In this document: one piece after another, positions 1-64,000 of the stretch
Layout: each line of letters begins with the position of its first letter
How positions within the stretch are numbered: the first letter of the stretch is position 1
Sequence record: NC_054918.1
DNA from: Escherichia phage vB_EcoM_G4498
DNA length: 64,000 nucleotides
Strand: one strand, 5' to 3'
Program-made: the position numbers and the translations under genes
The notes under the pieces: generated by a model
Databases searched by the model: none
What the model was told of the DNA's origin: nothing
What the model saw: the letters and a program-made list of their open reading frames with translations, nothing else

Positions 1-2178
1 TTAGGCCGCAAGGGCCTTCATAGTTTTAGCGATTTGGGAAACTTCATCATCACTCAAAGAGTTGCGATAACCGATGAAGTCGGAAACAATACGGAATTTC
101 TTGGTAAACTCAGCAACCATTTTATCACTGTTTTTTGAAGCATTATTTGATAATACATCAAAAAGATTAGTTACTGTCCAGATGTCATGACCGATGGTAT
201 CTTTTCCACCATTAAAATATACACCGCGCAATGAACTAACTATATTAGCGAGTCGTGTATATTCTTCAGAAACTTCATCTGTACTGAAGTACTTCATCAT
301 AAAATCTAGTTCAGGATACTTGATAATTTTATCAATATATCGTTGAGCTGAACTTGAATAACCTACGTACTTATCATAATCTACATCATCAAAAGCATCT
401 ACATATAAATCACGCAGAGTTTCAAAAATACATTGGCACTGACCGAGTTCTTTTACCTTTTTCTGCAAAAGCGGACGAATAACATAAAACTCATTAATGC
501 CAATAAGATTAGCCATACGAATCAAAATATTCATAGATGGATGACAAAGAGATGTAGTACCATCCATAGAGAAAATATCAGAACGATGCATATACGCTAC
601 ATACCCAGTAATTTCATCTGCTTCTGATGTGAGCGTAAATAATTCCTCTTTTTCCCAGCGCCCGTCTTTAATTTCAAACTTAAATGCTGTAGCAGCTTTA
701 GGACGAGAAGCTTTACTTTTAACTACCTTTGGAATATAGCTTTTAACTAAAGCTTCAATTTCTGACAAATAATGAATGTTAACTTCATCACTTTCAAACA
801 TCGCCATAATATCAGGAAGTAAATCAATCTGCGATTCTACTTCTGGATTAATAAACAGAAGACGCTCATTATGATGAATATTCAAAGTGTTATTAAATTC
901 ACTATCATCTAACGCTCGTGCTAATCCACGAACAATATTAACACGATTTTTAATATTATCAATAACGATATTAATTTTTGTTGTATTAATACCAAACAGA
1001 CGATAACTTGATGCAACGGCTGAAGTTTCATGACTTTGCTTAATGCGCTTCAGTCGAGGGTCAAGATTTACTTCATACACAACTCCTGCATTACATAACT
1101 TATTGTCAGGTTCAAACATGCTCTGCATCTTTTTATATGACAGATTTTTAGTCGTGAATTTGACTGAATTACTAATCATATAATCTCGAGCAGAATATCC
1201 CATCTTCATCAATTCACGATATGTGTGACGAGGAGATGTAGATTCTTTAAATCGTTTTACATCTTCATTAAATGCTTTCTCACTGAGTTCTTTAACTCGT
1301 TCAATAATATTTTTACGAGTACGATCATCTAGTGAAAGAGCTTCGCGTGATGGAGCAATATCAAGCGAACCCATTGGAAACTTAATGTAATTCACTTCAT
1401 TACGAATGCTTAGCCAGTTACGGTCTTTAATAACACCATCGATAGGATAAACAATACCGCCATAGATAGCATATAATCCACCACGATCAGGCCAGTATCT
1501 TTCTGGATTTATGCCGTAATAATCATCAAAATCCGGAAAATAATCAATTTCGCGGTCAAGACCATTAATGATAGCCAAATCTTTGAATGGTCGCATGATA
1601 TAAGAAACTTCATAAGCAAAGTTTCTAAAGTCTTTTTCTTCAACTGGAACTACGATTTCAATACCAGTTTTATCATCTGGACCCATTTCTTTTACGAATG
1701 TAGGTTTAATCTGTGGACCATCACCATCCATGTAAGCTACATAACCACGAATTTCACCTTTATGATACGAAGTAATACTAAATGTATCAGTATAACTAAA
1801 CGGAGATTTAGAACCTAAACCAAACCCGCCAATAAAGTCATTAGATTCAGCCTTAGATGAACTGAAGTATGAATTATATAACCCAGGAGAATTATCATCA
1901 CCCTGAATATCAAAATCACTCATACCCGGACCAAAATCTCGACAAACAAATCGCGGATCTAATCGTCCTGGAACTTGTATGATAAATTTTTCAGGATTTC
2001 CATTAAGTGCATGGGCATCAATCATATTAGTAATTAATTCACGGACTACTGCACGAATCTTGTTTGTATACAAATCAGATGACAGAATTTTAAATACTTT
2101 AGGAGATGCTGTGATGCTAAATGCTTTTGATTTAGAACCATTGCCAAGAATTGTTTCTTTTTCAGTGGTGATAATCAT
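1..2178 (-). CDS. rIIA: rIIA membrane-associated protein (rapid lysis / lysis-inhibition locus), complete 725 aa
   Basis: 725-aa ORF, same length as T4 rIIA and at the same genome position; stop codon is at window positions 1-3. Identified from memory of the T4 protein. Confidence 0.85.
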
Positions 2179-2188
2179 AATTTCCTCA

Positions 2189-2392
2189 TTAATTCATATT
2201 ACGCTTAATAACTTCAGCAACTTCTAGTAATTCATCTTTAGTTGCAGTGTCGGATTGAATTTTATCTCTAATATCTTTAAAGCGGTTTTTAAATTCTTCG
2301 GCTTCTCCCATATCGAAAAAGCGTTGAATGATTCTATATTCTCGATGAACTGCTTTATCAAAAAGTTCTAAATTTACTTTATATGATTTCAT
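2189..2392 (-). CDS. small hypothetical protein (rIIA.1 position)
   Basis: 67-aa ORF directly downstream of an early promoter and upstream of rIIA; synteny only. Confidence 0.5.
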
Positions 2393-2414
2393 TTCAATAT
2401 CCTCATTTGCCCAA

Positions 2415-2448
2415 TTAATTATACCACATCCTTGTGGTAAAGTAAACT
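2415..2448 (-). promoter_or_regulatory. early (sigma70-type) promoter
   Basis: Minus strand reads GTTTAC-N17-TGGTATAAT (plus strand: attataccacatccttgtggtaaagtaaac). Confidence 0.7.
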
Positions 2449-4267
2449 ACTGGCTCATCCATTCTTTACGAAGGTCAGCATTATCTCCCATGAGCATTTC
2501 AAAAAGCTCTTTCCAGTTCTCAGGAAGTTTAACAACATCATATACTGGATTTTGAATCATCTCACGATATTCAGATTTTTCCAAAGAGCCAAGTCCTTTA
2601 ATATAACGGATGCTATGTTTAGGTAGAGCATCTTTAGCACTCTCATATTCAGCGACTGTATAAAACCATTCTTGTTTTTTACCAATCTGTGCGATGATTA
2701 CAGGAGTTTTGACAAAGCGAATTCGTCCTTGCTCAAACAGTTCTGGCCAATTACTAAAAAATCCAAGCAGAGAAGGATAAATGCTTCCTAGACCATCATG
2801 GTCAGCATCAGTCATAATAGCAATATTATGATAATTCAAGTTTTCAGCTTTTTCACCGAGAACTAATCCAGTGATTGCGCAAATATCAAACAGTTCTTTG
2901 TTTTTAAGCATGTCAGCATATGACATACCCCAACTGTTGAGAACTTTACCACGTAATGGATAACCACCGTGAAGTTCTTTATCACGAACATCAATAAGAT
3001 ATCCGATAGCCGAATCACCCTCAGTCAAGAAAAGAGTAGTATCAGCATCTTTACCACAAAGATTCGCTTTAATATGTTTATGAACCTTAGCTTTAGAAGC
3101 CTTTTTAGCTGCTTTAGTTTCTGCTGCTTTTTCTGCCGCCAATTTACGAGCCAAAGCAGCTTCAATAATCGGCATTAGAATTGCTTCATTATTTAGAATA
3201 GCGCGTGAAATCTTTTTAGCATCAAGTTGAATATGACTACGAATTTCGCCAAATGGAGAAGTCAAACGCTCTTTAGTTTGAGAATCAAATCGCATGTTTT
3301 TCATATCACGAACAAACATAACGATAGTCAAACATTCTTTAACACGCGCTTTAGTTACATCAATTTTGAACTTACGTTTGATTTGTGGAATAAGGTCTTC
3401 ACAAATATCATCCATAACACAGTCAATGTGATGGCCACCATTCTTAGTGTGAATGTTATTGACGTATGTTAATTGACGAAAACCATCCGGTGAACGACCA
3501 ACCGCAATAGAACAATTTTCTTGTTCTTGAACAATAGCATGCTCATCATATTGGCGTGCATATTTCTTAAAATTGCCCTGAACCTTTTTACCATTAAAGG
3601 TAAATTGAATATCAGGATAAACAACAGCAAGTGTCTGGAGACGATCTAATGTAATGTCAAGATAAACTTGAGATAATTCATTAGTTTCAAATGACATAAA
3701 ATCTGGAATGAAAGTAACACGAGTTCCTTTCCATTTTCCAGGAATAGTTTCCCATGATTTATTTTCCATGCCATTTGAACAACGAACTACAATATTATTT
3801 TGACCATCGCCAGTTTCACCGACAAACATCACAGAAAAAATGTTAGTTAAACTAGAACCAACACCATTCATACCACCGGTGACGCGTTCTTTATCATCAC
3901 CAAAGTTACCACCTGCTTTTGGAATAGTCCACGCAGCAACTGGACCAGGAATTTCTTCACCGGTAGGTGTTTTGACCATCGCTTGTGGAATACCACGACC
4001 GTTATCTTCAACTGTTACTTGATTGTTTTTAATAGTAACATTAATTTTATTTGCGAATTTAAACTTAGTACGAATACCTTCATCTACTGAGTTATCGATA
4101 ATTTCATCAATAAGCTTAACAAGACCAGGTACATACTGAACACTTTCCCATTTACCAAACAGAAAGCGCTCATGCATTTCATTAGCGGAAGAGCCAATGT
4201 ACATGCCGCTACGCTTTTTGATATGTTCAATATCGCTCAGAATTTTAATTTCATTCTTAATCATCAC
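2447..4267 (-). CDS. 39: DNA topoisomerase II large (ATPase, GyrB-like) subunit, unsplit 606-aa form
   Basis: 606-aa ORF with GHKL ATPase region (EDNGRGIP, GGMNGVGSS) and TOPRIM-like region (LFLTEGDSA, DADHDG); single continuous frame. Confidence 0.9.
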   Translation of the reverse strand: MMIKNEIKILSDIEHIKKRSGMYIGSSANEMHERFLFGKWESVQYVPGLVKLIDEIIDNSVDEGIRTKFKFANKINVTIKNNQVTVEDNGRGIPQAMVKTPTGEEIPGPVAAWTIPKAGGNFGDDKERVTGGMNGVGSSLTNIFSVMFVGETGDGQNNIVVRCSNGMENKSWETIPGKWKGTRVTFIPDFMSFETNELSQVYLDITLDRLQTLAVVYPDIQFTFNGKKVQGNFKKYARQYDEHAIVQEQENCSIAVGRSPDGFRQLTYVNNIHTKNGGHHIDCVMDDICEDLIPQIKRKFKIDVTKARVKECLTIVMFVRDMKNMRFDSQTKERLTSPFGEIRSHIQLDAKKISRAILNNEAILMPIIEAALARKLAAEKAAETKAAKKASKAKVHKHIKANLCGKDADTTLFLTEGDSAIGYLIDVRDKELHGGYPLRGKVLNSWGMSYADMLKNKELFDICAITGLVLGEKAENLNYHNIAIMTDADHDGLGSIYPSLLGFFSNWPELFEQGRIRFVKTPVIIAQIGKKQEWFYTVAEYESAKDALPKHSIRYIKGLGSLEKSEYREMIQNPVYDVVKLPENWKELFEMLMGDNADLRKEWMSQ

Positions 4268-4289
4268 TTATCCTCGTTTGGTTTCGGGA

Positions 4290-4316
4290 ATATTATACTC
4301 CGGTAATCATAAAGCT
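4290..4316 (-). promoter_or_regulatory. putative MotA-dependent middle promoter for gene 39
   Basis: Minus strand: aGCTTTA (MotA-box-like) - 12 bp - TATAAT inside GGAGTATAATAT; sits just downstream of a terminator hairpin. Confidence 0.45.
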
Positions 4317-4335
4317 AAAGGCCCGAAGGCCTTTT
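4317..4335 (-). terminator. GC hairpin with CGAA/UUCG loop between 39.1 and 39
   Basis: aaaGGCCcgaaGGCCttt, flanked by a U-run on the minus-strand transcript. Confidence 0.55.
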
Positions 4336-4603
4336 ATTTAAAACGAATAGTCGAATCCTTGAAGAATAGTCCAGAACATACTGTTCCTTCTACTTTCTGC
4401 CCAGTAGGTCCAATAGCACGAAATCCAGTATGTTGGAAATCATTTTCAGAACAACCGAACCAGTTATATCCAGTGATTTCAATATTAGTAAAACCGCTTG
4501 AAGACAAAACTTTGGTTGCATTATCAGCATCAGTACATCCTACTAAAGACACTGCTAATACTAATGCCGCGATAGAACGATTAATATATTTCATAATTTT
4601 CAC
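4334..4603 (-). CDS. small lipoprotein (39.1 position)
   Basis: 89 aa; N-terminal signal peptide with lipobox LVGC. Confidence 0.55.
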   Translation of the reverse strand: MKIMKYINRSIAALVLAVSLVGCTDADNATKVLSSSGFTNIEITGYNWFGCSENDFQHTGFRAIGPTGQKVEGTVCSGLFFKDSTIRFK

Positions 4604-4971
4604 TTAAATTTAATGGCTTGAAGAAGACTAATAATTCTCAAGCGACTTCCTTCATCTTTAACTGTAAAAGAAAGAGGGTCACCAGATTTCATAGTGATAG
4701 TGCATTCAAAAGCAAAACCTTCGGGAACTTCTTCGAAGAAGTCAAATTCTTCATCATAAATTAGAACATTACTCTGAAAACTGTGAAGAATTTTTCCGTC
4801 ATTTCCAGATGCTGTACTAATCATTGTAACATTATTACCTTTCATATCTTCAACGATAAATTCGCTTGTAGATATTACAGCATTAATAGAACCATTCCTA
4901 TAAATAGCAGAAAATAGATATTTCTTTTCTTCACCTTCGCGAATGCGATATTTCTTACCGATTTTAAACAT
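4600..4971 (-). CDS. hypothetical protein (39.2 position)
   Basis: 123-aa ORF, start overlaps upstream stop; synteny. Confidence 0.5.
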   Translation of the reverse strand: MFKIGKKYRIREGEEKKYLFSAIYRNGSINAVISTSEFIVEDMKGNNVTMISTASGNDGKILHSFQSNVLIYDEEFDFFEEVPEGFAFECTITMKSGDPLSFTVKDEGSRLRIISLLQAIKFK

Positions 4972-5152
4972 AATTACCCTTTAAGTAAGTCGTAAAATCC
5001 GCCATTCACATGCTTAGGGGCAGAGACTAACCGAATAGCAATCCGATGACAATCAGGACATACATCAGTATCTCTTTCAGAAATTTTCTTGATTTTTTCG
5101 TATTCTTTTGCGCAGTCTTTTGATTGACATTTATAATCATAAAGCGGCATAA

Positions 5153-5566
5153 TTATTCCTTAAAGTGAGCTTTCAACATCTGATACAAGGACCATGCCTG
5201 TTCATCATTTTCAATAGTAACTTTCATTACAGGGAATTTAGATTGATCAGTTATCGGTGCAGATTCTTCCTGCTCTTCAGCTGCCTGGTATGGATTTTCA
5301 ACTTCATTAAAGAATTCAGCTTCATTCGATGAAAGCCAAATAAAATCTTCATCCAAAATATCTTTACCAGAAGATAGTACTAAATTTCCAGCAAATGACA
5401 TAATTTTAATAGGACGCCCAAGAGCATCCACATCTAAAATTTTAAAAGGATGCATACCTAAACGGCGTGCATAGATTCCGTTATCAGTATGGTCTTTAAT
5501 AAAATTTTCTTGAGCTTGTTTATTTTTAAATTGATACCATTTATTAACTTCAAATTTAATAGCCAT
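5153..5566 (-). CDS. hypothetical protein (goF/comC-alpha position)
   Basis: 137-aa ORF; size and position resemble T4 goF, sequence not verified. Confidence 0.45.
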
Positions 5567-5781
5567 TAATAAATTTCCTTCCAGTAAGTTGTACCATCTT
5601 CAGTGATTTCACGAAATACACCGTAAATTGGTTGTTTATCCCCAACCTTTTCATACACATAAACCGAAGTCAAGTGAGTAAACTTAGCAGTGTGTTCCTT
5701 TTGAACTACTACCAAATCTGGATCGAATAACACATCTTCAAATTCGTCATTAGTGCAGTTCTGAACAATTTTACGTTTCAT
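5566..5781 (-). CDS. small hypothetical protein (cef position)
   Basis: 71-aa ORF with SD GAGGAAA upstream. Confidence 0.45.
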
Positions 5782-5880
5782 TACAATTTCCTCGTTAATT
5801 GAACATTGGAGCGATGCGTTTCAGAAGAGTAGCAGCACCTTTGGCAAATTTTCCATTTTATTCTCCAAGTTATTTTCTGT

Positions 5881-5923
5881 ATCAGTAGTTGATATTGATA
5901 TAGTACCATAATCAACTACTGAT
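5881..5923. repeat. 13-bp perfect inverted repeat (atcagtagttgat / atcaactactgat) bracketing a promoter -10-like core
   Basis: Arms at 5881-5893 and 5911-5923 with a 17-nt spacer containing tatagtacca; lies in a 170-nt ORF-free gap. Confidence 0.6.
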
Positions 5924-5952
5924 GTATATAGTTTTATGAAAAATTTTAAACT

Positions 5953-6444
5953 TTATGCATAGCGAGCTTTGCTGTAGTGTTTAATCCAACTTTCAGGAAT
6001 GACTTTGTATGTTCCTAAAAATACCGCGTTGTATAACTTAACGCCATCTTCTACCCATTGATCAGTAATGTATGCACACATAGCGCGAGTACGGTTAACA
6101 ACACCTTCCTCACCTTCAGTAAATTCAAACTCATAAGGAGCAACGAACTTGATAGCTTGACCGAGTTTCCACTTAAAGTCTACACCTACATGCGAAGTAT
6201 CAATCGTTTCAATTCCTTTAGCGGGAACAGCTTTCAAAAACGCAGGCTCAAGAAATTTCCATCGAACATAACCAAACTGAGGTTTAGACATTCCATCTTT
6301 AGGAATGATACGCACTTTTACTTCAGAATCTTCATCTTTAACACCATGTTTAAGCTGAATGCTTACGACTTCAACCAATTTTCCTGCTGCTTTAGAACGG
6401 GATTTATCAGATACACGAGCAATTTCACCGATATTAATATTCAT
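5953..6444 (-). CDS. motB: MotB-like protein
   Basis: 163 aa (T4 MotB is 162 aa) at the syntenic position; sequence identity not verified. Confidence 0.5.
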   Translation of the reverse strand: MNINIGEIARVSDKSRSKAAGKLVEVVSIQLKHGVKDEDSEVKVRIIPKDGMSKPQFGYVRWKFLEPAFLKAVPAKGIETIDTSHVGVDFKWKLGQAIKFVAPYEFEFTEGEEGVVNRTRAMCAYITDQWVEDGVKLYNAVFLGTYKVIPESWIKHYSKARYA

Positions 6445-6520
6445 AATTATCTCTCACTTGTTAAAAAGATTTTATACTCCGCAGGACCATTATACTCTGG
6501 TCCCAAGAGTTTGTAAACTA

Positions 6521-7063
6521 TTAATTCAAAATAGCTACCACTGCACTACGAGGTACTACACTAAAATCACCTGCATGAACAACGTTCAGAAGTTCAACAC
6601 CATCTTCAATCCACTGGTCTGTTACCCAACCACAGACCGAAATAAATGGGGTCTTGATAGCTACAGCACGAGTTAGAAGGTCAGTAGGATCGCATTCTTG
6701 GAAGAGGATAAGCTCTGCTTCAAAGACTATAGTTTTAATTACTTCATCATTATCTAAGCGTTGTGCTCGAATCACATAAGCTTTATTCTTATCATGCCAA
6801 TTACTTTTTGAAAAACTTTTAACCACAAACTCGCCTTCACCCAAAACACTGGTCAATGCTTTATAACCCAAACTTAGTTCAGTAGTTTTAATTTCAGTTT
6901 CAACCAGTTTGTAGGTTTTGCCAATTTCGATGGTTCGAGCAGTCATAAAGGTTTCCTTAATTTCTAATGGTTTAACAAGAGTGCCGTACATGCTTGCTAT
7001 ATCCATATCAAATATTTTATCTATAGGATTTGGGGTGTATTCAGGATTATAATTAAATTTCAT
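6521..7063 (-). CDS. MotB paralog (hypothetical)
   Basis: 180 aa; C-terminal segment CGWVTDQWIEDGVELLNVVHAGDFSVVP parallels CAYITDQWVEDGVKLYNAVFLGTYKVIP of the neighbouring ORF. Confidence 0.5.
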   Translation of the reverse strand: MKFNYNPEYTPNPIDKIFDMDIASMYGTLVKPLEIKETFMTARTIEIGKTYKLVETEIKTTELSLGYKALTSVLGEGEFVVKSFSKSNWHDKNKAYVIRAQRLDNDEVIKTIVFEAELILFQECDPTDLLTRAVAIKTPFISVCGWVTDQWIEDGVELLNVVHAGDFSVVPRSAVVAILN

Positions 7064-7065
7064 AA

Positions 7066-7566
7066 TTATCTCATTTCAATAAAATCTACAAGTTCAGCAT
7101 GGGATTTGCGGAACATTACTTGGTGCCCGCCAATGATAACTTGGTCATCTGGCACTTCGTATACAGCAAGATAAAATCCTTTAGAAGATAATTCTTCACG
7201 CTCTTCTCGTGTGAACCATCTCATCATATCATATTCACTAGCGAAAGCAAAATGATAAAGAGCTATAAACCATCCTGGAATATGATATTCTACTCCAACA
7301 TAATCTTTCTTGAACTTAGTATTAATTGCTGTATTAGCGTTTTTAACTAATAGTTTATCTTCATGCGGTACAGGAATTCTTTTATTATTATCGCTATGAT
7401 GCATAAAATTAGGTCTGTCATAACCTACGCGTAATAACCACTCTTCGCTCCATGAATCTATTATACTCCTGTATGGTGTTATTTGAACACAAAGATTTCG
7501 ACGCATTGTTATAGCATCTTCACAATTAAGAATACTAAAAGATGATTCAACACGATAAATTTTCAT
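7066..7566 (-). CDS. hypothetical protein
   Basis: ORF track gives 7066-7605, but that start lies inside the upstream promoter; ATG at 7566 (MKIYRVESS...) with SD GAGGAT is the likely start. Confidence 0.5.
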   Translation of the reverse strand: MKIYRVESSFSILNCEDAITMRRNLCVQITPYRSIIDSWSEEWLLRVGYDRPNFMHHSDNNKRIPVPHEDKLLVKNANTAINTKFKKDYVGVEYHIPGWFIALYHFAFASEYDMMRWFTREEREELSSKGFYLAVYEVPDDQVIIGGHQVMFRKSHAELVDFIEMR

Positions 7567-7589
7567 TTTATTATCCTCAGTAGCTATGG

Positions 7590-7625
7590 TGTTATAGTAC
7601 CACAACTAACCGAGGAAGTAAACAA
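7590..7625 (-). promoter_or_regulatory. early promoter
   Basis: Minus strand GTTTAC-N17-TGGTACTATAAC. Confidence 0.6.
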
Positions 7626-7629
7626 CTTT

Positions 7630-8313
7630 TTATCGTTTTGTTGGAAGAGACAGAGGATCGCACTCTTCCTCTGACGGAGCATCTTCAAGACCCATAGCAT
7701 ATCGCAAAGCGTACTTCATCATCAGGATGTCTTTCGCACAGTCATGAATAGAATCATGTGCAACGAATCCATCTAAAGTTCCCTTTGGAAGAGGACATGT
7801 GGTCATATCACGAACAAGCAGAAGTGCTTCAATTCTGGTACGAATATCACGCTGATTCCAGAATTTACATGGTTCTAACTTAAATGTGTCAAGCTCATTC
7901 TCAGATACACCATTAAGGCGTTGAATATCACGAATGAGATCGACTAAAATTGGAAAATCAAACGACATTCCACGGCACCAGCCTTGAGATTTCCAAGGAT
8001 CGATATTATGTGCATTGATGTAATCATTAAATTTCGCAATACCGTCGATAGTGCTTACATCTTCATCGGACGGTGCAATATTTTTTCGAGCTTCAGGAGA
8101 TTGATTCTTCCACCATTCGATAGTACTTTTAGTAAAAAGACGATGTCCTTTTTGGCTTTTTAAATCAAATTTGATTTTAATGCCACGTGAAACTAATTCA
8201 TCGAATGTTTCAACCACTTCTGGATTAGGGTCAAAAGCAATTACAGCTAAATCAATAACCGCTGCTTTTTCACCGCTTCCCATTGTTTCAAAATCTATAA
8301 TAAAATCAAACAT
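7630..8313 (-). CDS. dexA: exonuclease A (DnaQ/DEDD-like 3'-5' exonuclease)
   Basis: 227 aa (T4 DexA length); N-terminal FIIDFETMG exonuclease motif I. Confidence 0.8.
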   Translation of the reverse strand: MFDFIIDFETMGSGEKAAVIDLAVIAFDPNPEVVETFDELVSRGIKIKFDLKSQKGHRLFTKSTIEWWKNQSPEARKNIAPSDEDVSTIDGIAKFNDYINAHNIDPWKSQGWCRGMSFDFPILVDLIRDIQRLNGVSENELDTFKLEPCKFWNQRDIRTRIEALLLVRDMTTCPLPKGTLDGFVAHDSIHDCAKDILMMKYALRYAMGLEDAPSEEECDPLSLPTKR

Positions 8314-8570
8314 TAAATTTTCCTCGCTAAATCACGAATTTGACCTACAGTATAGTCTTGAATATAAACTTTATTAATAGGCTCATCAATAAATTTTGCC
8401 ATAGATTCAATATCTTTTTGTATCTCTTCAAGACTGTATACTATCTTTAAAGCTTTTTCGCGAATAGTAACATTATCAGGTCCTGAATTTTCTTGAATGA
8501 CAGCTTTAACATTTGCCATAAGAGATTTAAACTGGTACCAACTTAATTCAATCATTAATAATCGCCTCAT
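8313..8570 (-). CDS. small hypothetical protein
   Basis: 85 aa; paralogous to the adjacent 8548-8808 ORF. Confidence 0.45.
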   Translation of the reverse strand: MRRLLMIELSWYQFKSLMANVKAVIQENSGPDNVTIREKALKIVYSLEEIQKDIESMAKFIDEPINKVYIQDYTVGQIRDLARKI

Positions 8571-8808
8571 AAAGATAGCTAATTTCGCCTAAAACGTAAT
8601 CATTGATTGTAACAGTTTTCACTTCACCACAAAAGAATTCTAACGCAATTAAATCTCGTTCAATTTCTTCTAATTGAAGCATCAACTTACTAGATTCAAT
8701 TTTTACAGTTTCACGATTTTTACCATGAGCAATTTCATAAATTTCGCTAACTTTATCCTGAAGAAGATAAAACTGATCTTTAGTTATTTCCACGAATAGC
8801 TTCCTCAA
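8548..8808 (-). CDS. small hypothetical protein
   Basis: 86 aa; shares N-terminal pattern MRxL...QF and central EEIxxDL with the 8313-8570 ORF. Confidence 0.45.
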   Translation of the reverse strand: MRKLFVEITKDQFYLLQDKVSEIYEIAHGKNRETVKIESSKLMLQLEEIERDLIALEFFCGEVKTVTINDYVLGEISYLYEAIIND

Positions 8809-9040
8809 ATTTAATTAGTAATTTACAGACACTTTCATCTAGTGTAATTACCGTATCTGTATTACTGTGATATGATTGTTTTTCAATTCGTTTAATTGCT
8901 AATATAGTATCACTTATAAGATAAAGCTTATGAAGGAGCTCAGCTCCTGTTACCATAACATTAAGATTATCTTGCTTATTAGTATGCTTCCTTATACCAT
9001 CTATTAGACGATTTAAATATTTTGAATTGATGTTAATCAT
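8780..9040 (-). CDS. small hypothetical protein
   Basis: 86-aa ORF between dda and dexA. Confidence 0.45.
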   Translation of the reverse strand: MININSKYLNRLIDGIRKHTNKQDNLNVMVTGAELLHKLYLISDTILAIKRIEKQSYHSNTDTVITLDESVCKLLIKFEEAIRGNN

Positions 9041-9046
9041 ATATCC

Positions 9047-10366
9047 TCACACATAAAATACGTCATAACGACCACGGGTAACACCAACATAAAGAAGTTG
9101 TTGAGCCAATTCAGCATCTGCATAATGAATACAAGGCGTATAAATGAAAGCACGGTCTACAGACATACCCTGAGCTTTATGGAATGTTGATGCAGGAAGT
9201 GCTTTCACTTTACTAAACTGTGATTTAGCATCCCAAAAATCACTCCACGGAGCTTTTCCGCCTTTGTTCCAATTTTTATAAGTTTCTGCAGTTTTACCTA
9301 AAAATAGGTTAAACTTATATAGCTCTTCATCAGATGAAATTATTTTAATCTTTTCACGATAATATTCATCATCGCCGTAAGTTTCTACTGTTAAATCCCA
9401 ATGACGAATTAAGTATTCTCCAGGAACACCACGGGCTTTAACAAACGTTGATGTATACTCTGCTTCTATAATACGAACTAATTGTCCGTTATTAAAAATA
9501 ATTTCTGACACAGGCTTTCCATCAATTTTATATGTTTTAATTAATGGTTCCTGCATTACAATAATTTCACCTACAATAAAATCTTTATCAGTTTCAAAAA
9601 TCTTTTTACGAATAATGCTATTTAACTTGTCAACAGATTTATTCGTAAATGCCATCACGCGATTTTCAAACAAATCATCTAGAGATTTGACGATTGAAAA
9701 ATAATTTACCATAAAATCGCGTAAAGCGGTATCACCAGTAAATCCACGTACTCCATGCCCGTCAACAACTTTATCATAAATCCACTTACCGTTACGAACG
9801 TCAGTAGCTACATCAATAATAGGAGCATTACTGCGTTTAACTTCAGTAAGTTCACACTGATAAAAATCTTTGTGTGTAAAGAATGGACTGATATAAGCAG
9901 TATTTTCTCCTGGATCAACAGGTCTAATTTGCTTATTATCACCTATTCCAATTATAGTACACCAAGGTGGAATAGTTGAAAGCAGAATTTTAAATAGCTT
10001 TCTATCATACATTGACACTTCGTCGCAGATTAATACCCTGCATTTAGCTAAATCTGGTACTTCCTTCTGTTCAAAAAGAACGTTTTCTTCATACGTAACT
10101 GGGTTAATTTTAAGAATACTGTGAATAGTACTCGCTTCTTTCCCCGACAGTTTTGAAAGAATCTTTTTAGCTGCATGTGTAGGAGCTGCCAAAATGATAC
10201 CAGTTTCGCCTGTTGATATTAAAGCTTCAATGATGAACTTAGTAAGAGTAGTCTTACCAGTACCAGCAGGTCCATTAATAGTTACATGATGTTTCTTTTC
10301 TTTAATAGCCCTCATAACGATGTTAAAGGCATTTTTCTGGCCTTCTGTCAAATCATCAAATGTCAT
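9047..10366 (-). CDS. dda: Dda DNA helicase (SF1B)
   Basis: 439 aa (T4 Dda length); Walker A GPAGTGKTT, Walker B LICDEVSM. Confidence 0.9.
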   Translation of the reverse strand: MTFDDLTEGQKNAFNIVMRAIKEKKHHVTINGPAGTGKTTLTKFIIEALISTGETGIILAAPTHAAKKILSKLSGKEASTIHSILKINPVTYEENVLFEQKEVPDLAKCRVLICDEVSMYDRKLFKILLSTIPPWCTIIGIGDNKQIRPVDPGENTAYISPFFTHKDFYQCELTEVKRSNAPIIDVATDVRNGKWIYDKVVDGHGVRGFTGDTALRDFMVNYFSIVKSLDDLFENRVMAFTNKSVDKLNSIIRKKIFETDKDFIVGEIIVMQEPLIKTYKIDGKPVSEIIFNNGQLVRIIEAEYTSTFVKARGVPGEYLIRHWDLTVETYGDDEYYREKIKIISSDEELYKFNLFLGKTAETYKNWNKGGKAPWSDFWDAKSQFSKVKALPASTFHKAQGMSVDRAFIYTPCIHYADAELAQQLLYVGVTRGRYDVFYV

Positions 10367-10674
10367 CGGAAAGTCCCTGCAATTGGAATACTAACAATAC
10401 GCCCAGTATCTAGAATTCGTTGATATAATCTTTGTGTATCTACATCAGGCTTAACATGTTTAACTTCTATTTTATTAAACCAAAACTTGCGTGGAGTCTC
10501 AACTAGTCTTGGAATTCCCATACCTAAAGCTAGTTTATATTGGTCTTTGAGAGTAGTAAAAACTCTATCAGCAATCTCTCTTTCAAAAAACACAGCAGGA
10601 CGATGTTCATCAAGTGGAACTGGCGCCGTAAATCCGTCTTTGTCTCGGTAAACTATCGCATATACATAAACCAT
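10363..10674 (-). CDS. hypothetical protein (dda.1 position)
   Basis: 103-aa ORF, stop/start overlap with dda. Confidence 0.5.
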   Translation of the reverse strand: MVYVYAIVYRDKDGFTAPVPLDEHRPAVFFEREIADRVFTTLKDQYKLALGMGIPRLVETPRKFWFNKIEVKHVKPDVDTQRLYQRILDTGRIVSIPIAGTFR

Positions 10675-10675
10675 A

Positions 10676-11422
10676 TTATCCTCGGATAAGTTTAAAAATT
10701 GAACAATTTAGCGGGTATCCTCTTTTCAGTTTAAGTTTATCAATAAAAGACAAATTTTGATACCGCTCTACACCTTGAATAATTTTATCACACATATCAT
10801 ATTGCATTTCTGCTTCTGACAGCTTTTTCACAATTTTCCAATCCGAGCCTTTAAGAAGAACGTTCAATTTAACAACTTCAGCGCCTTCTGCTATGCGAGA
10901 ACCATCAATACGTGCTTTAAGTGCTATAATCCTTAGCTTAATGTCAGAGGTCTGTTTTGATTTAGAAAGCTGAGAAATGTGTTCAATTCGGTTTTCACGT
11001 TTTTTCTGTATAGCTTTAATTTGATTATAAGTCTTTTTGATTTTAGCCCATTTCTTTTCATCTAAATTTAGTTTATGAACTTTTTTCGCAGATGAACGAC
11101 CAATTCGCAAAGCAAATAAATCCCGTTTTTCAATCAACTCTTCTAAAGTATAATCAGAACGAAATGTATTATACTTTTTCTTTACTGCAATAACATTCCC
11201 TTTAATGTATCCAATGTTATTATTAAAACGTTCTAATGATAATTTCTCTCCTTCAATACGATTATCAAAAGGTTCTCCCGAGTAAGCACAAACTTTTTGA
11301 TCTAAAATGTTCTTAATGTAATTGAAGTCTAAGTTAAAATCTTTAGAACGTCTTTTTGCAGATGCCTGAGTATGCTCTAGACGACGTTTAATTTTACGAA
11401 TTTGATTATTAGACAGCTTCAT
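10676..11422 (-). CDS. hypothetical basic protein (Srd position)
   Basis: 248 aa, Lys/Arg-rich; size and position resemble T4 srd, not verified. Confidence 0.45.
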   Translation of the reverse strand: MKLSNNQIRKIKRRLEHTQASAKRRSKDFNLDFNYIKNILDQKVCAYSGEPFDNRIEGEKLSLERFNNNIGYIKGNVIAVKKKYNTFRSDYTLEELIEKRDLFALRIGRSSAKKVHKLNLDEKKWAKIKKTYNQIKAIQKKRENRIEHISQLSKSKQTSDIKLRIIALKARIDGSRIAEGAEVVKLNVLLKGSDWKIVKKLSEAEMQYDMCDKIIQGVERYQNLSFIDKLKLKRGYPLNCSIFKLIRG

Positions 11423-11452
11423 ATTTTTCTCACATCTTACGGACGGTTAACT

Positions 11453-11490
11453 ACTTATACTATAACATTTTTACCTTAACTTGTAAACAA
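11453..11490 (-). promoter_or_regulatory. early promoter upstream of 10676-11422
   Basis: Minus strand GTTTAC-N17-TGTTATAGTAT. Confidence 0.55.
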
Positions 11491-11545
11491 CTTTATGTAA
11501 AAATGCTTTAAAACTTTCATGGTATAATGAATCTAAGTCCTTCCA

Positions 11546-12148
11546 TTATAGATTAAATCCTTCAAAATCAAGAGTATAGATAGTGTATGTTGAATACTTT
11601 TTGTACTCATATCTATCTGCAATTCTAAATACACTTCCAGCTGGTATCATTACTTCTTGTTCATCTGAAACTAATTCCATATTACGATAACGATGGCTAT
11701 CTGGAAACTTAAAGTTTGGATTGTATTCTTTACAGCGTAGAGCTTTTATAGCATACTCCTGGAAATTGAATACCATAGGAGCTTTGAATTCAAAAATAAC
11801 TTGTGTGTTATACTCTAAACCGGAAGCAAAATGTAGAGCTATATTTTTATCATATGAAGCTGATACTACTTTATCAAATGTAATAATATCAATTCCTTGA
11901 TTTAATATTTGTTTAGTCTCAGCTGGAACACCTCTCCAAAGAGGTTTATCGTTTGGAACCAAACGAGATTTGATTATTTCATTTAACCAAGTATGGTCAT
12001 CTGGCTTATTAGTAATACAATGAATTAAAAGTTCAATTTCAGATAAATTAAACCCTTCAGAAAGTAATTCTTCACGAATAGAAGCACGCACCGATGCATC
12101 CATTGATTTTATTTTAAAATCTTTTAGTTGCATTACTGAGTATTTCAT
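11546..12148 (-). CDS. modA: ADP-ribosyltransferase ModA
   Basis: 200 aa (T4 ModA length); R-S-E pattern (LWRG, SASYD, SDEQEVMIP). Confidence 0.75.
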   Translation of the reverse strand: MKYSVMQLKDFKIKSMDASVRASIREELLSEGFNLSEIELLIHCITNKPDDHTWLNEIIKSRLVPNDKPLWRGVPAETKQILNQGIDIITFDKVVSASYDKNIALHFASGLEYNTQVIFEFKAPMVFNFQEYAIKALRCKEYNPNFKFPDSHRYRNMELVSDEQEVMIPAGSVFRIADRYEYKKYSTYTIYTLDFEGFNL

Positions 12149-12768
12149 TCAACTACCTCAATATCATAAACTTTAAATGTTCCAAATGAATCGTGTAATT
12201 TTTCTTTTGAAATAGAAGTTATTTTATACTTTCCAATTGGAATCATCCATTCTTGTTCACGCACAATCATCATTAAGTTATCAGTACGCTCTGAATCTAA
12301 TCCATCAGTATCTTCATACGTGTACTTAAACTCAGTATTAGGAGAAGAAAGTATAATATCGCTGATATGGTCAGAATAATTAAAAGCTTTATTAGTTTTT
12401 AAGCGAAGTATTATTTTAGTAAAATATTCAGCGTAAGAAAAAGAACATGCTGTGAGCAAACTAGTAGTAAATGAATCTACTCTATTCGTTGAAAACACTT
12501 CTCCGACTTGTAAATCTTTAATGAGTTCTTTTGTCGATTTTGATATACCACGATATAGCTGATAAGGCGATTTAGTTAAATGCTTTTTAACGATTTTATT
12601 CAACTGCCGATGAAGAGCTTCATTCTTTTTGGCTTCCATACATTGCCAAAGAACTGACTGCTCAAAGTCAGTAAATTTTTCACAGACCTTTTTATACATA
12701 TCATATTGAAAATCAACGCTTTCAGCTTTTATAGATAACTGTTCAACATCTGCAAGATTAATAATCAT
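12145..12768 (-). CDS. modB: ADP-ribosyltransferase ModB
   Basis: 207 aa (T4 ModB length); QLYRG, STN, REQEWMIP motifs; SD GGAGG upstream. Confidence 0.75.
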   Translation of the reverse strand: MIINLADVEQLSIKAESVDFQYDMYKKVCEKFTDFEQSVLWQCMEAKKNEALHRQLNKIVKKHLTKSPYQLYRGISKSTKELIKDLQVGEVFSTNRVDSFTTSLLTACSFSYAEYFTKIILRLKTNKAFNYSDHISDIILSSPNTEFKYTYEDTDGLDSERTDNLMMIVREQEWMIPIGKYKITSISKEKLHDSFGTFKVYDIEVVE

Positions 12769-12791
12769 GATAGCCTCCGTATACTTCAGAA

Positions 12792-12826
12792 GCTATCATA
12801 TCATCGTTAGAAAGGAAAGTAAACAA
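12792..12826 (-). promoter_or_regulatory. early promoter upstream of modB
   Basis: GTTTAC at -35 (plus 12819-12824) with an A/T-rich -10 region. Confidence 0.5.
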
Positions 12827-12835
12827 CTTTTTGAA

Positions 12836-13018
12836 TTATTTTGCCCAGGGAGCCCAAGGCGGAGGGTCAAGATGGTATGAAGCTAGTTCTTCTAGAAGAG
12901 CATCTGGGGCTTCAATTCCATAATTCTGTAATACTATACGGTACTCTTTCTTATAATCACTAGAATCATTCTGGATATTCGTAGAATGATTATCTTCTAA
13001 CATCTCAAATAAATCCAT
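12836..13018 (-). CDS. small hypothetical protein
   Basis: 60-aa ORF. Confidence 0.4.
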   Translation of the reverse strand: MDLFEMLEDNHSTNIQNDSSDYKKEYRIVLQNYGIEAPDALLEELASYHLDPPPWAPWAK

Positions 13019-13026
13019 ATTAATTC

Positions 13027-13497
13027 CTAGCGATAAAAACCAAAGTGACGATTAGCTTCAACAATCTTTCTTTCTTCTTCAGACATTCTCCAGCGTAGTC
13101 CAACATCAAAATGAGCCCAGACCATCTTAACAAATGCGTGTATGTCTTTAATATCTTCAATAATGAATGTTTTACTTTTAAAAGGCTGACTCGCTAATTT
13201 AACTTTATCATCTTCAAACAGGTCAAAAAGACCATATTCATGAGCTCTTTTATAGCCTTTAATAGTTAAAGCTTCAGAAGAAGAAAACGGTGAATCAGTA
13301 TTCTGCAAAATATCTTCAGTATGCTTTATAATTAGAATAATATTTTCTGGATATTTTCTTTCTTTTATATCTTTAATTAAAAAATCCGGATTTTCTGCTA
13401 AAGGAATAATTAATGAGCATTTTTTATCAAGTGTATTTACTGATTTACCTTCTTTAGACATAAATTCTATTGAATAATGTTTTGCTACTTCAATCAT
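13027..13497 (-). CDS. hypothetical protein
   Basis: 156-aa ORF in the mrh/srh-equivalent region. Confidence 0.5.
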
Positions 13498-13650
13498 GGG
13501 ATTTCCTTTTGCCTACTAATGGACCGTCAGGAATTTTGTTTTCCTGAATGTATTTCTCATTTTCTTCCATCATTTTACTACCGATTTTAAGAAGCAAATC
13601 TAACGCTTCATTTGCTTTAGCCTTAGCCTCTTCTAACGTCATGTTCTTGT

Positions 13651-13854
13651 TCATGATTTATCCCCATAGATGTCTCTCATCAATTTAAGCGCTGAGCGCT
13701 CTAATTTCTTTTCTTTCTCAGCACTAATCATTGATTTCATCCATTCTTCTGATTCGTTCTGCATTTCTTTATTTGCCTGTTCAACCCAACCGTCATCAAT
13801 ATACATTGAGTTTGGTCTATTGAACCATTCAAGCATCTTCTTCAGAACTTTCAT
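13651..13854 (-). CDS. small hypothetical protein
   Basis: 67-aa ORF. Confidence 0.4.
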
Positions 13855-14347
13855 TCGTTTTACCTAAAACAATAGTAGGAGCATCGTCAAATTTATGAAT
13901 TTTTAGCAAATTTGGATTTAAACTATTCCATAAAGAGGTAATAAAATATGATAGCGCATTTTCTTCCGTAATTATAAATTTATTTCCCTTATCTATTTTC
14001 CAGTCATATATTGAATCATATGAATATAATGGCAGCGGTTTATTATTATAATATGCTTCAGCAACATCAATATAGTTAGATTTAGTAAATGCTTGAATTG
14101 CCATAAATGGAGAATTTTGTACAGTTTCAATAATTCCGATCTTTTTAAGTTTTATTTCAACATCTTCTGGAATTGGCATTGAAATAAAATCTTCTACTAG
14201 ATACATGTCATTGTCATATCTTTTATCAATCATTACTGCTACGGTAATTGGAACATCCTTGACAAACGCCATACTAATACTATTGATAGACATTTCAAAC
14301 AAAATTGCTTCCATAATTTTCCTCAATCGCAAGATGTAGATGAACAA
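13829..14347 (-). CDS. hypothetical protein
   Basis: 172-aa ORF; true start may be an internal Met. Confidence 0.5.
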
Positions 14348-14664
14348 CTAGAATCACAAGAACTTCCGCATGAATCACCTGCCCATACATGAACAGGAAC
14401 ATTAGTGTCATATGAATCAGAACTAGACTGTGTATTCTGTGTGTTAGATGATGTAGTAGGTACTGACCATCGCCAAGGATTTTTATAATATTCTTGGGCT
14501 TCTTCATAAGTCATAGTAACTGCTTCTACTGTTCCATCTCCCATATAAACATACTCAACTACAGTTAAAGGAAGGTAGTCATTTGAAATAGGAACTACAC
14601 CTTCTCCCGGAGTTGTAGAGAAAAAATCTGTAAAGAAATTTTTAAACCAATTAAAGATAAACAT
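14323..14664 (-). CDS. hypothetical protein with Cys/Ser-rich C-terminus
   Basis: 113 aa ending [15 protein letters not shown]. Confidence 0.5.
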
Positions 14665-14870
14665 TACAAAAAGCCTCTTTTGAATTCGACTTGCTTCTCA
14701 CCATAATCATATCGAATCTCTGCATTAAATTCGACAGAACCATCTGCGTACATCATAAATGAATGAACAACAACTTCTGTAGACCATGGTTGCAGTTCAT
14801 ATTTCTTCATTACATGCCGTGAAATGATAATATCTAAATCTTCATTTGGTTTAATCCAACGATTTAACAT
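14664..14870 (-). CDS. small hypothetical protein
   Basis: 68-aa ORF directly downstream of an early promoter. Confidence 0.5.
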   Translation of the reverse strand: MLNRWIKPNEDLDIIISRHVMKKYELQPWSTEVVVHSFMMYADGSVEFNAEIRYDYGEKQVEFKRGFL

Positions 14871-14895
14871 AGTGCTCTCCTCTATAAGATAATTC

Positions 14896-14927
14896 TATTA
14901 TACCATACTCATTTTGGAAAGTAAACC
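14896..14927 (-). promoter_or_regulatory. early promoter
   Basis: Minus strand GTTTAC-N17-TGGTATAAT. Confidence 0.7.
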
Positions 14928-14941
14928 GTTTAAATGAAAAA

Positions 14942-14961
14942 AGGACTCCCGAAGGAGTCCT
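14942..14961 (-). terminator. rho-independent terminator after soc
   Basis: AGGACTCC-cgaa-GGAGTCCT hairpin followed by a U-run on the minus-strand transcript. Confidence 0.7.
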
Positions 14962-14966
14962 TGAAT

Positions 14967-15212
14967 TTATTCACCAGTTACTTTCCACAAATCTTCATTT
15001 GCAGCAATCCATTCAGTACGTTGATTTTCTTCATATACTGTAGAATATGCTGCTTTTTCTGAAGGGAATGTCTGGTAATGTGCACCAGAAATTTTGTGAA
15101 CGTCAGAATAAAGAGGGAAAGCTACGGAAATTTCCTTTCCTTCAATTTTCTTATTTCCATCTAATTTCTGCTCAAATGTTTTGATATTAACATAACCGCG
15201 AGTACTAGCCAT
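14967..15212 (-). CDS. soc: small outer capsid protein Soc
   Basis: 81-aa ORF MASTRGYVNIKTFEQK... matches T4 Soc as I remember it. Confidence 0.9.
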   Translation of the reverse strand: MASTRGYVNIKTFEQKLDGNKKIEGKEISVAFPLYSDVHKISGAHYQTFPSEKAAYSTVYEENQRTEWIAANEDLWKVTGE

Positions 15213-15242
15213 GTAATTCTCCTTTTATTTAAATTACATGAT

Positions 15243-15250
15243 TATTTATA
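15243..15250 (-). promoter_or_regulatory. late promoter (TATAAATA) for soc
   Basis: Minus strand TATAAATA about 30 nt upstream of the soc ATG. Confidence 0.65.
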
Positions 15251-15280
15251 ATAAATTCTCGCGGCTTTTAAGACGAGCTG

Positions 15281-15799
15281 TTAATAACCTCGGTCTTGAC
15301 GAGCGAAATTTTCAGCATTTTTCAGATAATAAAGTTTAAAGATTTCTTCTGCTGTAAGACCAAGACCTTGAAACATGTTCAGAACAAAATGGAGAATATC
15401 AATCATTTCGAATTTGATTTCTAACTGGTCCTGTGGAGACAAATCAGTAATCAGAGTTTCACGACGTTCACCATGCTGAGCTTTCCACGGCTTCCATACA
15501 GCAGATGCATCTTTTTCGCCATTACTCATACCACCAAGAGAAGTCAGAAGTTCGCGGAATTCATCATCAATATAATCTTTCTGATTACGCAGCCAATCAA
15601 CAACTTCACCTGCAGTAGCCAAATCATCAGGATGACGGTTATATTCAGGTTTATCTTTAGCTAAACGAACTTGCAGAGATTTCTGCATATCAAGCATTAC
15701 CTGCAGCGGGTCTTTTTCATCACCGAGAATATCCCAATATTCATTTTGAGCTTTATCAGCGCCTTCGATCAGTTGACTACATTCGTTGAAATGTGGCAT
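15281..15799 (-). CDS. 56: dCTP pyrophosphatase (dCTPase/dUTPase, MazG-like)
   Basis: 172 aa; size and position of T4 gp56. Confidence 0.8.
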   Translation of the reverse strand: MPHFNECSQLIEGADKAQNEYWDILGDEKDPLQVMLDMQKSLQVRLAKDKPEYNRHPDDLATAGEVVDWLRNQKDYIDDEFRELLTSLGGMSNGEKDASAVWKPWKAQHGERRETLITDLSPQDQLEIKFEMIDILHFVLNMFQGLGLTAEEIFKLYYLKNAENFARQDRGY

Positions 15800-15800
15800 G

Positions 15801-16451
15801 TTATTTTTCCTTTCTTATGAAGTTTTCTATCATATGTCTATAGCAGATATTAGGATAACCTGCCTTGACAGCTATTTTATTAAATTTTGTGCGCTTAGGT
15901 CTATTATTATAAACCCATAATTCATAAAGCGCATCATAACTATTCCATATTTCTCCTCGCCTAGGATTTGGTAAACCATATCGAGGTGAATTTTTACCGC
16001 TAAATCTTCCTTTTCGGGCTTTACTCATATTAGCCTTGGCTTCATCGGATATAATTTTACCTTTATGAGCTAGACGCATTTTGGCTTTAGTTTCTTCTGG
16101 GGTCTTTTTGCCTTTAATCCATGACGGCTTGCCATATCTAGGATTATTTTCACCCGAGAAAAGAACAGAGTTTTGGATTTTAAGGGTTTCTATTAATCTA
16201 CTTGTTAATTTAACACCTTTATTATATCGCATTAAATTTACAGCATAATGCAATCCTCTCACATCTGGATATATTTTAGTTAATAATCTATGAGCTATAA
16301 AATGCTCACGCGCAGTTAACTCAACAAGATTGTTTTTGTCATCTGCTCCTCCTATACATCTAGGAATTATATGATGGCGTTCTTTATATCCGCCAAGATG
16401 CCGGCATTTAGCTTTTGTAATTAAAGCCGAGTAAATTTTTTGGTAATTCAC
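15801..16451 (-). CDS. HNH homing-endonuclease-like protein
   Basis: 216 aa; HHIIPRCIGGADDKNNLVELTAREHFIAH HNH motif; NUMOD-like GENNPRYGKP / GKNSPRYG repeats; GTG start with SD AAAGGA. Confidence 0.75.
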   Translation of the reverse strand: MNYQKIYSALITKAKCRHLGGYKERHHIIPRCIGGADDKNNLVELTAREHFIAHRLLTKIYPDVRGLHYAVNLMRYNKGVKLTSRLIETLKIQNSVLFSGENNPRYGKPSWIKGKKTPEETKAKMRLAHKGKIISDEAKANMSKARKGRFSGKNSPRYGLPNPRRGEIWNSYDALYELWVYNNRPKRTKFNKIAVKAGYPNICYRHMIENFIRKEK

Positions 16452-16483
16452 ATATATCCTTTCAATTCATGGGTTAGTAGATT

Positions 16484-16508
16484 AATTATACAATAAATAT
16501 ATAAAGCA
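16484..16508 (-). promoter_or_regulatory. MotA-box middle promoter upstream of the HNH gene
   Basis: Minus strand TGCTTTA - 11 bp - TATAAT. Confidence 0.5.
16492..16499 (+). promoter_or_regulatory. late-promoter-like element (AATAAATA)
   Basis: 7/8 match to TATAAATA, about 22 nt upstream of the plus-strand small ORF. Confidence 0.35.
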
Positions 16509-16521
16509 ATAAGGAGGACAT

Positions 16522-16722
16522 ATGGTACAAAAATTAATGGCACTTGTTAATGCCATAAAAGGTAATAAGAAACGTATAGCTTTTACTATTTCTGCTATGG
16601 TAGGAATTTTACTCTGGAACTTTATTTTATCACCTGTTGCAATTGCACATGGTATTAATATTCCAGTAGTTACTCTTGATACATTCGTAGATTTAGCATT
16701 TGCTTTAGTTGGGTTAATTTAA
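16522..16722 (+). CDS. small hydrophobic (membrane) protein, plus strand
   Basis: 66 aa; strong SD AAGGAGGA 6 nt upstream; hydrophobic segments; convergent with gene 61. Confidence 0.5.
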   Translation: MVQKLMALVNAIKGNKKRIAFTISAMVGILLWNFILSPVAIAHGINIPVVTLDTFVDLAFALVGLI

Positions 16723-17747
16723 ATCTTAGCATATTTAGATAGCCGCATTTTAGCCATCAACCCCTGGGCAATATTATTTTTCATATATTCCATAATTTGT
16801 TCAGGGGTTGCACCTTCCTTTCTAATCATATCATTAACATCTTTTGATTTCCAGGGAGATTTATCCCAAAACATAACCCTTTCTCCTACATCAACTAATT
16901 TAGTCATTCGCTTGATAGTGTCAGGGTGACGAGGTTCATTATCTAAAACCCACACTCGTCTATCTTTAAATGGAACAACTTCTAGGTCTAATTGACCACC
17001 CGTAATAGCTATACCATTTTCAATAAAAAGTGAATCTATAGGTCCTTCTAGAACATATACATCACCATCTTTAACTCGTTCAACACCGTAAATTTTTGTT
17101 GCCTCAGGATAAGCTTTAATGGTGATATATTTTTGAGGAGCATCTTTCTTTAATGCACGTCCTTGAAAAGACTCAGCTTTTCCATTAGCATTATAAATTG
17201 GAATAACAAGACGAGGCTCAGAAATTTCCTTTTTGTATGTTCCCGGTGCTATGCTATTAACTAATTTAGGCCATTCGGTTGTAAACCAAAGATATTTCCA
17301 TTTATCCTTTGGAATACAACGAGCTTTTACATATTTTATAATTGGATGGTCTTCCGCCAGTTTATCTAATCTAACACATGACGGAAGAGATTTAATTATT
17401 TTCTTCTCAGGTTGCTTAGGAAGTTCTTTAGGTTTTTCTACTGGACGACTTTTACCTTTTTCTTTTCTTATTTCAAAAATATACTCACGATATAAATCAG
17501 GTTCAAACTCCTTTAAATATATTCCGATTGGTGCATGATAGTTACAGTTATAACAATGAATATTTCCTTCATTATTATCGCCGTAATACCATCCACGGGC
17601 TTTATTTTGGTCGGTTTTTGAATCTCCACAAACAGGGCATCTAAACCGTAATTTAAAAGTTGAACTATTATTTACTTGTGTGAATTTAGGTAAATGAGCT
17701 AGCGCACGGTATGCAAACTCATTATCAATCCAAGGTATTGATGACAT
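16719..17747 (-). CDS. 61: DNA primase
   Basis: 342 aa (T4 gp61 length); N-terminal zinc ribbon CPVCGDS...CYNC; TOPRIM-like core. Confidence 0.9.
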   Translation of the reverse strand: MSSIPWIDNEFAYRALAHLPKFTQVNNSSTFKLRFRCPVCGDSKTDQNKARGWYYGDNNEGNIHCYNCNYHAPIGIYLKEFEPDLYREYIFEIRKEKGKSRPVEKPKELPKQPEKKIIKSLPSCVRLDKLAEDHPIIKYVKARCIPKDKWKYLWFTTEWPKLVNSIAPGTYKKEISEPRLVIPIYNANGKAESFQGRALKKDAPQKYITIKAYPEATKIYGVERVKDGDVYVLEGPIDSLFIENGIAITGGQLDLEVVPFKDRRVWVLDNEPRHPDTIKRMTKLVDVGERVMFWDKSPWKSKDVNDMIRKEGATPEQIMEYMKNNIAQGLMAKMRLSKYAKI

Positions 17748-17749
17748 TT

Positions 17750-17914
17750 TTACTCTTCTTTTTCTTTAGATTCCTCTTTTTTCTTTTTAGGAATCTGTTC
17801 AGGACCTTTATTTACTACAGCGCCTGATGCTGTTCCAGTAGAGATATTTTCAGGATTACCACCTGAATCTCCAGCGACCATATCTTCTTTGATAAATTCT
17901 TTATATGTTTTCAT
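17750..17914 (-). CDS. small ORF (54 aa) with capsid-targeting-sequence-like N-terminus
   Basis: Not in ORF track (<60 aa). ATG 17914 with SD GAGGT; translation MKTYKEFIKEDMVAG...EKEE; N-terminus resembles MKTYQEFITE of the ip gene at 63049-63522. Confidence 0.45.
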   Translation of the reverse strand: MKTYKEFIKEDMVAGDSGGNPENISTGTASGAVVNKGPEQIPKKKKEESKEKEE

Positions 17915-17915
17915 A

Positions 17916-18542
17916 TTAACCTCTATTCATAAAAGCATTAAAAATTTGGTCATCAATAGAAACATTCACTTTAGACTGTTTTTCTGATGGTAATTCATAT
18001 CCACATATTACAATTTTATGATCAATATCAAAATACACAGAAGCAATATGATTAATGATGTTTTCAGTAAAGTCTAAATCAACATCAATATCTTTTTGAC
18101 CACAGCCCAAAGGATAAATAATGCGAGTAATTCGATTATCTTTAACAAAGATTCCACCGATATACTCTGTGCTGCGTTCAAAGTCTACACGCCGACGAAA
18201 TGAAAAATATTCAGGCTCTTTATGAGCTCGGCTCATAGGACACAACGAGTAACTAGAATAAGAGATGTCAAATCCTACGCCTTCAATATGAGCCAAATTA
18301 TCATGATTAAACCAATTATAATCGTACGCCAAGTCCATTAGATTATAATATGTGAAAGGCACCGGATTAACATCACTAGTCGCAAGCATGTAATTAGCAA
18401 CTGCTATAATTTCGTTGTTTTTAACGAATACAAACCGCGATTGATGCGAATGACCTGGACCTGCGTTTTCACGATTAATGATATAACACTGGGCACCTTT
18501 ATATTTGTACGTGTCTTTGCACTTGTGCATTTGATAAAGCAT
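17916..18542 (-). CDS. hypothetical protein (61.1 position)
   Basis: 208-aa ORF. Confidence 0.55.
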   Translation of the reverse strand: MLYQMHKCKDTYKYKGAQCYIINRENAGPGHSHQSRFVFVKNNEIIAVANYMLATSDVNPVPFTYYNLMDLAYDYNWFNHDNLAHIEGVGFDISYSSYSLCPMSRAHKEPEYFSFRRRVDFERSTEYIGGIFVKDNRITRIIYPLGCGQKDIDVDLDFTENIINHIASVYFDIDHKIVICGYELPSEKQSKVNVSIDDQIFNAFMNRG

Positions 18543-18835
18543 TATTCACCTACCACTTCAGCGATGATATTTTTATTATTGAAGTTTTTATCACAATACA
18601 GAACGTAATTATACTGCATTACACCACCAGACTTAAGCTGTTTTTGTACTTCAGCTTTCATTTCAGGGCGATCACGCTCAACGATATTCATAATATCTGC
18701 TTCAATCTGAGTTTCAACCTCAGTCTGATCTGCGGTCATAGACCATTCACACAAATCTTTATCATAACCTGCCATAGCAGGCTGAGCAGCACAAGAAGCC
18801 AAAGCAAAAATTGCAGCAAAAACAAATTTTTTCAT
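18542..18835 (-). CDS. sp: Spackle periplasmic protein (superinfection exclusion)
   Basis: 97 aa with signal peptide MKKFVFAAIFALASCAAQPAMA; matches remembered T4 Sp. Confidence 0.8.
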   Translation of the reverse strand: MKKFVFAAIFALASCAAQPAMAGYDKDLCEWSMTADQTEVETQIEADIMNIVERDRPEMKAEVQKQLKSGGVMQYNYVLYCDKNFNNKNIIAEVVGE

Positions 18836-18892
18836 GATAATCTCCTCAGTAGTTTATGTTTATATAGTATCTCAATTTCCAACAAAAGTAAA

Positions 18893-19147
18893 CTATTTTA
18901 TTTCCTCAAGTTCGTTAATCAATAAAAGTTCTCTGACGCTAAAAACAAAGAAAAATGTGTTCCCATCAACCAGAGCATGACCGCTAATAGAACACCCTCT
19001 GCGGAATTTAGAAACTTCACAATCTAGAACTGTAAAGGGTTTTAATCCTATGACTTTAGCTATGCGTCTATTCAGTTCACAACCACTTGCGAATTTTTCC
19101 AAATCTTCTTCTGATTTAAACTGATATTCTCTATTAACTAGCATCAT
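18893..19147 (-). CDS. small hypothetical protein
   Basis: 84-aa ORF downstream of an early promoter; SD GGAGA. Confidence 0.5.
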   Translation of the reverse strand: MMLVNREYQFKSEEDLEKFASGCELNRRIAKVIGLKPFTVLDCEVSKFRRGCSISGHALVDGNTFFFVFSVRELLLINELEEIK

Positions 19148-19177
19148 TTTCTTTTCTCCGCGATTAGCTGATAGAAT

Positions 19178-19210
19178 TACTATAACACAACTCTATCAGC
19201 TTGTAAACTA
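19178..19210 (-). promoter_or_regulatory. early promoter
   Basis: Minus strand GTTTAC-N17-GTGTTATAGTA. Confidence 0.55.
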
Positions 19211-19453
19211 CTATTTTACTAGCATCAATAACTGTTTCTCTAACTTGACGATTTTACGAAAGTATCTTTTGCATTGGCGAATCTGCCGCTTCGTAGGGCG
19301 CACAGCAAACTTAATAAATTCAACTCGACCAAATGGAGGACTTTCTTCTGCTGGAATATCTAACACCAATTCCCACGTATCTGCAATAAGTGCTTTGAAT
19401 TGAGTATTTTTCCTGACATTATACGGAGTAGGTTTAAATAAAACAATGTGCAT
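19211..19453 (-). CDS. small hypothetical protein
   Basis: ORF track gives 19211-19495 with a TTG start; ATG at 19453 with SD GAGGA, 1 nt after the dmd stop, is more plausible. Confidence 0.45.
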   Translation of the reverse strand: MHIVLFKPTPYNVRKNTQFKALIADTWELVLDIPAEESPPFGRVEFIKFAVRPTKRQIRQCKRYFRKIVKLEKQLLMLVK

Positions 19454-19454
19454 A

Positions 19455-19637
19455 TTATCCTCGGCAATCCACTTCGCATACTTTCTTGTCATCAATGAAA
19501 GCTTTAACTAATGCTTTATTAACTTCAGCATATTGAGTAGTAGCCCATTGAACGTCGTCTTTCATCATTGTGATTTCTTTAGTAAACATGCTTTCATTCT
19601 TAAACCACCCCATAAAAACTACCTTTACCAATTCCAT
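19455..19637 (-). CDS. dmd: Dmd, antitoxin against host RnlA/LsoA
   Basis: 60 aa MELVKVVFMGWFKNESMF...; matches remembered T4 Dmd. Confidence 0.85.
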   Translation of the reverse strand: MELVKVVFMGWFKNESMFTKEITMMKDDVQWATTQYAEVNKALVKAFIDDKKVCEVDCRG

Positions 19638-19665
19638 AACAATCTCCTCATTTAACCAACAAGAC

Positions 19666-19698
19666 TACTATACCATAGTCCTGTCAGCTTGTAAACTA
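19666..19698 (-). promoter_or_regulatory. early promoter upstream of dmd
   Basis: Minus strand GTTTAC-N17-TGGTATAGTA. Confidence 0.65.
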
Positions 19699-21123
19699 AA
19701 ATTTTAATTCATTTGCCAAAGCATCTAACTGGGCTCGAGTAGATTCGTTTCTTTGATAGCGATTCTGCTCAGCCTGAATCTGCTGTGAACCTGCTACTTC
19801 GTTAACTTCAGTTGGAGTAGAATCTTGCTCAATTTCTACCCATTTTTGATTTCCTTTTTGAACACCCATCAAAAACTTATTCCATTTATTCTTATCACCA
19901 TATCGTGATTTGATTTGCTTAATGAGTTGTTGTTCAGCAGCTGCTAACTCCTCGGTTTCAATGACCGCAAGCATAAAATCAGCTGTTGCTGGAAGACCAG
20001 CAGATTCTGCAATATCGCTCATGTTAACATCAGAAGAATCCCAAGCTTGTTTACCAACCTGCGCTGCAGTCCAAAGAACAGTTTCGGTTTCAACAGCCAG
20101 AGCACGCAATTCCTCTGCAATAGCTTTAACAGTTGTGTAACTATTTTCTGAATAAACTCTAATGCGGCAAGATTTACAAATACCTAGATAGTCGACAATA
20201 ATGATTGTTGGAACAAAATTCTTCTTGAGCTTCAATTCGTTTAAAAGTGATCGAAATGTATTAGCATCTGCTCCACCGGTAGGATACTGTTTAACGATTA
20301 AACGACCGAGAGTAGATTTCTCACGCCATTTTTCCATTTTTCCTTTATACTCAGCGTAAGAAATATGCCCATCATCAATGTCATCAAGAGAAACATCAAG
20401 CATATTAGCATCAATACGCTTAGCACAGACTTCTTCTGCCATTTCCATGGAAATGTAAAGAACGTTATGACCAAGCTGCAAATAATCTGCTGCCAATGAA
20501 CACAATCCTAATGACTTACCAACGTTAACGCCAGCCATTAAAACGTTCAGTGTTCCAGTCTCAGCTCCGCCTTTAGTAATTTTGTTTAGAATTCTGAGTT
20601 TAAATGGAACCTTACGAGCTTTATTCATATAAGATAGCCAACGCGCTTCGTAGTCATCCATCCAGTCATGACCAACGTAGCTATCAAATGAAATTGATAA
20701 TGCTTGCCGCATGATGTCAGGAATAGCACCAACATCCGGCATTTTCTTATTTCGTTTTTCCGGAGGAAGCTCAGCATTAGTTTGAATTTCGATTATTTTA
20801 GACGTAGCATTAAACATCGCCCTTTGCTGAACATATTTTTCTGTTTCTTTTACTAACCAGCTGTGGTCTTCCGGAGAATCAGCCAGTTTTGAAATAAGTG
20901 TTTTTACACCAGAATATTCTGTTTCAGTAAATGAACTATTTTCTAATGCAACATTTAACGCATTAATAGATGGAACGCTATGATACTCATTAACATGAGA
21001 TTTAATTAATTTGAATGTATTTTTAGCTGGACCACTTTCAAAATATTCTGAATCCATATATGGCCAAACTTTTGAAAAATAAGCTTGATCAAATATGAGA
21101 TGAGAAAGAATAATTTCTACCAC
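19696..21123 (-). CDS. 41: replicative DNA helicase (DnaB-like)
   Basis: 475 aa (T4 gp41 length); Walker A GVNVGKS. Confidence 0.9.
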   Translation of the reverse strand: MVEIILSHLIFDQAYFSKVWPYMDSEYFESGPAKNTFKLIKSHVNEYHSVPSINALNVALENSSFTETEYSGVKTLISKLADSPEDHSWLVKETEKYVQQRAMFNATSKIIEIQTNAELPPEKRNKKMPDVGAIPDIMRQALSISFDSYVGHDWMDDYEARWLSYMNKARKVPFKLRILNKITKGGAETGTLNVLMAGVNVGKSLGLCSLAADYLQLGHNVLYISMEMAEEVCAKRIDANMLDVSLDDIDDGHISYAEYKGKMEKWREKSTLGRLIVKQYPTGGADANTFRSLLNELKLKKNFVPTIIIVDYLGICKSCRIRVYSENSYTTVKAIAEELRALAVETETVLWTAAQVGKQAWDSSDVNMSDIAESAGLPATADFMLAVIETEELAAAEQQLIKQIKSRYGDKNKWNKFLMGVQKGNQKWVEIEQDSTPTEVNEVAGSQQIQAEQNRYQRNESTRAQLDALANELKF

Positions 21124-21132
21124 ACTTACTCC

Positions 21133-21501
21133 TTAAAAGAATTTAAATTTTTTCTTTGACCTTTTATTAAATGCATCTTGTAGTTGCATTGTAATACATT
21201 TTTCTACATGAGGAGCTAACTCAGCTTTTCTTTCTTGGTCAAGAACAGCAAAGTCCATTACAACCTTTCCATCAACCCAATCCAGTTTAGTTACATACAC
21301 TATATGTGTAGAACCATCTTCTAGTTTAATGACAATCTCCTGGATAACATTTTCCATAGCGGATTTAATTATCTTAAGAGACTCATTAAAAAGACGTTCT
21401 TTTCTTTCTTCTTCCCCCTCCGAAGAGGGGGATTCATCGATAATTTCTAGATCTAAATCTAAATCTAAATCATCTTTATTCATTAAATTCTTCCATATCA
21501 C
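21133..21501 (-). CDS. hypothetical acidic protein (gene 40 position)
   Basis: 122-aa ORF between uvsX and 41; contains DLDLDLDLE repeat; assignment by synteny only. Confidence 0.45.
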   Translation of the reverse strand: MIWKNLMNKDDLDLDLDLEIIDESPSSEGEEERKERLFNESLKIIKSAMENVIQEIVIKLEDGSTHIVYVTKLDWVDGKVVMDFAVLDQERKAELAPHVEKCITMQLQDAFNKRSKKKFKFF

Positions 21502-22657
21502 TTAACTGTTCGAGGTCAGTTTCTAAATCAGCAGCTGATTTACTTTTACTTTCTGGAGATTTAAATTTTTCAACCTTTGAGTTAATCAATTCATCAACTT
21601 CAGCTTCAACAATTTCATTGCTATCAATAGCACCTAACTGATAAGCACGTTTAATAGCATCTCGGAATGGTTGATGCTTAAATAAAGGACCCCAGAATGT
21701 AGTGCAGTTGGTATCTTTTGCACGCCAAGATTTTTCTTCGCGAATCATCTCACCGGTTTCTTCATCAAGAAATTCACGAGCATACCAACCGTTCTTAGGT
21801 TTTACCACGAATCCTAATTCTAGAGCCATATCTAACAATCCAGAATAAGGATCGATACCACCGTCAAATTTAACATCAATAAAGAATTTACTTTTTTCTT
21901 TAACGGTACGAGATTTTTCTACATTTAGAACAAATTGATACCCCTGAAGATCAGAACCATCTTTAATCTGGCGCTTACCGATAATGAATACGGTATCAGC
22001 TGAATACATTACGCCTGTACCACCTGTCATCACGGTTTTACTAAACATTTCAATTGTTTCAATTGTATGGTTAACCGCAACGCACGGAATATTTTTAATG
22101 CTAAAATAAGGAGTAACAATACGGAATAATGACTTCAGTGATTTAGCACGAGTCATATCTGCCACAGATTTTTCATTCAAGGCATCTTCCGTTTCTTTCT
22201 TAGAAGCCATATTACCGATTGAGTCGATGAATACAATAACCTTTTCACCACGCTCAATAGCTTCAAGCTGGTTCACCATATCAATTTTCAGTTGTTCAAC
22301 TGACTGAATCGGCGTATGAATTACTCGTTCCGGGTCAACTCCCATGGATCGCAAATAAGCTGGAGTAATACCAAATTCACTATCATAGAATAGACAAACC
22401 GCGTCAGGATATTTGTTCAAATATGCCGCAACCATAGTCAAAGACATATTTGATTTAAAGTGTTTAGAAGGCCCTGCGAAAATAGTTAAACCAGACTGCA
22501 TACCGCCATCAATCGCACCAGAAATAGCAATATTAAGCATTGGAATTTTTGTACGAATTACATCCTTTTCATTAAAGAATTTAGATGTAGTCAGTTCAGC
22601 AGTCATTTTAGAAGTGGAAGCTTTAATCAAACGGGATTTTAAATCTGCAATAGACAT
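21476..22657 (-). CDS. uvsX: UvsX RecA-like recombinase
   Basis: 393 aa; RecA-fold P-loop GPSKHFKS; size and position of T4 UvsX. Confidence 0.9.
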   Translation of the reverse strand: MSIADLKSRLIKASTSKMTAELTTSKFFNEKDVIRTKIPMLNIAISGAIDGGMQSGLTIFAGPSKHFKSNMSLTMVAAYLNKYPDAVCLFYDSEFGITPAYLRSMGVDPERVIHTPIQSVEQLKIDMVNQLEAIERGEKVIVFIDSIGNMASKKETEDALNEKSVADMTRAKSLKSLFRIVTPYFSIKNIPCVAVNHTIETIEMFSKTVMTGGTGVMYSADTVFIIGKRQIKDGSDLQGYQFVLNVEKSRTVKEKSKFFIDVKFDGGIDPYSGLLDMALELGFVVKPKNGWYAREFLDEETGEMIREEKSWRAKDTNCTTFWGPLFKHQPFRDAIKRAYQLGAIDSNEIVEAEVDELINSKVEKFKSPESKSKSAADLETDLEQLSDMEEFNE

Positions 22658-22735
22658 TCATTTTTTTCCATAGGCATCATTATATTTTCCTCACTGGTTA
22701 AAGATAGAGTAATTATAACACAATAAATTTAGGCA

Positions 22736-23578
22736 TTAATCAACTGCTATTGGATGAATAGCATTAAACTTATGAAATGCTTCTGATTTTTCTTTACGCG
22801 AAACGCACATGCGAAGAACCTTTAATGGCTCGTCTTCTTCACCCAACGATTTTCGTTTTTCAATATTAGAAGTTTTCCAACGAGCTTGCTCTGGAAACTC
22901 TCTATTGATTTGCTCAAGCGCTCTATTATGTTTAGAATTACTACGAATTGAACTGCACCCTCCAGGAGCTTGTGCTTTTCCAGATACAACCAGATATTTG
23001 AACAAGGCCAAATGCGGATAACCTTGATTAATTAAATTGAGAAATGCATACATATCTTCGCACAAATCAATTTTTCCATACCCAATTTGTTCTGTCGTAA
23101 GTTTTCCAAGGTCATACCATGTATTCGTGAATCCATATGAATTTTCACGATAATTACCCCAAGATGAAGTAATTTTAAAAATTGGTAGGCGAGCATGACC
23201 GTGATAATACCCACAATCCATGGCATCTTCGACGTATTGAATCAATTCATAGAACTGTTCACGAGTCAATTGATTGACTTTATCCACACAACGACGATCA
23301 TCTCTTTTTCGCATTGAACTCATACGAATAGTAGTATCATCGTCAATCATCCAGATTCGTTGACCTGCATACATATCAGTAATTGCTTTACGAGTACCGG
23401 CAATTCCATTAACATCATCAGGAATAGTTACAATTTTAGCTTTAGACCCATAGGCATCATAATAAGCTTTTTCTTCATGTTCACGTACTACGATATGAGG
23501 TTCATAATCAGTCGGAAACATATCAAGGGCAGAAACTGCCCCTACACGTTGATAGCTCGGAATTACGAATTGAATCAT
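22736..23578 (-). CDS. glycosyltransferase at the b-gt locus (GT-A-like, DxD); candidate b-glucosyl-HMC-a-glucosyltransferase
   Basis: 280 aa; WMIDDDTT DxD motif; unlike the 351-aa T4 b-gt. Confidence 0.55.
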   Translation of the reverse strand: MIQFVIPSYQRVGAVSALDMFPTDYEPHIVVREHEEKAYYDAYGSKAKIVTIPDDVNGIAGTRKAITDMYAGQRIWMIDDDTTIRMSSMRKRDDRRCVDKVNQLTREQFYELIQYVEDAMDCGYYHGHARLPIFKITSSWGNYRENSYGFTNTWYDLGKLTTEQIGYGKIDLCEDMYAFLNLINQGYPHLALFKYLVVSGKAQAPGGCSSIRSNSKHNRALEQINREFPEQARWKTSNIEKRKSLGEEDEPLKVLRMCVSRKEKSEAFHKFNAIHPIAVD

Positions 23579-24216
23579 TTAAGTGCCTTACATTTGTCAA
23601 AATGGTATCTTGTCATATTTGGCCCACGTCCTTTTAGTCCGCAATGCGGACATATTTTTTCTATCAAATTATGAGGTTTTCCTTTACGATTTTTAGACAT
23701 CGTTTCTTTAATTATTTTAGCTTTTTCTACGCCAAAAATTTCTTCATAAGTTTTACCAGAATTTTCCTTGGCTCGATTTATAATTCCATATGCCTGCTCA
23801 TTTTTACCATACATTGGATTACCTTCGCCTTTCATTCTTTTAGAATGATCAGGACGCTTGATTCCACGAAAGGCATTTCCGCACTTATATCTTTCTTCTG
23901 GAGATAGTTTTTTACCGTACATTCCATTTAATTTGCCTGGAAAACTTCCTCCCCATGCTTCATTCTTTAAATTATATGAATCCGGACAATTAGCAGCATC
24001 TAAACAAGTTAAAATAATTTCTTCAACCTGTCTAAACATTGGTCCTTCATATAATATTTCTTTATTAAAGGATTTTATTCCATATTTCTTTTTAGCATGT
24101 TGCCAAACTACACCCGAACCATCATAATTCGGGTTGTGACCATCATGACTTCCTATATACCACTTTTTAGTTTTAGGATGTTTATACTTATAAACATGCG
24201 GCACATTTACTTCCAT
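23575..24216 (-). CDS. GIY-YIG homing-endonuclease-like protein (Seg-like)
   Basis: 213 aa; N-terminal VYKYKHPKTKKWYIGS...YDGSG; NUMOD-like GKLNGMYGKK / GNPMYGK; C-terminal CPHCG...HFDKC zinc finger. Confidence 0.7.
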   Translation of the reverse strand: MEVNVPHVYKYKHPKTKKWYIGSHDGHNPNYDGSGVVWQHAKKKYGIKSFNKEILYEGPMFRQVEEIILTCLDAANCPDSYNLKNEAWGGSFPGKLNGMYGKKLSPEERYKCGNAFRGIKRPDHSKRMKGEGNPMYGKNEQAYGIINRAKENSGKTYEEIFGVEKAKIIKETMSKNRKGKPHNLIEKICPHCGLKGRGPNMTRYHFDKCKALK

Positions 24217-24947
24217 TTTCCAGTATAATCCTTTTTAGCAATATGAGTCTCACCGGTGTTCCACCAATGGTCAACTAAATAAAACTGATTTTCGTACACA
24301 TGAAGACTTCCAACGTTCCATATAATAGAACCTGCTTTATATTGCCGCGATGGGTCGCCTGCATTCAAATCAGATACTAATTTATCTAGTACGTATTTTT
24401 GCCAAGCATAATCATTACGATAGCCTGCCCAGCAATCATTGCTTCTCATGCTAACAACCGCATTGACTTTCTTATCACGAATCAGGTACTGTACTGTATT
24501 AGTACACATGAAATCTGACATACCATCTTTATTGTAGTCAAATTGCATGGATGGACGAGTATAAATCATGATACCACGCCGAGAATCAGGATTTTGACCA
24601 AGTTCAGCTAAACACATATCATACTGGGCATAGTTATCTTCTGACCAAATAGCCCAACCATAATTCGAGTTAATTTCGCCTTTAGAAGATGCTACCTGCT
24701 GCCAAATCTTTGGTGTTTCACCTGGAATATCTTTAACAAACAAGCTCTTAGATTTATACCATTCAAGTTCACGCTGAATGTATTCATCATTAAGAGCGCC
24801 AAAAATAAACGGTTCATCTGCTACAAATGATGCGCCAATAATTTCAATAGTTTTAACACCAGTTTTATCAACTACGAAATCTTTTTCTTTTAATGCAAGC
24901 CCCAAATGAAGACGGATTTCTTCAACTGTCATAGAGTCACTAATCAT
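24207..24947 (-). CDS. 42: dCMP hydroxymethylase
   Basis: 246 aa (T4 gp42 length); thymidylate-synthase-like fold. Confidence 0.85.
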   Translation of the reverse strand: MISDSMTVEEIRLHLGLALKEKDFVVDKTGVKTIEIIGASFVADEPFIFGALNDEYIQRELEWYKSKSLFVKDIPGETPKIWQQVASSKGEINSNYGWAIWSEDNYAQYDMCLAELGQNPDSRRGIMIYTRPSMQFDYNKDGMSDFMCTNTVQYLIRDKKVNAVVSMRSNDCWAGYRNDYAWQKYVLDKLVSDLNAGDPSRQYKAGSIIWNVGSLHVYENQFYLVDHWWNTGETHIAKKDYTGKWK

Positions 24948-25100
24948 TTAAACCTCAATTGATACATTCATATTTAACTTGTAACAGTAATAAACCCCAA
25001 CCTAAAATAATAGTTGGAATCATAAGAGGAACCGTTACACTATAGTATATACTTATTATAATCATCAAGATTAAAAGCAACACTGTTATAATTTTGCTTT

Positions 25101-25352
25101 TCATTCCTTCTCTCTGATGATAATTACCTGGTTTGGTTGTGCAGACTTTTTAGTTTCACCCGCAATTGACCAAATAAATGTAATAAACCAACCAATAATT
25201 GACCAGTTAAACAGTAAAGACGTGAAAAAGATTCCTACTGTCGATTTTGACCCACGCATCAAAGCAATAAACCATGGAAGCATGTATATAATAATAGCCA
25301 ACACGCCTGAAACTAAAACCATAAAAATTGAACCTGCTACTAAAGTTTCCAT
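25101..25352 (-). CDS. imm: Imm superinfection immunity membrane protein
   Basis: 83 aa with two hydrophobic helices; size and position of T4 Imm. Confidence 0.8.
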   Translation of the reverse strand: METLVAGSIFMVLVSGVLAIIIYMLPWFIALMRGSKSTVGIFFTSLLFNWSIIGWFITFIWSIAGETKKSAQPNQVIIIREKE

Positions 25353-25359
25353 GTTTTCC

Positions 25360-25740
25360 TCACTTAGTCAAATTTTTTACACATGAATTATAAGAATTCA
25401 CTACATACTCCATCGGAGCATTTTTACCAGTACGCCATTGGTAATTATTAGCCCAATTAGCCCAAATTTCGGCGCAGTAGTTTTCAATTTTTTCTTCGTG
25501 TGTAATTACATCAGAATTACGATATGCTTGAGCAGATTCATCTGGACGAATAGCTTCGTCAAAATTCGCCTGCATTTGTTCGACTGTTTGCTTTGGAGCT
25601 TCTTTATAACACTTGACATTAGGATTATAAAATTTGCTTGAACAGTTTACAATTTTTCCTGCATCAGACTGATTTACTACCGGTCCTTGAGCTACACAAC
25701 CAGTAAGACCTAATGCAATAACCAAAATAGCGATTTTCAT
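25360..25740 (-). CDS. lipoprotein
   Basis: 126 aa; signal peptide with lipobox LTGC. Confidence 0.55.
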   Translation of the reverse strand: MKIAILVIALGLTGCVAQGPVVNQSDAGKIVNCSSKFYNPNVKCYKEAPKQTVEQMQANFDEAIRPDESAQAYRNSDVITHEEKIENYCAEIWANWANNYQWRTGKNAPMEYVVNSYNSCVKNLTK

Positions 25741-25750
25741 AATAATTTCC

Positions 25751-25987
25751 TCAAATGCAAGTAGTAATTACTCCAGTAGTGCTTATGCAGGTATTACCCA
25801 TTTGCACACCTAAAGATCCATTTGTATTCACATGAAGATTATCATCAATTTTAACTGATATTTTACCATTAGTGTGAATAACAGTGCTAGATTCAATCAC
25901 AGGTTGAGTATCATTTTCAACACTAACAAATGGAACTGCTGCTAATGCAACTAAACAAACTGCTAAGCATCCCATAACAATTTTCAT
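25751..25987 (-). CDS. small secreted/membrane protein
   Basis: ORF track start 26044 lies inside the promoter; ATG at 25987 (MKIVMGCLAVCLVALAAV...) with SD GGAGAA is the likely start. Confidence 0.5.
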   Translation of the reverse strand: MKIVMGCLAVCLVALAAVPFVSVENDTQPVIESSTVIHTNGKISVKIDDNLHVNTNGSLGVQMGNTCISTTGVITTCI

Positions 25988-26022
25988 TTTATTCTCCAAA
26001 TCCGTATCAGTAGTTGATAGTT

Positions 26023-26056
26023 GTATAGTACCATGGAAGAACATTCTTGTAAACAG
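26023..26056 (-). promoter_or_regulatory. early promoter with conserved leader cassette
   Basis: Minus strand GTTTACA-N17-TGGTACTATACAACTATCAACTACTGATACGGATTTGGAGAATAAAATG. Confidence 0.65.
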
Positions 26057-26142
26057 TTTTGTGAAAATTTTTTAGGGAATTCTAAATGTCCAGAATCATC
26101 TGTTTTTCATAAGTATAGATTTATATTACTTGTATGAAAAAG

Positions 26143-26158
26143 GGACCCGGAGGTCCCT
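26143..26158 (-). terminator. terminator hairpin after gene 43
   Basis: GGGACC-cgga-GGTCCC followed by a U-run on the minus-strand transcript. Confidence 0.6.
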
Positions 26159-26170
26159 AGATTTATTCTA

Positions 26171-28867
26171 TCAGCCAAACAGGAAGTCTAACGAAGCTTT
26201 TTCTTCATAGTCCATACCAGCCGATTCACACATGCCCGCAAGCGGTTTAACAAACGATTTTTGGAACAAAGTTGAGTAGTCAATCCAAGACAGTACGTCA
26301 GAACGAATTTCTTTTGGAAGTTCTGTACCCGACGGCCAAGCAATGCATTTGTCACCAAATGGATTTCCTTCACGCAATGGAAGAACCATTACTTTATTTC
26401 CATCCAAAATTGGAGCTACACCTAAACCGCTAACAGCTCGACGATAAGTTAGCACACCACGAATATGGAACGGACATTTAAATCCTGGCCAACCTTTATC
26501 ATCATATTTCGCTATATCGTTCGCAGTTTTTACTTCAGCAATAACTTTATAGTCAAGTTGACGATATTCTTTCTCGAAGTTCTTGTAATATTCTTGGACA
26601 GACTCTTCACCTTCCTGAAGAATACGACGAATACTTTCTTCGAGAGCTTCTTGGACCGCTTTAGGCGTTGAACTTTGCTGAGTTTCCATACCCATGATTT
26701 TTAGATGCGGTTCAGCAAATCGCTTATCTTCCATATCATAAACGTTCAGAGCATAACGCTTTTTCGCTTTCCAAAATCCACCAACACCCTTTGAACCAAG
26801 TGGAGGGCAAGAAATAGCTTCACGGTCCATATGCATCAGATGCTCGCGGTTATTCATATAATCACATAACTCACGATATGCAACATCAATCATAGGTTCC
26901 ATCTTTTTCTTACCGAACTGATTCATGAATTCAACTAAATCGTTCTGCTCTTTGAATCGGTCAAGACCAACTTTTTCAATAACTTTATCTACACAAACAT
27001 ATACCGAATCAGTATCACCTGCTGCGATGAAATCTTCACCATTAGTTCCGCATACTTTATTCAGATATTCATTAATTTTACGAGCAATCCACTGAATACC
27101 GACTTGGCCGAAAATTGTGATAGCAGTAGCATTTCGCAGATCATAATAACGGAAATGAATATTACCAAGAGCACCATAAAGACTATTAATGAGAATTTTA
27201 CGGTTCAGCTGATTTGTGTTAGCAAGTGTAGCTGCTTTTTCACATTCTTCAATCAAACTATTGAGAACAGATTCAGTATAATTCGATAGTTCATTTAAGA
27301 AATCATCACTGAACTTAACATATCGTTCAACTTCAGGTTTAGTTGAACAAGACCCTGCGCCTTTCATAATAATCTTTTTAATAGCTTCGGCATTCATTTC
27401 TTCAGCGAACATTTTCTTTTTCCAATCTTTACGCTGGAAAAATACTTTAGCGATTTCCTTTGGAATGATACCTTCTTGATGCTTATCATACATCCATCCA
27501 TTCGGAGAACAAGAATATTCATCACTTGGTTTAGGAGCTGTTCCTGCGATATATTCATGAATTGGATGAACTTTAAACTGTCCACGAATAGTCTCAGGAC
27601 TAATGTTAACCTGACGAATAATGCTCGGATACAGAGACGTCAAGTCAAAACTCATAATATATCGACGAGCAATTGGTTTAGGTTCAAACACAAATGCACC
27701 CGGAAAACTCTGTTTAACGTGCGAACCTTGTTGAGGAATAACCTTGTGTTCACCTTTCAATGAGTTAAAAATAATAGCATCCCAAGTTTTAATAGGACTC
27801 ATTACACCAGAAAAAGGCATTTTAGCGTAATAAGACATACTTAAAACTAGATCGATAAACCCGCGAATTTTATCAATTGCTTGAACTGATTCTACGTCAA
27901 TGATGTTATAACTAATGTATCGTTGATGATTAGTCTCACGAAGTTTATTAATAGGACCGTCGTATGGTAATTTACCTTTTTTGGTTTCATGTTGAGCAAC
28001 TGATTCCAAAGAGAATGACGGCAAATTAGTAAAAGCGAATTTCTTGTACAAATCTAAATAATCAAGAATAGATACGCCATCAATAGAATAAATTTCTTTG
28101 CTACCGTACATATTTTGAATTAGTTTAGATTTTACTCGACCGATTGGAGAGAAGCGTTTCATACTGCGTTCACCTAGAATCATTTTAACACGATTCATGA
28201 TATACGGAACGTCAAACCCCTCAATATTCCAACCAGTAAAAATAGCAGGTCGTTTCTGTTCCCAGAGATTAATATATTCCATGAGCATATCACGCTCATT
28301 ATCGAATGGCATATAAATTACTCGGTCAAGAATTTCTTGAGGAACTTCATCACCACCTTCACAGTCAAGCTTAGCAGCTAACTTTGCATCCCATTTTGAT
28401 ACTGAACCGTACATTGAATTCAAAAGGTCGAAAACATAAAAACGGTCATCAATTGAATCGTAATGAGTGATAGCATCAATTTCATATTCAGCTTTCATTG
28501 GGTCAGGAAATTTATCACCAGTAACCTCAATGTCGCAGTTAGCTACACGAACAAATTTTCGGTCATAAACAATTTCTGAACCATACGTATCACTGATATA
28601 AGCGAGTTTAAAATCGTTCATACCGAGAGCTTCGAGACCGATGTCTTCCATTCGTTTCATCCAATCTCGAGCATCTTTCATTGATGGAAATTTTTGAGGA
28701 GCACAGTTTTTACCATAGATGTCTTTGTACTTTGACTCTTCCTTACAATGTCTAAACATAGTTGGAAGATATTCTACTTCACGAGTACGTTCCTTTCCGT
28801 TTTCATCAATATAACGTTCAACAATGTTATTTCCGACTGTTTCGATAGAGATATAAAATTCTTTCAT
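26171..28867 (-). CDS. 43: DNA polymerase (family B) with 3'-5' exonuclease
   Basis: 898 aa (T4 gp43 length); DIE exo motif (NCDIEVTG), DxxSLYPS, YGDTDS. Confidence 0.95.
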   Translation of the reverse strand: MKEFYISIETVGNNIVERYIDENGKERTREVEYLPTMFRHCKEESKYKDIYGKNCAPQKFPSMKDARDWMKRMEDIGLEALGMNDFKLAYISDTYGSEIVYDRKFVRVANCDIEVTGDKFPDPMKAEYEIDAITHYDSIDDRFYVFDLLNSMYGSVSKWDAKLAAKLDCEGGDEVPQEILDRVIYMPFDNERDMLMEYINLWEQKRPAIFTGWNIEGFDVPYIMNRVKMILGERSMKRFSPIGRVKSKLIQNMYGSKEIYSIDGVSILDYLDLYKKFAFTNLPSFSLESVAQHETKKGKLPYDGPINKLRETNHQRYISYNIIDVESVQAIDKIRGFIDLVLSMSYYAKMPFSGVMSPIKTWDAIIFNSLKGEHKVIPQQGSHVKQSFPGAFVFEPKPIARRYIMSFDLTSLYPSIIRQVNISPETIRGQFKVHPIHEYIAGTAPKPSDEYSCSPNGWMYDKHQEGIIPKEIAKVFFQRKDWKKKMFAEEMNAEAIKKIIMKGAGSCSTKPEVERYVKFSDDFLNELSNYTESVLNSLIEECEKAATLANTNQLNRKILINSLYGALGNIHFRYYDLRNATAITIFGQVGIQWIARKINEYLNKVCGTNGEDFIAAGDTDSVYVCVDKVIEKVGLDRFKEQNDLVEFMNQFGKKKMEPMIDVAYRELCDYMNNREHLMHMDREAISCPPLGSKGVGGFWKAKKRYALNVYDMEDKRFAEPHLKIMGMETQQSSTPKAVQEALEESIRRILQEGEESVQEYYKNFEKEYRQLDYKVIAEVKTANDIAKYDDKGWPGFKCPFHIRGVLTYRRAVSGLGVAPILDGNKVMVLPLREGNPFGDKCIAWPSGTELPKEIRSDVLSWIDYSTLFQKSFVKPLAGMCESAGMDYEEKASLDFLFG

Positions 28868-28905
28868 AGATATTCCTTAGTTTATAGCCCGAGTTATTAG
28901 GCTCT
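28868..28905 (-). promoter_or_regulatory. gene 43 translational operator (RNA hairpin plus SD)
   Basis: mRNA reads GAGCCUAAUAACUCGGGCUAUAAACUAAGGAAUAUCU-AUG: 5-bp stem, 8-nt loop, next to the SD, as remembered for the T4 gp43 autoregulatory operator. Confidence 0.65.
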
Positions 28906-28927
28906 TGATATATTATACTCCAAATAA

Positions 28928-28941
28928 GGGGCCGAAGCCCC
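28928..28941 (-). terminator. GGGGC-UUCG-GCCCC hairpin after regA
   Basis: Perfect 5-bp GC stem with tetraloop, followed by UUAUUU and then GGAGTATAATAT. Confidence 0.55.
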
Positions 28942-28945
28942 TTGC

Positions 28946-29314
28946 TTAATTACCAATCGTATATTTAGGAACGAGTTTCCATTCATGTTTTTGTTTAAAA
29001 GAAATAACTCGGAAGTTATTAGTTAAATCTTTCATAAAAGTTCTTTGACCAGGAACGATTTCAATCAGTCCCCAATCTTCTAATAGCCATGCAATCGAAT
29101 CACGACGAACTTCATCTTCTTCTGTCATTTCAACTTGGCGACCATCCATACGAAGCATTTCTTTAAAATGAACGATATAGTATAGTCCTTTTTTCTGAAG
29201 AATATGACAGGACTGATACAGAACTTTATCTTTATTATTAGCAATTCCCATACGAGTCAAAGTTTCTTTTACTTTCAGAAAATCTTCAGGTTTTTTAAGA
29301 GTAATTTCAATCAT
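28946..29314 (-). CDS. regA: RegA translational repressor
   Basis: 122 aa MIEITLKKPEDFLKVKETLTRMGIANN...; T4 RegA length and sequence as remembered. Confidence 0.85.
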   Translation of the reverse strand: MIEITLKKPEDFLKVKETLTRMGIANNKDKVLYQSCHILQKKGLYYIVHFKEMLRMDGRQVEMTEEDEVRRDSIAWLLEDWGLIEIVPGQRTFMKDLTNNFRVISFKQKHEWKLVPKYTIGN

Positions 29315-29315
29315 T

Positions 29316-29879
29316 TTACCATTCCAATGCTAGTTTTTTGAGTTGTTTCTGTTCTTTTACGTTCTTAGTCACTTCTTTCAAAAAATCATCCGTGACTAAA
29401 CCTTTTAGTTCTTTTAATACTAAAGGAAGTTTTCCATTTTTAGTAAGAATTGATTTATAGTTAATTGCATCATTTGTATTAACTTGATACCGCTTAGCAA
29501 GTAACCTAATAATCAATACTTCGGTGGAATCTTCAACCAGTTTTGCCCATTTACCATATCTTTTACCACGAGGAACTGCAGCCATTAGATAATTAAAATG
29601 AGCTTCATCACTTAAACCTGATCCAATTAAATTCATAGCATATACAGCTGGCATGCACTCTGGAAATTGTGATAATGCATTTTCAACCATGAATTTTGAA
29701 TAATCTTTTTGAGCAATAGAGCATTTAGTTTTATTATTAATAGCTCCAATTATTTCAAAAAACTCATTTTCAGCTTTTTCTTTAAAAGAATCAGCAGCGG
29801 ATTGGACAGCTGTCCAATCTTTTGAATACCAAGCAACTTGATGCTCGTTTAATTGAATATCATCTTCAAATAAGCTCAT
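29316..29879 (-). CDS. 62: clamp loader small subunit
   Basis: ORF track 29316-29900; start at [20 protein letters not shown] (ATG 29879) gives 187 aa as in T4 gp62. Confidence 0.85.
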
Positions 29880-29880
29880 A

Positions 29881-30840
29881 TCACTTCCACTGCATTTCAC
29901 ATGCTAATTGAATGAAAAGATAAGCTAAATGCAATTCAGTATTAGCTGCAATTCCATGATACTGATTATTTTCACCAACAATTTCGTACATACGAATAAT
30001 ACTTTGTGGAGTTACGCGTGAATAGATTTCTTCGGCAAGTTTACCCACGAACCACGAATAATCAGCCGCATATTTTGGTGCTAAAGCTCTGAGTTGTTTA
30101 ACATCTTTATTTTTGAGAGACTCAAGAACATCATCAATAGCACCACGATCGTTAGTAACCAGTGATAAAATACCAGCATCCAAAACACCTTTAGATGAAT
30201 AACTATCGAGCTCGCCAATAGTTTTACGAAAATCAGGAAAATTCTTTTTAACCAAAGCTGCTACAACTTTCATATCAGCTATAGCAATTCCTTCATGCTT
30301 GCAGATTTCAGTCAATCGACGAATCATCTGCTTCATCATTTCAATTTTATCTTCATCAGTTGGTTGACCGAATGTAATAACTCGGCAGCGTGACTGAAGC
30401 GGTTTAATAATACCATCAATATTGTTAGCAGTAATAATAATACTACAGTTTGAACTATAAGCTTCCATAAAGGAACGAAGATGTCGCTGAGACTCTGCTA
30501 GCCCTGAACGGTCAAATTCATCAATAACGATTACTTTTTGACGACCATCAAATGAAGCGGCACTGGCAAAATTAGTCAAAGGACCACGAACGAAATCAAT
30601 TTTACAATCTGATCCATTCACAAACATCATATCAGCATTTACATCATGACACAATGCTTTTGCTACAGTTGTTTTACCTGTTCCTGGAGAAGGAGAATGA
30701 AGAATAATATGTGGAATCTTACCTTTACTTGTAATAGATTTAAAGGTTTCTTTATCAAAGGCGGGAAGAATACATTCATCGATAGTAGATGGACGATATT
30801 TCTGTTCAAGAATGTGTTCTTTTTCATTTACTGTAATCAT
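29881..30840 (-). CDS. 44: clamp loader large subunit (AAA+)
   Basis: Track start 30855 is TTG; ATG at 30840 (MITVNEKE...) with SD GAGGAAA gives 319 aa; Walker [11 protein letters not shown]. Confidence 0.9.
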
Positions 30841-30874
30841 AATTTCCTCATTCAAGTTTTAGTGTAAATTATAA

Positions 30875-30888
30875 AGGGCCGAAGCCCT
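30875..30888 (-). terminator. GGGC-UUCG-GCCC hairpin between genes 45 and 44
   Basis: agGGCcgaaGCCct; may act as partial terminator or mRNA stability element. Confidence 0.45.
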
Positions 30889-30891
30889 CTA

Positions 30892-31578
30892 TTAAAAATC
30901 GTGGGTAGAATCAGCTTCAAGAGCTACTACATAATTCGCGTGTTCACCTTCAAATTTAGCAGCGCCTTGTTTACCTTTTGCCCAGAGCAGAAGTTTATAA
31001 TTTCCTGGTTGCATTTTCATATTTGCCATATTGATAATGAAATTAAATGTATTTTCACCATCATAATCACCAAGAGTCAAAGAATATTTAACACGGGTCA
31101 GAGCAGAATCTTCTACTTTATTAAAACCGTTAATTACGATTTTACCTTCTTTTACCGTGATAGCAATTGTATCAATTTGCAGACCACGAGATACACGCAA
31201 CAGTTGTTGAAGGTCTTCAGCTTTAATTTCAGTAACAACAGATGCTACCGGGAATGGAATTGGTTTATTAGGAGCAACTACTGTACTCGGATCGGCTGCT
31301 GGCCAAAAAATTGTTGAACGAGCATCAGCAATTTTAATATTTCCATCTTCTGACTGGGAAATTTCTGCATCATCATTAACTAGCGACAGAATACCGAGAA
31401 AACCGTTCAAATCGTAAATTGCTACATCAAAATCAATAACGTCAGAAATATTTGCTTCCGCATAAGTTGTACCATTAACTGCGCGAGTCATAATAAATTG
31501 ACCGGATTTAAGCATAATACCGGAGTTAATAGTAGCGAAATTTTTAAGCAGAGCAGTAGTATCTTTAGACAGTTTCAT
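30892..31578 (-). CDS. 45: sliding clamp
   Basis: 228 aa (T4 gp45 length) MKLSKDTTALLKNFA... Confidence 0.9.
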   Translation of the reverse strand: MKLSKDTTALLKNFATINSGIMLKSGQFIMTRAVNGTTYAEANISDVIDFDVAIYDLNGFLGILSLVNDDAEISQSEDGNIKIADARSTIFWPAADPSTVVAPNKPIPFPVASVVTEIKAEDLQQLLRVSRGLQIDTIAITVKEGKIVINGFNKVEDSALTRVKYSLTLGDYDGENTFNFIINMANMKMQPGNYKLLLWAKGKQGAAKFEGEHANYVVALEADSTHDF

Positions 31579-31607
31579 GTAATTTCCTTCAATTCAAATG
31601 AGATTTA

Positions 31608-31634
31608 ATTTTATAACTAATTTAATAAAGCAAT
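31608..31634 (-). promoter_or_regulatory. MotA-dependent middle promoter for gene 45
   Basis: Minus strand TGCTTTA - about 10 bp - TATAAA, about 30 nt upstream of the gene 45 ATG. Confidence 0.55.
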
Positions 31635-32023
31635 TAACGATTAAAATCAGCCGCAATTGTTTCCGCAACAATTTGAGCAGCAACAATTAGACGTTCATCT
31701 GCATTACCACAATAATCATCTTCAAGGCGTTCACCACATGAAGTCATAATAAATTTAGCACCGGCGTTTAGGGATTCTGTAGTATGTTTGCGCATTAGTT
31801 CAATCCATTTATTACTTACTTCACGATCGATAGCTTCATAATACGCATGACGAGCAGGTGCAGATTTAATTTTGTTCTGAATAACTTCCATTGCGTTATC
31901 AGAAAGAGACAAAACCCATGCTCGACGAATTTTATTTTGGTTTTGTGGATTTGATTCAGAACGCACGTGTTTTGGCTGAATATCTTTTACGTCAACAGTA
32001 TAATTCACAGTAATTTTAGTCAT
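31634..32023 (-). CDS. rpbA: RNA polymerase binding protein RpbA
   Basis: 129 aa at the T4 rpbA position. Confidence 0.7.
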
Positions 32024-32032
32024 AATACACCT

Positions 32033-32224
32033 TTAGTCATAATAATCAGTAACAGTCCAAGCTTCATTTCTATTGGACATTATTTTTGTATATTCTGCTT
32101 TAAATGCATTCCTAAGCATAGATTCAGTAACTATATGCTCTTCATTAGAAAAATTATTTCTCAGAATATATCGTTTTATTTCAGGAATAGTTAATAGATG
32201 CTGTCCAGTTGAATATTCTGCCAC
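32033..32224 (-). CDS. small hypothetical protein (45.2 position)
   Basis: 63-aa ORF. Confidence 0.5.
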   Translation of the reverse strand: MAEYSTGQHLLTIPEIKRYILRNNFSNEEHIVTESMLRNAFKAEYTKIMSNRNEAWTVTDYYD

Positions 32225-32234
32225 AGTTCCTCCG

Positions 32235-32242
32235 TATAAATA
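32235..32242 (+). promoter_or_regulatory. late promoter TATAAATA driving the plus-strand HNH gene
   Basis: Exact TATAAATA 34 nt upstream of ATG 32276; SD AAGGA. Confidence 0.6.
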
Positions 32243-32275
32243 TGTTTATCACTCGCTGTATCAAAAGGATATGTT

Positions 32276-32992
32276 ATGAATTATAAACTAATTTATGAAA
32301 AGTTAATCTCTAATGCTAAATCTCGAAAACTTGATTGCTATACTGAATCTCATCACATTATACCACGCTGTTTAAACGGTAGTGATGATGCTTCAAACTT
32401 AGTAGATTTAACGCCAGAAGAGCACTATGTAGCTCATCAACTTTTAGTAAAAATTTATCCTTCTGAACCAAAATTAGTCTATGCTGCTAACATGATGACA
32501 GTTTCCACGAAATACGCTAAACGCAACAATAAAACTTTCGGTTGGATTCGTCGTAAACTCTGGGAAATAGAAAAGAACAAAGAATTCTCCCAGGAGACAC
32601 GAAAGAAAATGTCTGATGCAGTAGCTAATAAAGCAAGACTAACTTGTCCTCATTGCGGTAAGTCTGGATTAAGCGGGAATATGAATCGTTGGCATTTTGA
32701 TAACTGTCCAAATCACCCTAATCCTAAAGTTAGACCACCATTGTCTAAAGAACACAGAAATAATATCTCAAACGGGCTTAAAGCAATCGTTCTTGAAGAA
32801 ACATCCTGCGAATTCTGTGGAATGATAGGCAAGAAATGCGTTATCGCAGCGCATAGAAATTTCTGCAAGAAAAATCCAAATGGACGCAAGAAAACTGAAA
32901 AGACTGGTACTTGCGTCCATTGTGGTAAAGTTACCACTTTCGGAAATTTATCAAGATGGCATAATGATAACTGTAAATATAAACCTAGCTAA
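32276..32992 (+). CDS. HNH homing-endonuclease-like protein, plus strand
   Basis: 238 aa; HHIIPRCLNGSDDASNLVDLTPEEHYVAH; repeated CxxCG...W-H-x-D-N-C zinc-finger modules; N-terminal ~70 aa paralogous to the 15801-16451 HNH protein. Confidence 0.75.
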   Translation: MNYKLIYEKLISNAKSRKLDCYTESHHIIPRCLNGSDDASNLVDLTPEEHYVAHQLLVKIYPSEPKLVYAANMMTVSTKYAKRNNKTFGWIRRKLWEIEKNKEFSQETRKKMSDAVANKARLTCPHCGKSGLSGNMNRWHFDNCPNHPNPKVRPPLSKEHRNNISNGLKAIVLEETSCEFCGMIGKKCVIAAHRNFCKKNPNGRKKTEKTGTCVHCGKVTTFGNLSRWHNDNCKYKPS

Positions 32993-34673
32993 TCTTAGCT
33001 AAACTAAATCTACCAACTTTTTCCATCTGAATATGCTGACCATATTCTTGTGGGTCATGGTCTTTATGCGAAATTATGAAGAAGTTGGTATCCTTCAAAC
33101 CATCTAAAATTTTAGCTACATTTTTAATACCTTCAGCATCAAATGCACCGTCATATACTTCATCAAGAAATAAACAGCTTATTTTAACACCTGAAACTTT
33201 TTCAGCAATATCACGCCAAGTAAATAAAAGAGCAATATCAATTCGCGCTTTTTCACCTTGACTGAATGAAGCATAACTAAAATCTTCACGACCACGGGAT
33301 TTAATTGTCTCATTAAATTCTTCATCTAATGTAAACACATAATCCGCTTCCATTATTTTAAGATAATGGTTAATCTGCTTATTAAATAATGGAATGTACT
33401 TTTTAATAATAGCACCTTTAATACCAGAATCTTTGAGCATATCAGTCAAAATTCCTCGGTGGTATTTTTCCATTACTAAATTAGTTTTTGTCTTAACAAT
33501 TTTATCAAGTTCTTCTTGAAGCAGTGCTATTTCATCAGCATGGTCAATAAACTCAGAAGATGCTTTTTCTATAGCTGCTTTAACTTTTTTAGCTTTATCT
33601 ACTGTCGTGATTAGAGATTGCTTTTTATTGCGAATATCATTTGCCAACGACTGCTGGGTTTTAATATTATCTCGGTATTCATCAACAAGAACTTTTAAAT
33701 TATCACGATGTGTTGAAAGCTGTTCAAACGAATGCGTGCATTCAGAAACTTTATCTTTAATTTTAGAAACAACTTTATCACCGGAACTTAATTGCGACAA
33801 ACAGGTTGGACATAATCCACCTTCGTGATACATATTAATGACTTTATTATATGAGTCAATTTTTGATTTAATTAAAACTGCTTCTTGACCGATTTTATTA
33901 AATGCATCAGTCGGGTCTTCATCCAAAACAATATTAACTAATCTTTCATTAGCTTCTTCTATTTCCGATTTTAGCGTTCTAGCTTCTTTTGCCAAATCAT
34001 CGTACATATTTTGCAGACGAGTAAGATTGTCACCCGTTAATTTTTTCTGGCGTTCAACGTTATCATTATATATTTTAATTTGTTGGATAATACTATCTTT
34101 TTTAACATCAAGCACTTGGTTTTGTGAATTTAATTCACGTATTAGTGCTTTATTAAGCTTATCCATTTCAGCTAATGTTCCTACCTCAAGCAGGTCTTCC
34201 ACAAGCTTTCTTCGCGCAGGGGTCGACAAACCCATGAAAGGGGTATACCCTGCTGTACCAAGGACAACAATCTGCTTGAAACTGGCATATGACATTCCGA
34301 TAAGCTGTTCAAATTCTGCTTGGAAATCTTTACTGCTGGCAGATTCATTAAGACGTGTACCGTTAACGGTGATTTCGAAAACGTTTGGTTTTTGTCCTCT
34401 TTTGATATAGTACTTTTTCTCATCATATTCCATCCACAGTTCAACTAAAAGTTCTTTCTTATTTGTGCTGTTTATTAATTGACCTTTCTTTACATCACGA
34501 AATGGTTTGCCAAAAAGCCCAAATGTGATGGCTTCTAACATAGTAGACTTACCACCGCCATTTCGGCCAGTAATAAGAGTTTTTTGAACCTTATCTAGTT
34601 GAATGTCAATAGGATTTCCACCTACTGACATTATATTTTGATACCTAACTCGGTTTAGTTTAAAATTCTTCAC
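32985..34673 (-). CDS. 46: recombination endonuclease subunit (Rad50/SbcC-like)
   Basis: 562 aa; Walker A GRNGGGKST, central coiled coil with CPTC zinc hook, signature FSQGEK, Walker B LFLDE. Confidence 0.9.
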   Translation of the reverse strand: MKNFKLNRVRYQNIMSVGGNPIDIQLDKVQKTLITGRNGGGKSTMLEAITFGLFGKPFRDVKKGQLINSTNKKELLVELWMEYDEKKYYIKRGQKPNVFEITVNGTRLNESASSKDFQAEFEQLIGMSYASFKQIVVLGTAGYTPFMGLSTPARRKLVEDLLEVGTLAEMDKLNKALIRELNSQNQVLDVKKDSIIQQIKIYNDNVERQKKLTGDNLTRLQNMYDDLAKEARTLKSEIEEANERLVNIVLDEDPTDAFNKIGQEAVLIKSKIDSYNKVINMYHEGGLCPTCLSQLSSGDKVVSKIKDKVSECTHSFEQLSTHRDNLKVLVDEYRDNIKTQQSLANDIRNKKQSLITTVDKAKKVKAAIEKASSEFIDHADEIALLQEELDKIVKTKTNLVMEKYHRGILTDMLKDSGIKGAIIKKYIPLFNKQINHYLKIMEADYVFTLDEEFNETIKSRGREDFSYASFSQGEKARIDIALLFTWRDIAEKVSGVKISCLFLDEVYDGAFDAEGIKNVAKILDGLKDTNFFIISHKDHDPQEYGQHIQMEKVGRFSLAKIS

Positions 34674-34933
34674 AAAAGATTCCTTTTAATGTATCTTTTA
34701 GACCATTCTATCATATCATCATAATCTAAAAAGTATTCATCAAATTCAGCCATGCAAACAACGCCTTGTGCTGTTTTTGATGTAATATAAATTATTCCAA
34801 CATATCTAGAATCTTCTTCGGTATAATCAATGTTTGCTATGAATTCATCATTAATGTCAAATGTCGAAAACTTCACAGTATGCATCCTTAATACAAGATA
34901 CAGCCATATCTCGTAATGATTTAGGTGTGTCAT
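34670..34933 (-). CDS. small hypothetical protein (46.1 position)
   Basis: 87-aa ORF; start uncertain, overlaps neighbour. Confidence 0.45.
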   Translation of the reverse strand: MTHLNHYEIWLYLVLRMHTVKFSTFDINDEFIANIDYTEEDSRYVGIIYITSKTAQGVVCMAEFDEYFLDYDDMIEWSKRYIKRNLL

Positions 34934-35120
34934 TATCTAAAATGTTGAAGTTAAAAGATACAGCCCAGTCAGTGCAGACTGTAACCTTTTTAATACAATT
35001 ATCTTCAACCTCTAACGGTTCAAACCAATATTCAATAATTTCTTTATGCCCAATATCATCTTTTACTTCGCATTCAAAATGCTGACTCATCATAACATTT
35101 TTAAATTCATCAAAAGTCAT
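34857..35120 (-). CDS. small hypothetical protein (46.2 position)
   Basis: 87-aa ORF. Confidence 0.45.
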   Translation of the reverse strand: MTFDEFKNVMMSQHFECEVKDDIGHKEIIEYWFEPLEVEDNCIKKVTVCTDWAVSFNFNILDNDTPKSLRDMAVSCIKDAYCEVFDI

Positions 35121-36136
35121 TGTGTTGCCTCTACATATAGCTGATTTGCATATTGAATAAGTGCTTCACGGTCAGAATCGGTGATGTCTGGAATTGCATT
35201 AATGTATTCTTCCATCAACGTCTGAAGAGATTGAACTTCAACTTCTTCACTGTCATCTGACTCGACAGAGTTATCAATTTTTGACACAACTCGTAATGAA
35301 TGCACAACTTTTTCTAGTTCAGATTCGAACTTCGTTAGATTTTTGTCTACTTCAGTTACTATAACACGTACTGATAGATTTGTAAAATCTTTATAGTCAA
35401 TTTTTCCTTTAAATGGATAATGAATTCTACGATGCCAGGTAGTGTTGTTTGGAATAAATTCCATTCGTTCTGTTTCTGTATCAAACATCCAGAACCCGCG
35501 AGGGTCATTCTCGTCACCTGCAGTTAGTGTCCATGGTGTCCCAATATATCTGACGTTAGCAGCCTCAGAAATAGTATGGAAGTGACCAGACCACACCTCT
35601 TTATAAGTCTTAAGGAAATCAGGTTCAAGACCATGAGATTTCATTCCTTTATAAAAATAAAATCCATTCAGCTCCCAGTGACCAACACAAAAAGAAGCAG
35701 AAGAAGTTTTTATGTGCTCGAGAATTTCACCAGTATTTTCTTCACACATCCAAGGAATTAAATCAATCAAACATCCGTCAAAATCTACTGTAGTAGGCTT
35801 ATCATATACTTTAACATTATGATATTTAGCCAAAAGCTCAGTAGAGGCATTTGGAGTTAAAGTATTTTTAAAGTGCATATCATGGTTTCCTACAACAGTA
35901 TGTAGGGTAATACCAGCATCATCAAGCATTTGAACTATTTCACGAGCGAACTCCATAGTTTTATGCGTGATTGCTTTTCGCACATCAAAAATATCGCCGT
36001 ATTGAATCCAGGTAGTAATTCCATTTTTCTTAGAATATTCTATCGCTTGCTTAATTCCATCCAACTGAATGGATTGAACCCATTCATCATCGGCTTTAAC
36101 ACCTAAATGCCAATCACCTAAATTTAAAATTTTCAT
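35117..36136 (-). CDS. 47: recombination endonuclease subunit (Mre11/SbcD-like)
   Basis: 339 aa; calcineurin-like phosphoesterase motifs GDWHLG, GDIFD, GNHD, GHFH. Confidence 0.9.
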   Translation of the reverse strand: MKILNLGDWHLGVKADDEWVQSIQLDGIKQAIEYSKKNGITTWIQYGDIFDVRKAITHKTMEFAREIVQMLDDAGITLHTVVGNHDMHFKNTLTPNASTELLAKYHNVKVYDKPTTVDFDGCLIDLIPWMCEENTGEILEHIKTSSASFCVGHWELNGFYFYKGMKSHGLEPDFLKTYKEVWSGHFHTISEAANVRYIGTPWTLTAGDENDPRGFWMFDTETERMEFIPNNTTWHRRIHYPFKGKIDYKDFTNLSVRVIVTEVDKNLTKFESELEKVVHSLRVVSKIDNSVESDDSEEVEVQSLQTLMEEYINAIPDITDSDREALIQYANQLYVEATQ

Positions 36137-36270
36137 ATATCAAGAACCGTCATTGAAATGCAAAATAAAATTATTGAAATAAATCCATCTGGAGTGCTAA
36201 AGAACCCAATCCAACATGCTCTAGTGAATAGATAAAATGCAAGAAAAAGTATCACATATCCAAGAAATAT

Positions 36271-36298
36271 CATTATATCAAACTCCGTATAAAGCTAA
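36271..36298 (-). promoter_or_regulatory. putative middle promoter for gene 47
   Basis: Minus strand aGCTTTA - 11 bp - TATAAT immediately after the terminator hairpin. Confidence 0.45.
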
Positions 36299-36315
36299 AG
36301 GGCCGAAGCCCTTTA
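36298..36315 (-). terminator. terminator hairpin after a-gt
   Basis: AAAGGGC-cgaa-GCCCTTT with flanking U-run. Confidence 0.6.
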
Positions 36316-37515
36316 TTTTGTAATAATGTCAAACTGTTCTTTAAAACAGAAGCTTGAATCTTGGTGCTGATACAAAAATTCATATGCTTTTTCTCGCTCA
36401 CGGTCATAAAGAGCTCGGTCAGATGACAGTTCTTTAATACGTTCAAACGCTGATTCCATATCATTTTCATCAAACCAAATGATACCGCTATCATGCGAGG
36501 TCAAAGGAGTATTATCAACACGGAATTTTAAATTTTCGCCAGTAGATTTCCAAAATACCGGAATTGTTCCACATGCACCAAGCTCGAGATGAGTATATTC
36601 TAAAGAGCGCTGTAGATATTTTTTATCCAACTTACTCAACTGATAACCAAATCCGGATTTACTCATACGTTCAAGCATTTCGCTATTTACATAACGATCG
36701 AGAATTTGCGTTGGTAAATTAGGAGCAATTTTAATTTGGTCTACTTGATGAAGACGATAATACTCGTATGGAATTCCTTTTTCTTTAATAGGAATGAACG
36801 CTGGAGAACGTTCCAGACCTTCCATAATAGTACTTAGTCCTGCAGGTTTAAGATGTTTTTCGTGAAAATCAAACATCTGATAAAAACCTTTCCATGTAGT
36901 CGTACGACCAATCCAACGGTTGACATTCATGTTAATTTCAGAAACATCTTTCCAGTAGGTTGACCGAACCTTCGCAATATCCATAGGAGGCTGAAAGTTA
37001 TATACGGTCGGCGCTTCTTCAATATCATCAAACAGAGAAACAGTTTCTGGATACCATTCTTTCATCAGAACTTTATTAAAATCACCATTATCAGAATGGC
37101 TAAAAATAACATCAGCTCGACGAACAGTTTCTTCTAATCCCAAATTTCGACGCAAAGAAAGAGAAGAATGGTCATGTTGATAAACTACAACACGAACCGA
37201 AGGTTTAATGTTATCAATAATTTTTTTATAGTTATTAATAGTGTCTTCTTCAACTGAAGTAGCAGGAACTGAATTGATAATTAGAATATCACAATCATTT
37301 ACCAGCTTAAGTGTTTTATCGTATTCTTTTGCCAATAAAACCGGAATTGAAAATGATTTATAATCATGCGCACAGTTACGAGTAAATGATTTATCTTTGG
37401 CATAAACCAAAGTTACTTCATGACCATTTTTAATAAACCAATCACGTTGCTCGAGTGAGAATTTTGTTACACCACAACCTTCAAGACCTCGAGCCATAAA
37501 AATACATACTTTCAT
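36313..37515 (-). CDS. a-gt: DNA alpha-glucosyltransferase
   Basis: 400 aa (T4 a-gt length); N-terminus M-K/R-x-CIFMARGLEGCGVTKFSLEQRDWF as remembered. Confidence 0.85.
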   Translation of the reverse strand: MKVCIFMARGLEGCGVTKFSLEQRDWFIKNGHEVTLVYAKDKSFTRNCAHDYKSFSIPVLLAKEYDKTLKLVNDCDILIINSVPATSVEEDTINNYKKIIDNIKPSVRVVVYQHDHSSLSLRRNLGLEETVRRADVIFSHSDNGDFNKVLMKEWYPETVSLFDDIEEAPTVYNFQPPMDIAKVRSTYWKDVSEINMNVNRWIGRTTTWKGFYQMFDFHEKHLKPAGLSTIMEGLERSPAFIPIKEKGIPYEYYRLHQVDQIKIAPNLPTQILDRYVNSEMLERMSKSGFGYQLSKLDKKYLQRSLEYTHLELGACGTIPVFWKSTGENLKFRVDNTPLTSHDSGIIWFDENDMESAFERIKELSSDRALYDREREKAYEFLYQHQDSSFCFKEQFDIITK

Positions 37516-37527
37516 TTAATATCCTCT

Positions 37528-37556
37528 TTGTTTTGGTTTATTTTACCAAAAATTTA
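37528..37556 (-). promoter_or_regulatory. MotA-dependent middle promoter for a-gt
   Basis: Minus strand TGCTTTA - 11 bp - TAAAAT. Confidence 0.5.
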
Positions 37557-37566
37557 TAAAGCAATA

Positions 37567-37584
37567 TAGGAGCCGAAGCTCCTA
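37567..37584 (-). terminator. hairpin TAGGAGC-cgaa-GCTCCTA
   Basis: Perfect 7-bp stem with tetraloop; overlaps the stop of the small ORF below. Confidence 0.5.
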
Positions 37585-37698
37585 TCCGCATAATACGCCA
37601 TACAAAGGCTCATTAGAACTTCTAAATTTTATGCGCTTATATGTTATAGTTCCTTCTGCTTTAGCTTTATCATAAGACTCTTTAAAGCGTCTCATCAT
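37582..37698 (-). CDS. small ORF (38 aa), not in ORF track
   Basis: ATGATG start with SD AAGAGGAA; translation MMRRFKESYDKAKAEGTITYKRIKFRSSNEPLYGVLCG. Confidence 0.35.
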   Translation of the reverse strand: MMRRFKESYDKAKAEGTITYKRIKFRSSNEPLYGVLCG

Positions 37699-37758
37699 TT
37701 CCTCTTTAGAGGAACGAATTTTATTATAATCTATTTCAGAAGTCTGGATGTTCATCTT

Positions 37759-37965
37759 TCATAACTGCCACCATTTTTTGACTTGATAAGAATCAACCCA
37801 CACTTTCATATTAGGGTCTGCTCTTACAATAGGAGGATTAACTTCTTTAATTGAACTATCATGGTATTCTTTTTCAGAAATTTTCACACAAAGATGACCA
37901 TTCAAAGATTCAGTAAATCCTGCATTAATTTTAAGACGCTTGAATTTTACGTGTGTAAGCATCAA
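37759..37965 (-). CDS. small hypothetical protein
   Basis: 68-aa ORF. Confidence 0.4.
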   Translation of the reverse strand: MMLTHVKFKRLKINAGFTESLNGHLCVKISEKEYHDSSIKEVNPPIVRADPNMKVWVDSYQVKKWWQL

Positions 37966-38248
37966 TCATATCCTCAATTTGCGATCTAGTAGTCTTCCAA
38001 AGAATACTGATGAGTTCATCGTTATATGGCTGTTTTAGAATATCCCGACTTTTCTTGATAGCATATTCGTATTGAGCAAAATTATTATTTTCAGCCGCAA
38101 TCTGAGCATGCTTATAAAGACGATTCAGTTCGCGTTTGTTTTTAGACAATAACTTATTTGCTTTTCTTTCTGCTTCAAGACGGTTCTTTTCTTCAATAGA
38201 AGAAATAAGCTTTTCCACTTCATCATTAATTTCGGGTTTATCAATCAT
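37931..38248 (-). CDS. small hypothetical protein (coiled-coil)
   Basis: 105-aa ORF. Confidence 0.45.
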   Translation of the reverse strand: MIDKPEINDEVEKLISSIEEKNRLEAERKANKLLSKNKRELNRLYKHAQIAAENNNFAQYEYAIKKSRDILKQPYNDELISILWKTTRSQIEDMIDAYTRKIQAS

Positions 38249-38249
38249 A

Positions 38250-38468
38250 TTATTTCTCTAATATAAAATAAAAATCATCATCTGTTAAATGATACCTGTA
38301 ATTTAATTCTACACCATTAGATTTAAAAGCGGTATCATACGGATTTTCTGGATCAATATCAATGTCAAGAGCTAAAACTTCCCTGAGATACATTTTAAGT
38401 AAATAGGGAATAGCTTCAACTTCAGGTATTTCTTCCAAGAATCCGGAGAGGTTAATCGTTAGCCTCAT
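38250..38468 (-). CDS. small hypothetical protein
   Basis: 72-aa ORF. Confidence 0.45.
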
Positions 38469-39009
38469 ATAAAAAATCCAAACTAGGAGAATCGTCTACA
38501 ACACTTTTCTTTTCAGCCCCCGGTGTTCTATAGGTTGATTCTTCGTAATGCGTCATTTTATCATAGATGTCTTGAATAAAAGTTTCATCTACTAACGCAA
38601 CCATATCGTCGTCACGGCTGTCATAGACATTGTGAACGAAGTAACTATATTTCTTTGCAACTTCCTTACGTTCTTTTTTAATACGTTGGACGAATGCATT
38701 AAAACAAGCTTGAGTTATATATGCATGTGGGTTTTTATATTTCGTTTCATCAAAATTGTGAAGCCCCTTAATAGAAGCTTCTATACCATCTGCAATCATT
38801 TCTTGTTTCCAAGACTGGGTGTATCCTGAAAAGTTGAAACGTTTAGATAAGCCTTCTGCAATAAGCATAATGGCTAATCCGATAGTATCATTCTGACGAA
38901 CTACTTTATTTGGGTCTTTATTATTTGCTAATTCTGTTTTCCAATCAATAATAGCCTGTAAAAGCTCTTTATTGTTTACGTAATTATATTTAGGCTTAGT
39001 TTCTGACAT
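38452..39009 (-). CDS. 55: late-transcription sigma factor
   Basis: Start at [24 protein letters not shown] (ATG 39009) gives 185 aa as in T4 gp55; ORF track adds 2 residues. Confidence 0.85.
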
Positions 39010-39087
39010 TTTCACCTCTTAGCTCAATTCATAGATCTATTATATCATAATATTTGAAGATCTATCTTAAAGCATAGAGGATATCAG

Positions 39088-39357
39088 TTATCTAAGTAAG
39101 CAGTATGCTTGGAACACTTTCTCCATCATCTTTTTAAATTCATGAATATCTATATAATGACTAGTTAAATCAGCATGATATAAAAAGTCTAAAAACTTTT
39201 CATGTGTGCTAACATATTCACTTTCATTTAATTCAGAAACATGACTTTCCCAATATCCAACACCAGTCTTATTTGGGAAAAATGAAATTTTCATATATTG
39301 GTCAACATAGAAAATGCCATAATTTTCAATAGTAATAGAAATATTAATAAATTTCAT
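39088..39357 (-). CDS. small hypothetical protein
   Basis: 89-aa ORF. Confidence 0.45.
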   Translation of the reverse strand: MKFINISITIENYGIFYVDQYMKISFFPNKTGVGYWESHVSELNESEYVSTHEKFLDFLYHADLTSHYIDIHEFKKMMEKVFQAYCLLR

Positions 39358-39569
39358 ACATTCATCAACTTAGCCGCTTCGAGAGCTGCATCTAGTGAAT
39401 CAAATTGGTCAACATATTCAATCAATTCGCCGTAATTAGCATATAACCACCATTGGCTAAATTCATACTCAAGGATGAATCCGTTTCCTTCAATTTGAGT
39501 TAAACCAATGCCATTTGTATTTACTTCATATCCAGCAAGACGCAAATCGTTAATAAGAGCTTCGTTCAT
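39354..39569 (-). CDS. small hypothetical protein
   Basis: 71-aa ORF. Confidence 0.45.
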   Translation of the reverse strand: MNEALINDLRLAGYEVNTNGIGLTQIEGNGFILEYEFSQWWLYANYGELIEYVDQFDSLDAALEAAKLMNV

Positions 39570-39571
39570 AA

Positions 39572-39898
39572 TTATACCTTAGCAATTTTCAGGTCTGCAA
39601 ATTTTTTCTTGCGTTGATTTTTCATGCGACGAATAGTTTTATCGGAAATTTCATGCTTTTGATAAGCTTTAGATTCTACACCAAAAGCTTTAACATCAAA
39701 TTCTGACAAGATATATTGAACCAACAATTCACGGACAGTATTGCGTCCAATCTTCTGATCATTCTGTTTCATCGTCTGATGAAGCTCTTTTTCCCATTTA
39801 TCCAAAATTTGAGGAGTTACAATATCGCCTTTTTCTAGCAAAGAAACTACTTTATCGTATGCGTAAGAATTGATGGCGTTTTTAATTTGAATAGTCAT
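39572..39898 (-). CDS. small hypothetical protein
   Basis: 108-aa ORF; SD GAGGATAAT. Confidence 0.5.
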   Translation of the reverse strand: MTIQIKNAINSYAYDKVVSLLEKGDIVTPQILDKWEKELHQTMKQNDQKIGRNTVRELLVQYILSEFDVKAFGVESKAYQKHEISDKTIRRMKNQRKKKFADLKIAKV

Positions 39899-39937
39899 AC
39901 ATTATCCTCAATTGCGTTAAAATTTTATTATCCAAAA

Positions 39938-39953
39938 AGGGCCGAAGCCCTTA
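39938..39953 (-). terminator. hairpin AAGGGC-cgaa-GCCCTT
   Basis: GC stem with tetraloop, flanked by A/U runs. Confidence 0.5.
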
Positions 39954-40151
39954 GCTAAACTTTTTGGCACCCTTCCAGCCTTCATACATCATTGCGGCTG
40001 ATATTAATATTGCTCCTGAGCAACTTGAATATTTGTGATTCCAAAACCAGTTTAGAAAAACTTCGTCATCAATACCTTGTGCTATCATATTTTCAAAGAA
40101 CTGACGACGAGCTTCGGCAATTCGCTGCGATAATTTAGATTCAGGATTCAT
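39951..40151 (-). CDS. small hypothetical protein
   Basis: 66-aa ORF. Confidence 0.45.
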   Translation of the reverse strand: MNPESKLSQRIAEARRQFFENMIAQGIDDEVFLNWFWNHKYSSCSGAILISAAMMYEGWKGAKKFS

Positions 40152-40283
40152 TTAAATTTTCCAATTACCGTTTTCATCAATGAATTTAATCCAGTCATTT
40201 ACTGACCACTTAGTTGTATCGCCTTTTGGAGTAACATTTAAAGTATATAGCCCTTGCTTAAAAAGCATTCGTTTGATATTCAT
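40152..40283 (-). CDS. small hypothetical protein
   Basis: Track ORF 40152-40367; ATG at 40283 with SD GAGGAAAAT (MNIKRMLFKQ...) avoids the overlap; start uncertain. Confidence 0.35.
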   Translation of the reverse strand: MNIKRMLFKQGLYTLNVTPKGDTTKWSVNDWIKFIDENGNWKI

Positions 40284-40290
40284 ATTTTCC

Positions 40291-40584
40291 TCAGCTGTAA
40301 CGATAACACTCGTTTGATTTACGTTTAGCAACTCGTTGAGAAGTATTATAATCAAAATCATCGTCAATGTAAACTGATTTTTTCAACTTTCTTACTTCAC
40401 CACGTAATTGGCGATTTAGCTCATCTTTAACTTCTGAATCAATACCTTTCATTCTACGCCATTTATCTGAGCGAAAAATGTTTTCAACCATATCTTTATG
40501 ACTTACACCATCAGGAGCTTTACGCTTTCCGAAATAGTCATAATCACGTACTTTTAAATCTTTACGACGATACGTTTTACCCAT
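40291..40584 (-). CDS. small basic hypothetical protein
   Basis: Track ORF 40291-40629 has a GTG start overlapping its neighbour; ATG at 40584 is an alternative; start uncertain. Confidence 0.4.
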   Translation of the reverse strand: MGKTYRRKDLKVRDYDYFGKRKAPDGVSHKDMVENIFRSDKWRRMKGIDSEVKDELNRQLRGEVRKLKKSVYIDDDFDYNTSQRVAKRKSNECYRYS

Positions 40585-40759
40585 GGAGTTTAATTTCCTT
40601 AGCAACTGAACTAAATACAGCACGGTCACAAATCATGTGTTTATGTAACTTAAGTATAAGATAATAAACATCATAACCATTTACGTAAGTAACGCGAACA
40701 GCATTACCATTAATAAGATAATACTGTCCCTTTTTAATTTCTTTATCAATCATAACCAT
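40577..40759 (-). CDS. small hypothetical protein
   Basis: 60 aa; SD GAGGAA; downstream of an early promoter. Confidence 0.5.
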   Translation of the reverse strand: MVMIDKEIKKGQYYLINGNAVRVTYVNGYDVYYLILKLHKHMICDRAVFSSVAKEIKLHG

Positions 40760-40786
40760 ATCAATTCCTCAAAGGCAATTCATGTG

Positions 40787-40821
40787 TTAATAATACCACA
40801 GTTTGAGCTCGCTGTAAACAA
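40787..40821 (-). promoter_or_regulatory. early promoter
   Basis: Minus strand GTTTACA-N17-TGGTATTAT with an A/T-rich UP region. Confidence 0.65.
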
Positions 40822-40900
40822 CTTTGTGAAAAATATTTTAGGGAATGATAAGAAAGGAACGATAGCTTAGAATGGTAATATACAGAATGTGAGAAAGAAA

Positions 40901-40914
40901 GGCCCAGAGGGCCC
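40901..40914 (-). terminator. GGCCC-aga-GGGCC hairpin after the nrdH-like gene
   Basis: Short GC hairpin flanked by A/U-rich sequence. Confidence 0.4.
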
Positions 40915-40917
40915 GTC

Positions 40918-41226
40918 TTAATCTTCTATGATATCTCTATCATATCCAAGTGAAATGAGAGTTTCTTTGAAGTGTTTAATGTTCTTTTGTCTAGAATCAT
41001 TAATGAAAATGACTGGATAACGAATGTTAAGAGATGTGAATCCAGCTCGTTTAGCAAGAGATACAATCAGTGGACGATCATACTCAATCTTACCATTATT
41101 TGTAAGAACTTTATAGAAAGTAAAAGGAGCATTGAGCTCCTTTAGAAGTTTTGTAACTGATTGACATCCAGGACAACGACCTACTTCATCTGGAATTCCA
41201 TAGACTTCAATCTTATTTTGTTTCAC
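40918..41226 (-). CDS. nrdH: glutaredoxin-like protein (NrdH-like redoxin)
   Basis: 102 aa with CPGC redox motif near the N-terminus. Confidence 0.6.
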   Translation of the reverse strand: MKQNKIEVYGIPDEVGRCPGCQSVTKLLKELNAPFTFYKVLTNNGKIEYDRPLIVSLAKRAGFTSLNIRYPVIFINDSRQKNIKHFKETLISLGYDRDIIED

Positions 41227-41228
41227 AA

Positions 41229-41441
41229 CTATTCCTTACTAAGAGCAGCATTCAGCTTGTTAGTAATTTTATCCAGACGCTCATTGAACTCACTAGAAGA
41301 TAATCCCTTTTCTGGAGAAATCAAACTAATCACGAAAAATATAGCAATAAAAGGAATAAGGAAAATAGCTCCAACTGCCATAAACAGAAAGAATGTTACA
41401 GTTGTAAGAAAATCAGCTAAACCTTTACGAAATTTATACAT
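41229..41441 (-). CDS. small membrane protein
   Basis: 70 aa with one long hydrophobic segment. Confidence 0.5.
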   Translation of the reverse strand: MYKFRKGLADFLTTVTFFLFMAVGAIFLIPFIAIFFVISLISPEKGLSSSEFNERLDKITNKLNAALSKE

Positions 41442-41556
41442 ATTTTACCCTTAATTAATTAACCAAGCATTGATAAGCACTAAACTATACTGCGAATAAA
41501 ATTCTGGACCAAAATGAAAAATCATATCATTTATAGTATCCATAATGTAATTCAAT

Positions 41557-42027
41557 TTAATCATGTTTCCACACCCCATCGGTATTTGACCAAAGTCGCT
41601 GATTATCTGATCCTCGCCACAGCTTTTTAGTCGGAAGATTTTTCTCATACTTCCCATCAATAATAACATCAACATATTTAAGCATTTCTAGTTGTTTAAT
41701 ATCTTCAAACTTATATCCTGTCCACAACCAAATGCTTTTATTGGGATAAAGATTTTTTACTGTTTGAACAATGCAATGAATAACATCTCGATTGTCAGGA
41801 TAGAGAGGGTCTCCTCCAGTTATAGTTAATCCTTCTATATAATCATTATTCAAACATTCAATCAATTGTTCTAGTGTTTCACCAGTGAATGGAATACCAT
41901 TTCTAGCATTCCATGTTGATTTATTATAACACCCTTCACATTTATGCAAACAACCTGTAACGAAAAGAACGACCCTGCAACCAGGGCCATTCACAAAATC
42001 GCAAGGATAAAATCTATCATAATTCAT
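41557..42027 (-). CDS. nrdG: anaerobic ribonucleotide reductase activating protein (radical SAM)
   Basis: 156 aa; CxxxCxxC cluster (GCLHKCEGCYN). Confidence 0.85.
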   Translation of the reverse strand: MNYDRFYPCDFVNGPGCRVVLFVTGCLHKCEGCYNKSTWNARNGIPFTGETLEQLIECLNNDYIEGLTITGGDPLYPDNRDVIHCIVQTVKNLYPNKSIWLWTGYKFEDIKQLEMLKYVDVIIDGKYEKNLPTKKLWRGSDNQRLWSNTDGVWKHD

Positions 42028-43841
42028 TGGTGCTTAACCCTATGCATGATTTCTTTATTTTTACCGAGATTAAATCCGCGTTCGTTCGGATTTCCCAAAT
42101 AACCGCATGTTCTTCTTATGGTATTCATCTTTTTAGGATCAGTTTCTCCACAAATAGAACAAACAAATCCGTTTTCAGTAGGAATCATTTCATGGGTACT
42201 TCCGCATGTAAAACATTTATCTACTGGCATATTAACACCAAAATAATCTAAATGTTGTGCAGCATAATCCCATACAGCCTCAAGACCTTTTAGGTTATTT
42301 TTCATATCAGGAAGTTCAACATAAGAAATGTGACCACCTGTCGCAATGAAATGATATGGCGCTTCACGAGAAATCTTTTCAAACGGAGTAATATTTTCTT
42401 CTACTGAAACGTGGAAACTGTTAGTGTACCAGCCTTTATCGGTAACATCTTTTACACTTCCATATTTTTCTGTATCAAGTTTACAGAAGCGGTAACAAAG
42501 GTTTTCAGCAGGAGTCGAATATAAACTAAAAGCAAATCCGGTTCTTTCAGTCCACTGTTTAAGATGAGCATTCATTTTAGTTAAAATTTCTTGTCCAATA
42601 TCACGACCGACAAGAATATTCAATTCGTGAATACCAATGTATCCCAAAGACACTGAACTTCTGCCGTTTTTAAATAACTCAATTATATCGTCATCAGGTT
42701 TAAGACGAACCCCGAATGCACCTTCTTGGTAAAGAATAGGAGCAACAGTCGCTTTAACTCCTTTTAAGGAACTAATTCTACACATCAAAGCTTCAAAACA
42801 CAGATCCATTCGTTCATTAAATAGCTCAACAAATTTCTGCTCATTGAATTGAGTTCCAATATAAGAATCTAATGCGATGCGAGGAAGATTCAATGTTACA
42901 ACACCAAGATTATTACGTCCATCAAGAATTTCATTACCGGTTGAATCTTTCCACACACTCAAAAAACTGCGGCAACCCATTGGAGAAACAGGAATAGATG
43001 AACCGGTGATAGCTTTGTTATTCTTAGCCGAAATGATGTCAGGATACATTCTTTTGCTTGCACACTCTAAAGCAAGCTGTTTAATATCATAGTTAGGATC
43101 GTCTTTATAAAGATTAACACCTTCTTCAACGAACATAACAAGCTTAGGGAAAATAGGAGTTATCCCATCACGACCAAGACCTTTAATACGATTTTTCAGA
43201 ATTGCTTTCTGAATCATTCGTTCAGTCCAGTCAGTTCCTGTACCAAATGTAATTGTTACAAAAGGTGTTTGTCCGTTTGAACTAAAGAGAGTATTTACTT
43301 CATATTCATAAGCTTGGAATGCATCGTATACATCTTTTTCTGTTTTAGATTGAGCATAATTTAACGCATCAGCGATTTGCCATTTTTCTGCATCCTCAAT
43401 ATGTTTTGCATAGGTGCGTTTAACATAAGGAGAAAGTACTTTATCTACATTAGCAAAAGTCGTTCCGCCGTATTGATGGGAAGCAACCTGTGCAGTAATT
43501 TGTGCCATAATTGCAGTAGCAACACCGATTGATTTAGGAGTTTCAATCTGTGCATTACCAAGCTTAAATCCATTCTCAAGCATTCCTTTTAAATCTACTA
43601 AACAACAATTAGTAAATGGAAGAGCAGGGGAATAATCAATATCGTGGAAATGGATAATTCCGCTTTCATGCGCTTTCATAATAAAAGACGGGACCATATT
43701 TTTGGCAATGTGTTTAGACACAATACCAGCCATAAGGTCCCGTTGAGTTGGAAAAACACGAGAATCTTTATTAGCATTCTCATTCAAAAGGTCTTTATTA
43801 GTTTTATGAATCAATCCTTCAATTTCTTTTTCAATTGTCAT
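42024..43841 (-). CDS. nrdD: anaerobic ribonucleoside-triphosphate reductase (glycyl radical enzyme), uninterrupted
   Basis: 605 aa; C-terminal Zn ribbon CFTCG...CSICG and glycyl-radical motif RRTCGYLG. Confidence 0.9.
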   Translation of the reverse strand: MTIEKEIEGLIHKTNKDLLNENANKDSRVFPTQRDLMAGIVSKHIAKNMVPSFIMKAHESGIIHFHDIDYSPALPFTNCCLVDLKGMLENGFKLGNAQIETPKSIGVATAIMAQITAQVASHQYGGTTFANVDKVLSPYVKRTYAKHIEDAEKWQIADALNYAQSKTEKDVYDAFQAYEYEVNTLFSSNGQTPFVTITFGTGTDWTERMIQKAILKNRIKGLGRDGITPIFPKLVMFVEEGVNLYKDDPNYDIKQLALECASKRMYPDIISAKNNKAITGSSIPVSPMGCRSFLSVWKDSTGNEILDGRNNLGVVTLNLPRIALDSYIGTQFNEQKFVELFNERMDLCFEALMCRISSLKGVKATVAPILYQEGAFGVRLKPDDDIIELFKNGRSSVSLGYIGIHELNILVGRDIGQEILTKMNAHLKQWTERTGFAFSLYSTPAENLCYRFCKLDTEKYGSVKDVTDKGWYTNSFHVSVEENITPFEKISREAPYHFIATGGHISYVELPDMKNNLKGLEAVWDYAAQHLDYFGVNMPVDKCFTCGSTHEMIPTENGFVCSICGETDPKKMNTIRRTCGYLGNPNERGFNLGKNKEIMHRVKHQ

Positions 43842-44311
43842 TTTAAACTCTTTCTAAGCTGCTTCTTAAATGAAGCTATTAACTGTGTTTTAGTGTCAGA
43901 TTCATTATATTCAAATCCTCTTTGAAGCATCTCAGCCATCATTTCCTCTTTTCCTAAACGAGAAAATTCCTTTGATTTATCTCCAACAAAGTTAGGGTGA
44001 ATATTATTTTGGGTGTAATCGGATTTTAAGTAAGTAAGTAAATTTTCTAACCATTCAAGATAATCAACACCTTGTCCCTTTAAGCCAGAACGATTAAATT
44101 TATGCTTCATTTGACCTTCTGCGGCATTGCATAGATTACAAAGCAATCCACGCACCTTTCCTGCTTTTGGTCCATTTAATTCATGGTCATGGTCGAGGTG
44201 ATTAGCTTGAACATCAGGATTTAGTTCTCGTTGGCAAATTAAGCATTTACCGTTTTGTGCATTATAAAATTTTTGTTTTTCTTCTTTATATAATTTGCCA
44301 GTCAATAACAT
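43838..44311 (-). CDS. 49: endonuclease VII (Holliday junction resolvase)
   Basis: 157 aa MLLTGKLYKEEKQKFYNAQNGKCLICQ...; matches remembered T4 gp49. Confidence 0.85.
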   Translation of the reverse strand: MLLTGKLYKEEKQKFYNAQNGKCLICQRELNPDVQANHLDHDHELNGPKAGKVRGLLCNLCNAAEGQMKHKFNRSGLKGQGVDYLEWLENLLTYLKSDYTQNNIHPNFVGDKSKEFSRLGKEEMMAEMLQRGFEYNESDTKTQLIASFKKQLRKSLK

Positions 44312-44353
44312 AATAAAACCCTTACCTTAAATAGATAAGGGTATTTATTATTT

Positions 44354-44857
44354 TCAAGTATTGTAAAACATTTGATGCAATCGCTTATATTGCTGAATCA
44401 TTCGGTCAGAAAAAGAAATTTGAGTTTCAAGCCATTCAATGTATTCTGCAGCAGCTTGCATCAGGTTACCTTCATAGCCATCGTTATTTTCTTGTGCAGC
44501 TAATTTAGCTAATGCGTATGAAATACGTTCACCTTGAAAATCGGCTTTAGGCTTCTGAACAACTTGATTAGTTCGCTCTACAACTTCTTCAATTTCGCCA
44601 TTTTCGACTGATTCAGTATTCCACAAACACCAATACGTAATTGGCTTATCGTAGATGTTAATAATCTTTCCGTCGGAAAGTTCAATTTCAATAATTCCAG
44701 TATCAGGTTCTATATCATCTTCGCATTCTTTTGCAAGTTCACGAACTTTAAAGACAGTACCTGCACTAAGTTCCGGCCAGTAATTACACAGCCCTGTATC
44801 AGCACGATTAATTCTAAACCACTTATCTACTGTAATCATGTCCCATCTCCATATCAA
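44354..44857 (-). CDS. hypothetical protein (possibly pin-equivalent)
   Basis: 167-aa ORF next to gene 49; assignment by position only. Confidence 0.4.
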   Translation of the reverse strand: MIWRWDMITVDKWFRINRADTGLCNYWPELSAGTVFKVRELAKECEDDIEPDTGIIEIELSDGKIINIYDKPITYWCLWNTESVENGEIEEVVERTNQVVQKPKADFQGERISYALAKLAAQENNDGYEGNLMQAAAEYIEWLETQISFSDRMIQQYKRLHQMFYNT

Positions 44858-44962
44858 TTAAATCATTTATCGTTGGTTCATTATATACTGTTTCTTCATC
44901 AGTGTAAACCGGTTCTTCCGACTCTGGCTCTACAGTTTCCCATCTAGCCGCCCACCAAGGTT

Positions 44963-45283
44963 TTATAGCGTAATCCATTCTCGTACTGTCTGAGTTACTA
45001 CACGTTCTCGAAGCTCGACTAGTTCAACAGTCGGAACTGCATAATACCAGTCAGAATGATAAGAACCCGAACGGCATTCATTTACGGAAACATGTACGTT
45101 ATGTTTTGGACTAAAATAAACACACTGACGATATTGACATTTGCCGTCTTGCACCCAGTCTTCTATTTCGACAGGTTTAAGATAATCGGAAAAATCGAAA
45201 TCATAGTTTTCTGAAAATGCATCATGGTCTTCAATGATTTCACTCAGAACTGCATCAACATCTAATTTATTTTCAGTATTCAT
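44963..45283 (-). CDS. hypothetical protein
   Basis: 106-aa ORF. Confidence 0.45.
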   Translation of the reverse strand: MNTENKLDVDAVLSEIIEDHDAFSENYDFDFSDYLKPVEIEDWVQDGKCQYRQCVYFSPKHNVHVSVNECRSGSYHSDWYYAVPTVELVELRERVVTQTVREWITL

Positions 45284-45293
45284 TTTTCACCAA

Positions 45294-45503
45294 TTAATTT
45301 CGCAATTTATTAAGTTCTTCATAATCAATCCAGGATTCTAATCCTGATGGCAAATCAGATTCAATTTCCCAAAGAAGTTCTTCAATTTTATGAAGACGAT
45401 CTAGTTCTTCAGCAGGAATAGTAACCACTGACGGAGCTCTTGCTACATTAATATCGTAAATCATATTTACCCCAGTTTGACCATACAATCGCCGTATTTC
45501 CAC
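45294..45503 (-). CDS. small hypothetical protein
   Basis: 69-aa ORF. Confidence 0.4.
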   Translation of the reverse strand: MEIRRLYGQTGVNMIYDINVARAPSVVTIPAEELDRLHKIEELLWEIESDLPSGLESWIDYEELNKLRN

Positions 45504-45682
45504 TTAGAAATAGACTTTTCACCATTAGAATAATAAACTTCAAGTTTAGCACGATTATTTTTAATTTGAATAACCTTTGCTGCCATCAAAGTTCCATACC
45601 CATAATAAACTGCAACTTCATCACCTACATATACCGCGCTTCCGCGGTAATCGTGAATATAGTCAGTTCCTTCGAGCATCAT
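45467..45682 (-). CDS. small hypothetical protein
   Basis: 71-aa ORF. Confidence 0.4.
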   Translation of the reverse strand: MMLEGTDYIHDYRGSAVYVGDEVAVYYGYGTLMAAKVIQIKNNRAKLEVYYSNGEKSISKWKYGDCMVKLG

Positions 45683-45942
45683 TTAAAATATTCTCGCAGT
45701 TGGTCAAATCCACCAATATGACTTCCATCAGGAGCAAATACCTGGGGCATTGTCAAGCCGATTTGAGTATCACGACCTAATTTAGTCAGAAGCTCAGCGA
45801 TTTTCTCATCATCAAAAACACCTTTTTCCGGCATAATGTTGATAAATTCAAACGGCTGTTTCTTCACGATCAAAAGACGTTTTGCATTATCGCAATACAC
45901 ACATTTATGAATGTTACTATCATAACCATATACTTTAAACAT
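45679..45942 (-). CDS. nrdC: thioredoxin/glutaredoxin (RNR reductant)
   Basis: 87 aa (T4 NrdC length); CVYC active site. Confidence 0.85.
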   Translation of the reverse strand: MFKVYGYDSNIHKCVYCDNAKRLLIVKKQPFEFINIMPEKGVFDDEKIAELLTKLGRDTQIGLTMPQVFAPDGSHIGGFDQLREYFK

Positions 45943-45943
45943 A

Positions 45944-46345
45944 TTATTCCTTAATTCCTAGTACTTGTTTAAAAGTCTCGTCGTAATCAAGACTTTGGCC
46001 CGTTTGTTCTTTATGTTTGTATATAATATCACTTACTTCTGATAGCATATTTTTATATGAACGAGTTAAAGCAGATTTAAGCACGCTGTATCTATCAGGA
46101 AATTTACCATGTTCATTATAATAAGCTATTGCTAATTCACGGACTGCCTTTTCAGCAGCCTCCATATATTCTTTACGCTTGGTCATTTTCTTCTCGGTCA
46201 AATCGGTGTTTACAATGGCGACATTTATAACGAAGATTACTAGTCTGCCAATGGACCAATTGCACCTGTTCAGTTCCACATTCAGGGCAATTAGGAACGT
46301 TTTTAGAAGCACGTTCGCGACGTTCAACCATAACCATAATGGCAT
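45944..46345 (-). CDS. hypothetical protein (start uncertain)
   Basis: ORF track gives 133 aa but its 5' part overlaps the next gene; an internal Met ([13 protein letters not shown]...) is the likely start. Confidence 0.4.
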
Positions 46346-46490
46346 CCCAAGCAGGAGGTTTAAAGTCTAAATCGTCACAACCATGAATCTTTCCACGCAT
46401 TTCCAAATCGTCTTCTTCACCAGCCATAATAATTTTAATTAGACTAGAATTACTTGAAGCTGCAATGTCTTCTAATAGACGCTTTTTCAT
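46173..46490 (-). CDS. zinc-ribbon hypothetical protein
   Basis: 105 aa with CPECG...CRHCKH. Confidence 0.5.
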
Positions 46491-47416
46491 TTCAATACCT
46501 CAATAGCATTACGTAAACCATTTGCTTTTGCATTAAGAGCTTTTAACAATTTGGTGTGTTCTGCAATTTGGGCTTCAACTTCAATCAAACGAGCATTGAG
46601 ATATTCGCGTTCTTCACTCAGATTATCAACCTTTTCTACTTTAGGCTCTTTTACAACTGTCTTATATGTATTAGGGTTCTTCAGTTTAATTAGAATGCGT
46701 GAACTGTATAACATTGAACCATTATTTTCGGTTTCGTCATACATTTCTACTACATCCATAATTTTTAACATCATGCGGAGTTTATAAGACAACGAACGAA
46801 TAGTTTTGTTGTGCTTATTAATTTCTTTAGCTGTCATGGTGCCGAGATTACGTGAGTAATAATAAGGAACCTGGATATTAATTAATACTGATGAACCACC
46901 TGGCTTGTGTGTTACTTCATCAGCAATAACCCAGTCCTTAACATGAACTGTATTTGTACGGTCATCACCCGCGGTAAACAGTTTGCGAGCATGCTTAAAA
47001 AGCATATTCACTTGGTCATTGAATTGACAAGCAAATTTATCAGCAAATTTAGTTTCAGGAATGGTAGATAACCAATCAGCCAAATGGGTCTTTTTAACAT
47101 CGTTAACAATAGTAAATTCAACCAAATCGGTTATAGATGTCGCAGATTTAACAAAGTTCGGCTTCATAAAGTTTTTAATGTTATCGTGAGCTACAGTAGA
47201 AGATAACATACGAGAACGTTTAAACCATTCAAGCAAATTGCCTAACGAATGAGAATAAGCGTTTTGAGTATCTTTACAGATATGATTTTCCTGGCTAACA
47301 TATTGAAGGAAATCACGAAGAATATTATTGATTACTGCTCTGTGTCCGATCTGATAATTACGATGTTTAGTAATAAGACTGTCAAAATAATCAATATAAT
47401 GTTTACGAGTTTTCAT
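46487..47416 (-). CDS. hypothetical protein with C-terminal coiled coil
   Basis: 309-aa ORF; C-terminus [42 protein letters not shown]. Confidence 0.55.
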   Translation of the reverse strand: MKTRKHYIDYFDSLITKHRNYQIGHRAVINNILRDFLQYVSQENHICKDTQNAYSHSLGNLLEWFKRSRMLSSTVAHDNIKNFMKPNFVKSATSITDLVEFTIVNDVKKTHLADWLSTIPETKFADKFACQFNDQVNMLFKHARKLFTAGDDRTNTVHVKDWVIADEVTHKPGGSSVLINIQVPYYYSRNLGTMTAKEINKHNKTIRSLSYKLRMMLKIMDVVEMYDETENNGSMLYSSRILIKLKNPNTYKTVVKEPKVEKVDNLSEEREYLNARLIEVEAQIAEHTKLLKALNAKANGLRNAIEVLK

Positions 47417-47470
47417 GTTCTTCTCACTTGGTTAATGATTTATACTCCGAGCCATCCTTGGCTTTAAATT

Positions 47471-48472
47471 TTACTTAATTAACTGTAAAGCCTGTTCTAA
47501 ACGATCAAGACGATTAACAGATTCTTCCCAAATCCTTTTAGCCTGCTCATATTCTTTCTGCGCTTTATTAGAAATTTCTAGAACTTCTTTATAAGCTTTT
47601 TCTAATGCAATAACTTCTGGACGAATTTCTACCTGTTCAGGTGAATCATCAAGACATTCCATTAGTTCCTCAAGGGTAGTTTCTTCTTTAGGAGTATTCA
47701 CAATTTCATCACATTTTTGTTGGTAAATTTCTTTATTAGTCGGTGAGTACGCACACTTTACTTCACGAAGACTAATTATAATTTTATATCCTTCCCATCC
47801 ACACATATTTTTGAAAGGATATGTATGAATACTTTTTACAGTTTCCATACAGCCCAAAGCCGTCTCTAATTGATGAGTTATAGTGCTAGCAATTGAGAAA
47901 AATTTATTAATGTTCTTTTGATTAGCTGCTGGTGTAAAAAATCCATAATTCACAAAAATAGCTACTTTATTTTTATCAAGCTCATATTCTTTTACGATAA
48001 TCATATCAGAAGCCAAAGGATGAATTTGACGATAATCGCCATAACATAATTTAGAAGCTGATTTTAGAATTTGTCCTTTGAAAAGTCTGAAATTACTAAT
48101 CCAACGACGAGTAAAAATATTCTCAGGGTCTTCTTTGATATTAAGATGATAAGAATTAACATCACCGAACCAATTATATCCTACTACATCTTTGGTTCGT
48201 TTAATTTCTTTCCCAAAATTACCAAGAATATCCCGATTAACCAAATATGAAAGAAGACGAGATCCTTTAAAGGTTTTCTTAATGGCATCTTTATTTGTAC
48301 GACTAGAAATTTCATGAACTTCATGAATAAATTTGCCGGAAGAAACAATACTTGCATCAATATTATTGAGCCATTGATTGATAATAGAAAGAACACTATT
48401 TTGGCCAAACAGCGGTATAACTTTATCATCAATAACGCTATTGAATGATTTGATATATTCGTTACGAGTCAT
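47471..48472 (-). CDS. hypothetical protein with C-terminal coiled coil
   Basis: Track start 48502 lies on the promoter -10; ATG at 48472 (MTRNEYIKSF...) with SD GAGGAG is likely, giving 333 aa. Confidence 0.55.
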   Translation of the reverse strand: MTRNEYIKSFNSVIDDKVIPLFGQNSVLSIINQWLNNIDASIVSSGKFIHEVHEISSRTNKDAIKKTFKGSRLLSYLVNRDILGNFGKEIKRTKDVVGYNWFGDVNSYHLNIKEDPENIFTRRWISNFRLFKGQILKSASKLCYGDYRQIHPLASDMIIVKEYELDKNKVAIFVNYGFFTPAANQKNINKFFSIASTITHQLETALGCMETVKSIHTYPFKNMCGWEGYKIIISLREVKCAYSPTNKEIYQQKCDEIVNTPKEETTLEELMECLDDSPEQVEIRPEVIALEKAYKEVLEISNKAQKEYEQAKRIWEESVNRLDRLEQALQLIK

Positions 48473-48498
48473 ATTAATCTCCTCAGTAGAAAGTAAGA

Positions 48499-48530
48499 AC
48501 ATTATACCACATCCTTGTGGCGAAGTAAAC
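48499..48530 (-). promoter_or_regulatory. early promoter
   Basis: Minus strand GTTTAC-N17-TGGTATAAT. Confidence 0.7.
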
Positions 48531-49549
48531 TAGTTCAGTGCATTTAGTGCGTTGTTCAGTTTAGAACGTTGCTTCGTGAGATTTTTGACTTTTTCTTGAG
48601 CTTTTTCTAGCATCTTTTCAGCTTCTAGCACTTCATTGGTCGCTTTAACGAGTTCATCATCTACTGCCTTGATAGACTTCTCAATCGCATCCGCGTGCCA
48701 TTTTTCAACAGGTTTAAGACTCGGATTTTCAATAGGAAGAAAATTCACTTTATTGAATTTCCATGCATCTTTATTGCCTGAACTATACATCCAAAATTTA
48801 GGATCGTTTGATGAGTAATTAGATAAATTTAAGTTATCTTGCACTTCTTGCTTTTTCTCTTGCGGGACTTCATCCTTTCTCAAAAAATCGTATTTAAATG
48901 AAACGATCATATCAAGTTCATATGTTGTTGTATGTTCCCAATTTCGCTCAAAACGAGGTAAAATCTTAGAATGAACAGCGGCAACAACATCCATATACTT
49001 AAATGCTTCTGTCAACTGCGATTTAAGGCATTCGCAAATTGAAAGAGAATTTTTTGTATTAGGTTTAAAGCTAATTCGTGCAGTTCTATTATTTTCTTTT
49101 AATGGTCTTACTTCCATCTGAAGAGTATAACCATCAAATTTCAGGTTCTTTAAGTTAATGTCAGAACCTTTTAATCGACTAGCCGTCGACAAAATTTGCT
49201 TTAATTGTTTACGGAATAGAGCAATAAATCTCCATTCAATACGATAATGATTTGGATTGAAAAATCCAGATGATAAATCGACCTTACTCTGACCAACACC
49301 TTGAACAAACAGAGGATTTTTATAATCAATAGTTTTACAGAAATCGGTGAGCTGCTCACGAGCAGTCATTTGTGTAATATACCCCGCTTTACTAAAATGA
49401 CGTAACCATTCACTGCTATTCATATATTTAAAGTGAATATCACGATTAACTTTATCAGGGTCTAAATTATTTTGGCACAAAAATGTCATAACATCACGAG
49501 TATAGCTGGCATTACGAACCATATCTTCAATTTGAGAACGAGTTTTCAT
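48530..49549 (-). CDS. hypothetical protein with C-terminal coiled coil
   Basis: 339-aa ORF. Confidence 0.55.
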   Translation of the reverse strand: MKTRSQIEDMVRNASYTRDVMTFLCQNNLDPDKVNRDIHFKYMNSSEWLRHFSKAGYITQMTAREQLTDFCKTIDYKNPLFVQGVGQSKVDLSSGFFNPNHYRIEWRFIALFRKQLKQILSTASRLKGSDINLKNLKFDGYTLQMEVRPLKENNRTARISFKPNTKNSLSICECLKSQLTEAFKYMDVVAAVHSKILPRFERNWEHTTTYELDMIVSFKYDFLRKDEVPQEKKQEVQDNLNLSNYSSNDPKFWMYSSGNKDAWKFNKVNFLPIENPSLKPVEKWHADAIEKSIKAVDDELVKATNEVLEAEKMLEKAQEKVKNLTKQRSKLNNALNALN

Positions 49550-49557
49550 GGTGTTCC

Positions 49558-50466
49558 TTAAGATTTAAGTAAATCAACAATTTTAATTAACTTTTCACGC
49601 TCAGATTTAGCTTTACTACTCAATCCAGATAGTCTGAAAATTTCATCGTCATACTGTTGAATAGAAATATTCAGCTCTTCAATTTGCTTATTAAAATAAT
49701 CAATTTGCTCAGAATGTTTTTCATTACTGCGAACTGGTACAGGTTTTGTAGGCAATTTAGTTAAACTGGATTCATCCGGGCGATAAATTAAAATACAACT
49801 TGAACCAATCGGGCATTTAGCACCAGACACATATTCTAATGTTCCGGCTTCTTTTAAAACTTCAAAAGCTAAACAGAGATGATGCCCCATATTAACATAA
49901 TCTGTAGAGCGAGCTCTGACGTAATAATCATCGCCGCGAATACTAAATTTAAAGCATTTAAGGTCTTCTGTATTATTGGTCTTAAAAATCATTTGTTTAT
50001 CTAGACCTTTAGCTAATCGAGCGCCTAATGCTAATAATCGTCGTTGATTTTCCCACAAATCTGCGATCATTTGGTCAAATGATAATTTCGGCATTAGTCG
50101 ACCGTAAAGATCATAGCCTTTATTATAATTGCGAAGAATTTCACTTGCATTAATACGAGACAATGCTCCAATTTTATTAAGGGCTTTCATAATGCGATTA
50201 GATAAACCCATTCCAGACCCGTTTGTTCGCTGTAAATGTTTTTCTAATCCAAATCCAATATCAACTTTAAACTTATCTAAAATTTCTGCATGAACATCTC
50301 TGTCAATAACATTCAAATCCAAAGTTGGGTTAAATCTATGAAAAAATTTATCTGGCTCTCCACGACGAAGTACAGTCCATTCATTCAATTTTTTATTAAC
50401 TAAAGATTTAATTACTGCATTGACATTATTAATTACTACTGACATATTTTCCTCACTCAATTTCAA
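49558..50466 (-). CDS. hypothetical protein with C-terminal coiled coil
   Basis: 302-aa ORF. Confidence 0.55.
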   Translation of the reverse strand: MKLSEENMSVVINNVNAVIKSLVNKKLNEWTVLRRGEPDKFFHRFNPTLDLNVIDRDVHAEILDKFKVDIGFGLEKHLQRTNGSGMGLSNRIMKALNKIGALSRINASEILRNYNKGYDLYGRLMPKLSFDQMIADLWENQRRLLALGARLAKGLDKQMIFKTNNTEDLKCFKFSIRGDDYYVRARSTDYVNMGHHLCLAFEVLKEAGTLEYVSGAKCPIGSSCILIYRPDESSLTKLPTKPVPVRSNEKHSEQIDYFNKQIEELNISIQQYDDEIFRLSGLSSKAKSEREKLIKIVDLLKS

Positions 50467-50860
50467 TTTTACTAAATACGCAGAATATGATGGAAAAGAC
50501 TATATAAGCACCGCATACAGATTGAACTAATACCATTCCAAAGAACCAAACAATATTATCAAACAATGTCTGTTTTACGTCGAAAGGACGTAAACTTACA
50601 GTAATATTATCGCCTTTTTCTATTGATGAATACATCTCTGGGGAAATATATTCGCTAAATCTATAACCGTCTTTGAGTTCATATACGGCAATAAACGATA
50701 AACTAGACCCCTTTCCTTGAGTTCCTGTAAGGGTATTAACTACAGTAACATCATAATCTTTATAATGCATATAATCATTAATTGCGTAATAACCATATGC
50801 AATTACTATACATAAACAACATATCAATAAATTCAATCTTTTAATTATCAACTGTTTCAT
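50453..50860 (-). CDS. membrane protein (N- and C-terminal TM segments)
   Basis: 135 aa; hydrophobic stretches LLICCLCIVIAYGYYAI and IVWFFGMVLVQSVCGAYIVFSIIFCVF. Confidence 0.55.
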   Translation of the reverse strand: MKQLIIKRLNLLICCLCIVIAYGYYAINDYMHYKDYDVTVVNTLTGTQGKGSSLSFIAVYELKDGYRFSEYISPEMYSSIEKGDNITVSLRPFDVKQTLFDNIVWFFGMVLVQSVCGAYIVFSIIFCVFSKIEIE

Positions 50861-50915
50861 AATAATCTCAATTAAAAGGGCTTAGAACCATTATACCATC
50901 CTTGGTATAAAGCGG

Positions 50916-51443
50916 TTATGCGAGTACCGTCTTTAACCGTTCTTCAAACTTCCGAAGAGTATTTTGGCGTTCAGCTCTTTGCTTTTTGTAAGTTTCAATA
51001 CGCTCTGAAATGAGAGTGTATCGTTCATTTACTGATTCTTTCATAAAATCAGGAATTTCACGAGAAGCTTTAATCTCGTCAAATTTATCAATAACAGCTT
51101 GCTCTTCAGCAATTAAGTTATCATACATCAAAATATCTTTCTTGATGAACTCAATATCTTCTTGAGTTACACGAGATAATTTAGATGCTTTATCCTTTTT
51201 GTACTGTTCGTTAGTATCACGAGACCAGTGTAATGTACGATTTTTATTCATATTCTTGTAAATTTCTACAATACCAATCTCATCGATAATAACGATCCAA
51301 TTCCAACGGGATTTGTAAATTTGTCCTCCATCAACAGTGATTTCACCTCCGATTGAGATGTCATTAAAGAACTTGCTTTGTGCTTCAGATTTAAATTTAC
51401 CATCATTGTAGTTTACCAAGTTGAAAATATCTTTAGCATTCAT
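50916..51443 (-). CDS. hypothetical protein
   Basis: Track start 51503 reads through the promoter; ATG at 51443 (MNAKDIFNLV...) with SD GGAGGA gives 175 aa. Confidence 0.55.
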   Translation of the reverse strand: MNAKDIFNLVNYNDGKFKSEAQSKFFNDISIGGEITVDGGQIYKSRWNWIVIIDEIGIVEIYKNMNKNRTLHWSRDTNEQYKKDKASKLSRVTQEDIEFIKKDILMYDNLIAEEQAVIDKFDEIKASREIPDFMKESVNERYTLISERIETYKKQRAERQNTLRKFEERLKTVLA

Positions 51444-51467
51444 TTTCTGTTCCTCCGTAGTTGATAG

Positions 51468-51503
51468 TTGTATAGTACCACAGAGGAACGGTCTTGTAAA
51501 CAA
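51468..51503 (-). promoter_or_regulatory. early promoter with conserved leader cassette
   Basis: Minus strand GTTTACA-N17-TGGTACTATACAACTATCAACTAC. Confidence 0.65.
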
Positions 51504-51818
51504 CTAAAAGAAACTTCTTTCACAATTTTTTCCACTGAACCACGCACTCACTGCTTTCTTAGTCTCAGGAGCAGTGTTATCCATAAACCATTCAAAGGCA
51601 GCCTTTTTATGATTCTGGAGGGCTTCTCGGGCTTTAATCTGCTCACGGTCTATTAACACTAACATATGAGCCTTTCTTGTCACCAGGGGCTTCTTATGAT
51701 TTTTTGAATACTCCCAATCATTTGTCCATCGCATCGTTGTTGCGAATTGAAGTACAGCTTCCTTAATCTTAGTTTCGTAAATTTCACGAGCCTTTGAGTA
51801 TAACATCACTACCTCCAT
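51504..51818 (-). CDS. hypothetical protein
   Basis: 104-aa ORF. Confidence 0.5.
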   Translation of the reverse strand: MEVVMLYSKAREIYETKIKEAVLQFATTMRWTNDWEYSKNHKKPLVTRKAHMLVLIDREQIKAREALQNHKKAAFEWFMDNTAPETKKAVSAWFSGKNCERSFF

Positions 51819-51907
51819 TTACCAGTTTAATTCTAGTCATCTTTTTGATGGCAGTCCATATAATCTATTTCTGAACTGCCTTTTTGTCATAGAAATCCTC
51901 TTATGAA

Positions 51908-52876
51908 TTATTTCAGAAGAGTAACCTCAGCGATTTCTTCCCAACCGTTTTTGTCGGTCATAATAAAGTCAGCAAGATAAAGCGCAGTACGCAGTGAAAC
52001 ATTGCGTAAACGATTAACATTGACTTTCATCCATGATAATGCTTTATAAGTTTCTTCATCAGAAAGACCACGCTTTTGCATCATGTCAGTTGAAAGAATA
52101 ACATCTTCAACCCTGACCATAATTTCTTCATTAGTGTGAACACCCAAATCCAAATAAACTGAGCGGGACACTAATGCTTGTAAATGTGGAGCAAGTTTAG
52201 TACCACGGTCTAATTCGCGGTCAATGTCAACGTTTGTGATAAAAACAATCGTTCCTTTAAATTCAAACTCACGCTCAATGCCTTTTTCTTCTAAGTAAGA
52301 AGATGCAGTGCTCCAGCAGACTTTACGGGTCTCTCCAGTGTCCAGAGCAGCTTTCAGAAGATTAAGAATGTCCATATCAGAGAAAACATCCACATCATCA
52401 ATCAAAAGGACAGAATTCTCTTCACGATTATTCCAGAGCTGTTCATAAAGACCGATACCAGAGATTTTACCGTTAATGCTTTTATATTCAATGTATCCAA
52501 TATCATTTGCTTTATTTAAAGCTTTATCTAAAGAATACGTTTTACCAATGCCTGCTGCGCCAGAGATAATTAATGAACGAATGTTTCCGTTAATAATACC
52601 ATTCGTCATCATTCCCATAACATTAAATCTTTTATTAATACGGGTTTTCATATCTTCATATGATTCTTTAACTTCTTCAACTTTTACGCCATCATATGAA
52701 ATGTCTGATTTGTAAACCCAAACACCGCGACGTTTACCGTCAATTTCAACAAAAACTTTACCATCTCCTTGTGCATCTACCGGAGCATTATCAGGGAACC
52801 ACTCACCTAAGAGTTCAAAAGTTCCAGAGATTTCTTTACCGAAGTAGATACCCTTATTGATAGTTACAGTTTTCAT
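51908..52876 (-). CDS. P-loop (AAA-like) ATPase, function unknown
   Basis: Track start 52942 reads through the promoter; ATG at 52876 (MKTVTINKG...) gives 322 aa; Walker A GAAGIGKT, Walker B VLLIDDVD. Confidence 0.6.
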   Translation of the reverse strand: MKTVTINKGIYFGKEISGTFELLGEWFPDNAPVDAQGDGKVFVEIDGKRRGVWVYKSDISYDGVKVEEVKESYEDMKTRINKRFNVMGMMTNGIINGNIRSLIISGAAGIGKTYSLDKALNKANDIGYIEYKSINGKISGIGLYEQLWNNREENSVLLIDDVDVFSDMDILNLLKAALDTGETRKVCWSTASSYLEEKGIEREFEFKGTIVFITNVDIDRELDRGTKLAPHLQALVSRSVYLDLGVHTNEEIMVRVEDVILSTDMMQKRGLSDEETYKALSWMKVNVNRLRNVSLRTALYLADFIMTDKNGWEEIAEVTLLK

Positions 52877-52907
52877 TTTATTCTCCAAATCCGTATCAGT
52901 TGATAGT

Positions 52908-52942
52908 TGTATAGTACCATAAAGCTTTATGCTTGTAAACAA
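52908..52942 (-). promoter_or_regulatory. early promoter with conserved leader cassette
   Basis: Minus strand GTTTACA-N17-TGGTACTATACAACTATCAACTGATACGGATTTGGAGAATAAAATG. Confidence 0.65.
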
Positions 52943-52970
52943 CTTTGTGAAAAAATTTTGAAATAAAAAA

Positions 52971-52989
52971 GGGAGCCCGAAGGCTCCCT
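52971..52989 (-). terminator. rho-independent terminator
   Basis: GGGAGCC-uucg-GGCUCCC followed by UUUUUUAUUU on the minus-strand transcript. Confidence 0.7.
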
Positions 52990-52990
52990 A

Positions 52991-54004
52991 TCATTTATAA
53001 TAACTTCGATGGTTTTCAAGATAGACCTTCTCAAGGAAGTCATCCCAGAAACCCATGTCAACTTTTTGTTGCATACCGTTCTTAGAAGCTTCAGTAGATG
53101 CTGCTTCTACTTGATCGACCACATCTTCCAAAAACTCTTGAACCGTTTTAAATGGATGTTTACCCAACTTCACGTCGAGAATAAATGGAGCATCTTGGAG
53201 TGGATAAATCAAGTCGCCAGTTTTGTAAATTTCCAATAGTTGAAGTCCACCACGACAAGCATGACTCAGAGCTTTCCAGTCAATACCTTCGTTGGCTTCG
53301 GCCTTACGAGCGCGTTCACCGTATTCAGCATCTAATTTGTTCAGTGACTGCTTAAGCTCAATAAGAGAAAGCGTTGTCTGATATTTACGACCCAACACAG
53401 TGTAAAACGTCTGTGGGCCTGTTTTCTCATGATTATGAAACACCCATTCACAGAATTCGTTTTCTGGAAGACGATGCTTAATATCTTCAACTTTAGTGCG
53501 ACGCTGCTTAATAGAACCATCTTCTTGGTAATCAATCCATTGCTCAGGGATTTGATTAACTACTTTCAATACATCACGTAATGCAGCCAAACGAGAACCC
53601 TTGACACCGTATTTAGAAGCTTGCTTACGGACATATCCTAAATAGGATTTCATGTTAGTCGTATAAAAACGAGAACGGTTGTCTTGAATAAACTTCCACA
53701 CATCAGGCAAATCAGATTTAACCACTAGCTCAGGTGGAGTGTGAAGCATATCTAATGCTACAGTTTCACCATCTGCTGCTAATTTAAAGAAATATTTAAG
53801 ACTGTATAGTTCATGGTCAATATCATCTTTAGTGTTTTTAGATGATGTGTTGTTAGTGTTTTTACTCATGTGCTCTTTGACATTTCCGATAAGAATATCA
53901 CGAGCAGGAGGAACAAAAATTTCTTTAAAATCTACATCAGATTCTGGGGTAGAAGTTCCATAAAGATGACTACCAAAATAGCTTTTCATTACTGTTTTCA
54001 TCAT
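52991..54004 (-). CDS. nucleotidyltransferase-fold protein (Pol-beta-like NTase motif), function unknown
   Basis: 337 aa; N-terminal YFGSHLYGTSTPESDVDF fits the hG[GS]-x10-DxD minimal NTase signature. Confidence 0.5.
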   Translation of the reverse strand: MMKTVMKSYFGSHLYGTSTPESDVDFKEIFVPPARDILIGNVKEHMSKNTNNTSSKNTKDDIDHELYSLKYFFKLAADGETVALDMLHTPPELVVKSDLPDVWKFIQDNRSRFYTTNMKSYLGYVRKQASKYGVKGSRLAALRDVLKVVNQIPEQWIDYQEDGSIKQRRTKVEDIKHRLPENEFCEWVFHNHEKTGPQTFYTVLGRKYQTTLSLIELKQSLNKLDAEYGERARKAEANEGIDWKALSHACRGGLQLLEIYKTGDLIYPLQDAPFILDVKLGKHPFKTVQEFLEDVVDQVEAASTEASKNGMQQKVDMGFWDDFLEKVYLENHRSYYK

Positions 54005-54462
54005 TCAGCCTTATATTCAATAACAGGACATACTTTAGCTTTACGAGCTTTTAAAAATTCGACGATAATCGATTTCTTGGGTTGAATAGGAGGTAAACCT
54101 TTATACGCTCTATCAATATTTTCTACGTGTAAAGCATAATCCTTTTTCCATTTATAATCTTTATATTTTTCATGCAAATGTGCAGGAATAACAAATGAAC
54201 CGATAATAAGTAAAACAACCAAAAGCGCAAGTATAAATGCCGATGGAAGAAGAGTCCATAAACTACCGAAAATAAGCCAACGATGTAGGCTTTCTGCACA
54301 AATAATTGTTAGCCCTACGAGTATAGCACATCCAAAAATAGAAACGAAAAATGTAGGAATGGCAATAGACCAAAAATATGCGCATAGTGTCTTAGGTCGT
54401 TGCCATTCATCGTTAAACAATTTGAATAATTTATAATGCCAAGAGTTTTCATTAATAATCAT
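54001..54462 (-). CDS. integral membrane protein
   Basis: 153 aa with at least three hydrophobic helices. Confidence 0.55.
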   Translation of the reverse strand: MIINENSWHYKLFKLFNDEWQRPKTLCAYFWSIAIPTFFVSIFGCAILVGLTIICAESLHRWLIFGSLWTLLPSAFILALLVVLLIIGSFVIPAHLHEKYKDYKWKKDYALHVENIDRAYKGLPPIQPKKSIIVEFLKARKAKVCPVIEYKAE

Positions 54463-54464
54463 AA

Positions 54465-54986
54465 TTATCCTTTCATTGAAGGCGTAACAGTTGTTAAATA
54501 CTTAATCATAGCTTCAGCTTCTGATTTTGATAATGAAATTTCTCCATTGTTTTGACGAATAGAAATAAAATCCGGATGACGGTCACCACCAGCTTTTAAA
54601 ACACACATATAAGTATCAACTTCATCTTCAATATTTGAAATGATTGAAGCAGTTCCACATGAATGCGGTTTTTGATAAATCAATGCAGCCTTTCTTCCGC
54701 CATTTGACTGTTCATAAACTTTTAATACATCAAACAAATCACTTCTTTTATCAATAGCTAAAATGTTATTTTCATCTTCAATGTTAAATCCTTCGGATAC
54801 TTCATAAAGTGTCACCCATAAATCGCCAATATCAATAACAGCGTTCACTTTTCCATGATTTTCAAGAGCATGACAAATTTTCTTGATTTCGTCATAACTC
54901 ATTTTAATAATATCATCTCCTTGAATAAGAAAGATGTCATTTTTAAATTCAACACGAATTAAACCACTTCCACTTGAAATAAACAT
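54465..54986 (-). CDS. hypothetical protein (paralog pair, member 1)
   Basis: 173 aa; C-terminus ISLSKSEAEAMIKYLTTVTPSMKG. Confidence 0.5.
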   Translation of the reverse strand: MFISSGSGLIRVEFKNDIFLIQGDDIIKMSYDEIKKICHALENHGKVNAVIDIGDLWVTLYEVSEGFNIEDENNILAIDKRSDLFDVLKVYEQSNGGRKAALIYQKPHSCGTASIISNIEDEVDTYMCVLKAGGDRHPDFISIRQNNGEISLSKSEAEAMIKYLTTVTPSMKG

Positions 54987-54992
54987 ATTTCC

Positions 54993-55547
54993 TCACTTTG
55001 AAATCATAGTTGGAATGACAGAATCAAGATAAGTCTTTAGCGCAATAGCTTCGTCTTTGGTAAATGTGACAATATGTGCTCGAGAATCATCATTTTGGCG
55101 AACAAGTACGACATCGCCATCTTCATAAGAAGTCTTGACATCCAAAGTCGTAGTATAGTTTGCAGCTACTGGATTAATAATGTTAGCACCGCGATCTTTA
55201 GCCCATTGAAGTTTAGCCTTTTCGGGTGTTTCGACTGTTTCAGATTCTAAGAATTCTTTCACCTTGGCAACGAATGTTGCCCAATTGTTGATAGAAAGAC
55301 ACATAAATTCAGTTTCAATATTACCGCCGTAAAGGCCACGATAAAAACGAACTTGGAGGTCGCTTGTAATATTAGTTACACCGGTAACTCCTGAGGGAGC
55401 ATAAGATAAAATCGCAGCCAGTTCCATAGGAAGAATAGTAATACTATCGTCTTCCTGCGTCAGAACGTATACATTATCACGTTTTTCGATAACCAGGTCA
55501 CCGAACAAATCAGTTGTTTCAATTACAGCTTTCATATTATTTACCAA
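54993..55547 (-). CDS. hypothetical protein (paralog pair, member 2)
   Basis: 184 aa; C-terminus VTFTKDEAIALKTYLDSVIPTMISK resembles the neighbour. Confidence 0.5.
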   Translation of the reverse strand: MVNNMKAVIETTDLFGDLVIEKRDNVYVLTQEDDSITILPMELAAILSYAPSGVTGVTNITSDLQVRFYRGLYGGNIETEFMCLSINNWATFVAKVKEFLESETVETPEKAKLQWAKDRGANIINPVAANYTTTLDVKTSYEDGDVVLVRQNDDSRAHIVTFTKDEAIALKTYLDSVIPTMISK

Positions 55548-55722
55548 TTAAAGTTTCAATATAAGAATCAAGATTTACTTTAGCTTCTTCCATAAGAGTT
55601 TTGTATTTAATCTTGTTAGCATGTCCGGAGAAAGCTGATTCATCAATAATTGTTGATGTATGAACAGCTTTACTATACGTCTCAATTAATTCTCTTAATT
55701 TAAAAGCCTGCTCACTTGTCAT
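55537..55722 (-). CDS. small hypothetical protein
   Basis: 61-aa ORF; its ATG overlaps the stop of an upstream 34-codon ORF (TAATG). Confidence 0.45.
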   Translation of the reverse strand: MTSEQAFKLRELIETYSKAVHTSTIIDESAFSGHANKIKYKTLMEEAKVNLDSYIETLIGK

Positions 55723-55826
55723 TACATACTCCTCTGAATCATATCAATAATGTTGTTTACCAAATTATAAGTAAACATTGGGTAATTATATTGAATCATC
55801 ACATACACAACAAACAAAACTTTCAT
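55722..55826 (-). CDS. tiny ORF (34 aa), not in ORF track
   Basis: SD AAGGAG 7 nt upstream of ATG 55826; MKVLFVVYVMIQYNYPMFTYNLVNNIIDMIQRSM; directly downstream of an early promoter. Confidence 0.3.
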   Translation of the reverse strand: MKVLFVVYVMIQYNYPMFTYNLVNNIIDMIQRSM

Positions 55827-55852
55827 TCTCTTCTCCTTGGCAGTTGACAAGA

Positions 55853-55885
55853 TTACTATACCATAACCTTGCCAACTTGTAAACC
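55853..55885 (-). promoter_or_regulatory. early promoter
   Basis: Minus strand GGTTTACA-N17-TGGTATAGTA. Confidence 0.6.
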
Positions 55886-55886
55886 A

Positions 55887-56060
55887 TTAAATGACGTTTT
55901 CGATAAAATTCTGAAGCTTTGTATGAGCATCAACCATGATTTTCAATTCTTCTTTAGCGAAAGCCGTACCTCTTTCCCGAGCAGAATACTCATAGTCAGA
56001 AACTGCATTAGCATATTCTTCAATTAGCTTCATTAAAAACATCTGCTTTTCAGTTTTCAT
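55887..56060 (-). CDS. small ORF (57 aa), not in ORF track
   Basis: ATG 56060 with SD AGGTGG; MKTEKQMFLMKLIEEYANAVSDYEYSARERGTAFAKEELKIMVDAHTKLQNFIENVI. Confidence 0.35.
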   Translation of the reverse strand: MKTEKQMFLMKLIEEYANAVSDYEYSARERGTAFAKEELKIMVDAHTKLQNFIENVI

Positions 56061-56244
56061 TATTCCACCTAATCATTTCAAGATATTGAACTAACTTAGC
56101 TTTGGATTTATCCAAATCCTTTTTAGCTGCTTCTATACCGTCGTATGAATATCCTTCACAATGCTCAACTGCTAATTGATATGAATCTATTTCAATATCA
56201 CGTGCTAATTTAATGATTTTTTCAAACTGTTCACGTGTTAGCAT
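56050..56244 (-). CDS. small hypothetical protein
   Basis: 64-aa ORF. Confidence 0.45.
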   Translation of the reverse strand: MLTREQFEKIIKLARDIEIDSYQLAVEHCEGYSYDGIEAAKKDLDKSKAKLVQYLEMIRWNNEN

Positions 56245-56246
56245 AC

Positions 56247-56486
56247 TTAAACTCTCGTATTATGATCGATAATTTCATCAAGAAACATATCTAACGCTTC
56301 TACAGCATTATTAACTTTATCTTCAAGTTCTTCAATACTTTTATTTGCAATGCCTGACGAAAACCAAGCAAAGTCACTAAGTTCCTCGTCTGCTTTACGA
56401 ATTAAAGCTACTAATTCCTTAATTTTATCTGCTTGTTCGATACTAATCATTATTCCACCACATATGAAAGAGAGAATATTGCACAC
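56247..56486 (-). CDS. small hypothetical protein
   Basis: 79-aa ORF. Confidence 0.45.
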
Positions 56487-56638
56487 GCCATGTGAGTTGC
56501 AACTTCATCACACATATTATAACGTTTCTTAAGAAGTTCTACAAGTTCTTCACTAGTAACTTCATCCATGTCGACGAAAAAATCACCATTAATGATGACG
56601 TAGATATTTCCTTCTTGATTGAGTGCTTCAATTTTCAT
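56450..56638 (-). CDS. small hypothetical protein
   Basis: Track start 56683 reads through the promoter; ATG at 56638 with SD GAGGAG ([10 protein letters not shown]...) gives 62 aa. Confidence 0.45.
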
Positions 56639-56664
56639 GATGTTCTCCTCTTTATCCGATAGTT

Positions 56665-56698
56665 GTATAGTATCACAGCTCAAACGGAAAGTAAACCG
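56665..56698 (-). promoter_or_regulatory. early promoter with conserved leader cassette
   Basis: Minus strand GGTTTAC-N17-TGATACTATACAACTATCGGATAAAGAGGAGAACATC-ATG. Confidence 0.6.
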
Positions 56699-56712
56699 GT
56701 AAAATGAAAAAA

Positions 56713-56728
56713 GTCTCCCGAAGGAGAC
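56713..56728 (-). terminator. rho-independent terminator
   Basis: GTCTCC-cgaa-GGAGAC hairpin followed by a U-run on the minus-strand transcript. Confidence 0.65.
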
Positions 56729-56733
56729 TAATG

Positions 56734-57120
56734 TTATTCGAGGGAAAGAAGATACTTACTCTGATAAAACATTCCAGTAATATCATCTATCGTGCTTTGG
56801 ATGGCTGGAGGCATTTCTTTATAAATGCTGTTAGATTGGTCTAGTATGCGATCAATCATTTTAATTGTGTCGGTAGGAAGTTTACTGGCATCTGGAATTG
56901 AAGGTGTGTATTTTCTACCAGAATACCCCAAATATTGCTCACCAAATTTATCAATCAAATCTGGCAACTCGGAGAAAATAAAATCGTATGCTTTGTGTCT
57001 AGCATAATTTTTAGTTTCAAAATGTGCAGAATGAAAATAAGCTTGTGCAGCCATTAATAAACCTAAGTATTCATCTGCCTTTGAAGGTTTTCCACTTTGT
57101 GAAAAGTCGCTGAATTTCAT
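56734..57120 (-). CDS. hypothetical protein (rI.-1 position)
   Basis: 128-aa ORF directly downstream of rI. Confidence 0.5.
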
Positions 57121-57410
57121 TCAGTCTCCAATTTAATGTTCATAATTCTAGCGTATGATTGTGCCATCTCCGCGCCTCGTTCTATACATTCAAAATCAGA
57201 AGAGCACGGGTCATTTTTATAGGTCGTTCTCATAAAACTATAGAACTGTTCAGACGATTCTACGCTTTTATTTTCAAAAAGCATATAAACGTGCCTAATA
57301 CCAGATTCCATAAATTTATCAAAATGAGGATCGACATTCGCTTCAATCGATGGAGATAAAACAAATGACAATCCTAGCATGGCAAAAAGTGCCGTTGCTT
57401 TTAAGGCCAT
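57117..57410 (-). CDS. rI: RI lysis-inhibition regulator (antiholin)
   Basis: 97 aa with N-terminal signal-anchor MALKATALFAMLGLSFVLSPSIEA; matches remembered T4 RI. Confidence 0.8.
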   Translation of the reverse strand: MALKATALFAMLGLSFVLSPSIEANVDPHFDKFMESGIRHVYMLFENKSVESSEQFYSFMRTTYKNDPCSSDFECIERGAEMAQSYARIMNIKLETE

Positions 57411-57422
57411 AAAGGCCTCCTA

Positions 57423-57635
57423 TCATTTTTGTCCTGTATTTACTTTATGCCGATGCACGGCCTTAACTTTATCAAGGTATTTTTCAAAATTTCGCAATCT
57501 AGTATAGTCTGCCGGAGATTGGTTGAGTGATACTTCTCGACGCAAAGCTGAAATGATATTTCCAACTTCCCTACGAATTTCATCTAATTGAAGCACAGTA
57601 AGATTGCGAAGTTGCTTTTCAGTTAATTGTAGCAT
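57423..57635 (-). CDS. small hypothetical protein (rI.1 position)
   Basis: 70-aa ORF. Confidence 0.45.
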
Positions 57636-57677
57636 ATATACCCCTTTAGTTAGATAAACCTATTTATAACTTTTGCA

Positions 57678-58259
57678 CTAACCGAGCTTTTTAGTTAATT
57701 CATTCCAATGTTTTCTACACAAAGAAACATAAATTTCATCACCAATACAGATTTGATTACCTTCTTTAACTGGTGTTCCATCTTCCATTAATCGAGCTGT
57801 CATAATCGCTTTTTTACCACAATGACAAACTGCCTTTAGTTCAATAAGTTTATCTGCAATCGCTAAAAGTTCTTTAGAACCTTCAAATAATTTTCCAGCG
57901 AAATCAGTCCTTAGCCCATAAGCCATAACAGGAACATTATATGTATCAACAATTCGGCTCAATTGATGCACCTGTTCAGTTTTTAAAAACTGAGCTTCAT
58001 CTACAAATACGCAATGAATATCTTTTTGTGCTTCAGCCCATTTATAGAACTCGAAAATATCCATATCATCTGTAATAATATTCGCTTCCTGCTTAATTCC
58101 AATGCGAGAAACGACTTCACAGACAGAATCGCGAGTATCAATAGCAGGCTTAAGAACTAATACACTCATTCCACGTTCTTTATAATTATGTGCAGCAGTC
58201 AAAAGAGAAGCAGATTTTCCAGCATTCATTGCTGCATAAGTAAAAATTAAACTCGCCAT
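57678..58259 (-). CDS. tk: thymidine kinase
   Basis: 193 aa; P-loop YAAMNAGKS; C-terminal zinc ribbon CHCGKK...C. Confidence 0.9.
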   Translation of the reverse strand: MASLIFTYAAMNAGKSASLLTAAHNYKERGMSVLVLKPAIDTRDSVCEVVSRIGIKQEANIITDDMDIFEFYKWAEAQKDIHCVFVDEAQFLKTEQVHQLSRIVDTYNVPVMAYGLRTDFAGKLFEGSKELLAIADKLIELKAVCHCGKKAIMTARLMEDGTPVKEGNQICIGDEIYVSLCRKHWNELTKKLG

Positions 58260-58268
58260 ATCACCTTC

Positions 58269-58454
58269 TTAAAGCGTATTCACATAAGCTATTAATTCAT
58301 TTTCTTTCTTATCAAACCGATCAGCAAATTCTTCCTGCTGTTCGGGAGATAGCGGGCCGTATTCATCATAAAAGGTGTTTGCTTCTGTATGCTCATCTAG
58401 AAGTTCATGGATAAGCTCAAACAATTTATCTTTTTGTTCTTTGCTTAGACTCAC
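58269..58454 (-). CDS. small acidic hypothetical protein
   Basis: 61-aa ORF. Confidence 0.45.
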   Translation of the reverse strand: MSLSKEQKDKLFELIHELLDEHTEANTFYDEYGPLSPEQQEEFADRFDKKENELIAYVNTL

Positions 58455-58623
58455 AGTATGTCAATCCCCAAAAGTTTTAAAATGACTCGTTTCTGATTCA
58501 TAACCGCTACGATTGAATGACCGTTAGGGTCTTTTTGACCCGATCCAATTATAAATCCTTTTTGTGCAGAAAGTTCAATCAAAACATCAAGTTCACGTAA
58601 TAATTGATATTTTAAATCATCAT

Positions 58624-58851
58624 TCATTTTGGTTTACCTTCTTTAACGAAATCAGGATAAGGATAAAATCCCGAATAAAATCCTTCACCTTTATGATTGA
58701 TGCATCCTTTATTAGAACAATAGCACCAATAATCGAAATCACAAGCCATTTCATCATTACATAAAGCAAAAACAACAGGCCATTTACACTTTTCACAATG
58801 GGCATTTTTAAGAATACTAGTTTGGCTCATAACCATGTAACCTTTAAGCAA
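58624..58851 (-). CDS. small Cys-rich hypothetical protein
   Basis: 75 aa with many Cys/His (CEKCKW...CNDEMACDFDYWCYCSNKGCINH). Confidence 0.45.
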   Translation of the reverse strand: MLKGYMVMSQTSILKNAHCEKCKWPVVFALCNDEMACDFDYWCYCSNKGCINHKGEGFYSGFYPYPDFVKEGKPK

Positions 58852-59054
58852 TATTCTTCTACGTGCTGTTTACGACCTTTCTTATCAATAAAGGTATATT
58901 CAACGAATGTTCCAATGTAGTCTTTATCTACATCATGTGGACTATTAATTGGACATTTAGTACGGCAAATGCGTTCCCATTGACGAATAATTACTGCTTT
59001 ATTCTTTGGGTCATATGGATGTGGATAATGTATATTCATAATAATGGTTCCCAA
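58827..59054 (-). CDS. small hypothetical protein
   Basis: 75-aa ORF. Confidence 0.45.
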   Translation of the reverse strand: MGTIIMNIHYPHPYDPKNKAVIIRQWERICRTKCPINSPHDVDKDYIGTFVEYTFIDKKGRKQHVEEYCLKVTWL

Positions 59055-59503
59055 TCAACAATCACAATTTCTAATTTAGAGGAATATGCATCTAAAATCC
59101 CCTCAATAATATCCCAGTTCCCTTTACCTATGCCTGCACCAATCCTAGGCATATAGATTGTAGGTTTAATCAGTTTATTTTCACCAAACTCATTTAATTC
59201 TAACATACAATTCATTAAAGCGGAATACTCAAAATTTGGCCCTGGTTGAAATTGAGTATAAAGGTTGAAGCAATACGCTTTATGAGTCCTAAAGTATTTT
59301 TCATAGACTGAGTAAGAACCGAGTTTAGTTACATCACCCCATTCAGTCTGTAATTTATCAGCTTCCAAAATTTTAGGGAAAGCTTTGGTTAATTGACCCG
59401 CTACGCCTGAACCCATAGTATGAAAACAATTACATCCATGCGCAATATTTTTACCTTCAGCGAAAAGGGCGACAATATCGCCCTTGATATATTTTACAAT
59501 CAT
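59036..59503 (-). CDS. macro-domain-like protein (candidate ADP-ribose binding / ADP-ribosylhydrolase)
   Basis: 155 aa; Gly-rich loops NIAHGCNCFHTMGSGVAGQ and PRIGAGIGKG resemble macro-domain signatures. Confidence 0.5.
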   Translation of the reverse strand: MIVKYIKGDIVALFAEGKNIAHGCNCFHTMGSGVAGQLTKAFPKILEADKLQTEWGDVTKLGSYSVYEKYFRTHKAYCFNLYTQFQPGPNFEYSALMNCMLELNEFGENKLIKPTIYMPRIGAGIGKGNWDIIEGILDAYSSKLEIVIVDWEPLL

Positions 59504-59847
59504 CTAGTACTCAATCCTCGATTATAAGAATCTACCAAACGGTCAACCATTGAATGACAAGCGGCTTTATCTTTCTCCTCCGCAACTGAGCATTCTAAGG
59601 TATTCCACTTTTTAGCATATCGTTTTAATAATGTATCGTTTTTGTATCTGCTTGATTTATCTCTTTCTCCGTCTTTATATGCATATATTAATTTCTGTGC
59701 AAATTCAGCTTGGCATGCTTTATTTTTCCCACAATAATCTGCCGCAGTGCGGTTTACATATTCTCTAATTTCAGTATATGATGTATCTGCTGATGCAGAA
59801 GCAGAAAATGAAATTAATCCTATACATAAAACCAAAATTTTAGTCAT
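59500..59847 (-). CDS. secreted hypothetical protein
   Basis: 115 aa with cleavable signal peptide MTKILVLCIGLISFSASASA and conserved Cys pairs. Confidence 0.5.
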   Translation of the reverse strand: MTKILVLCIGLISFSASASADTSYTEIREYVNRTAADYCGKNKACQAEFAQKLIYAYKDGERDKSSRYKNDTLLKRYAKKWNTLECSVAEEKDKAACHSMVDRLVDSYNRGLSTR

Positions 59848-60385
59848 TTACTATTTCCAAAAGTTTATTATTTTTAAGGTAATTAGCCTTTTCTAGGACT
59901 TCAGAAGCATATTTAGAACCTGCTTTAACATTCCATCCCGAATTATAAGAGGATATTGCTTTTCTTATATCGCCCTTATGTATATTTAACCAATAAGAAA
60001 GTTCAATGTACGCCCAGGAAGCTGAATTGGATCGTTTATTCAACATTCTTTTTATTTCAGCATCAGTCATATTATAACCAAGTTCCTTAACTCTCGCTCG
60101 CATAGTAGGCAAATAATTTTGGAACATTCCGTAGGCGTGATGCTTTGGTTTAGATTTTAAATTAACTCCGCCAGAGCTTTCTTGCCATAAAATGGCTGCC
60201 ATTATATGACCTAATCCGCTCTTGTGGATATTTTTGTGTGTTTTATATTTTCCATCCTTAGAAAATTGTTCCCCGAATTGATACGCGTAACGCATGTTAT
60301 CGAGTTGGACATTACTGAAAGTATGCTCGGAGCTATGTGCCATCATTGAAATGGCCAATAGACCAGCGAGTAGTGCTTTTCTCAT
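59840..60385 (-). CDS. secreted lytic-transglycosylase-like (SLT domain) protein
   Basis: 181 aa; signal peptide; ILWQESSGG resembles the SLT catalytic E-S motif. Confidence 0.55.
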   Translation of the reverse strand: MRKALLAGLLAISMMAHSSEHTFSNVQLDNMRYAYQFGEQFSKDGKYKTHKNIHKSGLGHIMAAILWQESSGGVNLKSKPKHHAYGMFQNYLPTMRARVKELGYNMTDAEIKRMLNKRSNSASWAYIELSYWLNIHKGDIRKAISSYNSGWNVKAGSKYASEVLEKANYLKNNKLLEIVND

Positions 60386-60392
60386 GCTTACC

Positions 60393-60854
60393 TCATTGAG
60401 TTTTAATTACTGCTTTAGAAGCCTTTCCTGGTAAACGACGACTGTTAATAATTGCCATCCTACATTGAAGCGACGGGTCTTTGAACTTCTCATTAGGTTT
60501 ACAAACTGTAAATCCGAGCCAAAGATTTCCATCTGTGATTTCTAAACGTCCAGGACGATATTCAACCCCATCAATAAAATCCTCGTCAATGTCAGGACGC
60601 GGAGGCATACTTAGGAATTCATTAACTTCTAAAACATGGTCTTTTATTTTATGGAATAATTCAAAAACGTATGTCTCATCAATCTCCCGTTGAATTGCGC
60701 GATCAAGAAGATGCTGAGAATATTTTAGATGAAACGATGAGACTCCTGCTGCTTTTGATGCCTCACGAATCTCATTGTTAATTTGACGAAACTCCGACTC
60801 AAAGTGACGACGAAGCTTATTTCGACGGATAAAAACTTCTGTATTGATAGTCAT
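60393..60854 (-). CDS. regB: RegB sequence-specific endoribonuclease
   Basis: 153 aa (T4 RegB length); SD GAGGAG; early promoter upstream. Confidence 0.8.
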   Translation of the reverse strand: MTINTEVFIRRNKLRRHFESEFRQINNEIREASKAAGVSSFHLKYSQHLLDRAIQREIDETYVFELFHKIKDHVLEVNEFLSMPPRPDIDEDFIDGVEYRPGRLEITDGNLWLGFTVCKPNEKFKDPSLQCRMAIINSRRLPGKASKAVIKTQ

Positions 60855-60879
60855 GTTGTTCTCCTCTTAACTGATAGAA

Positions 60880-60913
60880 AAATTATACCACAGTCAAGAG
60901 GAAAAGTAAACAG
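60880..60913 (-). promoter_or_regulatory. early promoter for regB
   Basis: Minus strand GTTTAC-N17-TGGTATAAT. Confidence 0.7.
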
Positions 60914-61234
60914 TTATTCTTTAAATCTAATCAATTTATTCATAGACTTTGAAACTTCTGCACGAACCTCATGTAGATTTTTGAGCTGTTCAAGACGCTG
61001 CGTATAGTAAGCAATTTCATCTTCTTCGAGACAGTCCTGTGAATCTTCTTTAAGATAACGTGCATAGTCCTGAAAAGCGTTACGAACTACTTCCTGGAAA
61101 TCATCAAGACTTTGAATTTTCTTAGGAGCAGCAGATACACGACGAGGGGCAGTATAATACTCATAACCAAACCCTGCGCTTAATTGAGCCATTAGTATTT
61201 TTCCTCTGGTTGGAACACTGCACGACAAGCCCAC
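60914..61234 (-). CDS. hypothetical protein
   Basis: 106-aa ORF. Confidence 0.45.
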
Positions 61235-61494
61235 ATACTGGCTTCTTTGAGTTTCGTTTTAGCAATAGTTAACTGATCGAGGCTTTCAGCATAATTCTTC
61301 GCGAATTCACAGTCTTCACAATTATCTAGTGCTTCCCAGAATTCATCGTATAAAGCGTCAAAGATAAGTCCTAAACGAACTTCAGCGTCTTTGATTGCAT
61401 TCACTTTACCGATTTTCTCTTCAGTATGTGGCTTATAACCCTTAATATCTTCAATCATATTTGACTTCCTCACCAGTACATAAATCATATTCAA
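61192..61494 (-). CDS. small hypothetical protein (vs.4 position; candidate Acb2-like nucleotide sponge)
   Basis: 100-aa ORF two genes upstream of the GrcA-like gene; assignment by synteny only. Confidence 0.35.
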
Positions 61495-61672
61495 CTAAAC
61501 GAATGGGTTCATGAATGCCATATCCCTGAACAGAAATTTCTGTCGTAGGATAAATTCCATCAATATCACCCATATTCCACGCTTCATTAAATTGCTGTTC
61601 GCCTGAATTACTAAACCACTCGGCGAAAGCATTTAGCACATCTTCAGAACCTTCAATAATTATCTTTGCCAT
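61451..61672 (-). CDS. small hypothetical protein
   Basis: 73-aa ORF. Confidence 0.45.
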   Translation of the reverse strand: MAKIIIEGSEDVLNAFAEWFSNSGEQQFNEAWNMGDIDGIYPTTEISVQGYGIHEPIRLVEYDLCTGEEVKYD

Positions 61673-62034
61673 TACAAACTCTCGGTAAAGGTACGAGCGA
61701 TAACGTCGCGCTGCTGTTCCGGAGTCAGAGAGTTAAAGCGAACTGCATAACCGGATACACGGATGGTCAGCTGCGGATATTTTTCCGGATGCTTAACTGC
61801 ATCTTCCAGAGTTTCACGACGCAGAACGTTAACGTTCAGGTGTTGACCACCTTCAATTTTAACTGTAGGCTGTGGCTCAATTTCAATTTCACGGGCATGC
61901 AAACCATAGAAAATTTCTGGGTCTACAAAAGAGTCCTCTTTAAAGGTTTTAGAAACGATAATTCGTGCTTGAATACCATCTTCAAAATAAATAGTACCTT
62001 TATGTGTTCCTTCAAGAATTTGATATGCTTTCAT
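61672..62034 (-). CDS. autonomous glycyl-radical cofactor (YfiD/GrcA-like)
   Basis: 120 aa; C-terminal [25 protein letters not shown] glycyl-radical motif. Confidence 0.75.
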
Positions 62035-62041
62035 ATAAACC

Positions 62042-62419
62042 TCAATTAGAAAATAAATTTATCCAGGATTGTTCTTTAATTAAAAATGGCTCAGAATCAT
62101 ATGCCATTAAACTTTGGGTAATTAACCCTTTAAAAGGTCCATCAATAAATTCCATGGTAAAATATGGAATTTTATTCATTAGCCGTGCATTAGGAGCAGT
62201 ACATAAAACTCTGCATCCTTTGAATACACCTTTTTGTAATTTGTATTGCTTGGGATAAAATTCGCTCAAAATGTTATTATTTGCTAAAATTTCAAAATGA
62301 TTCACCAATTTATTTTTAATAGTTTTTGGCGAAAAATAAAGATATTCGAAAAGCTGAGTGTCTGTCATCATTGCATTCCGATTATGAAAAACTGTGGACG
62401 AGTAATACCACCAATGCAA
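62042..62419 (-). CDS. hypothetical protein
   Basis: 125-aa ORF. Confidence 0.45.
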
Positions 62420-62955
62420 CAGTTAATATTACAGCAGTGGTGTACAGTGTCAATATGGACACTATAAATCTTATCCATATCAGGAGATTTGACAGGCTCA
62501 TCAATTATATATAAAATTCGCGAAAGCGATAAACCTCTGAACTTGCTTCCTTTATTACCAATAAAACTGCGCACAGAATCAGTAAATAAACGAAAACGTA
62601 TATCATCATTAGAATAACGCGAAAATTCCTTTTTAATGTTATTTGCAGAAATTTTAGCGTAAGCTGAAGTATTAGAAAGAACAATAACTGTTCCGCCATC
62701 ATATAACCAATTAGCAGCAAAATTAGTCACAGCAATTGATTTACCGGATTGACGTCCACCATCTATACGAAGTGTGCAATACTGTTTAAGTAAGTCTTCA
62801 AATGGTGGGATATAATCGTTTTTACAAATTTCTTCTACTCTAGCATCAGAATGGTGTGTAAAAGCATTCATCAGGGATAGATAAGGACCAGTTAAAAATG
62901 TTCTCATTTTATTCTCTCTAGGTTTGGGCCATTCCGTGGCGCATGAATTGTCCAT
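62368..62955 (-). CDS. P-loop NTPase-like hypothetical protein (start uncertain)
   Basis: Walker-A-like GGRQSGKS and Walker-B-like LYIIDE; real start may be MRTFLTG... Confidence 0.45.
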   Translation of the reverse strand: MDNSCATEWPKPRENKMRTFLTGPYLSLMNAFTHHSDARVEEICKNDYIPPFEDLLKQYCTLRIDGGRQSGKSIAVTNFAANWLYDGGTVIVLSNTSAYAKISANNIKKEFSRYSNDDIRFRLFTDSVRSFIGNKGSKFRGLSLSRILYIIDEPVKSPDMDKIYSVHIDTVHHCCNINCCIGGITRPQFFIIGMQ

Positions 62956-62975
62956 TTCTGTATTTACCCATTACC
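62941..62975. repeat. 35-nt repeat, copy A (ip-locus flank)
   Basis: gcatgaattgtccatttctgtatttacccattacc; 33/35 identical to copy B at 63577-63611. Confidence 0.7.
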
Positions 62976-63048
62976 GCACTTGGGCTCGACCTTATTACAT
63001 GTTGGCGGGAATCCCTCACAAAATCATGAGGTCCAGGTTGTTCCCATG

Positions 63049-63522
63049 TTATTTGAACGATTTAACGTACTGAATAGAACCTTTACTATTCACAAAGGCA
63101 ATTTTACCATTTTTGTTATACATAGTAGCAGTACGTTGATAACCGTAAGTTTGTTTACCAGATTGATAACCAACTAATGCGAAATTATCTTCACCCATTT
63201 TATTCTGTTTAGCGCGAATGCGTTCATGACCATGTGCCATAAGAACCTTAGCATCACCAGTTGCAATGGATCGACGAGTTTTTTCATCTTCAGCTGTATT
63301 AACAAAGTCGTCAAATGAATCAAATTTAGCATGAGATTTATTATACAGTTTTCCATCTACTGCATAATTATATCCTTGTACATCCATCTCAACTTCTGTA
63401 CCATCATCTAATACAGCAGTAATTTTCTGTCCTTTTTTAAATTTCAAAAGATCAGTAAAAGATTCAGCAATAATTTGAGAATTAATAGCTGCCTCAGTAA
63501 TAAATTCTTGATATGTTTTCAT
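63049..63522 (-). CDS. internal protein (IPII/IPIII-like) with capsid targeting sequence
   Basis: 157 aa starting MKTYQEFITEAA, resembling the T4 internal-protein CTS. Confidence 0.7.
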   Translation of the reverse strand: MKTYQEFITEAAINSQIIAESFTDLLKFKKGQKITAVLDDGTEVEMDVQGYNYAVDGKLYNKSHAKFDSFDDFVNTAEDEKTRRSIATGDAKVLMAHGHERIRAKQNKMGEDNFALVGYQSGKQTYGYQRTATMYNKNGKIAFVNSKGSIQYVKSFK

Positions 63523-63563
63523 GTATATCCTTTAAATGTAAATAGTTTTATTCTTTAAGTTTT

Positions 63564-63589
63564 GGACAATTCACACGCATGAATTGTCC
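63564..63589 (-). terminator. perfect 10-bp hairpin GGACAATTCA-cacgca-TGAATTGTCC
   Basis: Inverted repeat between the upstream CDS and the ip gene; overlaps repeat copy B. Confidence 0.5.
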
Positions 63590-63611
63590 GTTTCTATATT
63601 TACCCATTACC
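63577..63611. repeat. 35-nt repeat, copy B (ip-locus flank)
   Basis: gcatgaattgtccgtttctatatttacccattacc. Confidence 0.7.
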
Positions 63612-63630
63612 AGGTTCGAACTCGGCTTTA

Positions 63631-64000
63631 TTAAGAATTACCGCGGGCTGCATTAGCAACGGCGTAAGCGTACTGAACATTAGCGTCTTTAAACGTACCT
63701 TTAGAGGTATCTATTTCTGCCCTAAAGCCGCCTTTAGTCATAACATCGGCAAATTCTTTACGGAAAGCCATTGCATCAAGACTTCTCCATGATGATTTGT
63801 GCTTGGCAAATTCAAGACCTGCGAAGTTGACAGCTTTAGCCAATTTATTATCAATGACCCATTTACCGGCTTTAGGCACAAACTTCGGGCCTTTTTGTTT
63901 AGAGAACAGTTTTAAATTCCAGCGACGAAGGTCACTGTCGGCTTTAACAAAAGCTGCGTCTAAGTTACTAGCAACAACATCTTCAATATGAGCAAATTTA
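63631..64000 (-). CDS. hypothetical protein, 3' part only (CDS continues past window end)
   Basis: Minus-strand frame stays open from 64000 down to the stop at 63631; C-terminus ...KGGFRAEIDTSKGTFKDANVQYAYAVANAARGNS. Confidence 0.5.
   Translation of the reverse strand, partial: KFAHIEDVVASNLDAAFVKADSDLRRWNLKLFSKQKGPKFVPKAGKWVIDNKLAKAVNFAGLEFAKHKSSWRSLDAMAFRKEFADVMTKGGFRAEIDTSKGTFKDANVQYAYAVANAARGNS

Follow-up and report, generated by a model that had tools for sequence, protein, structure and literature searches.

A highly probable T2/T6-type glucosyl-DNA beta-glucosyltransferase gene between uvsX and gene 42 of Escherichia phage vB_EcoM_G4498

Results

Gene identity and genomic context

The 280-codon open reading frame at 22736..23578 (minus strand, ATG start) of Escherichia phage vB_EcoM_G4498 (NC_054918.1) very probably encodes the glucosyl-DNA beta-glucosyltransferase of the T2/T6 type, which makes gentiobiosyl-hydroxymethylcytosine (gentiobiosyl-hmC) downstream of the products of gene 42 and a-gt. 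The 64-kb stretch of DNA that was analysed is referred to here as the window. The gene, ba-gt (also ggt or TAGT; 22736..23578, minus strand), would thus specify a beta-glucosyl-HMC-alpha-glucosyltransferase of 280 aa with a GT-A fold, which we take to be EC 2.4.1.28.

The locus is defined downstream by the uvsX recombinase gene (21476..22657, minus strand), recognized by its Pfam T4_UVSX_C and RecA domains and by synteny. On the other side is gene 42 (24207..24947, minus strand), encoding the dCMP hydroxymethylase of 246 aa that is the source of hydroxymethylcytosine; it belongs to the Pfam thymidylate synthase family and is syntenic with gene 42 in T4, T2, T6, and DalCa. A DNA alpha-glucosyltransferase gene, a-gt, is present at 36313..37515 (minus strand; 400 aa), as the earlier note had proposed, and is supported by Pfam PF11440 (E 1.5e-236) and by identity to the a-gt products of T2 (396/400) and T4 (364/400). 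All three enzymes of the T2/T6 pathway (gene 42, a-gt, and ba-gt) are therefore encoded in the window, without b-gt, and ba-gt lies between gene 42 and uvsX; the sole deviation in this context is a homing-endonuclease open reading frame. The earlier note had placed the 280-aa reading frame between uvsX and gene 42. The reading frame is present at the length given, but it shares the interval with this second, 213-aa endonuclease-like reading frame. Overall, the window is a Tequatrovirus mosaic, with a best match of approximately 97 % identity over 24 kb.

Comparison with the T2 gene product (AP018813) gives 276 identical residues out of 280 (99 %) and with that of T6 (NC_054907) 274 out of 280 (98 %). 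The PHROG 842 profile, 'beta-glucosyl-HMC-alpha-glucosyltransferase', matches with an E value of 2.8e-89 across profile positions 4-269 of 270, and Pfam PF20691 (TAGT, 'TET-associated glycosyltransferase') matches across positions 2-205 of 205 with a score of 38.1 bits, which exceeds its curated cut-off of 27.5. These four results establish the homology to the T2/T6 beta-alpha-glucosyltransferase for which the earlier note had suggested a search, and the ba-gt orthologue, the T2-type a-gt, and the absence of b-gt from the window agree with its proposal of a T2/T6-type rather than a T4 alpha/beta pattern. Homologues with E values down to 5e-188 place the reading frame far beyond chance. Similarities to ba-gt of T2 and T6 include the length of 280 aa, the gene 42/uvsX neighbourhood, the T2-type a-gt partner, and retention of all family-invariant residues; the arrangement differs in that gene 42 and ba-gt, which overlap directly in T2 and T6, are separated in the window by the endonuclease reading frame.

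By megablast, ba-gt is carried by approximately 477 phage records. Seven of the matching records, from six phages (DalCa, JK23, WL-3, PYps14T, PYps15T, and UAB_60), are 100 % identical to the window ba-gt at the DNA level, and 12 records are at least 99 % identical. A tblastn search matched 687 records, including homologues of approximately 65 % identity in T4-like phages of Klebsiella and Enterobacter. A scan of IMG/VR for related loci returned only five that were near-identical, a number too small to survey populations. Plus-strand reading frames of 70, 40, and 104 aa that overlap ba-gt were rejected as mechanical, being antisense to a strongly conserved gene.

Predicted fold and conserved motifs

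The AlphaFold2 model of the protein (mean pLDDT 92.3, pTM 0.90) has a single GT-A domain. Foldseek comparison with the PDB found WrtF, K4 chondroitin polymerase, RmlT, TarS, and TarP at E values of approximately 1e-6 and TM scores of approximately 0.5, and the best 50-60 structural matches listed per search are GT-A-type proteins (nucleotide-diphospho-sugar transferase fold). Both the single domain and these matches favour the suggestion in the earlier note of a GT-A-type glycosyltransferase, and the modelled protein is predicted to have this fold, with a DxD motif and intact family-invariant residues. The TAGT of T6 has likewise been modelled and placed in the GT-A superfamily as a sister of GT2 (PMC13216743). 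A sequence search of the PDB for a solved relative of ba-gt gave chance matches alone (E > 1).

For the family alignment, 51 members were gathered in two rounds of homologue searching, and 49 sequences (the window reading frame and 48 hits) were aligned. Only R11, R63, D79, D80, and D81 are invariant in all 49, and the window allele keeps every one of them. The aspartates lie in the motif WMIDDDTT, which the earlier note had picked out as DxD and which is located at residues 76-83 (23330..23353, minus strand), the DDD itself being residues 79-81 (23336..23344; codons GAC GAT GAT). In the AlphaFold2 model the DDD follows the beta-strand of residues 74-78, the canonical position of DxD in the GT-A fold. 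It would be expected to bind metal and the nucleotide-sugar, the roles of the individual residues and the dependence on metal being those predicted from the model. D175, conserved in 43 of the 49 sequences, is suggested as a candidate catalytic base. A further motif, IPSYQR, follows beta-strand 1 at residues 6-11 (23546..23563, minus strand), with I in 48/49, P in 46/49, Y in 43/49, and R in 49/49 sequences. From general knowledge of GT2 enzymes it resembles the 'IPxYN'-type nucleotide-binding loop and presumably also binds the nucleotide.

The enzyme is expected to be inverting because the established product is beta-linked and the donor is UDP-alpha-glucose; the fold alone does not fix the stereochemistry. 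Identity to cellular inverting GT-A enzymes of family GT2 (TarS and TarP of Staphylococcus aureus, K4 chondroitin polymerase of Escherichia coli, RmlT of Listeria monocytogenes, and SpsA of Bacillus subtilis) is only 8-16 %, and the acceptors differ, being polysaccharide, teichoic acid, or lipid in those enzymes and a sugar on duplex DNA for ba-gt. There was no Pfam GT2 match at E values up to 1 and none in the PDB sequence search. Judged from the model, the likeness to GT2 appears to be structural only, such that the protein would work like a GT2 enzyme but would not be filed as one.

Alternative identities

Two other identities were weighed. A diverged or truncated b-gt of the T4 type (GT-B fold, GT63) would account for the position, and for that alone, as T4 b-gt also occupies the uvsX-42 interval. 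This identity is so improbable that it can be set aside, being refuted by both sequence comparison and predicted fold. Between the window protein and T4 b-gt there is no similarity, the best BLASTP match having an E value of 2.2 over eight residues, and the lengths differ (280 against 351 aa), in keeping with the earlier description of a reading frame shorter than T4 b-gt and unlike it. Nor did T4 b-gt match anywhere in the 64-kb window by tblastn, and there is no Pfam b-gt match (GT63, PF09198) in ba-gt. The two-Rossmann-domain architecture of GT-B is not that of the model, which is GT-A, as are the best 50-60 structural matches listed per search. The same conclusion has been published for the TAGT of T6, and both a-gt and b-gt are described as GT-B enzymes (PMC13216743, in which PDB 1JG7 is cited as the structure of T4 b-gt).

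It is also very unlikely, although somewhat less so, that the protein is a TAGT-family enzyme with a donor sugar or acceptor other than those of the T2/T6 enzyme. PF20691 is diverse, many of its members occur without a-gt or b-gt, and their function is not uniform (PMC13216743); distant TAGTs, which share just 20-30 % identity and are found with b-gt or alone, may carry out other chemistry. Against this, the window protein is 98-99 % identical to the T2 and T6 enzymes, which leaves little room for a change of specificity, and it shares their synteny and a-gt partner. The T2/T6-type beta-glucosyltransferase is therefore the identity retained here.

Allelic variation in T2 and T6

The window protein has neither of two substitutions found in T2, R11H and P251S. 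Codon 11 (23546..23548) encodes Arg in the window, the residue invariant in 49/49 TAGT-family sequences, and His in T2. The R11H change is present in all eight T2-type records, comprising seven T2 entries and SV76, and a 55-mer megablast probe with the T2 codon 11 matches those eight records alone, the R11 version matching 129. It is tentatively proposed that the window enzyme is a fully active consensus ba-gt and that the T2 enzyme is a natural hypomorph through R11H, perhaps together with P251S; this is a possible reading, held with less than even confidence. If true, it could explain the long-known contrast between T2, with approximately 5 % gentiobiosyl-hmC, and T6 together with most wild Tequatroviruses, at approximately 65-72 %. 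How far the DNA is doubly glucosylated would then be readable from the ba-gt allele, and the window phage would be T6-like. A literature search found no published link between R11H in T2 and low gentiobiosylation.

Apparent lesions were also seen in T6 records. In AP018814/NC_054907, one Asp of the invariant DDD is missing (a 3-nt deletion), and in MH550421 codon 10 is an amber (CAG to TAG), with the coding sequence annotated from Met20. The window ba-gt has neither the one-Asp deletion (AP018814) nor the codon-10 amber (MH550421). Such lesions are odd in the phage that defines high gentiobiosylation, and in both T6 GenBank lineages they may reflect either mutation in particular stocks or errors of sequencing.

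Predicted extent of gentiobiosylation

Among phages in which the DNA has been measured, the alleles nearest to that of the window are those of Solly and EH2 (Durham group iv), which differ from the window protein by K46R and V50I; their hmC is approximately two-thirds gentiobiosyl and one-third unmodified hmC, with a trace of alpha-glucosyl (PMC13390438). Geo, EL, and BGP (Durham group iii) differ by K46R, M89I, R95K, C97R, V101I, A202S, and Q203H and have hmdC, alpha-glc-mdC, and gentiobiosyl-mdC in the ratio 1:2:2 (PMC13390438). These three phages share one distinct ba-gt allele alongside their intermediate ratio, and a-gt of Geo differs from a-gt of the window at 35 of 400 residues; either the distinct allele or the differences in Geo's a-gt could underlie 1:2:2. 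Because the window allele is intact at the invariant residues and is two conservative substitutions away from measured alleles, a T6-like or Solly-like composition, mostly gentiobiosyl, is predicted from the sequence with moderate confidence, rather than a T2-like one that is mostly mono-alpha-glucosyl. The ratio itself is not fixable from sequence, since the extent of gentiobiosylation varies widely among near-identical enzymes (5 % in T2, 72 % in T6, and approximately 40 % in Durham group iii; PMC6024577; PMC13390438).

The orthologue might instead act at a low, T2-like level, leaving the DNA mostly mono-alpha-glucosylated with a few per cent gentiobiosyl-hmC. T2 carries the gene and yet has only approximately 5 % gentiobiosyl-hmC, and the window protein is slightly nearer to that of T2 (276/280) than to that of T6 (274/280), as a-gt is also close to T2 (396/400). 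A low level is nevertheless unlikely. Of the four differences from T2, R11H falls on a residue invariant in 49/49 sequences, at which the window keeps Arg; P251S lies in a column with Pro in only 24/49, where the window again has the commonest residue. The codon-11 sequence of the T2 type occurs in records of T2 and SV76 alone, and the nearest measured alleles, those of Solly and EH2 with their two conservative differences, are associated with approximately two-thirds gentiobiosyl. A mostly gentiobiosyl composition thus remains the prediction for the window phage.

Homing endonucleases and other local features

The reading frame between gene 42 and ba-gt (23575..24216, minus strand; 213 aa) encodes a GIY-YIG (Seg-like) homing-endonuclease-like protein, matching PHROG 314 'homing endonuclease' at an E value of 2.3e-31, and tblastn relates its N-terminal part to SegA, a GIY-YIG endonuclease of T4 (E 8e-9). 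The TGA stop of this reading frame and the ba-gt start codon overlap in ATGA, and its first 10 nt lie within the end of gene 42. The product is outside the modification pathway. This endonuclease is present in 76 phage records, of the approximately 477 with ba-gt, and the features annotated under those 76 matches are nearly always gene 42 and/or a glucosyltransferase; between gene 42 and ba-gt it is absent in T2, T6, Geo, EL, and BGP. The position also differs from that of segA in T4, which sits between uvsX and b-gt rather than between gene 42 and the glucosyltransferase gene. Co-conversion of one ba-gt allele by the endonuclease does not hold as a strict rule: AV120 and EC.W15-4 carry the endonuclease, yet their ba-gt is just 98.0 % identical to that of the window.

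Partial tblastn matches to MobB of T4, an HNH homing endonuclease, were listed at 32276..32605 (plus strand; E 2e-26) and then at 16155..16451 (minus strand; E 1e-17), which suggests further homing-endonuclease genes or remnants in the window. Within codons 12-18 of ba-gt there is a 9-bp G+C-rich hairpin, TAGGGGCAGTTTCTGCCCTTG (23524..23544, minus strand), given in the DalCa record as a rho-independent terminator. When 22400..25200 was scanned with promoter and terminator consensus sequences, there were 14 matches against 12.5 in shuffled sequences and two against 1.3, respectively, and thus no enrichment and no expression signal.

Discussion

Proposed modification pathway

In the pathway proposed, the product of gene 42 would make hydroxymethyl-dCMP, to be built into phage DNA as hmC, and the GT-B enzyme a-gt would place alpha-glucose on approximately three-quarters of it. 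The ba-gt enzyme (GT-A, DxD, inverting) would then transfer glucose from UDP-glucose to the 6-OH of the alpha-glucose in a beta-1,6 linkage, giving gentiobiosyl-hmC. As b-gt was not found in the window and another gene takes up its usual place, the remaining hmC, approximately one-quarter to one-third, would be expected to stay bare, provided that the rest of the genome beyond the 64-kb window is also without b-gt. By analogy, the DNA of this phage probably has the same chemistry as that of T2/T6-type phages.

The orthologues in T2 and T6 add a second glucose, beta-1,6, to alpha-glucosyl-hmC; the resulting gentiobiosyl-hmC amounts to 72 % for T6 and 5 % for T2 (PMC6024577; PMC11078745). Deletion of ba-gt from T6 leaves only alpha-glucosyl-hmC, according to the authors, and raises sensitivity to Brig1 (PMC11078745), and the DNA of such a deletion mutant becomes a substrate of the deglucosylase BapA (bioRxiv 10.64898/2026.02.25.707755). 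In wild Tequatroviruses with a-gt and a TAGT at the site syntenic with T4 b-gt, HPLC/MS found hmdC, alpha-glc-mdC, and alpha-gentiobiosyl-mdC, and no beta-glucosyl form (PMC13390438).

The enzymes encoded by T4 b-gt and ba-gt have in common a UDP-glucose donor, a beta-linked product, and a shielding role on hmC DNA, and their genes share the uvsX-42 neighbourhood. They differ in acceptor, which is bare hmC for T4 b-gt and alpha-glucosyl-hmC for ba-gt. The action of b-gt allows full monoglucosylation of T4 DNA, whereas phages with a-gt and ba-gt leave approximately 25-33 % of hmC bare (bioRxiv 2026.02.25.707755; PMC13390438).

Significance

The gene, the GT-A fold, the pairing of a-gt with a TAGT, and the relevance to defence are already known from published work. 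In most phages encoding glucosyltransferases, a TAGT accompanies either a-gt or b-gt, and both a-gt and b-gt occur in only 6 of 753 genomes, those of T4 and its close relatives (PMC13216743). Within the genus, the combination of a-gt and TAGT seen in the window is the usual condition, from which T4 departs.

The cytosine sugar pattern of a T-even phage predicts its sensitivity to modification-dependent defences. Gentiobiosyl-hmC resists the glycosylase Brig1 in vitro and also the deglucosylase BapA, and hmC that stays bare when b-gt is missing is a target of the glycosylase Brig3; GmrSD/BrxU-type enzymes still cut DNA bearing these sugar modifications (PMC13390438; PMC13216743). Recognition of the pattern is of use in phage annotation and in the choice of therapeutic phages.

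Follow-up and report, generated by a model that had tools for sequence, protein, structure and literature searches.

Reused early promoter and leader modules ahead of unrelated genes in a T4-like phage

Five copies of a promoter and leader module

Downstream of gene 43 on the minus strand, an intrinsic terminator hairpin (26141–26158; AGGGACCTCCGGGTCCCT followed by a T-run) is succeeded by an early promoter with a long leader (25988–26054), which runs up to the ATG of a 78-aa ORF (25751–25987). The promoter, referred to as c1, has its -35 element GTTTACA at 26048–26054, approximately 85 nt from the hairpin, and TGG plus the -10 element TACTAT at 26025–26030. The 78-aa ORFan behind it belongs to phrog_4189 (E = 4e-30); neither T4 nor PST has it, and an unrelated 83-aa ORF takes its place in T2. 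Next on the same strand comes the imm.1 homologue (25360–25740), which has its own Shine-Dalgarno sequence, GAGGAAATTATTATG, and marks the right-hand edge of an exchangeable slot.

The window, that is, the whole 64,000-nt stretch analysed, belongs to Tequatrovirus. A 6-kb query around c1, covering beta-gt/42, imm, gene 43, regA and 62/44, is about 98% identical to hundreds of T4-like genomes, and T4 positions 12 to approximately 66,200 align collinearly with the entire window, T4 coordinates running about 1 kb above window coordinates near gene 43. The base composition of the window (approximately 34–35% GC) and its steadily negative GC skew fit transcription almost wholly from the minus strand.

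Modules related to c1 recur at the other positions listed for them in the initial annotation, and each of the five copies lies on the minus strand with an ATG at its 3' end. c2 (51444–51501) is an early promoter with the short leader ACGGAGGAACAGAAA, followed by nrdC.8 (50916–51443). c3 (52877–52940) has the long leader, with a 3-nt deletion relative to c1, followed by nrdC.10 (51908–52876). c4 (56639–56696) is a chimeric early promoter ahead of mobD.5 (56450–56638). c5 (5857–5929) combines the -35 sequence TATACA with a long leader, and the 11-codon stub behind it (5821–5856, minus strand) is a remnant of an 89-aa ORF (phrog_3720).

The repeat is far above chance: allowing at most three mismatches, the 17-mer GGTACTATACAACTATC has five matches in the 64-kb window, and 0.06 are expected. 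The copies had been described as a near-identical module of about 55 nt, and this description holds for the core only. Under the same mismatch limit, the 46-mer quoted for the module occurs once in the window, and its 3' part, GATACGGATTTGGAGAATAAAATG, is found in c1 and c3 only. In a segment-by-segment comparison from -35 to ATG, c1 and c3 are 85% identical, and every other pair reaches 58–76%. Common to c1–c4 are GTTTAC, TG(G/A)TACTAT and ACAACTATC, the last followed by AACT in c1–c3. By segment, these four copies agree at 6–7 of 7 positions in the -35 element, at 6 of 6 in TACTAT and at 11–15 of the next 15 nt, but at only 5–12 of 17 in the spacer, and their leaders are of differing types. 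The -35-proximal half and the leader of c4 are unlike those of the other copies, and in c5 TATACA replaces TTTACA and the core contains three mismatches. With the core shared and the spacers and leaders variable, we describe the set as a repeated core of approximately 23–30 nt inside a looser family.

Early promoters and the PeSL class

All five copies follow one anatomy, in which an A/T-rich upstream tract, GTTTAC, a 17-bp spacer, TGn and TACTAT are followed by GGAG and an ATG 22–37 nt further on. By the criteria of -35, spacer, TGn and a -10 of TAnnAT, c1–c4 are exact and c5 differs only by ATATAC at -35. The upstream tracts of c1, c3 and c5 are UP elements of the AAAAAATTTTCACAAAA type, and those of c2 and c4 are T-rich with a poorer fit. 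All five stand 5' of genes on the early-transcribed strand. A stringent scan of the window (a GTTTAC-like -35, TGn and a -10, then a Shine-Dalgarno sequence and an ATG within 60 nt) returned 15 promoters, all of them on the minus strand. Most of the other early promoters of the window match ACAACTATC at 2–9 of 15 positions, and only the promoter P18892 comes close, with 11 of 15. Because ACAACTATC is missing from most of them, the five copies constitute a sub-family.

Each copy has a positional orthologue in T4. That of c1 lies upstream of imm.1 (T4 27007–27099, at 27.06 kb), those of c2, c3 and c4 lie upstream of nrdC.8 (53.9 kb), nrdC.10 (55.4 kb) and mobD.5 (58.8 kb), and that of c5 lies between motB and cef (approximately 6.6 kb). 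The core occurs ten times in the whole T4 genome, and the non-orthologous copies stand ahead of ndd.6, motA, frd.3, e.8 and denV. One of these paralogues is the motA promoter, and the copy of the denB-ndd region (ndd.6) carries a promoter annotation with -35 and -10 signals in X75802, an older T4 record.

The early promoters of T4 (Pe) consist of UP, -35, TGn and -10 elements plus extra conserved positions (PMC2988021), and published promoter descriptions agree with the copies (PMC2988021, PMC4122927). The copies share the anatomy, the strand, the gene neighbourhoods and the presence of extra conserved positions with the T4 promoters; we notice no essential difference. The five copies have TACTAT rather than TATAAT at -10 and carry ACAACTATC in addition. 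Judged by sequence, the copies are T4-type sigma-70 early promoters joined to a 5' leader and a Shine-Dalgarno sequence. A limited literature search found no site-specific 5'-end or expression data for imm.1, nrdC.8, nrdC.10 or mobD.5.

The initial annotation had regarded the modules as promoter-early stem-loop (PeSL) cassettes, reused ahead of unrelated genes, and both the anatomy and the T4/PST consensus bear this out (PMC4122927). A study of 2010 described PeSLs for RB49 and phi1 (Arbiol et al., PMC2839356), and one of 2014 did so for the T4/PST pair (Comeau et al., PMC4122927), so such cassettes are already known; the feature is real and ordinary for the genus. The T4/PST form consists of TTTACW-N17-TAYWAT with an upstream stem-loop, a 3' Shine-Dalgarno sequence with ATG, and an association with indels (PMC4122927). 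c1–c4 match this consensus, c5 is one base off (TATACA), and the Shine-Dalgarno sequence and start codon of the downstream gene stand at the 3' end of all five. Like published PeSLs, the modules line up a terminator hairpin, an AT-rich region, an early promoter, a Shine-Dalgarno sequence and an ATG; they lie in hyperplastic early regions beside ORFans, some of them at indels or replacements, and in relatives tandem copies flank small ORFs. They differ in that c2 and c5 lack the upstream stem-loop, the -35 of c5 departs from the consensus by one base, and the hairpin of c1 lies some distance upstream rather than adjacent. By this layout, the complete architecture of published PeSLs is present in c1, c3 and c4, and c2 and c5 are classed as promoter-only.

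Two further records bear on how widely the module occurs. Salmonella phage STML-198 (NC_027344, 158 kb), which lies outside the close T4 group, contains at 89265–89311 a 47-nt stretch that matches the -10 and leader of c3 at 95.7%, and conservation of the c3-type leader may thus extend more widely. The record PV290051 (47 kb) was considered as a match in a phage not of T4 size and was discarded, being a partial Tequatrovirus record that shows the e.8 copy.

Stem-loops, leaders and gene starts

The stem-loop of a PeSL is a hairpin that serves as terminator or attenuator and lies upstream of both the AT-rich region and the promoter (PMC2839356, PMC4122927). GC-rich hairpins with T-runs are present upstream of c1, c3 and c4 only. 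Besides the one after gene 43, which is the PeSL-type stem-loop of c1, intrinsic terminators lie on the minus strand at 52970–52989, approximately 30 nt upstream of the c3 -35, and at 56712–56729, approximately 16 nt upstream of the c4 -35. No such upstream hairpin is found at c2 or c5; at c2 this is because the nrdC.9 ORF (51504–51818) ends directly upstream of the -35.

A different element, a short palindrome within the leader, had been put forward as the stem-loop of the module. This proposal fails. The palindrome, TATCA-N5-TGATA, is intact in c1 and c5 only among the five copies. Its occurrence there and in several T4 copies, together with a 5-bp hairpin of -1.9 kcal/mol predicted for the isolated 17-mer TATCAACTACTGATA, would favour a functional RNA stem-loop, the 'SL' of PeSL, acting for example as a stabiliser or regulatory hairpin. 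However, dinucleotide shuffles fold as well as the leader context (z = +0.5 and +0.09), the leaders of c2 and c4 are predicted to be unstructured, and the 3-nt deletion removes the hairpin from c3. The probable transcription start would also drop the first base of the stem, the stem-loop of the PeSL papers is a terminator that precedes the promoter, and Rfam at gathering thresholds found no family anywhere in the whole window (1–64000). We therefore consider a functional leader hairpin very unlikely and rejected it as a candidate element.

Within c5, we observe a perfect 13-bp inverted repeat, ATCAGTAGTTGAT / ATCAACTACTGAT, which straddles the -10 (minus strand, 5881–5923; arms 5911–5923 and 5881–5893). 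Its stability of approximately -20 kcal/mol would apply only in RNA reading through from motB, or as a DNA cruciform. The c5 module and this repeat are identical in T4, TB37 and RB51, and the repeat might be a separate regulatory or processing element.

The leaders divide by their Shine-Dalgarno regions. The strong intergenic consensus for RegB/S1 cleavage in the early translation-initiation regions of T4 is GG*AGRAYARAA (PMC3014915). Exact GGAGRAYARAA occurs three times in the 64 kb, against 0.31 expected, and the three matches are c1, c3 and c5, each with GGAGAATAAAA (11/11 positions; minus strand, 25987–25997, 52876–52886 and 5856–5866, respectively). At c1, the last A of this candidate RegB site is the A of the ATG. 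The leaders of c1, c3 and c5 are predicted to be essentially unstructured, and these candidate sites resemble known RegB/S1 sites also in lying in intergenic early Shine-Dalgarno regions. In contrast, c2 (GGAGGAACAGA) and c4 (GGAGAACATCA) depart from the consensus. Because the long form carries the strong RegB consensus, it may represent a very early, strong and quickly silenced expression unit. For messages from c1, c3 and c5, the prediction is cleavage and silencing within minutes, so that a burst of expression would be followed by an off state.

Immediately beyond the c1 start, codons 2–5 of the 78-aa ORF (minus strand, 25973–25984) read AAAAUUGUUAUG, which equals the first 12 nt of the RegA SELEX consensus of T4, aaAAUUGUUAUGUAA (PMC3014915). 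This 12-mer occurs once in the window, and 6 of 100 shuffles also yield one, so the evidence for a RegA site is weak; it hints at RegA repression or at an alternative start at Met5.

The same leaders mislead the ORF program. At c1–c4, the program ORFs extend upstream of the genes (25751–26044, 50916–51503, 51908–52942 and 56450–56683) and open with ..GTIQLSTT.. or ..DTIQLS.. ahead of the true Met. The joints between extension and start read MFFHGTIQLSTTDTDLENK-MKIV.. at c1, MFTRPFLCGTIQLSTTEEQK-MNAK.. at c2 and MFTSIKLYGTIQLSTDTDLENK-MKTV.. at c3. No extended ORF exists at c5, where only the 11-codon stub lies downstream. The view that the shared N-terminal sequence is an artefact of ORF calling thus stands for c1–c4 and does not apply to c5. 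Curated T4 genes start at the ATGs just past GGAG. From the position of TACTAT, we infer that transcription starts approximately 7 nt past it; the upstream in-frame start codons, which lie in the spacer, would then be outside the mRNA of that promoter, and the common 'peptide' would be an artefact. That the upstream stretch is truly translated, giving these proteins a common N-terminal extension, is almost certainly wrong: no stop codon interrupts the frame ahead of the ATG in c1–c4, but the candidate start codons within the promoter spacer have no Shine-Dalgarno sequence, GGAG stands 5–8 nt ahead of the downstream ATG, T4 and other annotated records begin at that ATG, indels and leader swaps among the copies break any single peptide, and terminators lie just upstream of c1, c3 and c4. 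For annotation, ORFs of T4-like phages that open with ..GTIQLST.. or a comparable stretch should be trimmed to the ATG past GGAG, and the sequence upstream should be assigned to an early promoter.

Gene exchange at the modules

Comparison across Tequatrovirus reveals three alleles at the gene 43/imm.1 site. In T4, PST and others, the module adjoins imm.1 and there is no cargo. In the window and many other genomes, the module with the c1 leader is followed by the 78-aa ORF and then by imm.1 with its own Shine-Dalgarno sequence. In T2 and RB68, the locus-specific UP element runs into a -35, spacer, core and leader of the c2 type, followed by the 83-aa ORF and the same imm.1 Shine-Dalgarno sequence; the left junction of T2 therefore falls inside the module. 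The T4 allele looks like the result of a deletion between two ATGAAAAT gene starts. A search for the T2 83-aa ORF at other loci found it at gene 43/imm.1 only, which documents allelic replacement at a fixed slot and not hopping between loci. Mobility of the cargo between loci was accordingly set aside.

Junctions are also resolved to the base at c3 and c5. At c3, a two-ORF insertion in CM8 begins after ACTATCAA of the module and a one-ORF insertion in G50 begins directly after GTTTACA; at the far end of each insertion stands a second, related promoter with its leader, in front of nrdC.10. An insertion of T6 near c3 is a seg endonuclease unrelated to the modules. At c5, the 89-aa ORF is intact after an identical module in TB37 and RB51, and the window and T4 share a frame-breaking deletion of 208 bp that begins 8 nt past the ATG, which explains the 11-codon stub. 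The surroundings of c4 are collinear in about 497 of 501 genomes; among the matches listed, neither an indel at c2 nor a genome with a deletion from c2 to c3 was seen. The expectation that cassettes coincide with breakpoints in gene content is thus borne out to the base for c1, c3 and c5 in other Tequatroviruses, and no such association is seen for c2 and c4. The six cargo proteins belong to six different PHROGs of unknown function.

Comparison of further copies also points to relatedness by recombination. The frd.3 and nrdC.10 copies are identical through the terminator tail, UP element, -35, spacer (AAGCATAAAGCTTTAT) and core, and diverge past ACTATC. Spacers are not expected to be constrained in sequence, so their likeness between paralogues speaks for relatedness over mere convergence. 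From -14, across the leader and as far as 12 nt into the imm.1 coding sequence (ATGAAAATCGCT), the ndd.6 copy is identical to that of imm.1. The ndd.6 copy, downstream of denB (T4 166996–167064), contains an 8-codon ORF, MKIAEIEL, whose stop overlaps the ATG of ndd.6 (ATGA). The arrangement resembles a fossil left by ectopic recombination, and the small ORF is possibly a coupling leader peptide. c4 is itself a mosaic, in which the terminator and the GTTTACTTTCC half are as in the promoter at 14897–14926 and are joined to a -10 and an initial transcribed sequence like those of the module, with a different leader. Relatives in IMG/VR carry the exact 21-nt core ahead of further genes, with six copies in one genome; in one IMG/VR copy, spacer and leader are exactly those of the c2 type and an unrelated gene follows, and tandem core copies flank a small ORF.

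The resemblance of c4 (56667–56729, minus strand) to the promoter at 14897–14926 on the same strand can be followed in detail: the two have a near-identical terminator tail and -35 half (CTCCTTCGGGAG..TTTTTTCATTTxAxCGGTTTACTTTCC), and their -10 and leader halves differ. This pattern suggests that a second promoter sub-family exists and that the sub-families are mosaic with respect to each other.

Taken with the promoter anatomy, these comparisons lead us to propose that the five copies are very probably a paralogous sub-family of T4-type immediate-early promoters with leaders, which also act as homology patches for recombination. The expression unit would comprise an optional upstream terminator, an A/T-rich UP element, GTTTAC, a 17-bp spacer, TGn, TACTAT, ACAACTATC(AACTAC), GGAG and ATG. 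Host sigma-70 RNA polymerase would fire from the modules immediately after infection, and the long-leader messages of c1, c3 and c5 would be cut at the RegB/S1 site within minutes, so that a burst is followed by shut-off. Because the copies share 25–70 nt, they could serve as patches of homology at which small ORFans are inserted, deleted or swapped by general or microhomology recombination, as in the published PeSL model. Small accessory genes are exchanged at points that these conserved cassettes of early promoter and leader mark and probably help to create, and the three-allele slot at gene 43/imm.1, the nrdC.10 insertions of CM8 and G50 and the ndd.6 fossil supply base-resolution examples for this published idea.

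A rather unlikely alternative is that the similarity reflects selection for function only, namely promoter strength, the initial transcribed sequence and the RegB site. The modules would then have no causal role in gene shuffling, and would coincide with indels as both are confined to intergenic DNA. Comparison of flanking gene content with related phages had been suggested as a check, and the comparison with T4 is on the side of this alternative. The window and T4 are separated by 19 gaps, equal to 38 breakpoints. Early-promoter cassettes lie at 2 of the 38 breakpoints, with approximately 1.2 expected under a uniform null and approximately 1.5 under a non-coding null, and with a fuller promoter list a promoter lies within 130 nt of 2 of the 19 gaps. 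An association of the cassettes with differences from T4 thus comes out at about chance, and we rejected enrichment of breakpoints at early promoters. The stability of c2 and c4 across the genus and the extra conserved positions of T4 early promoters beyond -35 and -10 (PMC2988021) point the same way. Indels in a compact genome occur mostly between genes, as do promoters, and the co-location could be partly passive. However, selection alone would hardly account for paralogues that are identical in the spacer, for 12 nt of imm.1 coding sequence at ndd.6, for the T2 junction at which a locus-specific UP element meets a c2-type core and leader, for the CM8 and G50 junctions inside c3, or for the chimeric c4. 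The role of the modules as homology patches is supported by these base-level examples and not by enrichment statistics.

We also considered a stronger form of the homology-patch reading, in which the long-form module (promoter, ACAACTATCAACTAC and perfect RegB site) is a portable burst-then-off unit, spread by ectopic gene conversion and preferred by ORFans as a landing pad, so that genes are captured as in an integron without an integrase. This remains speculative, and we hold it to be improbable. If it were true, the frequency of exchange at module sites would be measurably above that at other intergenic sites. The modules resemble integron cassettes in offering small promoter-adjacent slots where unrelated genes insert and become expressed. 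They differ in that neither an integrase nor a fixed crossover point is present here, and in that the module cassettes bring or reuse a promoter, whereas integron cassettes are promoterless behind a common Pc. Capture by a dedicated site-specific recombinase is highly improbable: cargo ORFans do insert precisely beside the modules, and Arbiol et al. raised a helper protein as a possibility (PMC2839356), but no recombinase is linked to the modules and the junctions differ: that of T2 lies in the -35/spacer region, G50 has it directly behind GTTTACA and CM8 behind ACTATCAA, and those of T4 and c5 are at or just past the ATG. Such variation from case to case argues for general or microhomology recombination rather than a site-specific system.

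Besides the three-allele slot, the useful outputs of the comparison are the corrected gene starts and the observation on the RegB sites. Its reach has a limit, since homing endonucleases and promoter-independent indels make up most of the differences from T4 in the 64-kb window. Of the 19 differences, at least 7 are due to homing-endonuclease genes of T4. Those absent or replaced here are mobA, segF, segA, mobB, mobC, the I-TevII nrdD intron and mobD, at gaps of about 2782–2847, 15250–15281, 22645–24215, 37506–37531, 42007–42027, 43303–43306 and 54005–54968.

Elsewhere in the window, a 329-bp insertion relative to T4 (18893–19230, minus strand) consists of an early promoter, a leader and an ORF of approximately 84 aa, and is self-contained. 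Its promoter (19179–19208) has the -10 sequence TATAGT, and its leader reads ..CTATCA..GGAGAAAAGAAAATG. The stop codon of the ORF adjoins the -35 of the resident promoter of the sp homologue.

Follow-up and report, generated by a model that had tools for sequence, protein, structure and literature searches.

Why does a gene on the plus strand, with a putative late promoter of its own, sit inside a minus-strand block between gene 45.2 and the recombination gene 46 of Escherichia phage vB_EcoM_G4498? We address this question in a stretch of 64,000 nucleotides from record NC_054918.1 (hereafter, the window), beginning from a first-pass annotation of the same DNA. The identity of the gene as a homing endonuclease is already known from public records: it is named homing endonuclease in RefSeq, and its ortholog in the RB32 record (DQ904452), RB32ORF054w, is labelled “similar to mobB”. 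The gene is thus a typical case, in good condition, of something familiar, and a search of the accessible literature returned no paper on this endonuclease gene or on its cleavage, nicking or homing. Our analysis makes it probable that the locus carries a freestanding HNH homing endonuclease gene of the Mob class, brought in as a cassette of late promoter, leader and open reading frame (ORF) that separates 45.2 from the gene 46 stop (Table 1); homing nuclease activity is predicted for the 238-aa product.

The importance of the finding is modest, and no principle is changed by it. The locus offers a clean natural example of a freestanding homing endonuclease reshaping its landing site, with a middle promoter apparently lost and both the start of 45.2 and the C-terminus of gp46 altered, and of a cassette that would take a diverged part of an essential recombination gene with it from phage to phage and from genus to genus. 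It also helps in reading the mosaicism of the many Tequatrovirus genomes sequenced for phage therapy, and offers a Mob-type enzyme with a predicted three-finger DNA-binding array, whose target should be easily mappable.

Table 1. Features of the 45.2–46 locus, in window coordinates
Feature	Position	Strand	Remarks
Gene 45.2	32033..32224	-	Left neighbour of cassette
Cassette vs T4-type empty site	32219..32998	+	~780 bp inserted
Putative T4-type late promoter TATAAATA	32235..32242	+	Exact match; conserved left edge of cassette
5' untranslated leader	32243..32275	+	Conserved motif TATC..TCGCTGTATCAAA
Shine-Dalgarno AAGGA	32265..32269	+	In leader of endonuclease ORF
Endonuclease ORF	32276..32992	+	238 aa, ATG start; between 45.2 and gene 46
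Predicted HNH (beta-beta-alpha-metal) nuclease domain	32276..32500	+	Residues 1 to ~75; H26, H27, N41, H50, H54
Predicted zinc finger 1	32645..32707	+	CX2CX12HX3C; C124, C127, H140, C144
Candidate MotA-dependent middle promoter	32760..32787	-	ATTGCTTTA-N13-TATTAT, antisense inside endonuclease gene
Predicted zinc finger 2	32807..32866	+	Variant CX2CX11HX3C; C178, C181, H193, C197
Predicted zinc finger 3	32912..32974	+	CX2CX12HX3C; C213, C216, H229, C233
Gene 46	32985..34673	-	Rad50/SbcC-like recombination nuclease subunit; convergent with endonuclease gene
Cassette-linked gene 46 3' allele	32999..33264	-	Encodes Walker B, D-loop, H-loop and C-terminal tail of gp46

The cassette and its remodelled neighbours

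Identity to T4 ends at 32218 and returns near 32999–33003. Between these points the cassette supplants ~66 bp of T4-type genomes, namely the 55-bp 45.2–46 intergenic region and the last codons of gene 46, for a net gain of ~714 bp (the locus spans 2001 bp here vs 1287 bp in empty-site genomes). Position 32225, given as the start by the first-pass annotation, marks no feature boundary: the insertion begins at 32219, followed by the promoter from 32235 and the ORF from 32276. The 8-nt overlap that the annotation reported between the 3' end of the ORF and the stop of gene 46 is exact (32985–32992), because the ORF ends at 32992 on the plus strand and the convergent gene 46, on the minus strand, ends at 32985; the orthologous neighbour of gene 46 type has Pfam SMC_N and AAA_23 matches. 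The description of the gene as one of only two on the plus strand agrees with a 99% identical relative, which has two plus-strand coding sequences in 42 kb. Within the window, the plus-strand ORFs matching phage families are only the endonuclease ORF and a 66-aa ORF at 16522–16722, and the other long plus-strand ORFs comprise two that belong to no family and two antisense to known genes.

The exact late promoter motif noted ahead of the gene is indeed there, and TATAAATA has its last base 34 nt upstream of the first base of the start codon. A single TATAAATA alone has no significance in the AT-rich DNA of the window. Across the window, however, it is rarer than expected, with four copies vs 10.8, and three of the four sit 25–33 nt ahead of ORF starts, soc among them. 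It is also present 39–53 nt upstream in all six other orthologous cassettes of >55% identity that were examined, with unrelated sequence further upstream, and orthologs at 44% identity have CTAAATA in its place. With motif, suitable distance and conservation all found together, the copy ahead of the endonuclease gene has the attributes of a T4 late promoter and is probably one. A sigma-70 promoter scan of the region returned 3 promoter-like sites, below the shuffle mean of 5.8, and a scan of the region for intrinsic terminators returned zero.

Eight orthologous leaders show no variation at the TATC and TATCAA blocks. A conserved RNA structure masking the ribosome binding site, of the kind known for I-TevI and mobE, was considered and is unsupported: RNAalifold gave zero pairs, and of seven leaders folded singly, four form a weak hairpin whose loop holds the Shine-Dalgarno, with z-scores from +0.9 to −1.9. 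An autorepressor operator like that of I-TevI was likewise rejected, the best local alignment of the promoter and leader with the T4 empty site and gene 46 scoring 9 against a shuffle mean of 9.8.

Both neighbours bear the marks of the insertion. Gene 45.2 begins GTG-Ala-Glu here vs ATG-Glu at empty sites (coding sequences of 192 nt in filled-site and 189 nt in empty-site records), and its GGAGG Shine-Dalgarno directly adjoins the putative late promoter of the opposite strand. At the other end, gp46 finishes in ...RFSLAKIS here vs ...RFTVMV in T4. T4-type empty sites have TATGCTTTA-N11-TATAAT immediately upstream of 45.2, which is missing here, and the insertion thus appears to have deleted the MotA middle promoter of 45.2 as well as remodelled the start of 45.2 and the C-terminus of gp46. 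The candidate antisense MotA promoter inside the endonuclease gene could replace the deleted one; 6/6 filled-site Tequatroviruses examined keep its MotA box and its -10 hexamer intact (one has a substitution in the spacer), and it is absent from orthologs of other genera.

In its orientation and transcription the gene departs from mobE, which is without its own promoter, co-oriented with nrdA/nrdB and reliant on upstream transcription (PMC2790892), whereas the gene here runs against its neighbours, behind a putative late promoter of its own. An antisense orientation to the surrounding transcription units is also known for segD, a freestanding GIY-YIG endonuclease gene of T4 (PMC2988022); segD belongs to another nuclease family and has no identifiable promoter of its own, unlike the exact and conserved late promoter motif found here.

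Domains of the encoded protein

The 238-aa protein matches PHROG 655 (‘homing endonuclease’) with an E value of 9e-69, and its N-terminal part is 36% identical to RB3 MobE over 141 aa (E 2e-23). The five residues listed for the predicted HNH domain are invariant in 22 homologs. In a profile search, residues 19–54 aligned to the HNH domains of two solved structures, a group II intron maturase (6me0; E 0.0015) and McrA (6ghc; E 0.0021); a search of the PDB with the single sequence gave no significant match, HNH domains being reached by profile only. The AF2 model places strands at 24–27 and 42–45, followed by a helix at 47–60, with pLDDT >90. Searches of Pfam and NCBIfam returned nothing past cut-off, the best being HNH (PF01844; 14.8 bits vs a gathering score of 21.4, E 0.032), Lar_restr_allev (15.7 bits) and IscB (23 bits vs a cut-off of 175). 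Since a paralog elsewhere in the window, which carries NUMOD3 repeats, also falls short of the Pfam HNH model (18.8 bits), this model covers the Mob subfamily poorly, and the shortfall does not speak against the fold.

That paralog, at 15801–16451, had been proposed from the N-terminal sequences, and the relationship holds (BLASTP, 36% over 174 aa, E 3e-30), with 35 identities in the first 60 residues and 40 in the first 70 (57%); the paralog itself is encoded on the minus strand, with genes 56 and 61 on either side. Both proteins have a Mob-like HNH and both fall in PHROG 655. They differ in that the paralog has NUMOD3 repeats vs zinc fingers here, and no exact late promoter lies ahead of it. 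NUMOD3 likewise takes the place of the fingers in many of 2320 homologs. With MobA–E of T4, the endonuclease shares a homologous N-terminal HNH, a freestanding position between conserved genes and a variable presence among T-even phages, but with MobE there is no significant similarity past about residue 125, the insertion sites differ, and the presumed target is gene 46 here vs nrdB for MobE. Together, these comparisons support the assignment of the protein to the Mob-class HNH homing endonuclease family.

The C-terminus was expected to differ from the paralog and to carry repeated Cys/His modules of a WH-DNC form. It does differ, and three such modules are present, but the WH(F/N)DNC form occurs only in fingers 1 and 3; finger 2 reads CEFCG...AAHRNFC, with an 11-residue spacer. 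Among the 22 homologs, H140 and C144 of finger 1 are invariant and C124 and C127 are kept in at least 90%, and all ligands of finger 3 are invariant. The AF2 model of finger 1 is a hairpin plus helix. No curated Pfam model for the CX2CX12HX3C finger scored above cut-off in the copy searched. Similarity to I-TevIII, from the nrdB intron of phage RB3, is more direct: its finger 2 is 50% identical to finger 1 (E 4e-6), and fingers 2 and 3 taken together align with its pair of fingers (37% identity over 65 aa, E 8e-8). The CX2CX12-13HX3C fingers of I-TevIII bind zinc and are required for DNA binding (PMC1865063). Judged by motif and homology, the three fingers here would form a DNA-binding domain of the I-TevIII type. 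I-TevIII too combines an N-terminal HNH with C-terminal fingers of this motif. It is intron-encoded with two fingers, whereas the gene here is freestanding with three, the middle one of shorter spacing, and BLASTP finds no similarity between the HNH domains, indicating a shared module and not an ortholog.

Distribution of the cassette and the linked gene 46 allele

When the 45.2–46 junction was compared across T-even genomes, as the first-pass annotation had suggested, presence of the cassette proved polymorphic among near-identical genomes. The full 2-kb query was matched in 58 records, and ~448 Tequatrovirus records matched it as two pieces spanning 1287 bp; in all, we find the cassette in ~57 of ~506 Tequatrovirus records (~11%) and an empty site in ~449, T4 included. 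Universal presence, which had been named as evidence against homing, is thus far from the case, with ~89% of Tequatrovirus records without the gene. The junction was also read as empty in the T4-type phages RB59, UFV13, PST, AR1, HMD-9 and SholemSchwarzbard. In other T4-like lineages, the orthologs (44–67% identity) whose surroundings were read all occupy the same 45.2|46 junction; they come from Bp7 (Dhakavirus), Yersinia phage MHG19, Klebsiella phage Roth19 and metagenomic or unclassified T4-like contigs, and gene 46 (an SbcC-like or exonuclease subunit) is annotated under most full-length three-finger matches listed in a spread sample. Among Klebsiella phages, the site is filled in Roth19 and empty in M198. 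A scan of IMG/VR found no relatives above 90% identity, its matches being confined to distant orthologs and to homologs of the N-terminal part.

Genomes with the cassette also carry a diverged gene 46 allele, the divergence taking up the last ~200–270 nt of that gene. Divergence from T4 is densest at 33078–33205, with 74.7% identity over a 146-nt core, and amounts to 29–34 differences per 200 nt at 33100–33299, the flanks being ordinary beyond ~33300. Columns in which filled and empty genomes have no allele in common lie in gene 46, at 32999–33176, in 22 of 41 cases, and there are zero cassette-linked differences in the flank left of 32218. Matches to the linked block at 95% identity or more occur in 58 records, the cassette being present in 57 of them, and the next best full-length match is at 76.4%. 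In KMB22 the block is present and the site is empty, so block and cassette are separable; a partial conversion tract and ordinary recombination fit this genome equally well. Roth19 and M198 diverge over the same gene 46 segment (nt 1501–1690), and because this pair of Klebsiella phages repeats the linked-allele pattern, the target is likely to lie within the 3' segment of gene 46. A third gene 46 haplotype in cassette-free genomes means that the segment is variable, perhaps for reasons unrelated to the endonuclease. We also looked for a donor lineage of the linked block; it is in part 83–87% identical to Klebsiella-phage alleles, with no clear donor.

We infer that 32999–33264 is a co-conversion tract and that it probably contains the target, a placement made by linkage only, which short distance and suppressed recombination in 75%-identical DNA could mimic. 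MobE nicks nrdB ~120 nt inside the neighbouring gene, where mobE+ and mobE− phages are polymorphic (PMC2790892), and the neighbouring gene here is likewise polymorphic between carriers and non-carriers. The co-conversion or linked flanking polymorphism expected of the Mob class is seen here as a pattern in a population, an indirect form of evidence, and not as the outcome of a cross.

How such a cassette might spread can be pictured from these observations. Late in infection, polymerase dependent on gp55, gp33 and gp45 would start a few bases past TATAAATA, and the 238-aa protein would be made. The three I-TevIII-type CCHC fingers may bind a long site, with the N-terminal HNH nicking or cutting nearby; MobE nicks, and I-TevIII, acting as a dimer, makes a double-strand break. 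The most likely target would be the 3' ~250 nt of gene 46 (Walker B to H-loop) in co-infecting cassette-free phages, the cassette-bearing genome being protected by its own ~25%-diverged allele of the segment. Repair of the break by the phage recombination machinery, with the cassette genome as template, would then pass the cassette, together with the gene 46 tail, to the recipient by copying. The earlier reading of the gene as an intronless homing element is in keeping with all of this, as the polymorphism, the Mob family membership, the conserved promoter, purifying selection and the linked gene 46 tract all fit it.

Other readings of the locus

An active enzyme might instead target the empty 45.2–46 intergenic site, in which case the gene 46 block would have come along as a passenger when the cassette was first acquired across genera. 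All 55 bp of the intergenic region, and the tail of gene 46 with them, are replaced by the insertion; this alone would confer immunity, as for intron-encoded enzymes, and the empty-site intergenic sequence is nearly invariant in the six T4-type genomes examined. Between the genera that carry orthologs, however, the intergenic sequence is not conserved, whereas the coding sequence of gene 46 is, and the linked tract is strictly one-sided. The freestanding T4 enzymes MobE and SegG, moreover, cut inside the neighbouring conserved gene (PMC2790892), and we regard an intergenic target as unlikely, though worth keeping in mind.

A second possibility is that the endonuclease is decayed or inactive and persists through linkage to essential neighbours and their remodelled ends. 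Because the cassette supplies the translation start region of 45.2 and the C-terminal codons of gp46, its clean deletion would be difficult; T4 keeps defunct endonucleases such as I-TevIII (PMC2790892), and a cassette found in only ~11% of Tequatrovirus records would suit a relic. The gene itself reads otherwise. Its dN/dS is 0.05–0.06 within Tequatrovirus and 0.16–0.23 between genera, values that indicate purifying selection, and catalytic and zinc-ligand residues are kept across the 22 homologs. Among the filled-site Tequatrovirus annotations that were read, the ORF is always given as 714–717 nt, and the promoter is conserved. Against an active homing enzyme, we find decay very improbable.

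Least credible of all is domestication, with the protein working as a nuclease or DNA-binding factor alongside gp46/gp47 or in another late function, its adjacency being functional and unrelated to homing: the spot beside gene 46 is constant in at least five lineages, purifying selection is strong, and an HNH protein of homing-like architecture can be integral, as is the terminase-associated HNH of HK97 (PMC10448857), but ~89% of close genomes, T4 included, recombine normally without the gene, which lies on the opposite strand with a late promoter while genes 46/47 belong to an early-region minus-strand block, and its Mob family, its modular homing-endonuclease architecture and the linked diverged gene 46 tract all speak for homing.

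Retaining the active homing endonuclease with a target in gene 46, one may go further and ask if the endonuclease lineage drives long-term allele exchange in the catalytic core of the Rad50-like gp46, always moving with the segment from Walker B to the C-terminus across genera. We hold this wider proposal to be speculative and rather improbable. If it were true, the diverged gp46 haplotypes (cassette-linked, T4-type, and the type of UFV13 and M198) would record an arms race between endonuclease and target, and the moved gp46 tail might be functionally distinct cargo, not a neutral passenger.

An insertion polymorphism between genes 45.2 and 46

The window is a Tequatrovirus (T4-like) segment, here 99% identical to vB_EcoM-fFiEco06, JE01 and others, and the neighbours of its endonuclease gene, rpbA and 45.2 to the left and gene 46 to the right, all lie on the minus strand. 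The ORF, its promoter, its position between 45.2 and gene 46 and the 8-nt overlap are all as the first-pass annotation had described them; position 32225, which it had used as a boundary, marks none, and alignment places the left junction exactly at the 45.2 start codon.

Features of the endonuclease locus and related elements (window coordinates; residues for the fingers)
Feature	Position	Strand	Remark
Endonuclease ORF	32276-32992	+	238 aa
Late promoter TATAAATA	32235-32242	+	exact match
Leader	32243-32275		
Shine-Dalgarno AAGGA	32265-32269	+	6 nt 5' of endonuclease ATG
Overlap of ORF (last 8 nt) with gene 46 end	32985-32992		
Left junction	32218/32219		by alignment
Right junction	near 32999-33003		
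Candidate MotA-like site ATTGCTTTA-N13-TATTAT	32760-32787	-	antisense within endonuclease gene
HNH + NUMOD3 paralog	15801-16451	-	between genes 56 and 61
GIY-YIG/Seg-like homing endonuclease gene	23575-24216	-	213 aa; PHROG 314, E 2e-31
Finger 1	C124-x2-C-x12-H-x3-C144		C-terminal to two helices
Finger 2	C178-x2-C-x11-H-x3-C197		
Finger 3	C213-x2-C-x12-H-x3-C233		

A 2-kb query centred on the endonuclease gene matched 604 phage records. The comparison of presence and absence proposed earlier for this junction shows it to be polymorphic: 58 records carry the query end to end, and in approximately 448 other Tequatrovirus records it is split in two pieces, spanning 1287 bp vs 2001 bp. With the cassette alone (promoter, leader and ORF), 57 records were found at 96.6% identity or more, which include several RefSeq/GenBank duplicates and correspond to roughly 46 distinct genomes. 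In six genomes read at this site (T4-type RB59, UFV13, PST, AR1, HMD-9 and SholemSchwarzbard), 45.2 is followed directly by gene 46.

The insertion replaces ~66 bp of T4 with ~780 bp and remodels both neighbours, such that 45.2 starts GTG-Ala-Glu here vs ATG-Glu at the empty site, and gp46 ends ...RFSLAKIS rather than ...RFTVMV. It also removes a canonical MotA middle promoter, TATGCTTTA-N11-TATAAT, which in empty-site genomes immediately precedes 45.2 (2138-2165 in the RB59 locus). The candidate antisense MotA-like site has its MotA box and -10 hexamer unchanged in six of six filled-site Tequatroviruses examined (with a spacer substitution in one), and is absent from orthologs in other genera.

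Full-length orthologs with 58-67% identity occupy the same junction, convergent with gene 46, in Bp7 (Dhakavirus), Yersinia phage MHG19, Klebsiella phage Roth19, an IMG/VR contig and Logan/NCBI contigs, and a group at 44% identity has the same position. When the finger domain was used as a tblastn query, 172 records gave a full-length match; for most of the listed spread sample, the annotated features that the match overlaps include gene 46. Since Roth19 is filled and Klebsiella phage M198 has an empty site, the polymorphism recurs in a second genus. Next to the endonuclease gene of Bp7, gene 46 is annotated as two separate CDS of 183 and 1239 nt (locus 3947-5447), pointing to a frameshift or a mistake in the sequence of that record. 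Further annotated homing endonuclease genes lie between 46 and 46.1 in RB68 (locus 5818-6444), and between 45 and rpbA in SholemSchwarzbard (locus 1611-2498); the 45-47 region is a hot spot of homing endonuclease insertion.

The linked gene 46 block and the probable target

Comparing six cassette-bearing with six empty-site Tequatrovirus loci, we found no cassette-linked differences in the left flank (45.2, rpbA, 45). In gene 46, there are 22 cassette-linked columns at 32999-33176, and 29-34 differences per 200 nt at 33100-33299; past ~33300, the flanks shuffle independently of the cassette. A 146-nt core of this linked block is present at 97% identity or more in 58 records, the next full-length match being 76.4%, and 57 of the 58 are precisely the cassette carriers. 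The sole exception, KMB22 (locus 1422-1860), is a natural recombinant: it has the linked block, but its site is empty and its gene 46 tail is of the T4 type. The crossover falls in a 40-nt island (~33036-33077 in the window) that codes for the H-loop and is almost invariant across the alleles. The same segment of gene 46 differs between Roth19 and M198, with 95-100% identity across nt 1141-1500 and 62-73% across nt 1501-1680. In the Rad50-like ATPase, this part of the gene corresponds to the Walker B motif, the D-loop and the H-loop. A third haplotype of this 3' segment is seen in cassette-free UFV13 and SholemSchwarzbard (window-equivalent 33046-33178), and its protein motif DSATD..G.KAIS resembles M198 and a locus with a 59%-identical endonuclease (L096).

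The diverged gene 46 segment closely parallels the situation at mobE. The nick that MobE makes in the adjacent nrdB falls ~120 nt into that gene; carriers and non-carriers differ in this region, which is next to codons for critical residues (PMC2790892). Because the divergence is linked and one-sided, and given this parallel, we infer a probable target in the last ~250 nt of gene 46, where a diverged allele would protect a cassette carrier from cutting. A target in the intergenic 45.2-46 sequence, destroyed by the insertion itself, is less likely because that sequence is not conserved across genera having the same insertion point. We consider it rather improbable that this endonuclease lineage is a systematic vehicle for moving the catalytic tail of the Rad50 homolog from phage to phage, with that tail being either linked cargo or the target in an arms race.

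Nuclease domain, zinc fingers and class

The top family match of the endonuclease is PHROG 655 "homing endonuclease" (E 9e-69), and the Pfam HNH model matched only below the cut-off. In the N-terminal ~75 residues, H26, H27, N41 and H50 are invariant across 22 homologs; RB3 MobE matches this domain at 36% identity over 141 aa (E 2e-23), and the family profile aligns the HNH motif with the HNH domains of two proteins of solved structure, a group II intron maturase and McrA (E ~0.002). Paralogy to the window's other HNH protein, claimed previously, holds (57% identity over 70 aa), and the strand of that gene has to be corrected to minus. At its position, the 99%-related fFiEco06 has dam and another ORF instead; tblastn across the 64-kb window found no dam homolog.

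Each of the three fingers is a short hairpin plus helix in the AF2 model (mean pLDDT 86). I-TevIII from phage RB3 has two fingers, to which fingers 2 and 3 align at 37% identity (65 aa, E 8e-8); finger 1 aligns with I-TevIII finger 2 (E 4e-6). The I-TevIII CX2CX12-13HX3C fingers bind one zinc ion apiece, and mutation of either lowers DNA binding and cleavage (PMC1865063). Similarity between the HNH domains of the endonuclease and I-TevIII was not detectable, and the protein therefore joins a Mob-type nuclease domain to I-TevIII-type fingers. The Mob-class architecture has already been described as "HNH plus C-terminal zinc finger" (PMC10448857). The GIY-YIG protein also ends in the same CX2CX12HX3C finger, CPHCGLKGRGPNMTRYHFDKC, so one DNA-binding module is common to two nuclease families in a single genome, an illustration of how modules shuffle between families of endonucleases.

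Homology places the gene in the Mob class as a predicted homing endonuclease, as do its architecture, its behaviour in genomes and the polymorphism linked to it; the first-pass reading of an intronless homing element is supported. It differs from the characterised mobE of T4 in its antisense orientation to the genes beside it, in having a late promoter of its own, and in its three-finger array. The gene is already known: it carries annotations (RB32ORF054w in RB32; in many genomes RefSeq calls it "homing endonuclease"), and elements of this kind are familiar; a 2010 review of T4-related genomes noted two mob-like HNH genes in RB32 (PMC2993671), and our literature search found no experimental paper on it. 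Our contribution is incremental. It consists of the exact positions of both junctions, the loss of the middle promoter, the gene 46 allele linked to the cassette together with its one natural recombinant, and site fidelity across genera.

Maintenance and predicted late expression

Each of the seven distinct cassettes with more than 55% identity has the motif TATAAATA 39-53 nt 5' of the ATG; the 44%-identity group has CTAAATA in its place, and upstream sequence beyond it is unrelated between lineages. The predicted late promoter is part of the cassette. Exact copies are depleted in the window (four, at 4899, 15243, 32235 and 57661, vs 10.8 expected), and three of the four lie 25-33 nt 5' of an ORF start, namely the late gene soc, the endonuclease gene and a 70-aa minus-strand ORF near 57.6 kb. 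Promoter conservation, together with this depletion and placement, thus makes late expression of the endonuclease gene a well-supported prediction. The leader of the 70-aa ORF starts GGTTTATC, resembling that of the endonuclease gene. In the latter, the motif TATC..TCGCTGTATCAAA is conserved in orthologs, more so than coding sequence; we found no operator-like similarity of the leader to the target region, and no significant RNA structure in the leaders of the window and orthologs.

The dN/dS of the endonuclease is 0.05-0.06 against RB32 and RB68, and 0.16-0.23 against orthologs from other genera where dS is still estimable. These low values indicate that the protein is maintained, and count against a decaying relic. 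In phage Ac3 (OK040907; locus ~1280-2499), ~25% of bases from the endonuclease gene into gene 46 differ from relatives. Within the ORF, 178 of 717 bases are changed, nearly all to G or C, at apparent third codon positions on both strands, and the finger-domain protein is still 97.5% identical. This has the look of recoding or of an artefact of assembly, not of natural divergence.

Follow-up and report, generated by a model that had tools for sequence, protein, structure and literature searches.

The nrdC.3-nrdC.6 genes of a T4-like phage: a putative counter-defence array of diverged proteins with a common C-terminal heptad segment

No lytic phage has been studied more thoroughly than T4, but the majority of its early accessory genes are still without known function. 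Four consecutive genes of similar length in Escherichia phage vB_EcoM_G4498 (NC_054918.1) raise the question whether such neighbours can be members of one family and, if so, what this family is for. The window, i.e. the whole stretch of 64,000 nucleotides analysed here, contains all four open reading frames given in a preliminary description made from the sequence alone (46487-47416, 47471-48472, 48530-49549 and 49558-50466), each of them on the minus strand. DNA identity of 98.6% with annotated Tequatrovirus genomes, together with a gene-by-gene match with T4 (NC_000866), identifies the window by sequence as belonging to a Tequatrovirus, a T4-like phage, and the four reading frames as nrdC.3, nrdC.4, nrdC.5 and nrdC.6. 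The features of the locus are:

46487..47416, minus strand: nrdC.3, 309 aa, family member
47471..48472, minus strand: nrdC.4, 333 aa, family member
48501..48529, minus strand: sigma-70 early-type promoter-like site (TTTACT, 17 nt, TG, TATAAT), consensus match only
48530..49549, minus strand: nrdC.5, 339 aa, Pfam DUF7235
49558..50445, minus strand: nrdC.6, 295 aa from the conserved ATG
50916..51443, minus strand: nrdC.8, 175 aa, two genes upstream of the block

The mechanically called reading frame of nrdC.6 (49558-50466) opens with a TTG and codes for 302 aa. The ATG at 50445 is the start of the conserved sequence in 31 of 31 aligned homologues, and GenBank annotates the same start. The promoter-like site lies in the gap that separates the stop of nrdC.5 from the start of nrdC.4, and would support both the start of nrdC.4 at 48472 and early transcription; in the available part of PMC9391042, nrdC.5 is named an early gene.

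The preliminary description had regarded the four genes as a tandem family with different N-terminal domains. The family was upheld, while the N-terminal parts appear to be diverged versions of one predicted architecture and not different domains. The profile-profile alignments proposed there link nrdC.3 with nrdC.4 and nrdC.4 with nrdC.5, and more weakly nrdC.6. In detail, nrdC.3 and nrdC.4 find each other by BLASTP (2e-7), match the same PHROG over their full length (PHROG 1435, E 2.6e-115 and 4.2e-166, respectively) and reach 98.4-98.6% in hhalign (98.6% without the tails). For nrdC.4 and nrdC.5 the hhalign probability is 89.8%, and 91% without the tails. In addition, the Marfavirus protein P0234/F48 gp057 scores 96-97% against nrdC.5 and 96% against nrdC.4 (95% against nrdC.4 without the tails). 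Judged by these comparisons, nrdC.3, nrdC.4 and nrdC.5 share a common ancestry, the homology of their globular parts being significant without the tails.

This relationship is easily missed. BLASTP of nrdC.5 or nrdC.6 against the other members gave no significant match, and first, shallow profiles placed nrdC.5 at only 25-29% probability against nrdC.3 and nrdC.4; the nrdC.5 link became significant only once divergent orthologs of other genera had joined the profiles. The protein databases keep the genes apart as well, with nrdC.5 in phrog_2351, nrdC.6 in phrog_2257 and the family labels PF26897 for nrdC.4 (nrdC.3 being in the same PHROG) and PF26899 for nrdC.6. The Pfam model DUF7235 (PF23882) is matched by nrdC.5 over its full length (422 bits, E 1.8e-126, gathering threshold 30 bits) and not matched by nrdC.3, nrdC.4 or nrdC.6. 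An exhaustive HMMER search with a joint nrdC.3/4/5 profile returned only 21 proteins and no nrdC.6-type sequences among them, and searches of PDB sequences, PADLOC and NCBIfam gave no match above threshold. The relationship of nrdC.3, nrdC.4 and nrdC.6 to nrdC.5 is visible only at the profile-profile or structure level.

What all four proteins do share openly is their end. A heptad-rich C-terminal segment had been noted in each of them, and indeed 48-60 residues run in one unbroken register in all four, with 86-88% hydrophobic a/d positions vs 19-29% elsewhere and an identical register at the protein end:

46490..46633, minus strand: nrdC.3 C-terminal heptad helix, aa 262-309
47474..47620, minus strand: nrdC.4 C-terminal heptad helix, aa 285-333, ends RLEQALQLIK
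48533..48712, minus strand: nrdC.5 C-terminal heptad helix, aa 280-339, ends KLNNALNALN
49561..49713, minus strand: nrdC.6 C-terminal heptad segment, aa 252-302 (302-aa numbering), ends KLIKIVDLLKS

The tails extend over 7-8.5 heptads, where a coiled coil was taken to need at least four continuous ones with hydrophobic a/d positions. With a home-made scorer (28-residue window, z against shuffles of the same protein), the best-scoring window is C-terminal in nrdC.3, nrdC.4, nrdC.5 and nrdC.6 (start residues 259, 286, 311 and 252) with z = 2.6-4.9. When the gene-like ORFs of the window with 100 aa or more (n = 68) are ranked by C-terminal score, the first five places are taken by nrdC.5, nrdC.8, nrdC.6, nrdC.3 and nrdC.4 (16.4-20.0 vs a median of 6.25); the chance of the four named genes falling into the top five of 68 is 64/10,424,128, about 6e-6, a figure that follows a post hoc choice and is no independent test. 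AlphaFold2 predicts the nrdC.5 tail as one 59-residue helix (280-338) and that of nrdC.6 as two helices (252-278 and 284-301) with a break at SGLSS. The term coiled coil as used here is thus a prediction from the home-made heptad statistics and from the helices in these two monomer models.

The terminal motif L..[AIV][LIV]..[LI][KN] stands at the C-terminus of 4 of 114 ORFs, namely nrdC.3-nrdC.6 only. Within each family few parts are as well conserved as the tail; the last 13 residues of nrdC.4 are 82% conserved vs homologues of other genera with 31-53% overall identity. Common register, terminal motif and conservation within families support the shared C-terminal module that had been proposed. 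A heptad-rich Lys/Glu helix is also found at the end of nrdC.8. Considered as a fifth member, nrdC.8 was rejected because profile comparison detected no homology to nrdC.3-nrdC.6.

Structure prediction, likewise proposed earlier, gave models of nrdC.5 and nrdC.6 which agree in domain order and secondary-structure topology: a helical domain, a kinked helix pair, a beta-beta-alpha-beta-beta unit, a disordered linker and a long C-terminal helix. In nrdC.5 (model quality moderate, pLDDT 69) the helical N-domain spans residues 4-127, the beta-beta-alpha-beta-beta unit 143-218, the linker 224-276 and the C-terminal helix 280-338. In the nrdC.6 model, a helical N-domain is followed by the helix pair FDQMIADLWENQRRLLALGARLAKG (aa 130-154, 302-aa numbering) and by the beta-beta-alpha-beta-beta unit at 172-228, and a linker leads to the two C-terminal helices. 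The kinked helix pair carries the conserved motif (I/L)(L/F)xxA(S/R)(R/K)L..G, and the core helix motif reads FACQFNDQVNMLFKHARKLFTAG in nrdC.3 (aa 124-150) and FTRRWISNFRLFKGQILKSASKLCYG in nrdC.4 (aa 120-145). Every family member would then consist of a helical N-terminal domain, the kinked helix pair, the beta-beta-alpha-beta-beta unit, a linker and an amphipathic tail of 7-8 heptads.

The membership of nrdC.6 requires separate consideration. Its direct profile comparison with nrdC.5 gave a P of only 0.005-0.012, and inclusion of the AlphaFold secondary structure in hhalign (SS score 0) yielded a colinear alignment and no added statistical support. It might be argued that nrdC.6 has no homology to nrdC.3-nrdC.5 and has acquired an amphipathic C-terminal helix by convergence, together with a broadly similar alpha/beta composition. 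Bridging proteins speak against this. P0234 is related to gp085 of Kanagawavirus IME523 (tblastn 2e-9), and gp085 matches nrdC.6 over its full length (hhalign 93%, E 3.5e-7), a match that falls to P 6e-4 over 32 columns without the tails. The nrdC.6 model finds the same 335-aa IME523 protein, itself sequence-related to the nrdC.4/nrdC.5 branch, with a Foldseek E of 3e-7. The models of nrdC.5 and nrdC.6 also have Foldseek neighbours in common, in Mineola (1e-6 and 3.6e-4), fHe-Yen9-01 gp111 (3.4e-5 and 2.6e-4) and Merlin (4.6e-5 and 1.5e-3). The TM-scores of the Foldseek matches are low, 0.2-0.48. In addition, the superfamily profile aligns to nrdC.6 (63%, E 7e-5) in the register of the models, the ARL..G helix falls into the same register in three independent weak alignments, gp94 of Yersinia phage fHe-Yen9-01 shows similarity to nrdC.6 (hhalign 43%) as well as to nrdC.3 (BLASTP 0.002), and domain order and terminal motif are the same. 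Non-homology thus seems improbable. Taking bridging proteins, predicted structures, shared motif and synteny together, nrdC.6 probably shares its ancestry with nrdC.3-nrdC.5, and we regard its membership in the same superfamily, as the most divergent member, as likely.

The family was seen only in T4-like phages (Straboviridae and Marfavirus). It has expanded from one copy to three and four: the three distant T4-like genera examined (Marfavirus, Kanagawavirus and Jiaodavirus) have a single, syntenic copy, related coliphage genera have 3 copies and the present phage has 4. Proteins of about 260 aa upstream of the single-copy members in these outgroup phages proved unrelated to the family. Natural isolates with an nrdC.5::nrdC.3 or an nrdC.5::nrdC.4 fusion occur, and ACG-C40 carries a deletion. 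The match of ACG-C40 to the nrdC.3 tail alone, considered as a domain swap, turned out to be a deletion remnant in which an nrdC.5 stub is followed by the nrdC.3 3' end. In the protein P0236, the exact nrdC.5 tail follows an N-terminus of 120 aa that is unrelated. The only source of P0236 is one metagenome contig of 803 bp, and no phage genome matches the N-terminal part, so that we treat this apparent module swap as unverified.

The comparison with T4 suggested in the preliminary description gave identities of 60% for nrdC.3, 91% for nrdC.4 and 93% for nrdC.5, most flanking genes being 97-100% identical. The nrdC.3 gene of this phage is a hypervariable allele. Comparison of genera gives 21-51% identity for the array genes vs 66-89% for the flanks, and dN/dS amounts to 0.12-0.47 for nrdC.3, nrdC.4 and nrdC.5 vs 0-0.09 for gene 49, nrdC and nrdC.8-nrdC.11. 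With 0.05-0.13, nrdC.6 is more constrained than the other three, which fits less well with an arms-race role. The gene-wide dN/dS is below 1 throughout, so that the raised rates could reflect relaxed constraint instead of positive selection.

As to function, the pattern had been called typical of host-takeover or anti-defence paralog arrays. For nrdC.5 an anti-defence role agrees with a published experiment on its T4 ortholog; for nrdC.3, nrdC.4 and nrdC.6 we infer it. T4 nrdC.5 overcomes the SIR2-domain defence protein Dsr1 and, given in trans, restores plating of a T4 deletion mutant on Dsr1-carrying cells, according to the available part of the report (Srikant, Guegler and Laub, eLife 2022; PMC9391042). 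This evidence is genetic, and anti-Dsr1 activity of nrdC.5 in the present phage is presumed from 93% orthology. What the Dsr1 sensor recognises is the major capsid protein of the phage (PMC13581612). As nrdC.5 is known to counter Dsr1, nrdC.3, nrdC.4 and nrdC.6 become concrete candidate anti-immunity factors. We favour, with some reserve, the reading that nrdC.3-nrdC.6 form a tandem, early and dispensable counter-defence array of fast-evolving paralogs. Each paralog would bind and block its own host immune protein, or its own variant of such a protein, with specificity provided by the variable globular part. The conserved C-terminal helix may allow oligomerisation, and through it multivalent contacts with defence proteins that are themselves oligomeric, or may dock to a common partner. 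In the case of nrdC.5, direct binding to Dsr1 ahead of the late capsid-protein trigger would be the most likely mode of action.

Two other functional readings have to be weighed against this array. As heptad register and terminal motif are common to all four tails, which are among the best-conserved parts of each family, and as the genes adjoin and are probably co-expressed, the proteins could be subunits of one hetero-oligomeric complex with a single function, joined by their matching C-terminal helices. A fixed complex of this kind is, however, difficult to reconcile with a copy number of 1, 3 or 4 depending on the genus, with natural phages lacking subsets of the genes, with the frameshift in the nrdC.6 tail of the T4 reference and with the report that plasmid-borne nrdC.5 alone sufficed to restore infection by a T4 deletion clone, whose missing neighbour genes the available part of PMC9391042 does not name, so that we consider it quite improbable. 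It is also unlikely, if slightly less so, that nrdC.5 alone acts in counter-defence and that nrdC.3, nrdC.4 and nrdC.6 are paralogs with other host-takeover roles or duplicates decaying under relaxed constraint. Functional evidence is indeed confined to nrdC.5, dN/dS stays below 1, nrdC.3, nrdC.4 and nrdC.6 are lost in natural isolates, and the nrdC.3 N-terminus shows weak, sub-threshold matches to the N-terminal domain of tyrosine recombinases. On the other hand, hundreds of genomes retain all four genes with unbroken reading frames (of 655 matching records, 461 span 80% or more of the block), conservation extends to tails and core motifs, and deeply diverged yet intact nrdC.3 allele classes are common to several genera, a pattern typical of diversifying accessory genes and not of pseudogenes.

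Returning to the counter-defence array, nrdC.3, nrdC.4 and nrdC.6 as paralogs of the only known Dsr1 antagonist would be three testable candidates for new counter-defence activities, would explain why divergence and deletion are locally concentrated in T-even genomes, and would offer a 1-, 3- and 4-copy series with deeply diverged alleles for studying how inhibitors diversify by duplication. More tentatively, and with less confidence than in the array itself, the four genes together with their single-copy and dispersed T4-like relatives could represent an unrecognised superfamily of modular immune antagonists, each paralog being directed against a different sensor. The targets might be, for instance, distinct Dsr1 or Avs7-type sensors of capsid protein, reached via the fast-evolving globular part, while the conserved coiled coil would make the inhibitor multivalent; such a superfamily would be without a detected structural relative among solved structures. 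If true, the block would be a counter-defence paralog array of T-even phages.

Several known systems can be compared. The closest is T4 NrdC.5 (DUF7235) itself, to which nrdC.5 is orthologous (93% identity, same position) and the other three are paralogous; in its available part, PMC9391042 presents nrdC.5 on its own, as an uncharacterised early gene, and does not describe paralogy, shared tail or architecture. DSAD1 of phage SPbeta inhibits the SIR2 defence protein DSR2, a defence-associated sirtuin NADase, reportedly by direct binding, and by analogy this pair could serve as a working model for NrdC.5 action. The T4 dmd-tifA-adfA anti-TA island likewise consists of small, early, dispensable genes, each directed against a host defence, which are amplified or deleted through microhomology recombination. 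As far as described in the accessible portion of PMC9391042, these genes are mutually unrelated, whereas nrdC.3-nrdC.6 are duplications within one family of 300-340 aa. The T-even accessory proteins IPI, IPII and IPIII have a short common motif that drives virion packaging, and IPI and IPIII at least help to overcome host defences (same portion of PMC9391042). They are alike in design to nrdC.3-nrdC.6, with a shared module and members acting on different hosts or defences; however, the IP motif is a virion packaging signal and the module here a C-terminal heptad helix, and the sequences are unrelated.

Finally, none of the four proteins has a thioredoxin-family match in Pfam or NCBIfam or a CxxC motif. 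The thioredoxin/glutaredoxin product name in many GenBank records is a carry-over from the locus name nrdC.N, and this widespread mis-annotation of nrdC.3-nrdC.6 is herewith corrected.

The 3,980-bp block that holds the array belongs to a Tequatrovirus (T4-like) genome; its identity to Escherichia phage vB-Eco-KMB39 is 98.6%, and of the 655 phage records with a match, 461 cover at least 80% of the block in a single match. All four ORFs are on the minus strand and correspond to the genes annotated in relatives and in T4 (NC_000866) as nrdC.3, nrdC.4, nrdC.5 and nrdC.6, flanked by nrdC/nrdC.1/nrdC.2 on one side and nrdC.7-nrdC.11 on the other. The ORF coordinates of the preliminary description were right with one exception: the nrdC.6 ORF exists but had been started at an upstream TTG (50466), whereas it is the ATG at 50445 (295 aa) that is conserved. 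A good early-type promoter-like site between nrdC.5 and nrdC.4 favours 48472 as the start of nrdC.4.

46487-47416, minus strand: nrdC.3, 309 aa
47471-48472, minus strand: nrdC.4, 333 aa
48529-48501, minus strand: early-type promoter-like site (TTTACT, 17 nt, TG, TATAAT) between nrdC.5 and nrdC.4
48530-49549, minus strand: nrdC.5, 339 aa
49558-50445, minus strand: nrdC.6, 295 aa

Many phage GenBank records (H1-H15 among them) give 'thioredoxin' as the product name for nrdC.1-nrdC.11. Domain-family searches returned no thioredoxin match for nrdC.3, nrdC.4, nrdC.5 or nrdC.6 (0/4) and no CxxC motif occurs in their sequences (0/4); for these four the name is a mis-annotation that has spread from the locus name. 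They are long-annotated T4 ORFs, one of them with a published counter-defence role; the new result, modest but useful, is that nrdC.3-nrdC.6 probably belong to a single family sharing an architecture and a C-terminal tail.

The four heptad-rich C-terminal segments that had been noticed in the sequence were borne out by several measures. With a simple 28-residue scorer, the best heptad window of each protein is its C-terminus (z = 2.6–4.9 versus shuffles), and when the gene-like ORFs of 100 aa or more across the window (68 in all) are ranked by C-terminal score, the top five are nrdC.5, nrdC.8, nrdC.6, nrdC.3 and nrdC.4, which are five of six adjacent genes. In each tail the register is unbroken across 48–60 residues, with 86–88% hydrophobic residues at the a/d positions versus 19–29% elsewhere, and the final register is common to all four. 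A motif defined post hoc, L..[AIV][LIV]..[LI][KN] with one optional residue after it, is C-terminal in 4 of 114 ORFs, exactly nrdC.3-nrdC.6, with just 5 occurrences overall across 19,503 residues; it is also seen in distant relatives, e.g. P0234, P0232 and P0240. AlphaFold2 predicts the nrdC.5 tail as one 59-residue helix and that of nrdC.6 as two helices. The tail ranks among the best-conserved portions within each family; in nrdC.4 the final 13 residues reach 82% conservation against homologues with just 31–53% overall identity.

A heptad-rich Lys/Glu C-terminal helix is also present in nrdC.8 (50916-51443, minus strand, 175 aa), two genes upstream of the array, which has the second-best score of the 68 ORFs and 69% hydrophobic a/d positions. 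It is far better conserved than the array (98–99% within Tequatrovirus), and profile comparison detected no homology to nrdC.3-nrdC.6, the tail being the only common feature.

Profile-profile comparison upheld the proposed tandem family for nrdC.3, nrdC.4 and nrdC.5. Judged by their sequences, nrdC.3 and nrdC.4 are clearly paralogous (BLASTP 2e-7; hhalign 98.4%; both phrog_1435). nrdC.5 matches Pfam DUF7235 and was linked to the other array proteins neither by BLASTP nor by shallow profiles. Related coliphage loci from a viral-contig collection, however, carry a very divergent nrdC.5-like gene (21–28% identity) at the matching position, and adding these sequences to the profiles raised the nrdC.4-nrdC.5 probability to 86–90% over ~234 colinear columns; with the coiled-coil tails removed it was still 91% (E 1e-6). 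When the joint nrdC.3/4/5 profile was run exhaustively with HMMER against 1.84 billion representative proteins, it recovered only 21, one of which, P0234 (Marfavirus F48 gp057), gave 97% versus nrdC.5 and 96% versus nrdC.4 in profile comparison.

Direct profile comparisons of nrdC.6 with the array proteins were not significant (P 0.005–0.09), and its similarity could be convergent. We nevertheless regard nrdC.6 as probably a true family member, as five lines converge. The nrdC.5 and nrdC.6 models (pLDDT 69 and 76) are laid out alike: a helical N-domain comes first, then a kinked helix pair ending (A/G)(S/A)RL.(K)G, a beta-beta-alpha-beta-beta unit and a disordered linker, and C-terminal helices close the protein. 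Three weak alignments, independent of one another, agree with the superfamily profile versus nrdC.6 (63%, E 7e-5) on the register of the helix pair. A 335-aa protein of Enterobacter phage IME523 provides a bridge, matching the nrdC.6 model by Foldseek (E 3e-7) and nrdC.6 by sequence (hhalign 93%; without tails only P 6e-4 over 32 columns), as well as P0234 (tblastn 2e-9 against 2.3 Gb; BLASTP 4e-6 with tails removed). Both models have significant Foldseek neighbours in common in other T4-like phages (Mineola, fHe-Yen9-01 gp111, Merlin), with low TM-scores throughout (0.2–0.48). Finally, nrdC.6 carries the C-terminal motif in matching register. Convergence is unlikely. The N-terminal parts, which had been described as differing, have indeed diverged in nrdC.3-nrdC.5, but they are not unrelated, as homology persists without the tails; for nrdC.6 the sequence signal is weaker and the model architecture the same.

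Two variants of nrdC.6 were observed. The 378-aa protein of Shigella phage Sf25 (P0122) contains an internal tandem duplication of ~83 residues that takes in all of the beta-beta-alpha-beta-beta unit but one strand ahead of the helix, together with the linker and the beginning of the tail. Compared with window 49558-49720, the T4 reference (NC_000866, 12067-12894) lacks 1 nt (GCTGAATATT to GCTG-ATATT), and the resulting frameshift inside the C-terminal helix is why the gene is annotated at 275 aa; further downstream the conserved tail is still encoded, but in a different frame. A T4-type protein of 296 aa (P0125) represents 940 database sequences, and the frameshift is probably a sequencing error in the reference or a laboratory-strain mutation.

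The family has expanded to different extents. Marfavirus F48, Kanagawavirus IME523 and Jiaodavirus KP179 have one member each (315–335 aa) at the syntenic site, flanked by nrdC and the nrdC.11 nucleotidyltransferase. Three occur in the related coliphage loci that were examined (in most nrdC.6-like, nrdC.5-like and nrdC.4-like; in locus L005 an nrdC.3-like gene replaces nrdC.4), and Tequatrovirus has four. Distant members, at least two and dispersed, are also present in Yersinia phage fHe-Yen9-01 (Tegunavirus), namely gp94 and gp111. The latter two (14459-15337 and 21382-22323) lie outside any tandem array and are very distant; gp94 resembles nrdC.6 and nrdC.3, and gp111, a Foldseek neighbour of the nrdC.5 and nrdC.6 models, lies between the nrdC.10 and nrdC.11 homologs. 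Natural deletions have fused nrdC.5 to nrdC.3 (P0120) and nrdC.5 to nrdC.4 (P0239), and phage ACG-C40 has lost nrdC.4 entirely along with the greater part of both nrdC.5 and nrdC.3, indicating that the array genes are dispensable and in flux. In addition, a 173-aa protein on an 803-bp metagenome contig (P0236) joins an unrelated 120-aa N-terminus, for which no match was found in any phage genome, to the exact last 53 residues of nrdC.5; the join could be a genuine module swap, or a chimera created during assembly.

The array also diverges rapidly. Between genera, identity is 21–51% for array genes versus 66–89% for flanking genes, and identity to T4 is 60% for nrdC.3, 91% for nrdC.4 and 93% for nrdC.5, most neighbours reaching 97–100%. 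nrdC.3 falls into deeply diverged allele classes with 95–99%, 74–77% and about 59–60% identity to the window, the last carried by T4 and T2; a 77% allele occurs in locus L005 of a more distant relative. Divergence within nrdC.3 is concentrated mid-protein, the first 60 residues and the tail being conserved. Gene-wide dN/dS is 0.12–0.47 for nrdC.3, nrdC.4 and nrdC.5, 0.05–0.13 for nrdC.6 and 0–0.09 for gene 49, nrdC and nrdC.8-nrdC.11. The adjoining nrdC.2 (46173-46490, minus strand, 105 aa, zinc-ribbon-like) also varies (66–90% identity among Tequatroviruses, dS up to about 1), so the divergence hotspot reaches one gene past nrdC.3.

A function has been reported for nrdC.5. Among T4 clones evolved with compensatory deletions one lost plating on ECOR17 and regained it when the host dsr1 was deleted, plasmid-borne dsr1 shielded MG1655 from that clone, and nrdC.5 supplied alone in trans countered Dsr1 (Srikant, Guegler and Laub, eLife 2022, PMC9391042). 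Dsr1 is a SIR2-domain defence protein whose sensor, common with Avs7, detects the phage major capsid protein (PMC13581612, where the EcDsr1 employed was WP_029488749.1). The literature searched contained no later work on nrdC.5 or on nrdC.3, nrdC.4 and nrdC.6, no solved structure or curated family offered a lead, and no structural relative of the family was detected among solved structures.

The block is most likely a counter-defence paralog array with early expression of its proteins. Binding to a host immune protein is probably the task of the globular part, the helical domain and beta-beta-alpha-beta-beta unit, which evolves fast; the C-terminal helix, which is conserved, probably serves either to oligomerise the inhibitor or to dock it to a partner common to the family. 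The simplest model for nrdC.5 would be direct binding of Dsr1 ahead of the late capsid trigger; DSAD1/DSR2 offers a parallel, without detectable similarity between nrdC.5 and DSAD1. The four proteins might instead form one hetero-oligomeric complex; this is disfavoured by the varying copy number, by natural genomes with partial deletions and by complementation with one gene alone. The early reading of a tandem family of anti-defence type with a shared C-terminal module was essentially right, the anti-defence role being published for nrdC.5 only, and it is possible that nrdC.5 is the only member acting against defence. By their probable membership of one family with nrdC.5, the three 'hypothetical proteins' nrdC.3, nrdC.4 and nrdC.6 become specific counter-defence candidates.

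Two weak, sub-threshold similarities, neither of them significant, were seen: the beta-beta-alpha-beta-beta unit of nrdC.5 (residues ~140–220, window ~48890-49130) with phage tail completion/tail terminator proteins (Foldseek E 4e-3 to 6e-2), and the N-terminus of nrdC.3 (residues 30–86, window ~47159-47329) with the tyrosine recombinase N-terminal domain (Pfam E 0.017, NCBIfam E 5e-4). Just downstream of nrdC.11, a strong GC-rich hairpin (52970-52989; 8 pairs, 6 of which are G-C) precedes a T-run on the minus strand and is likely an intrinsic terminator, and a promoter-like site (52939-52911) follows it upstream of nrdC.10.
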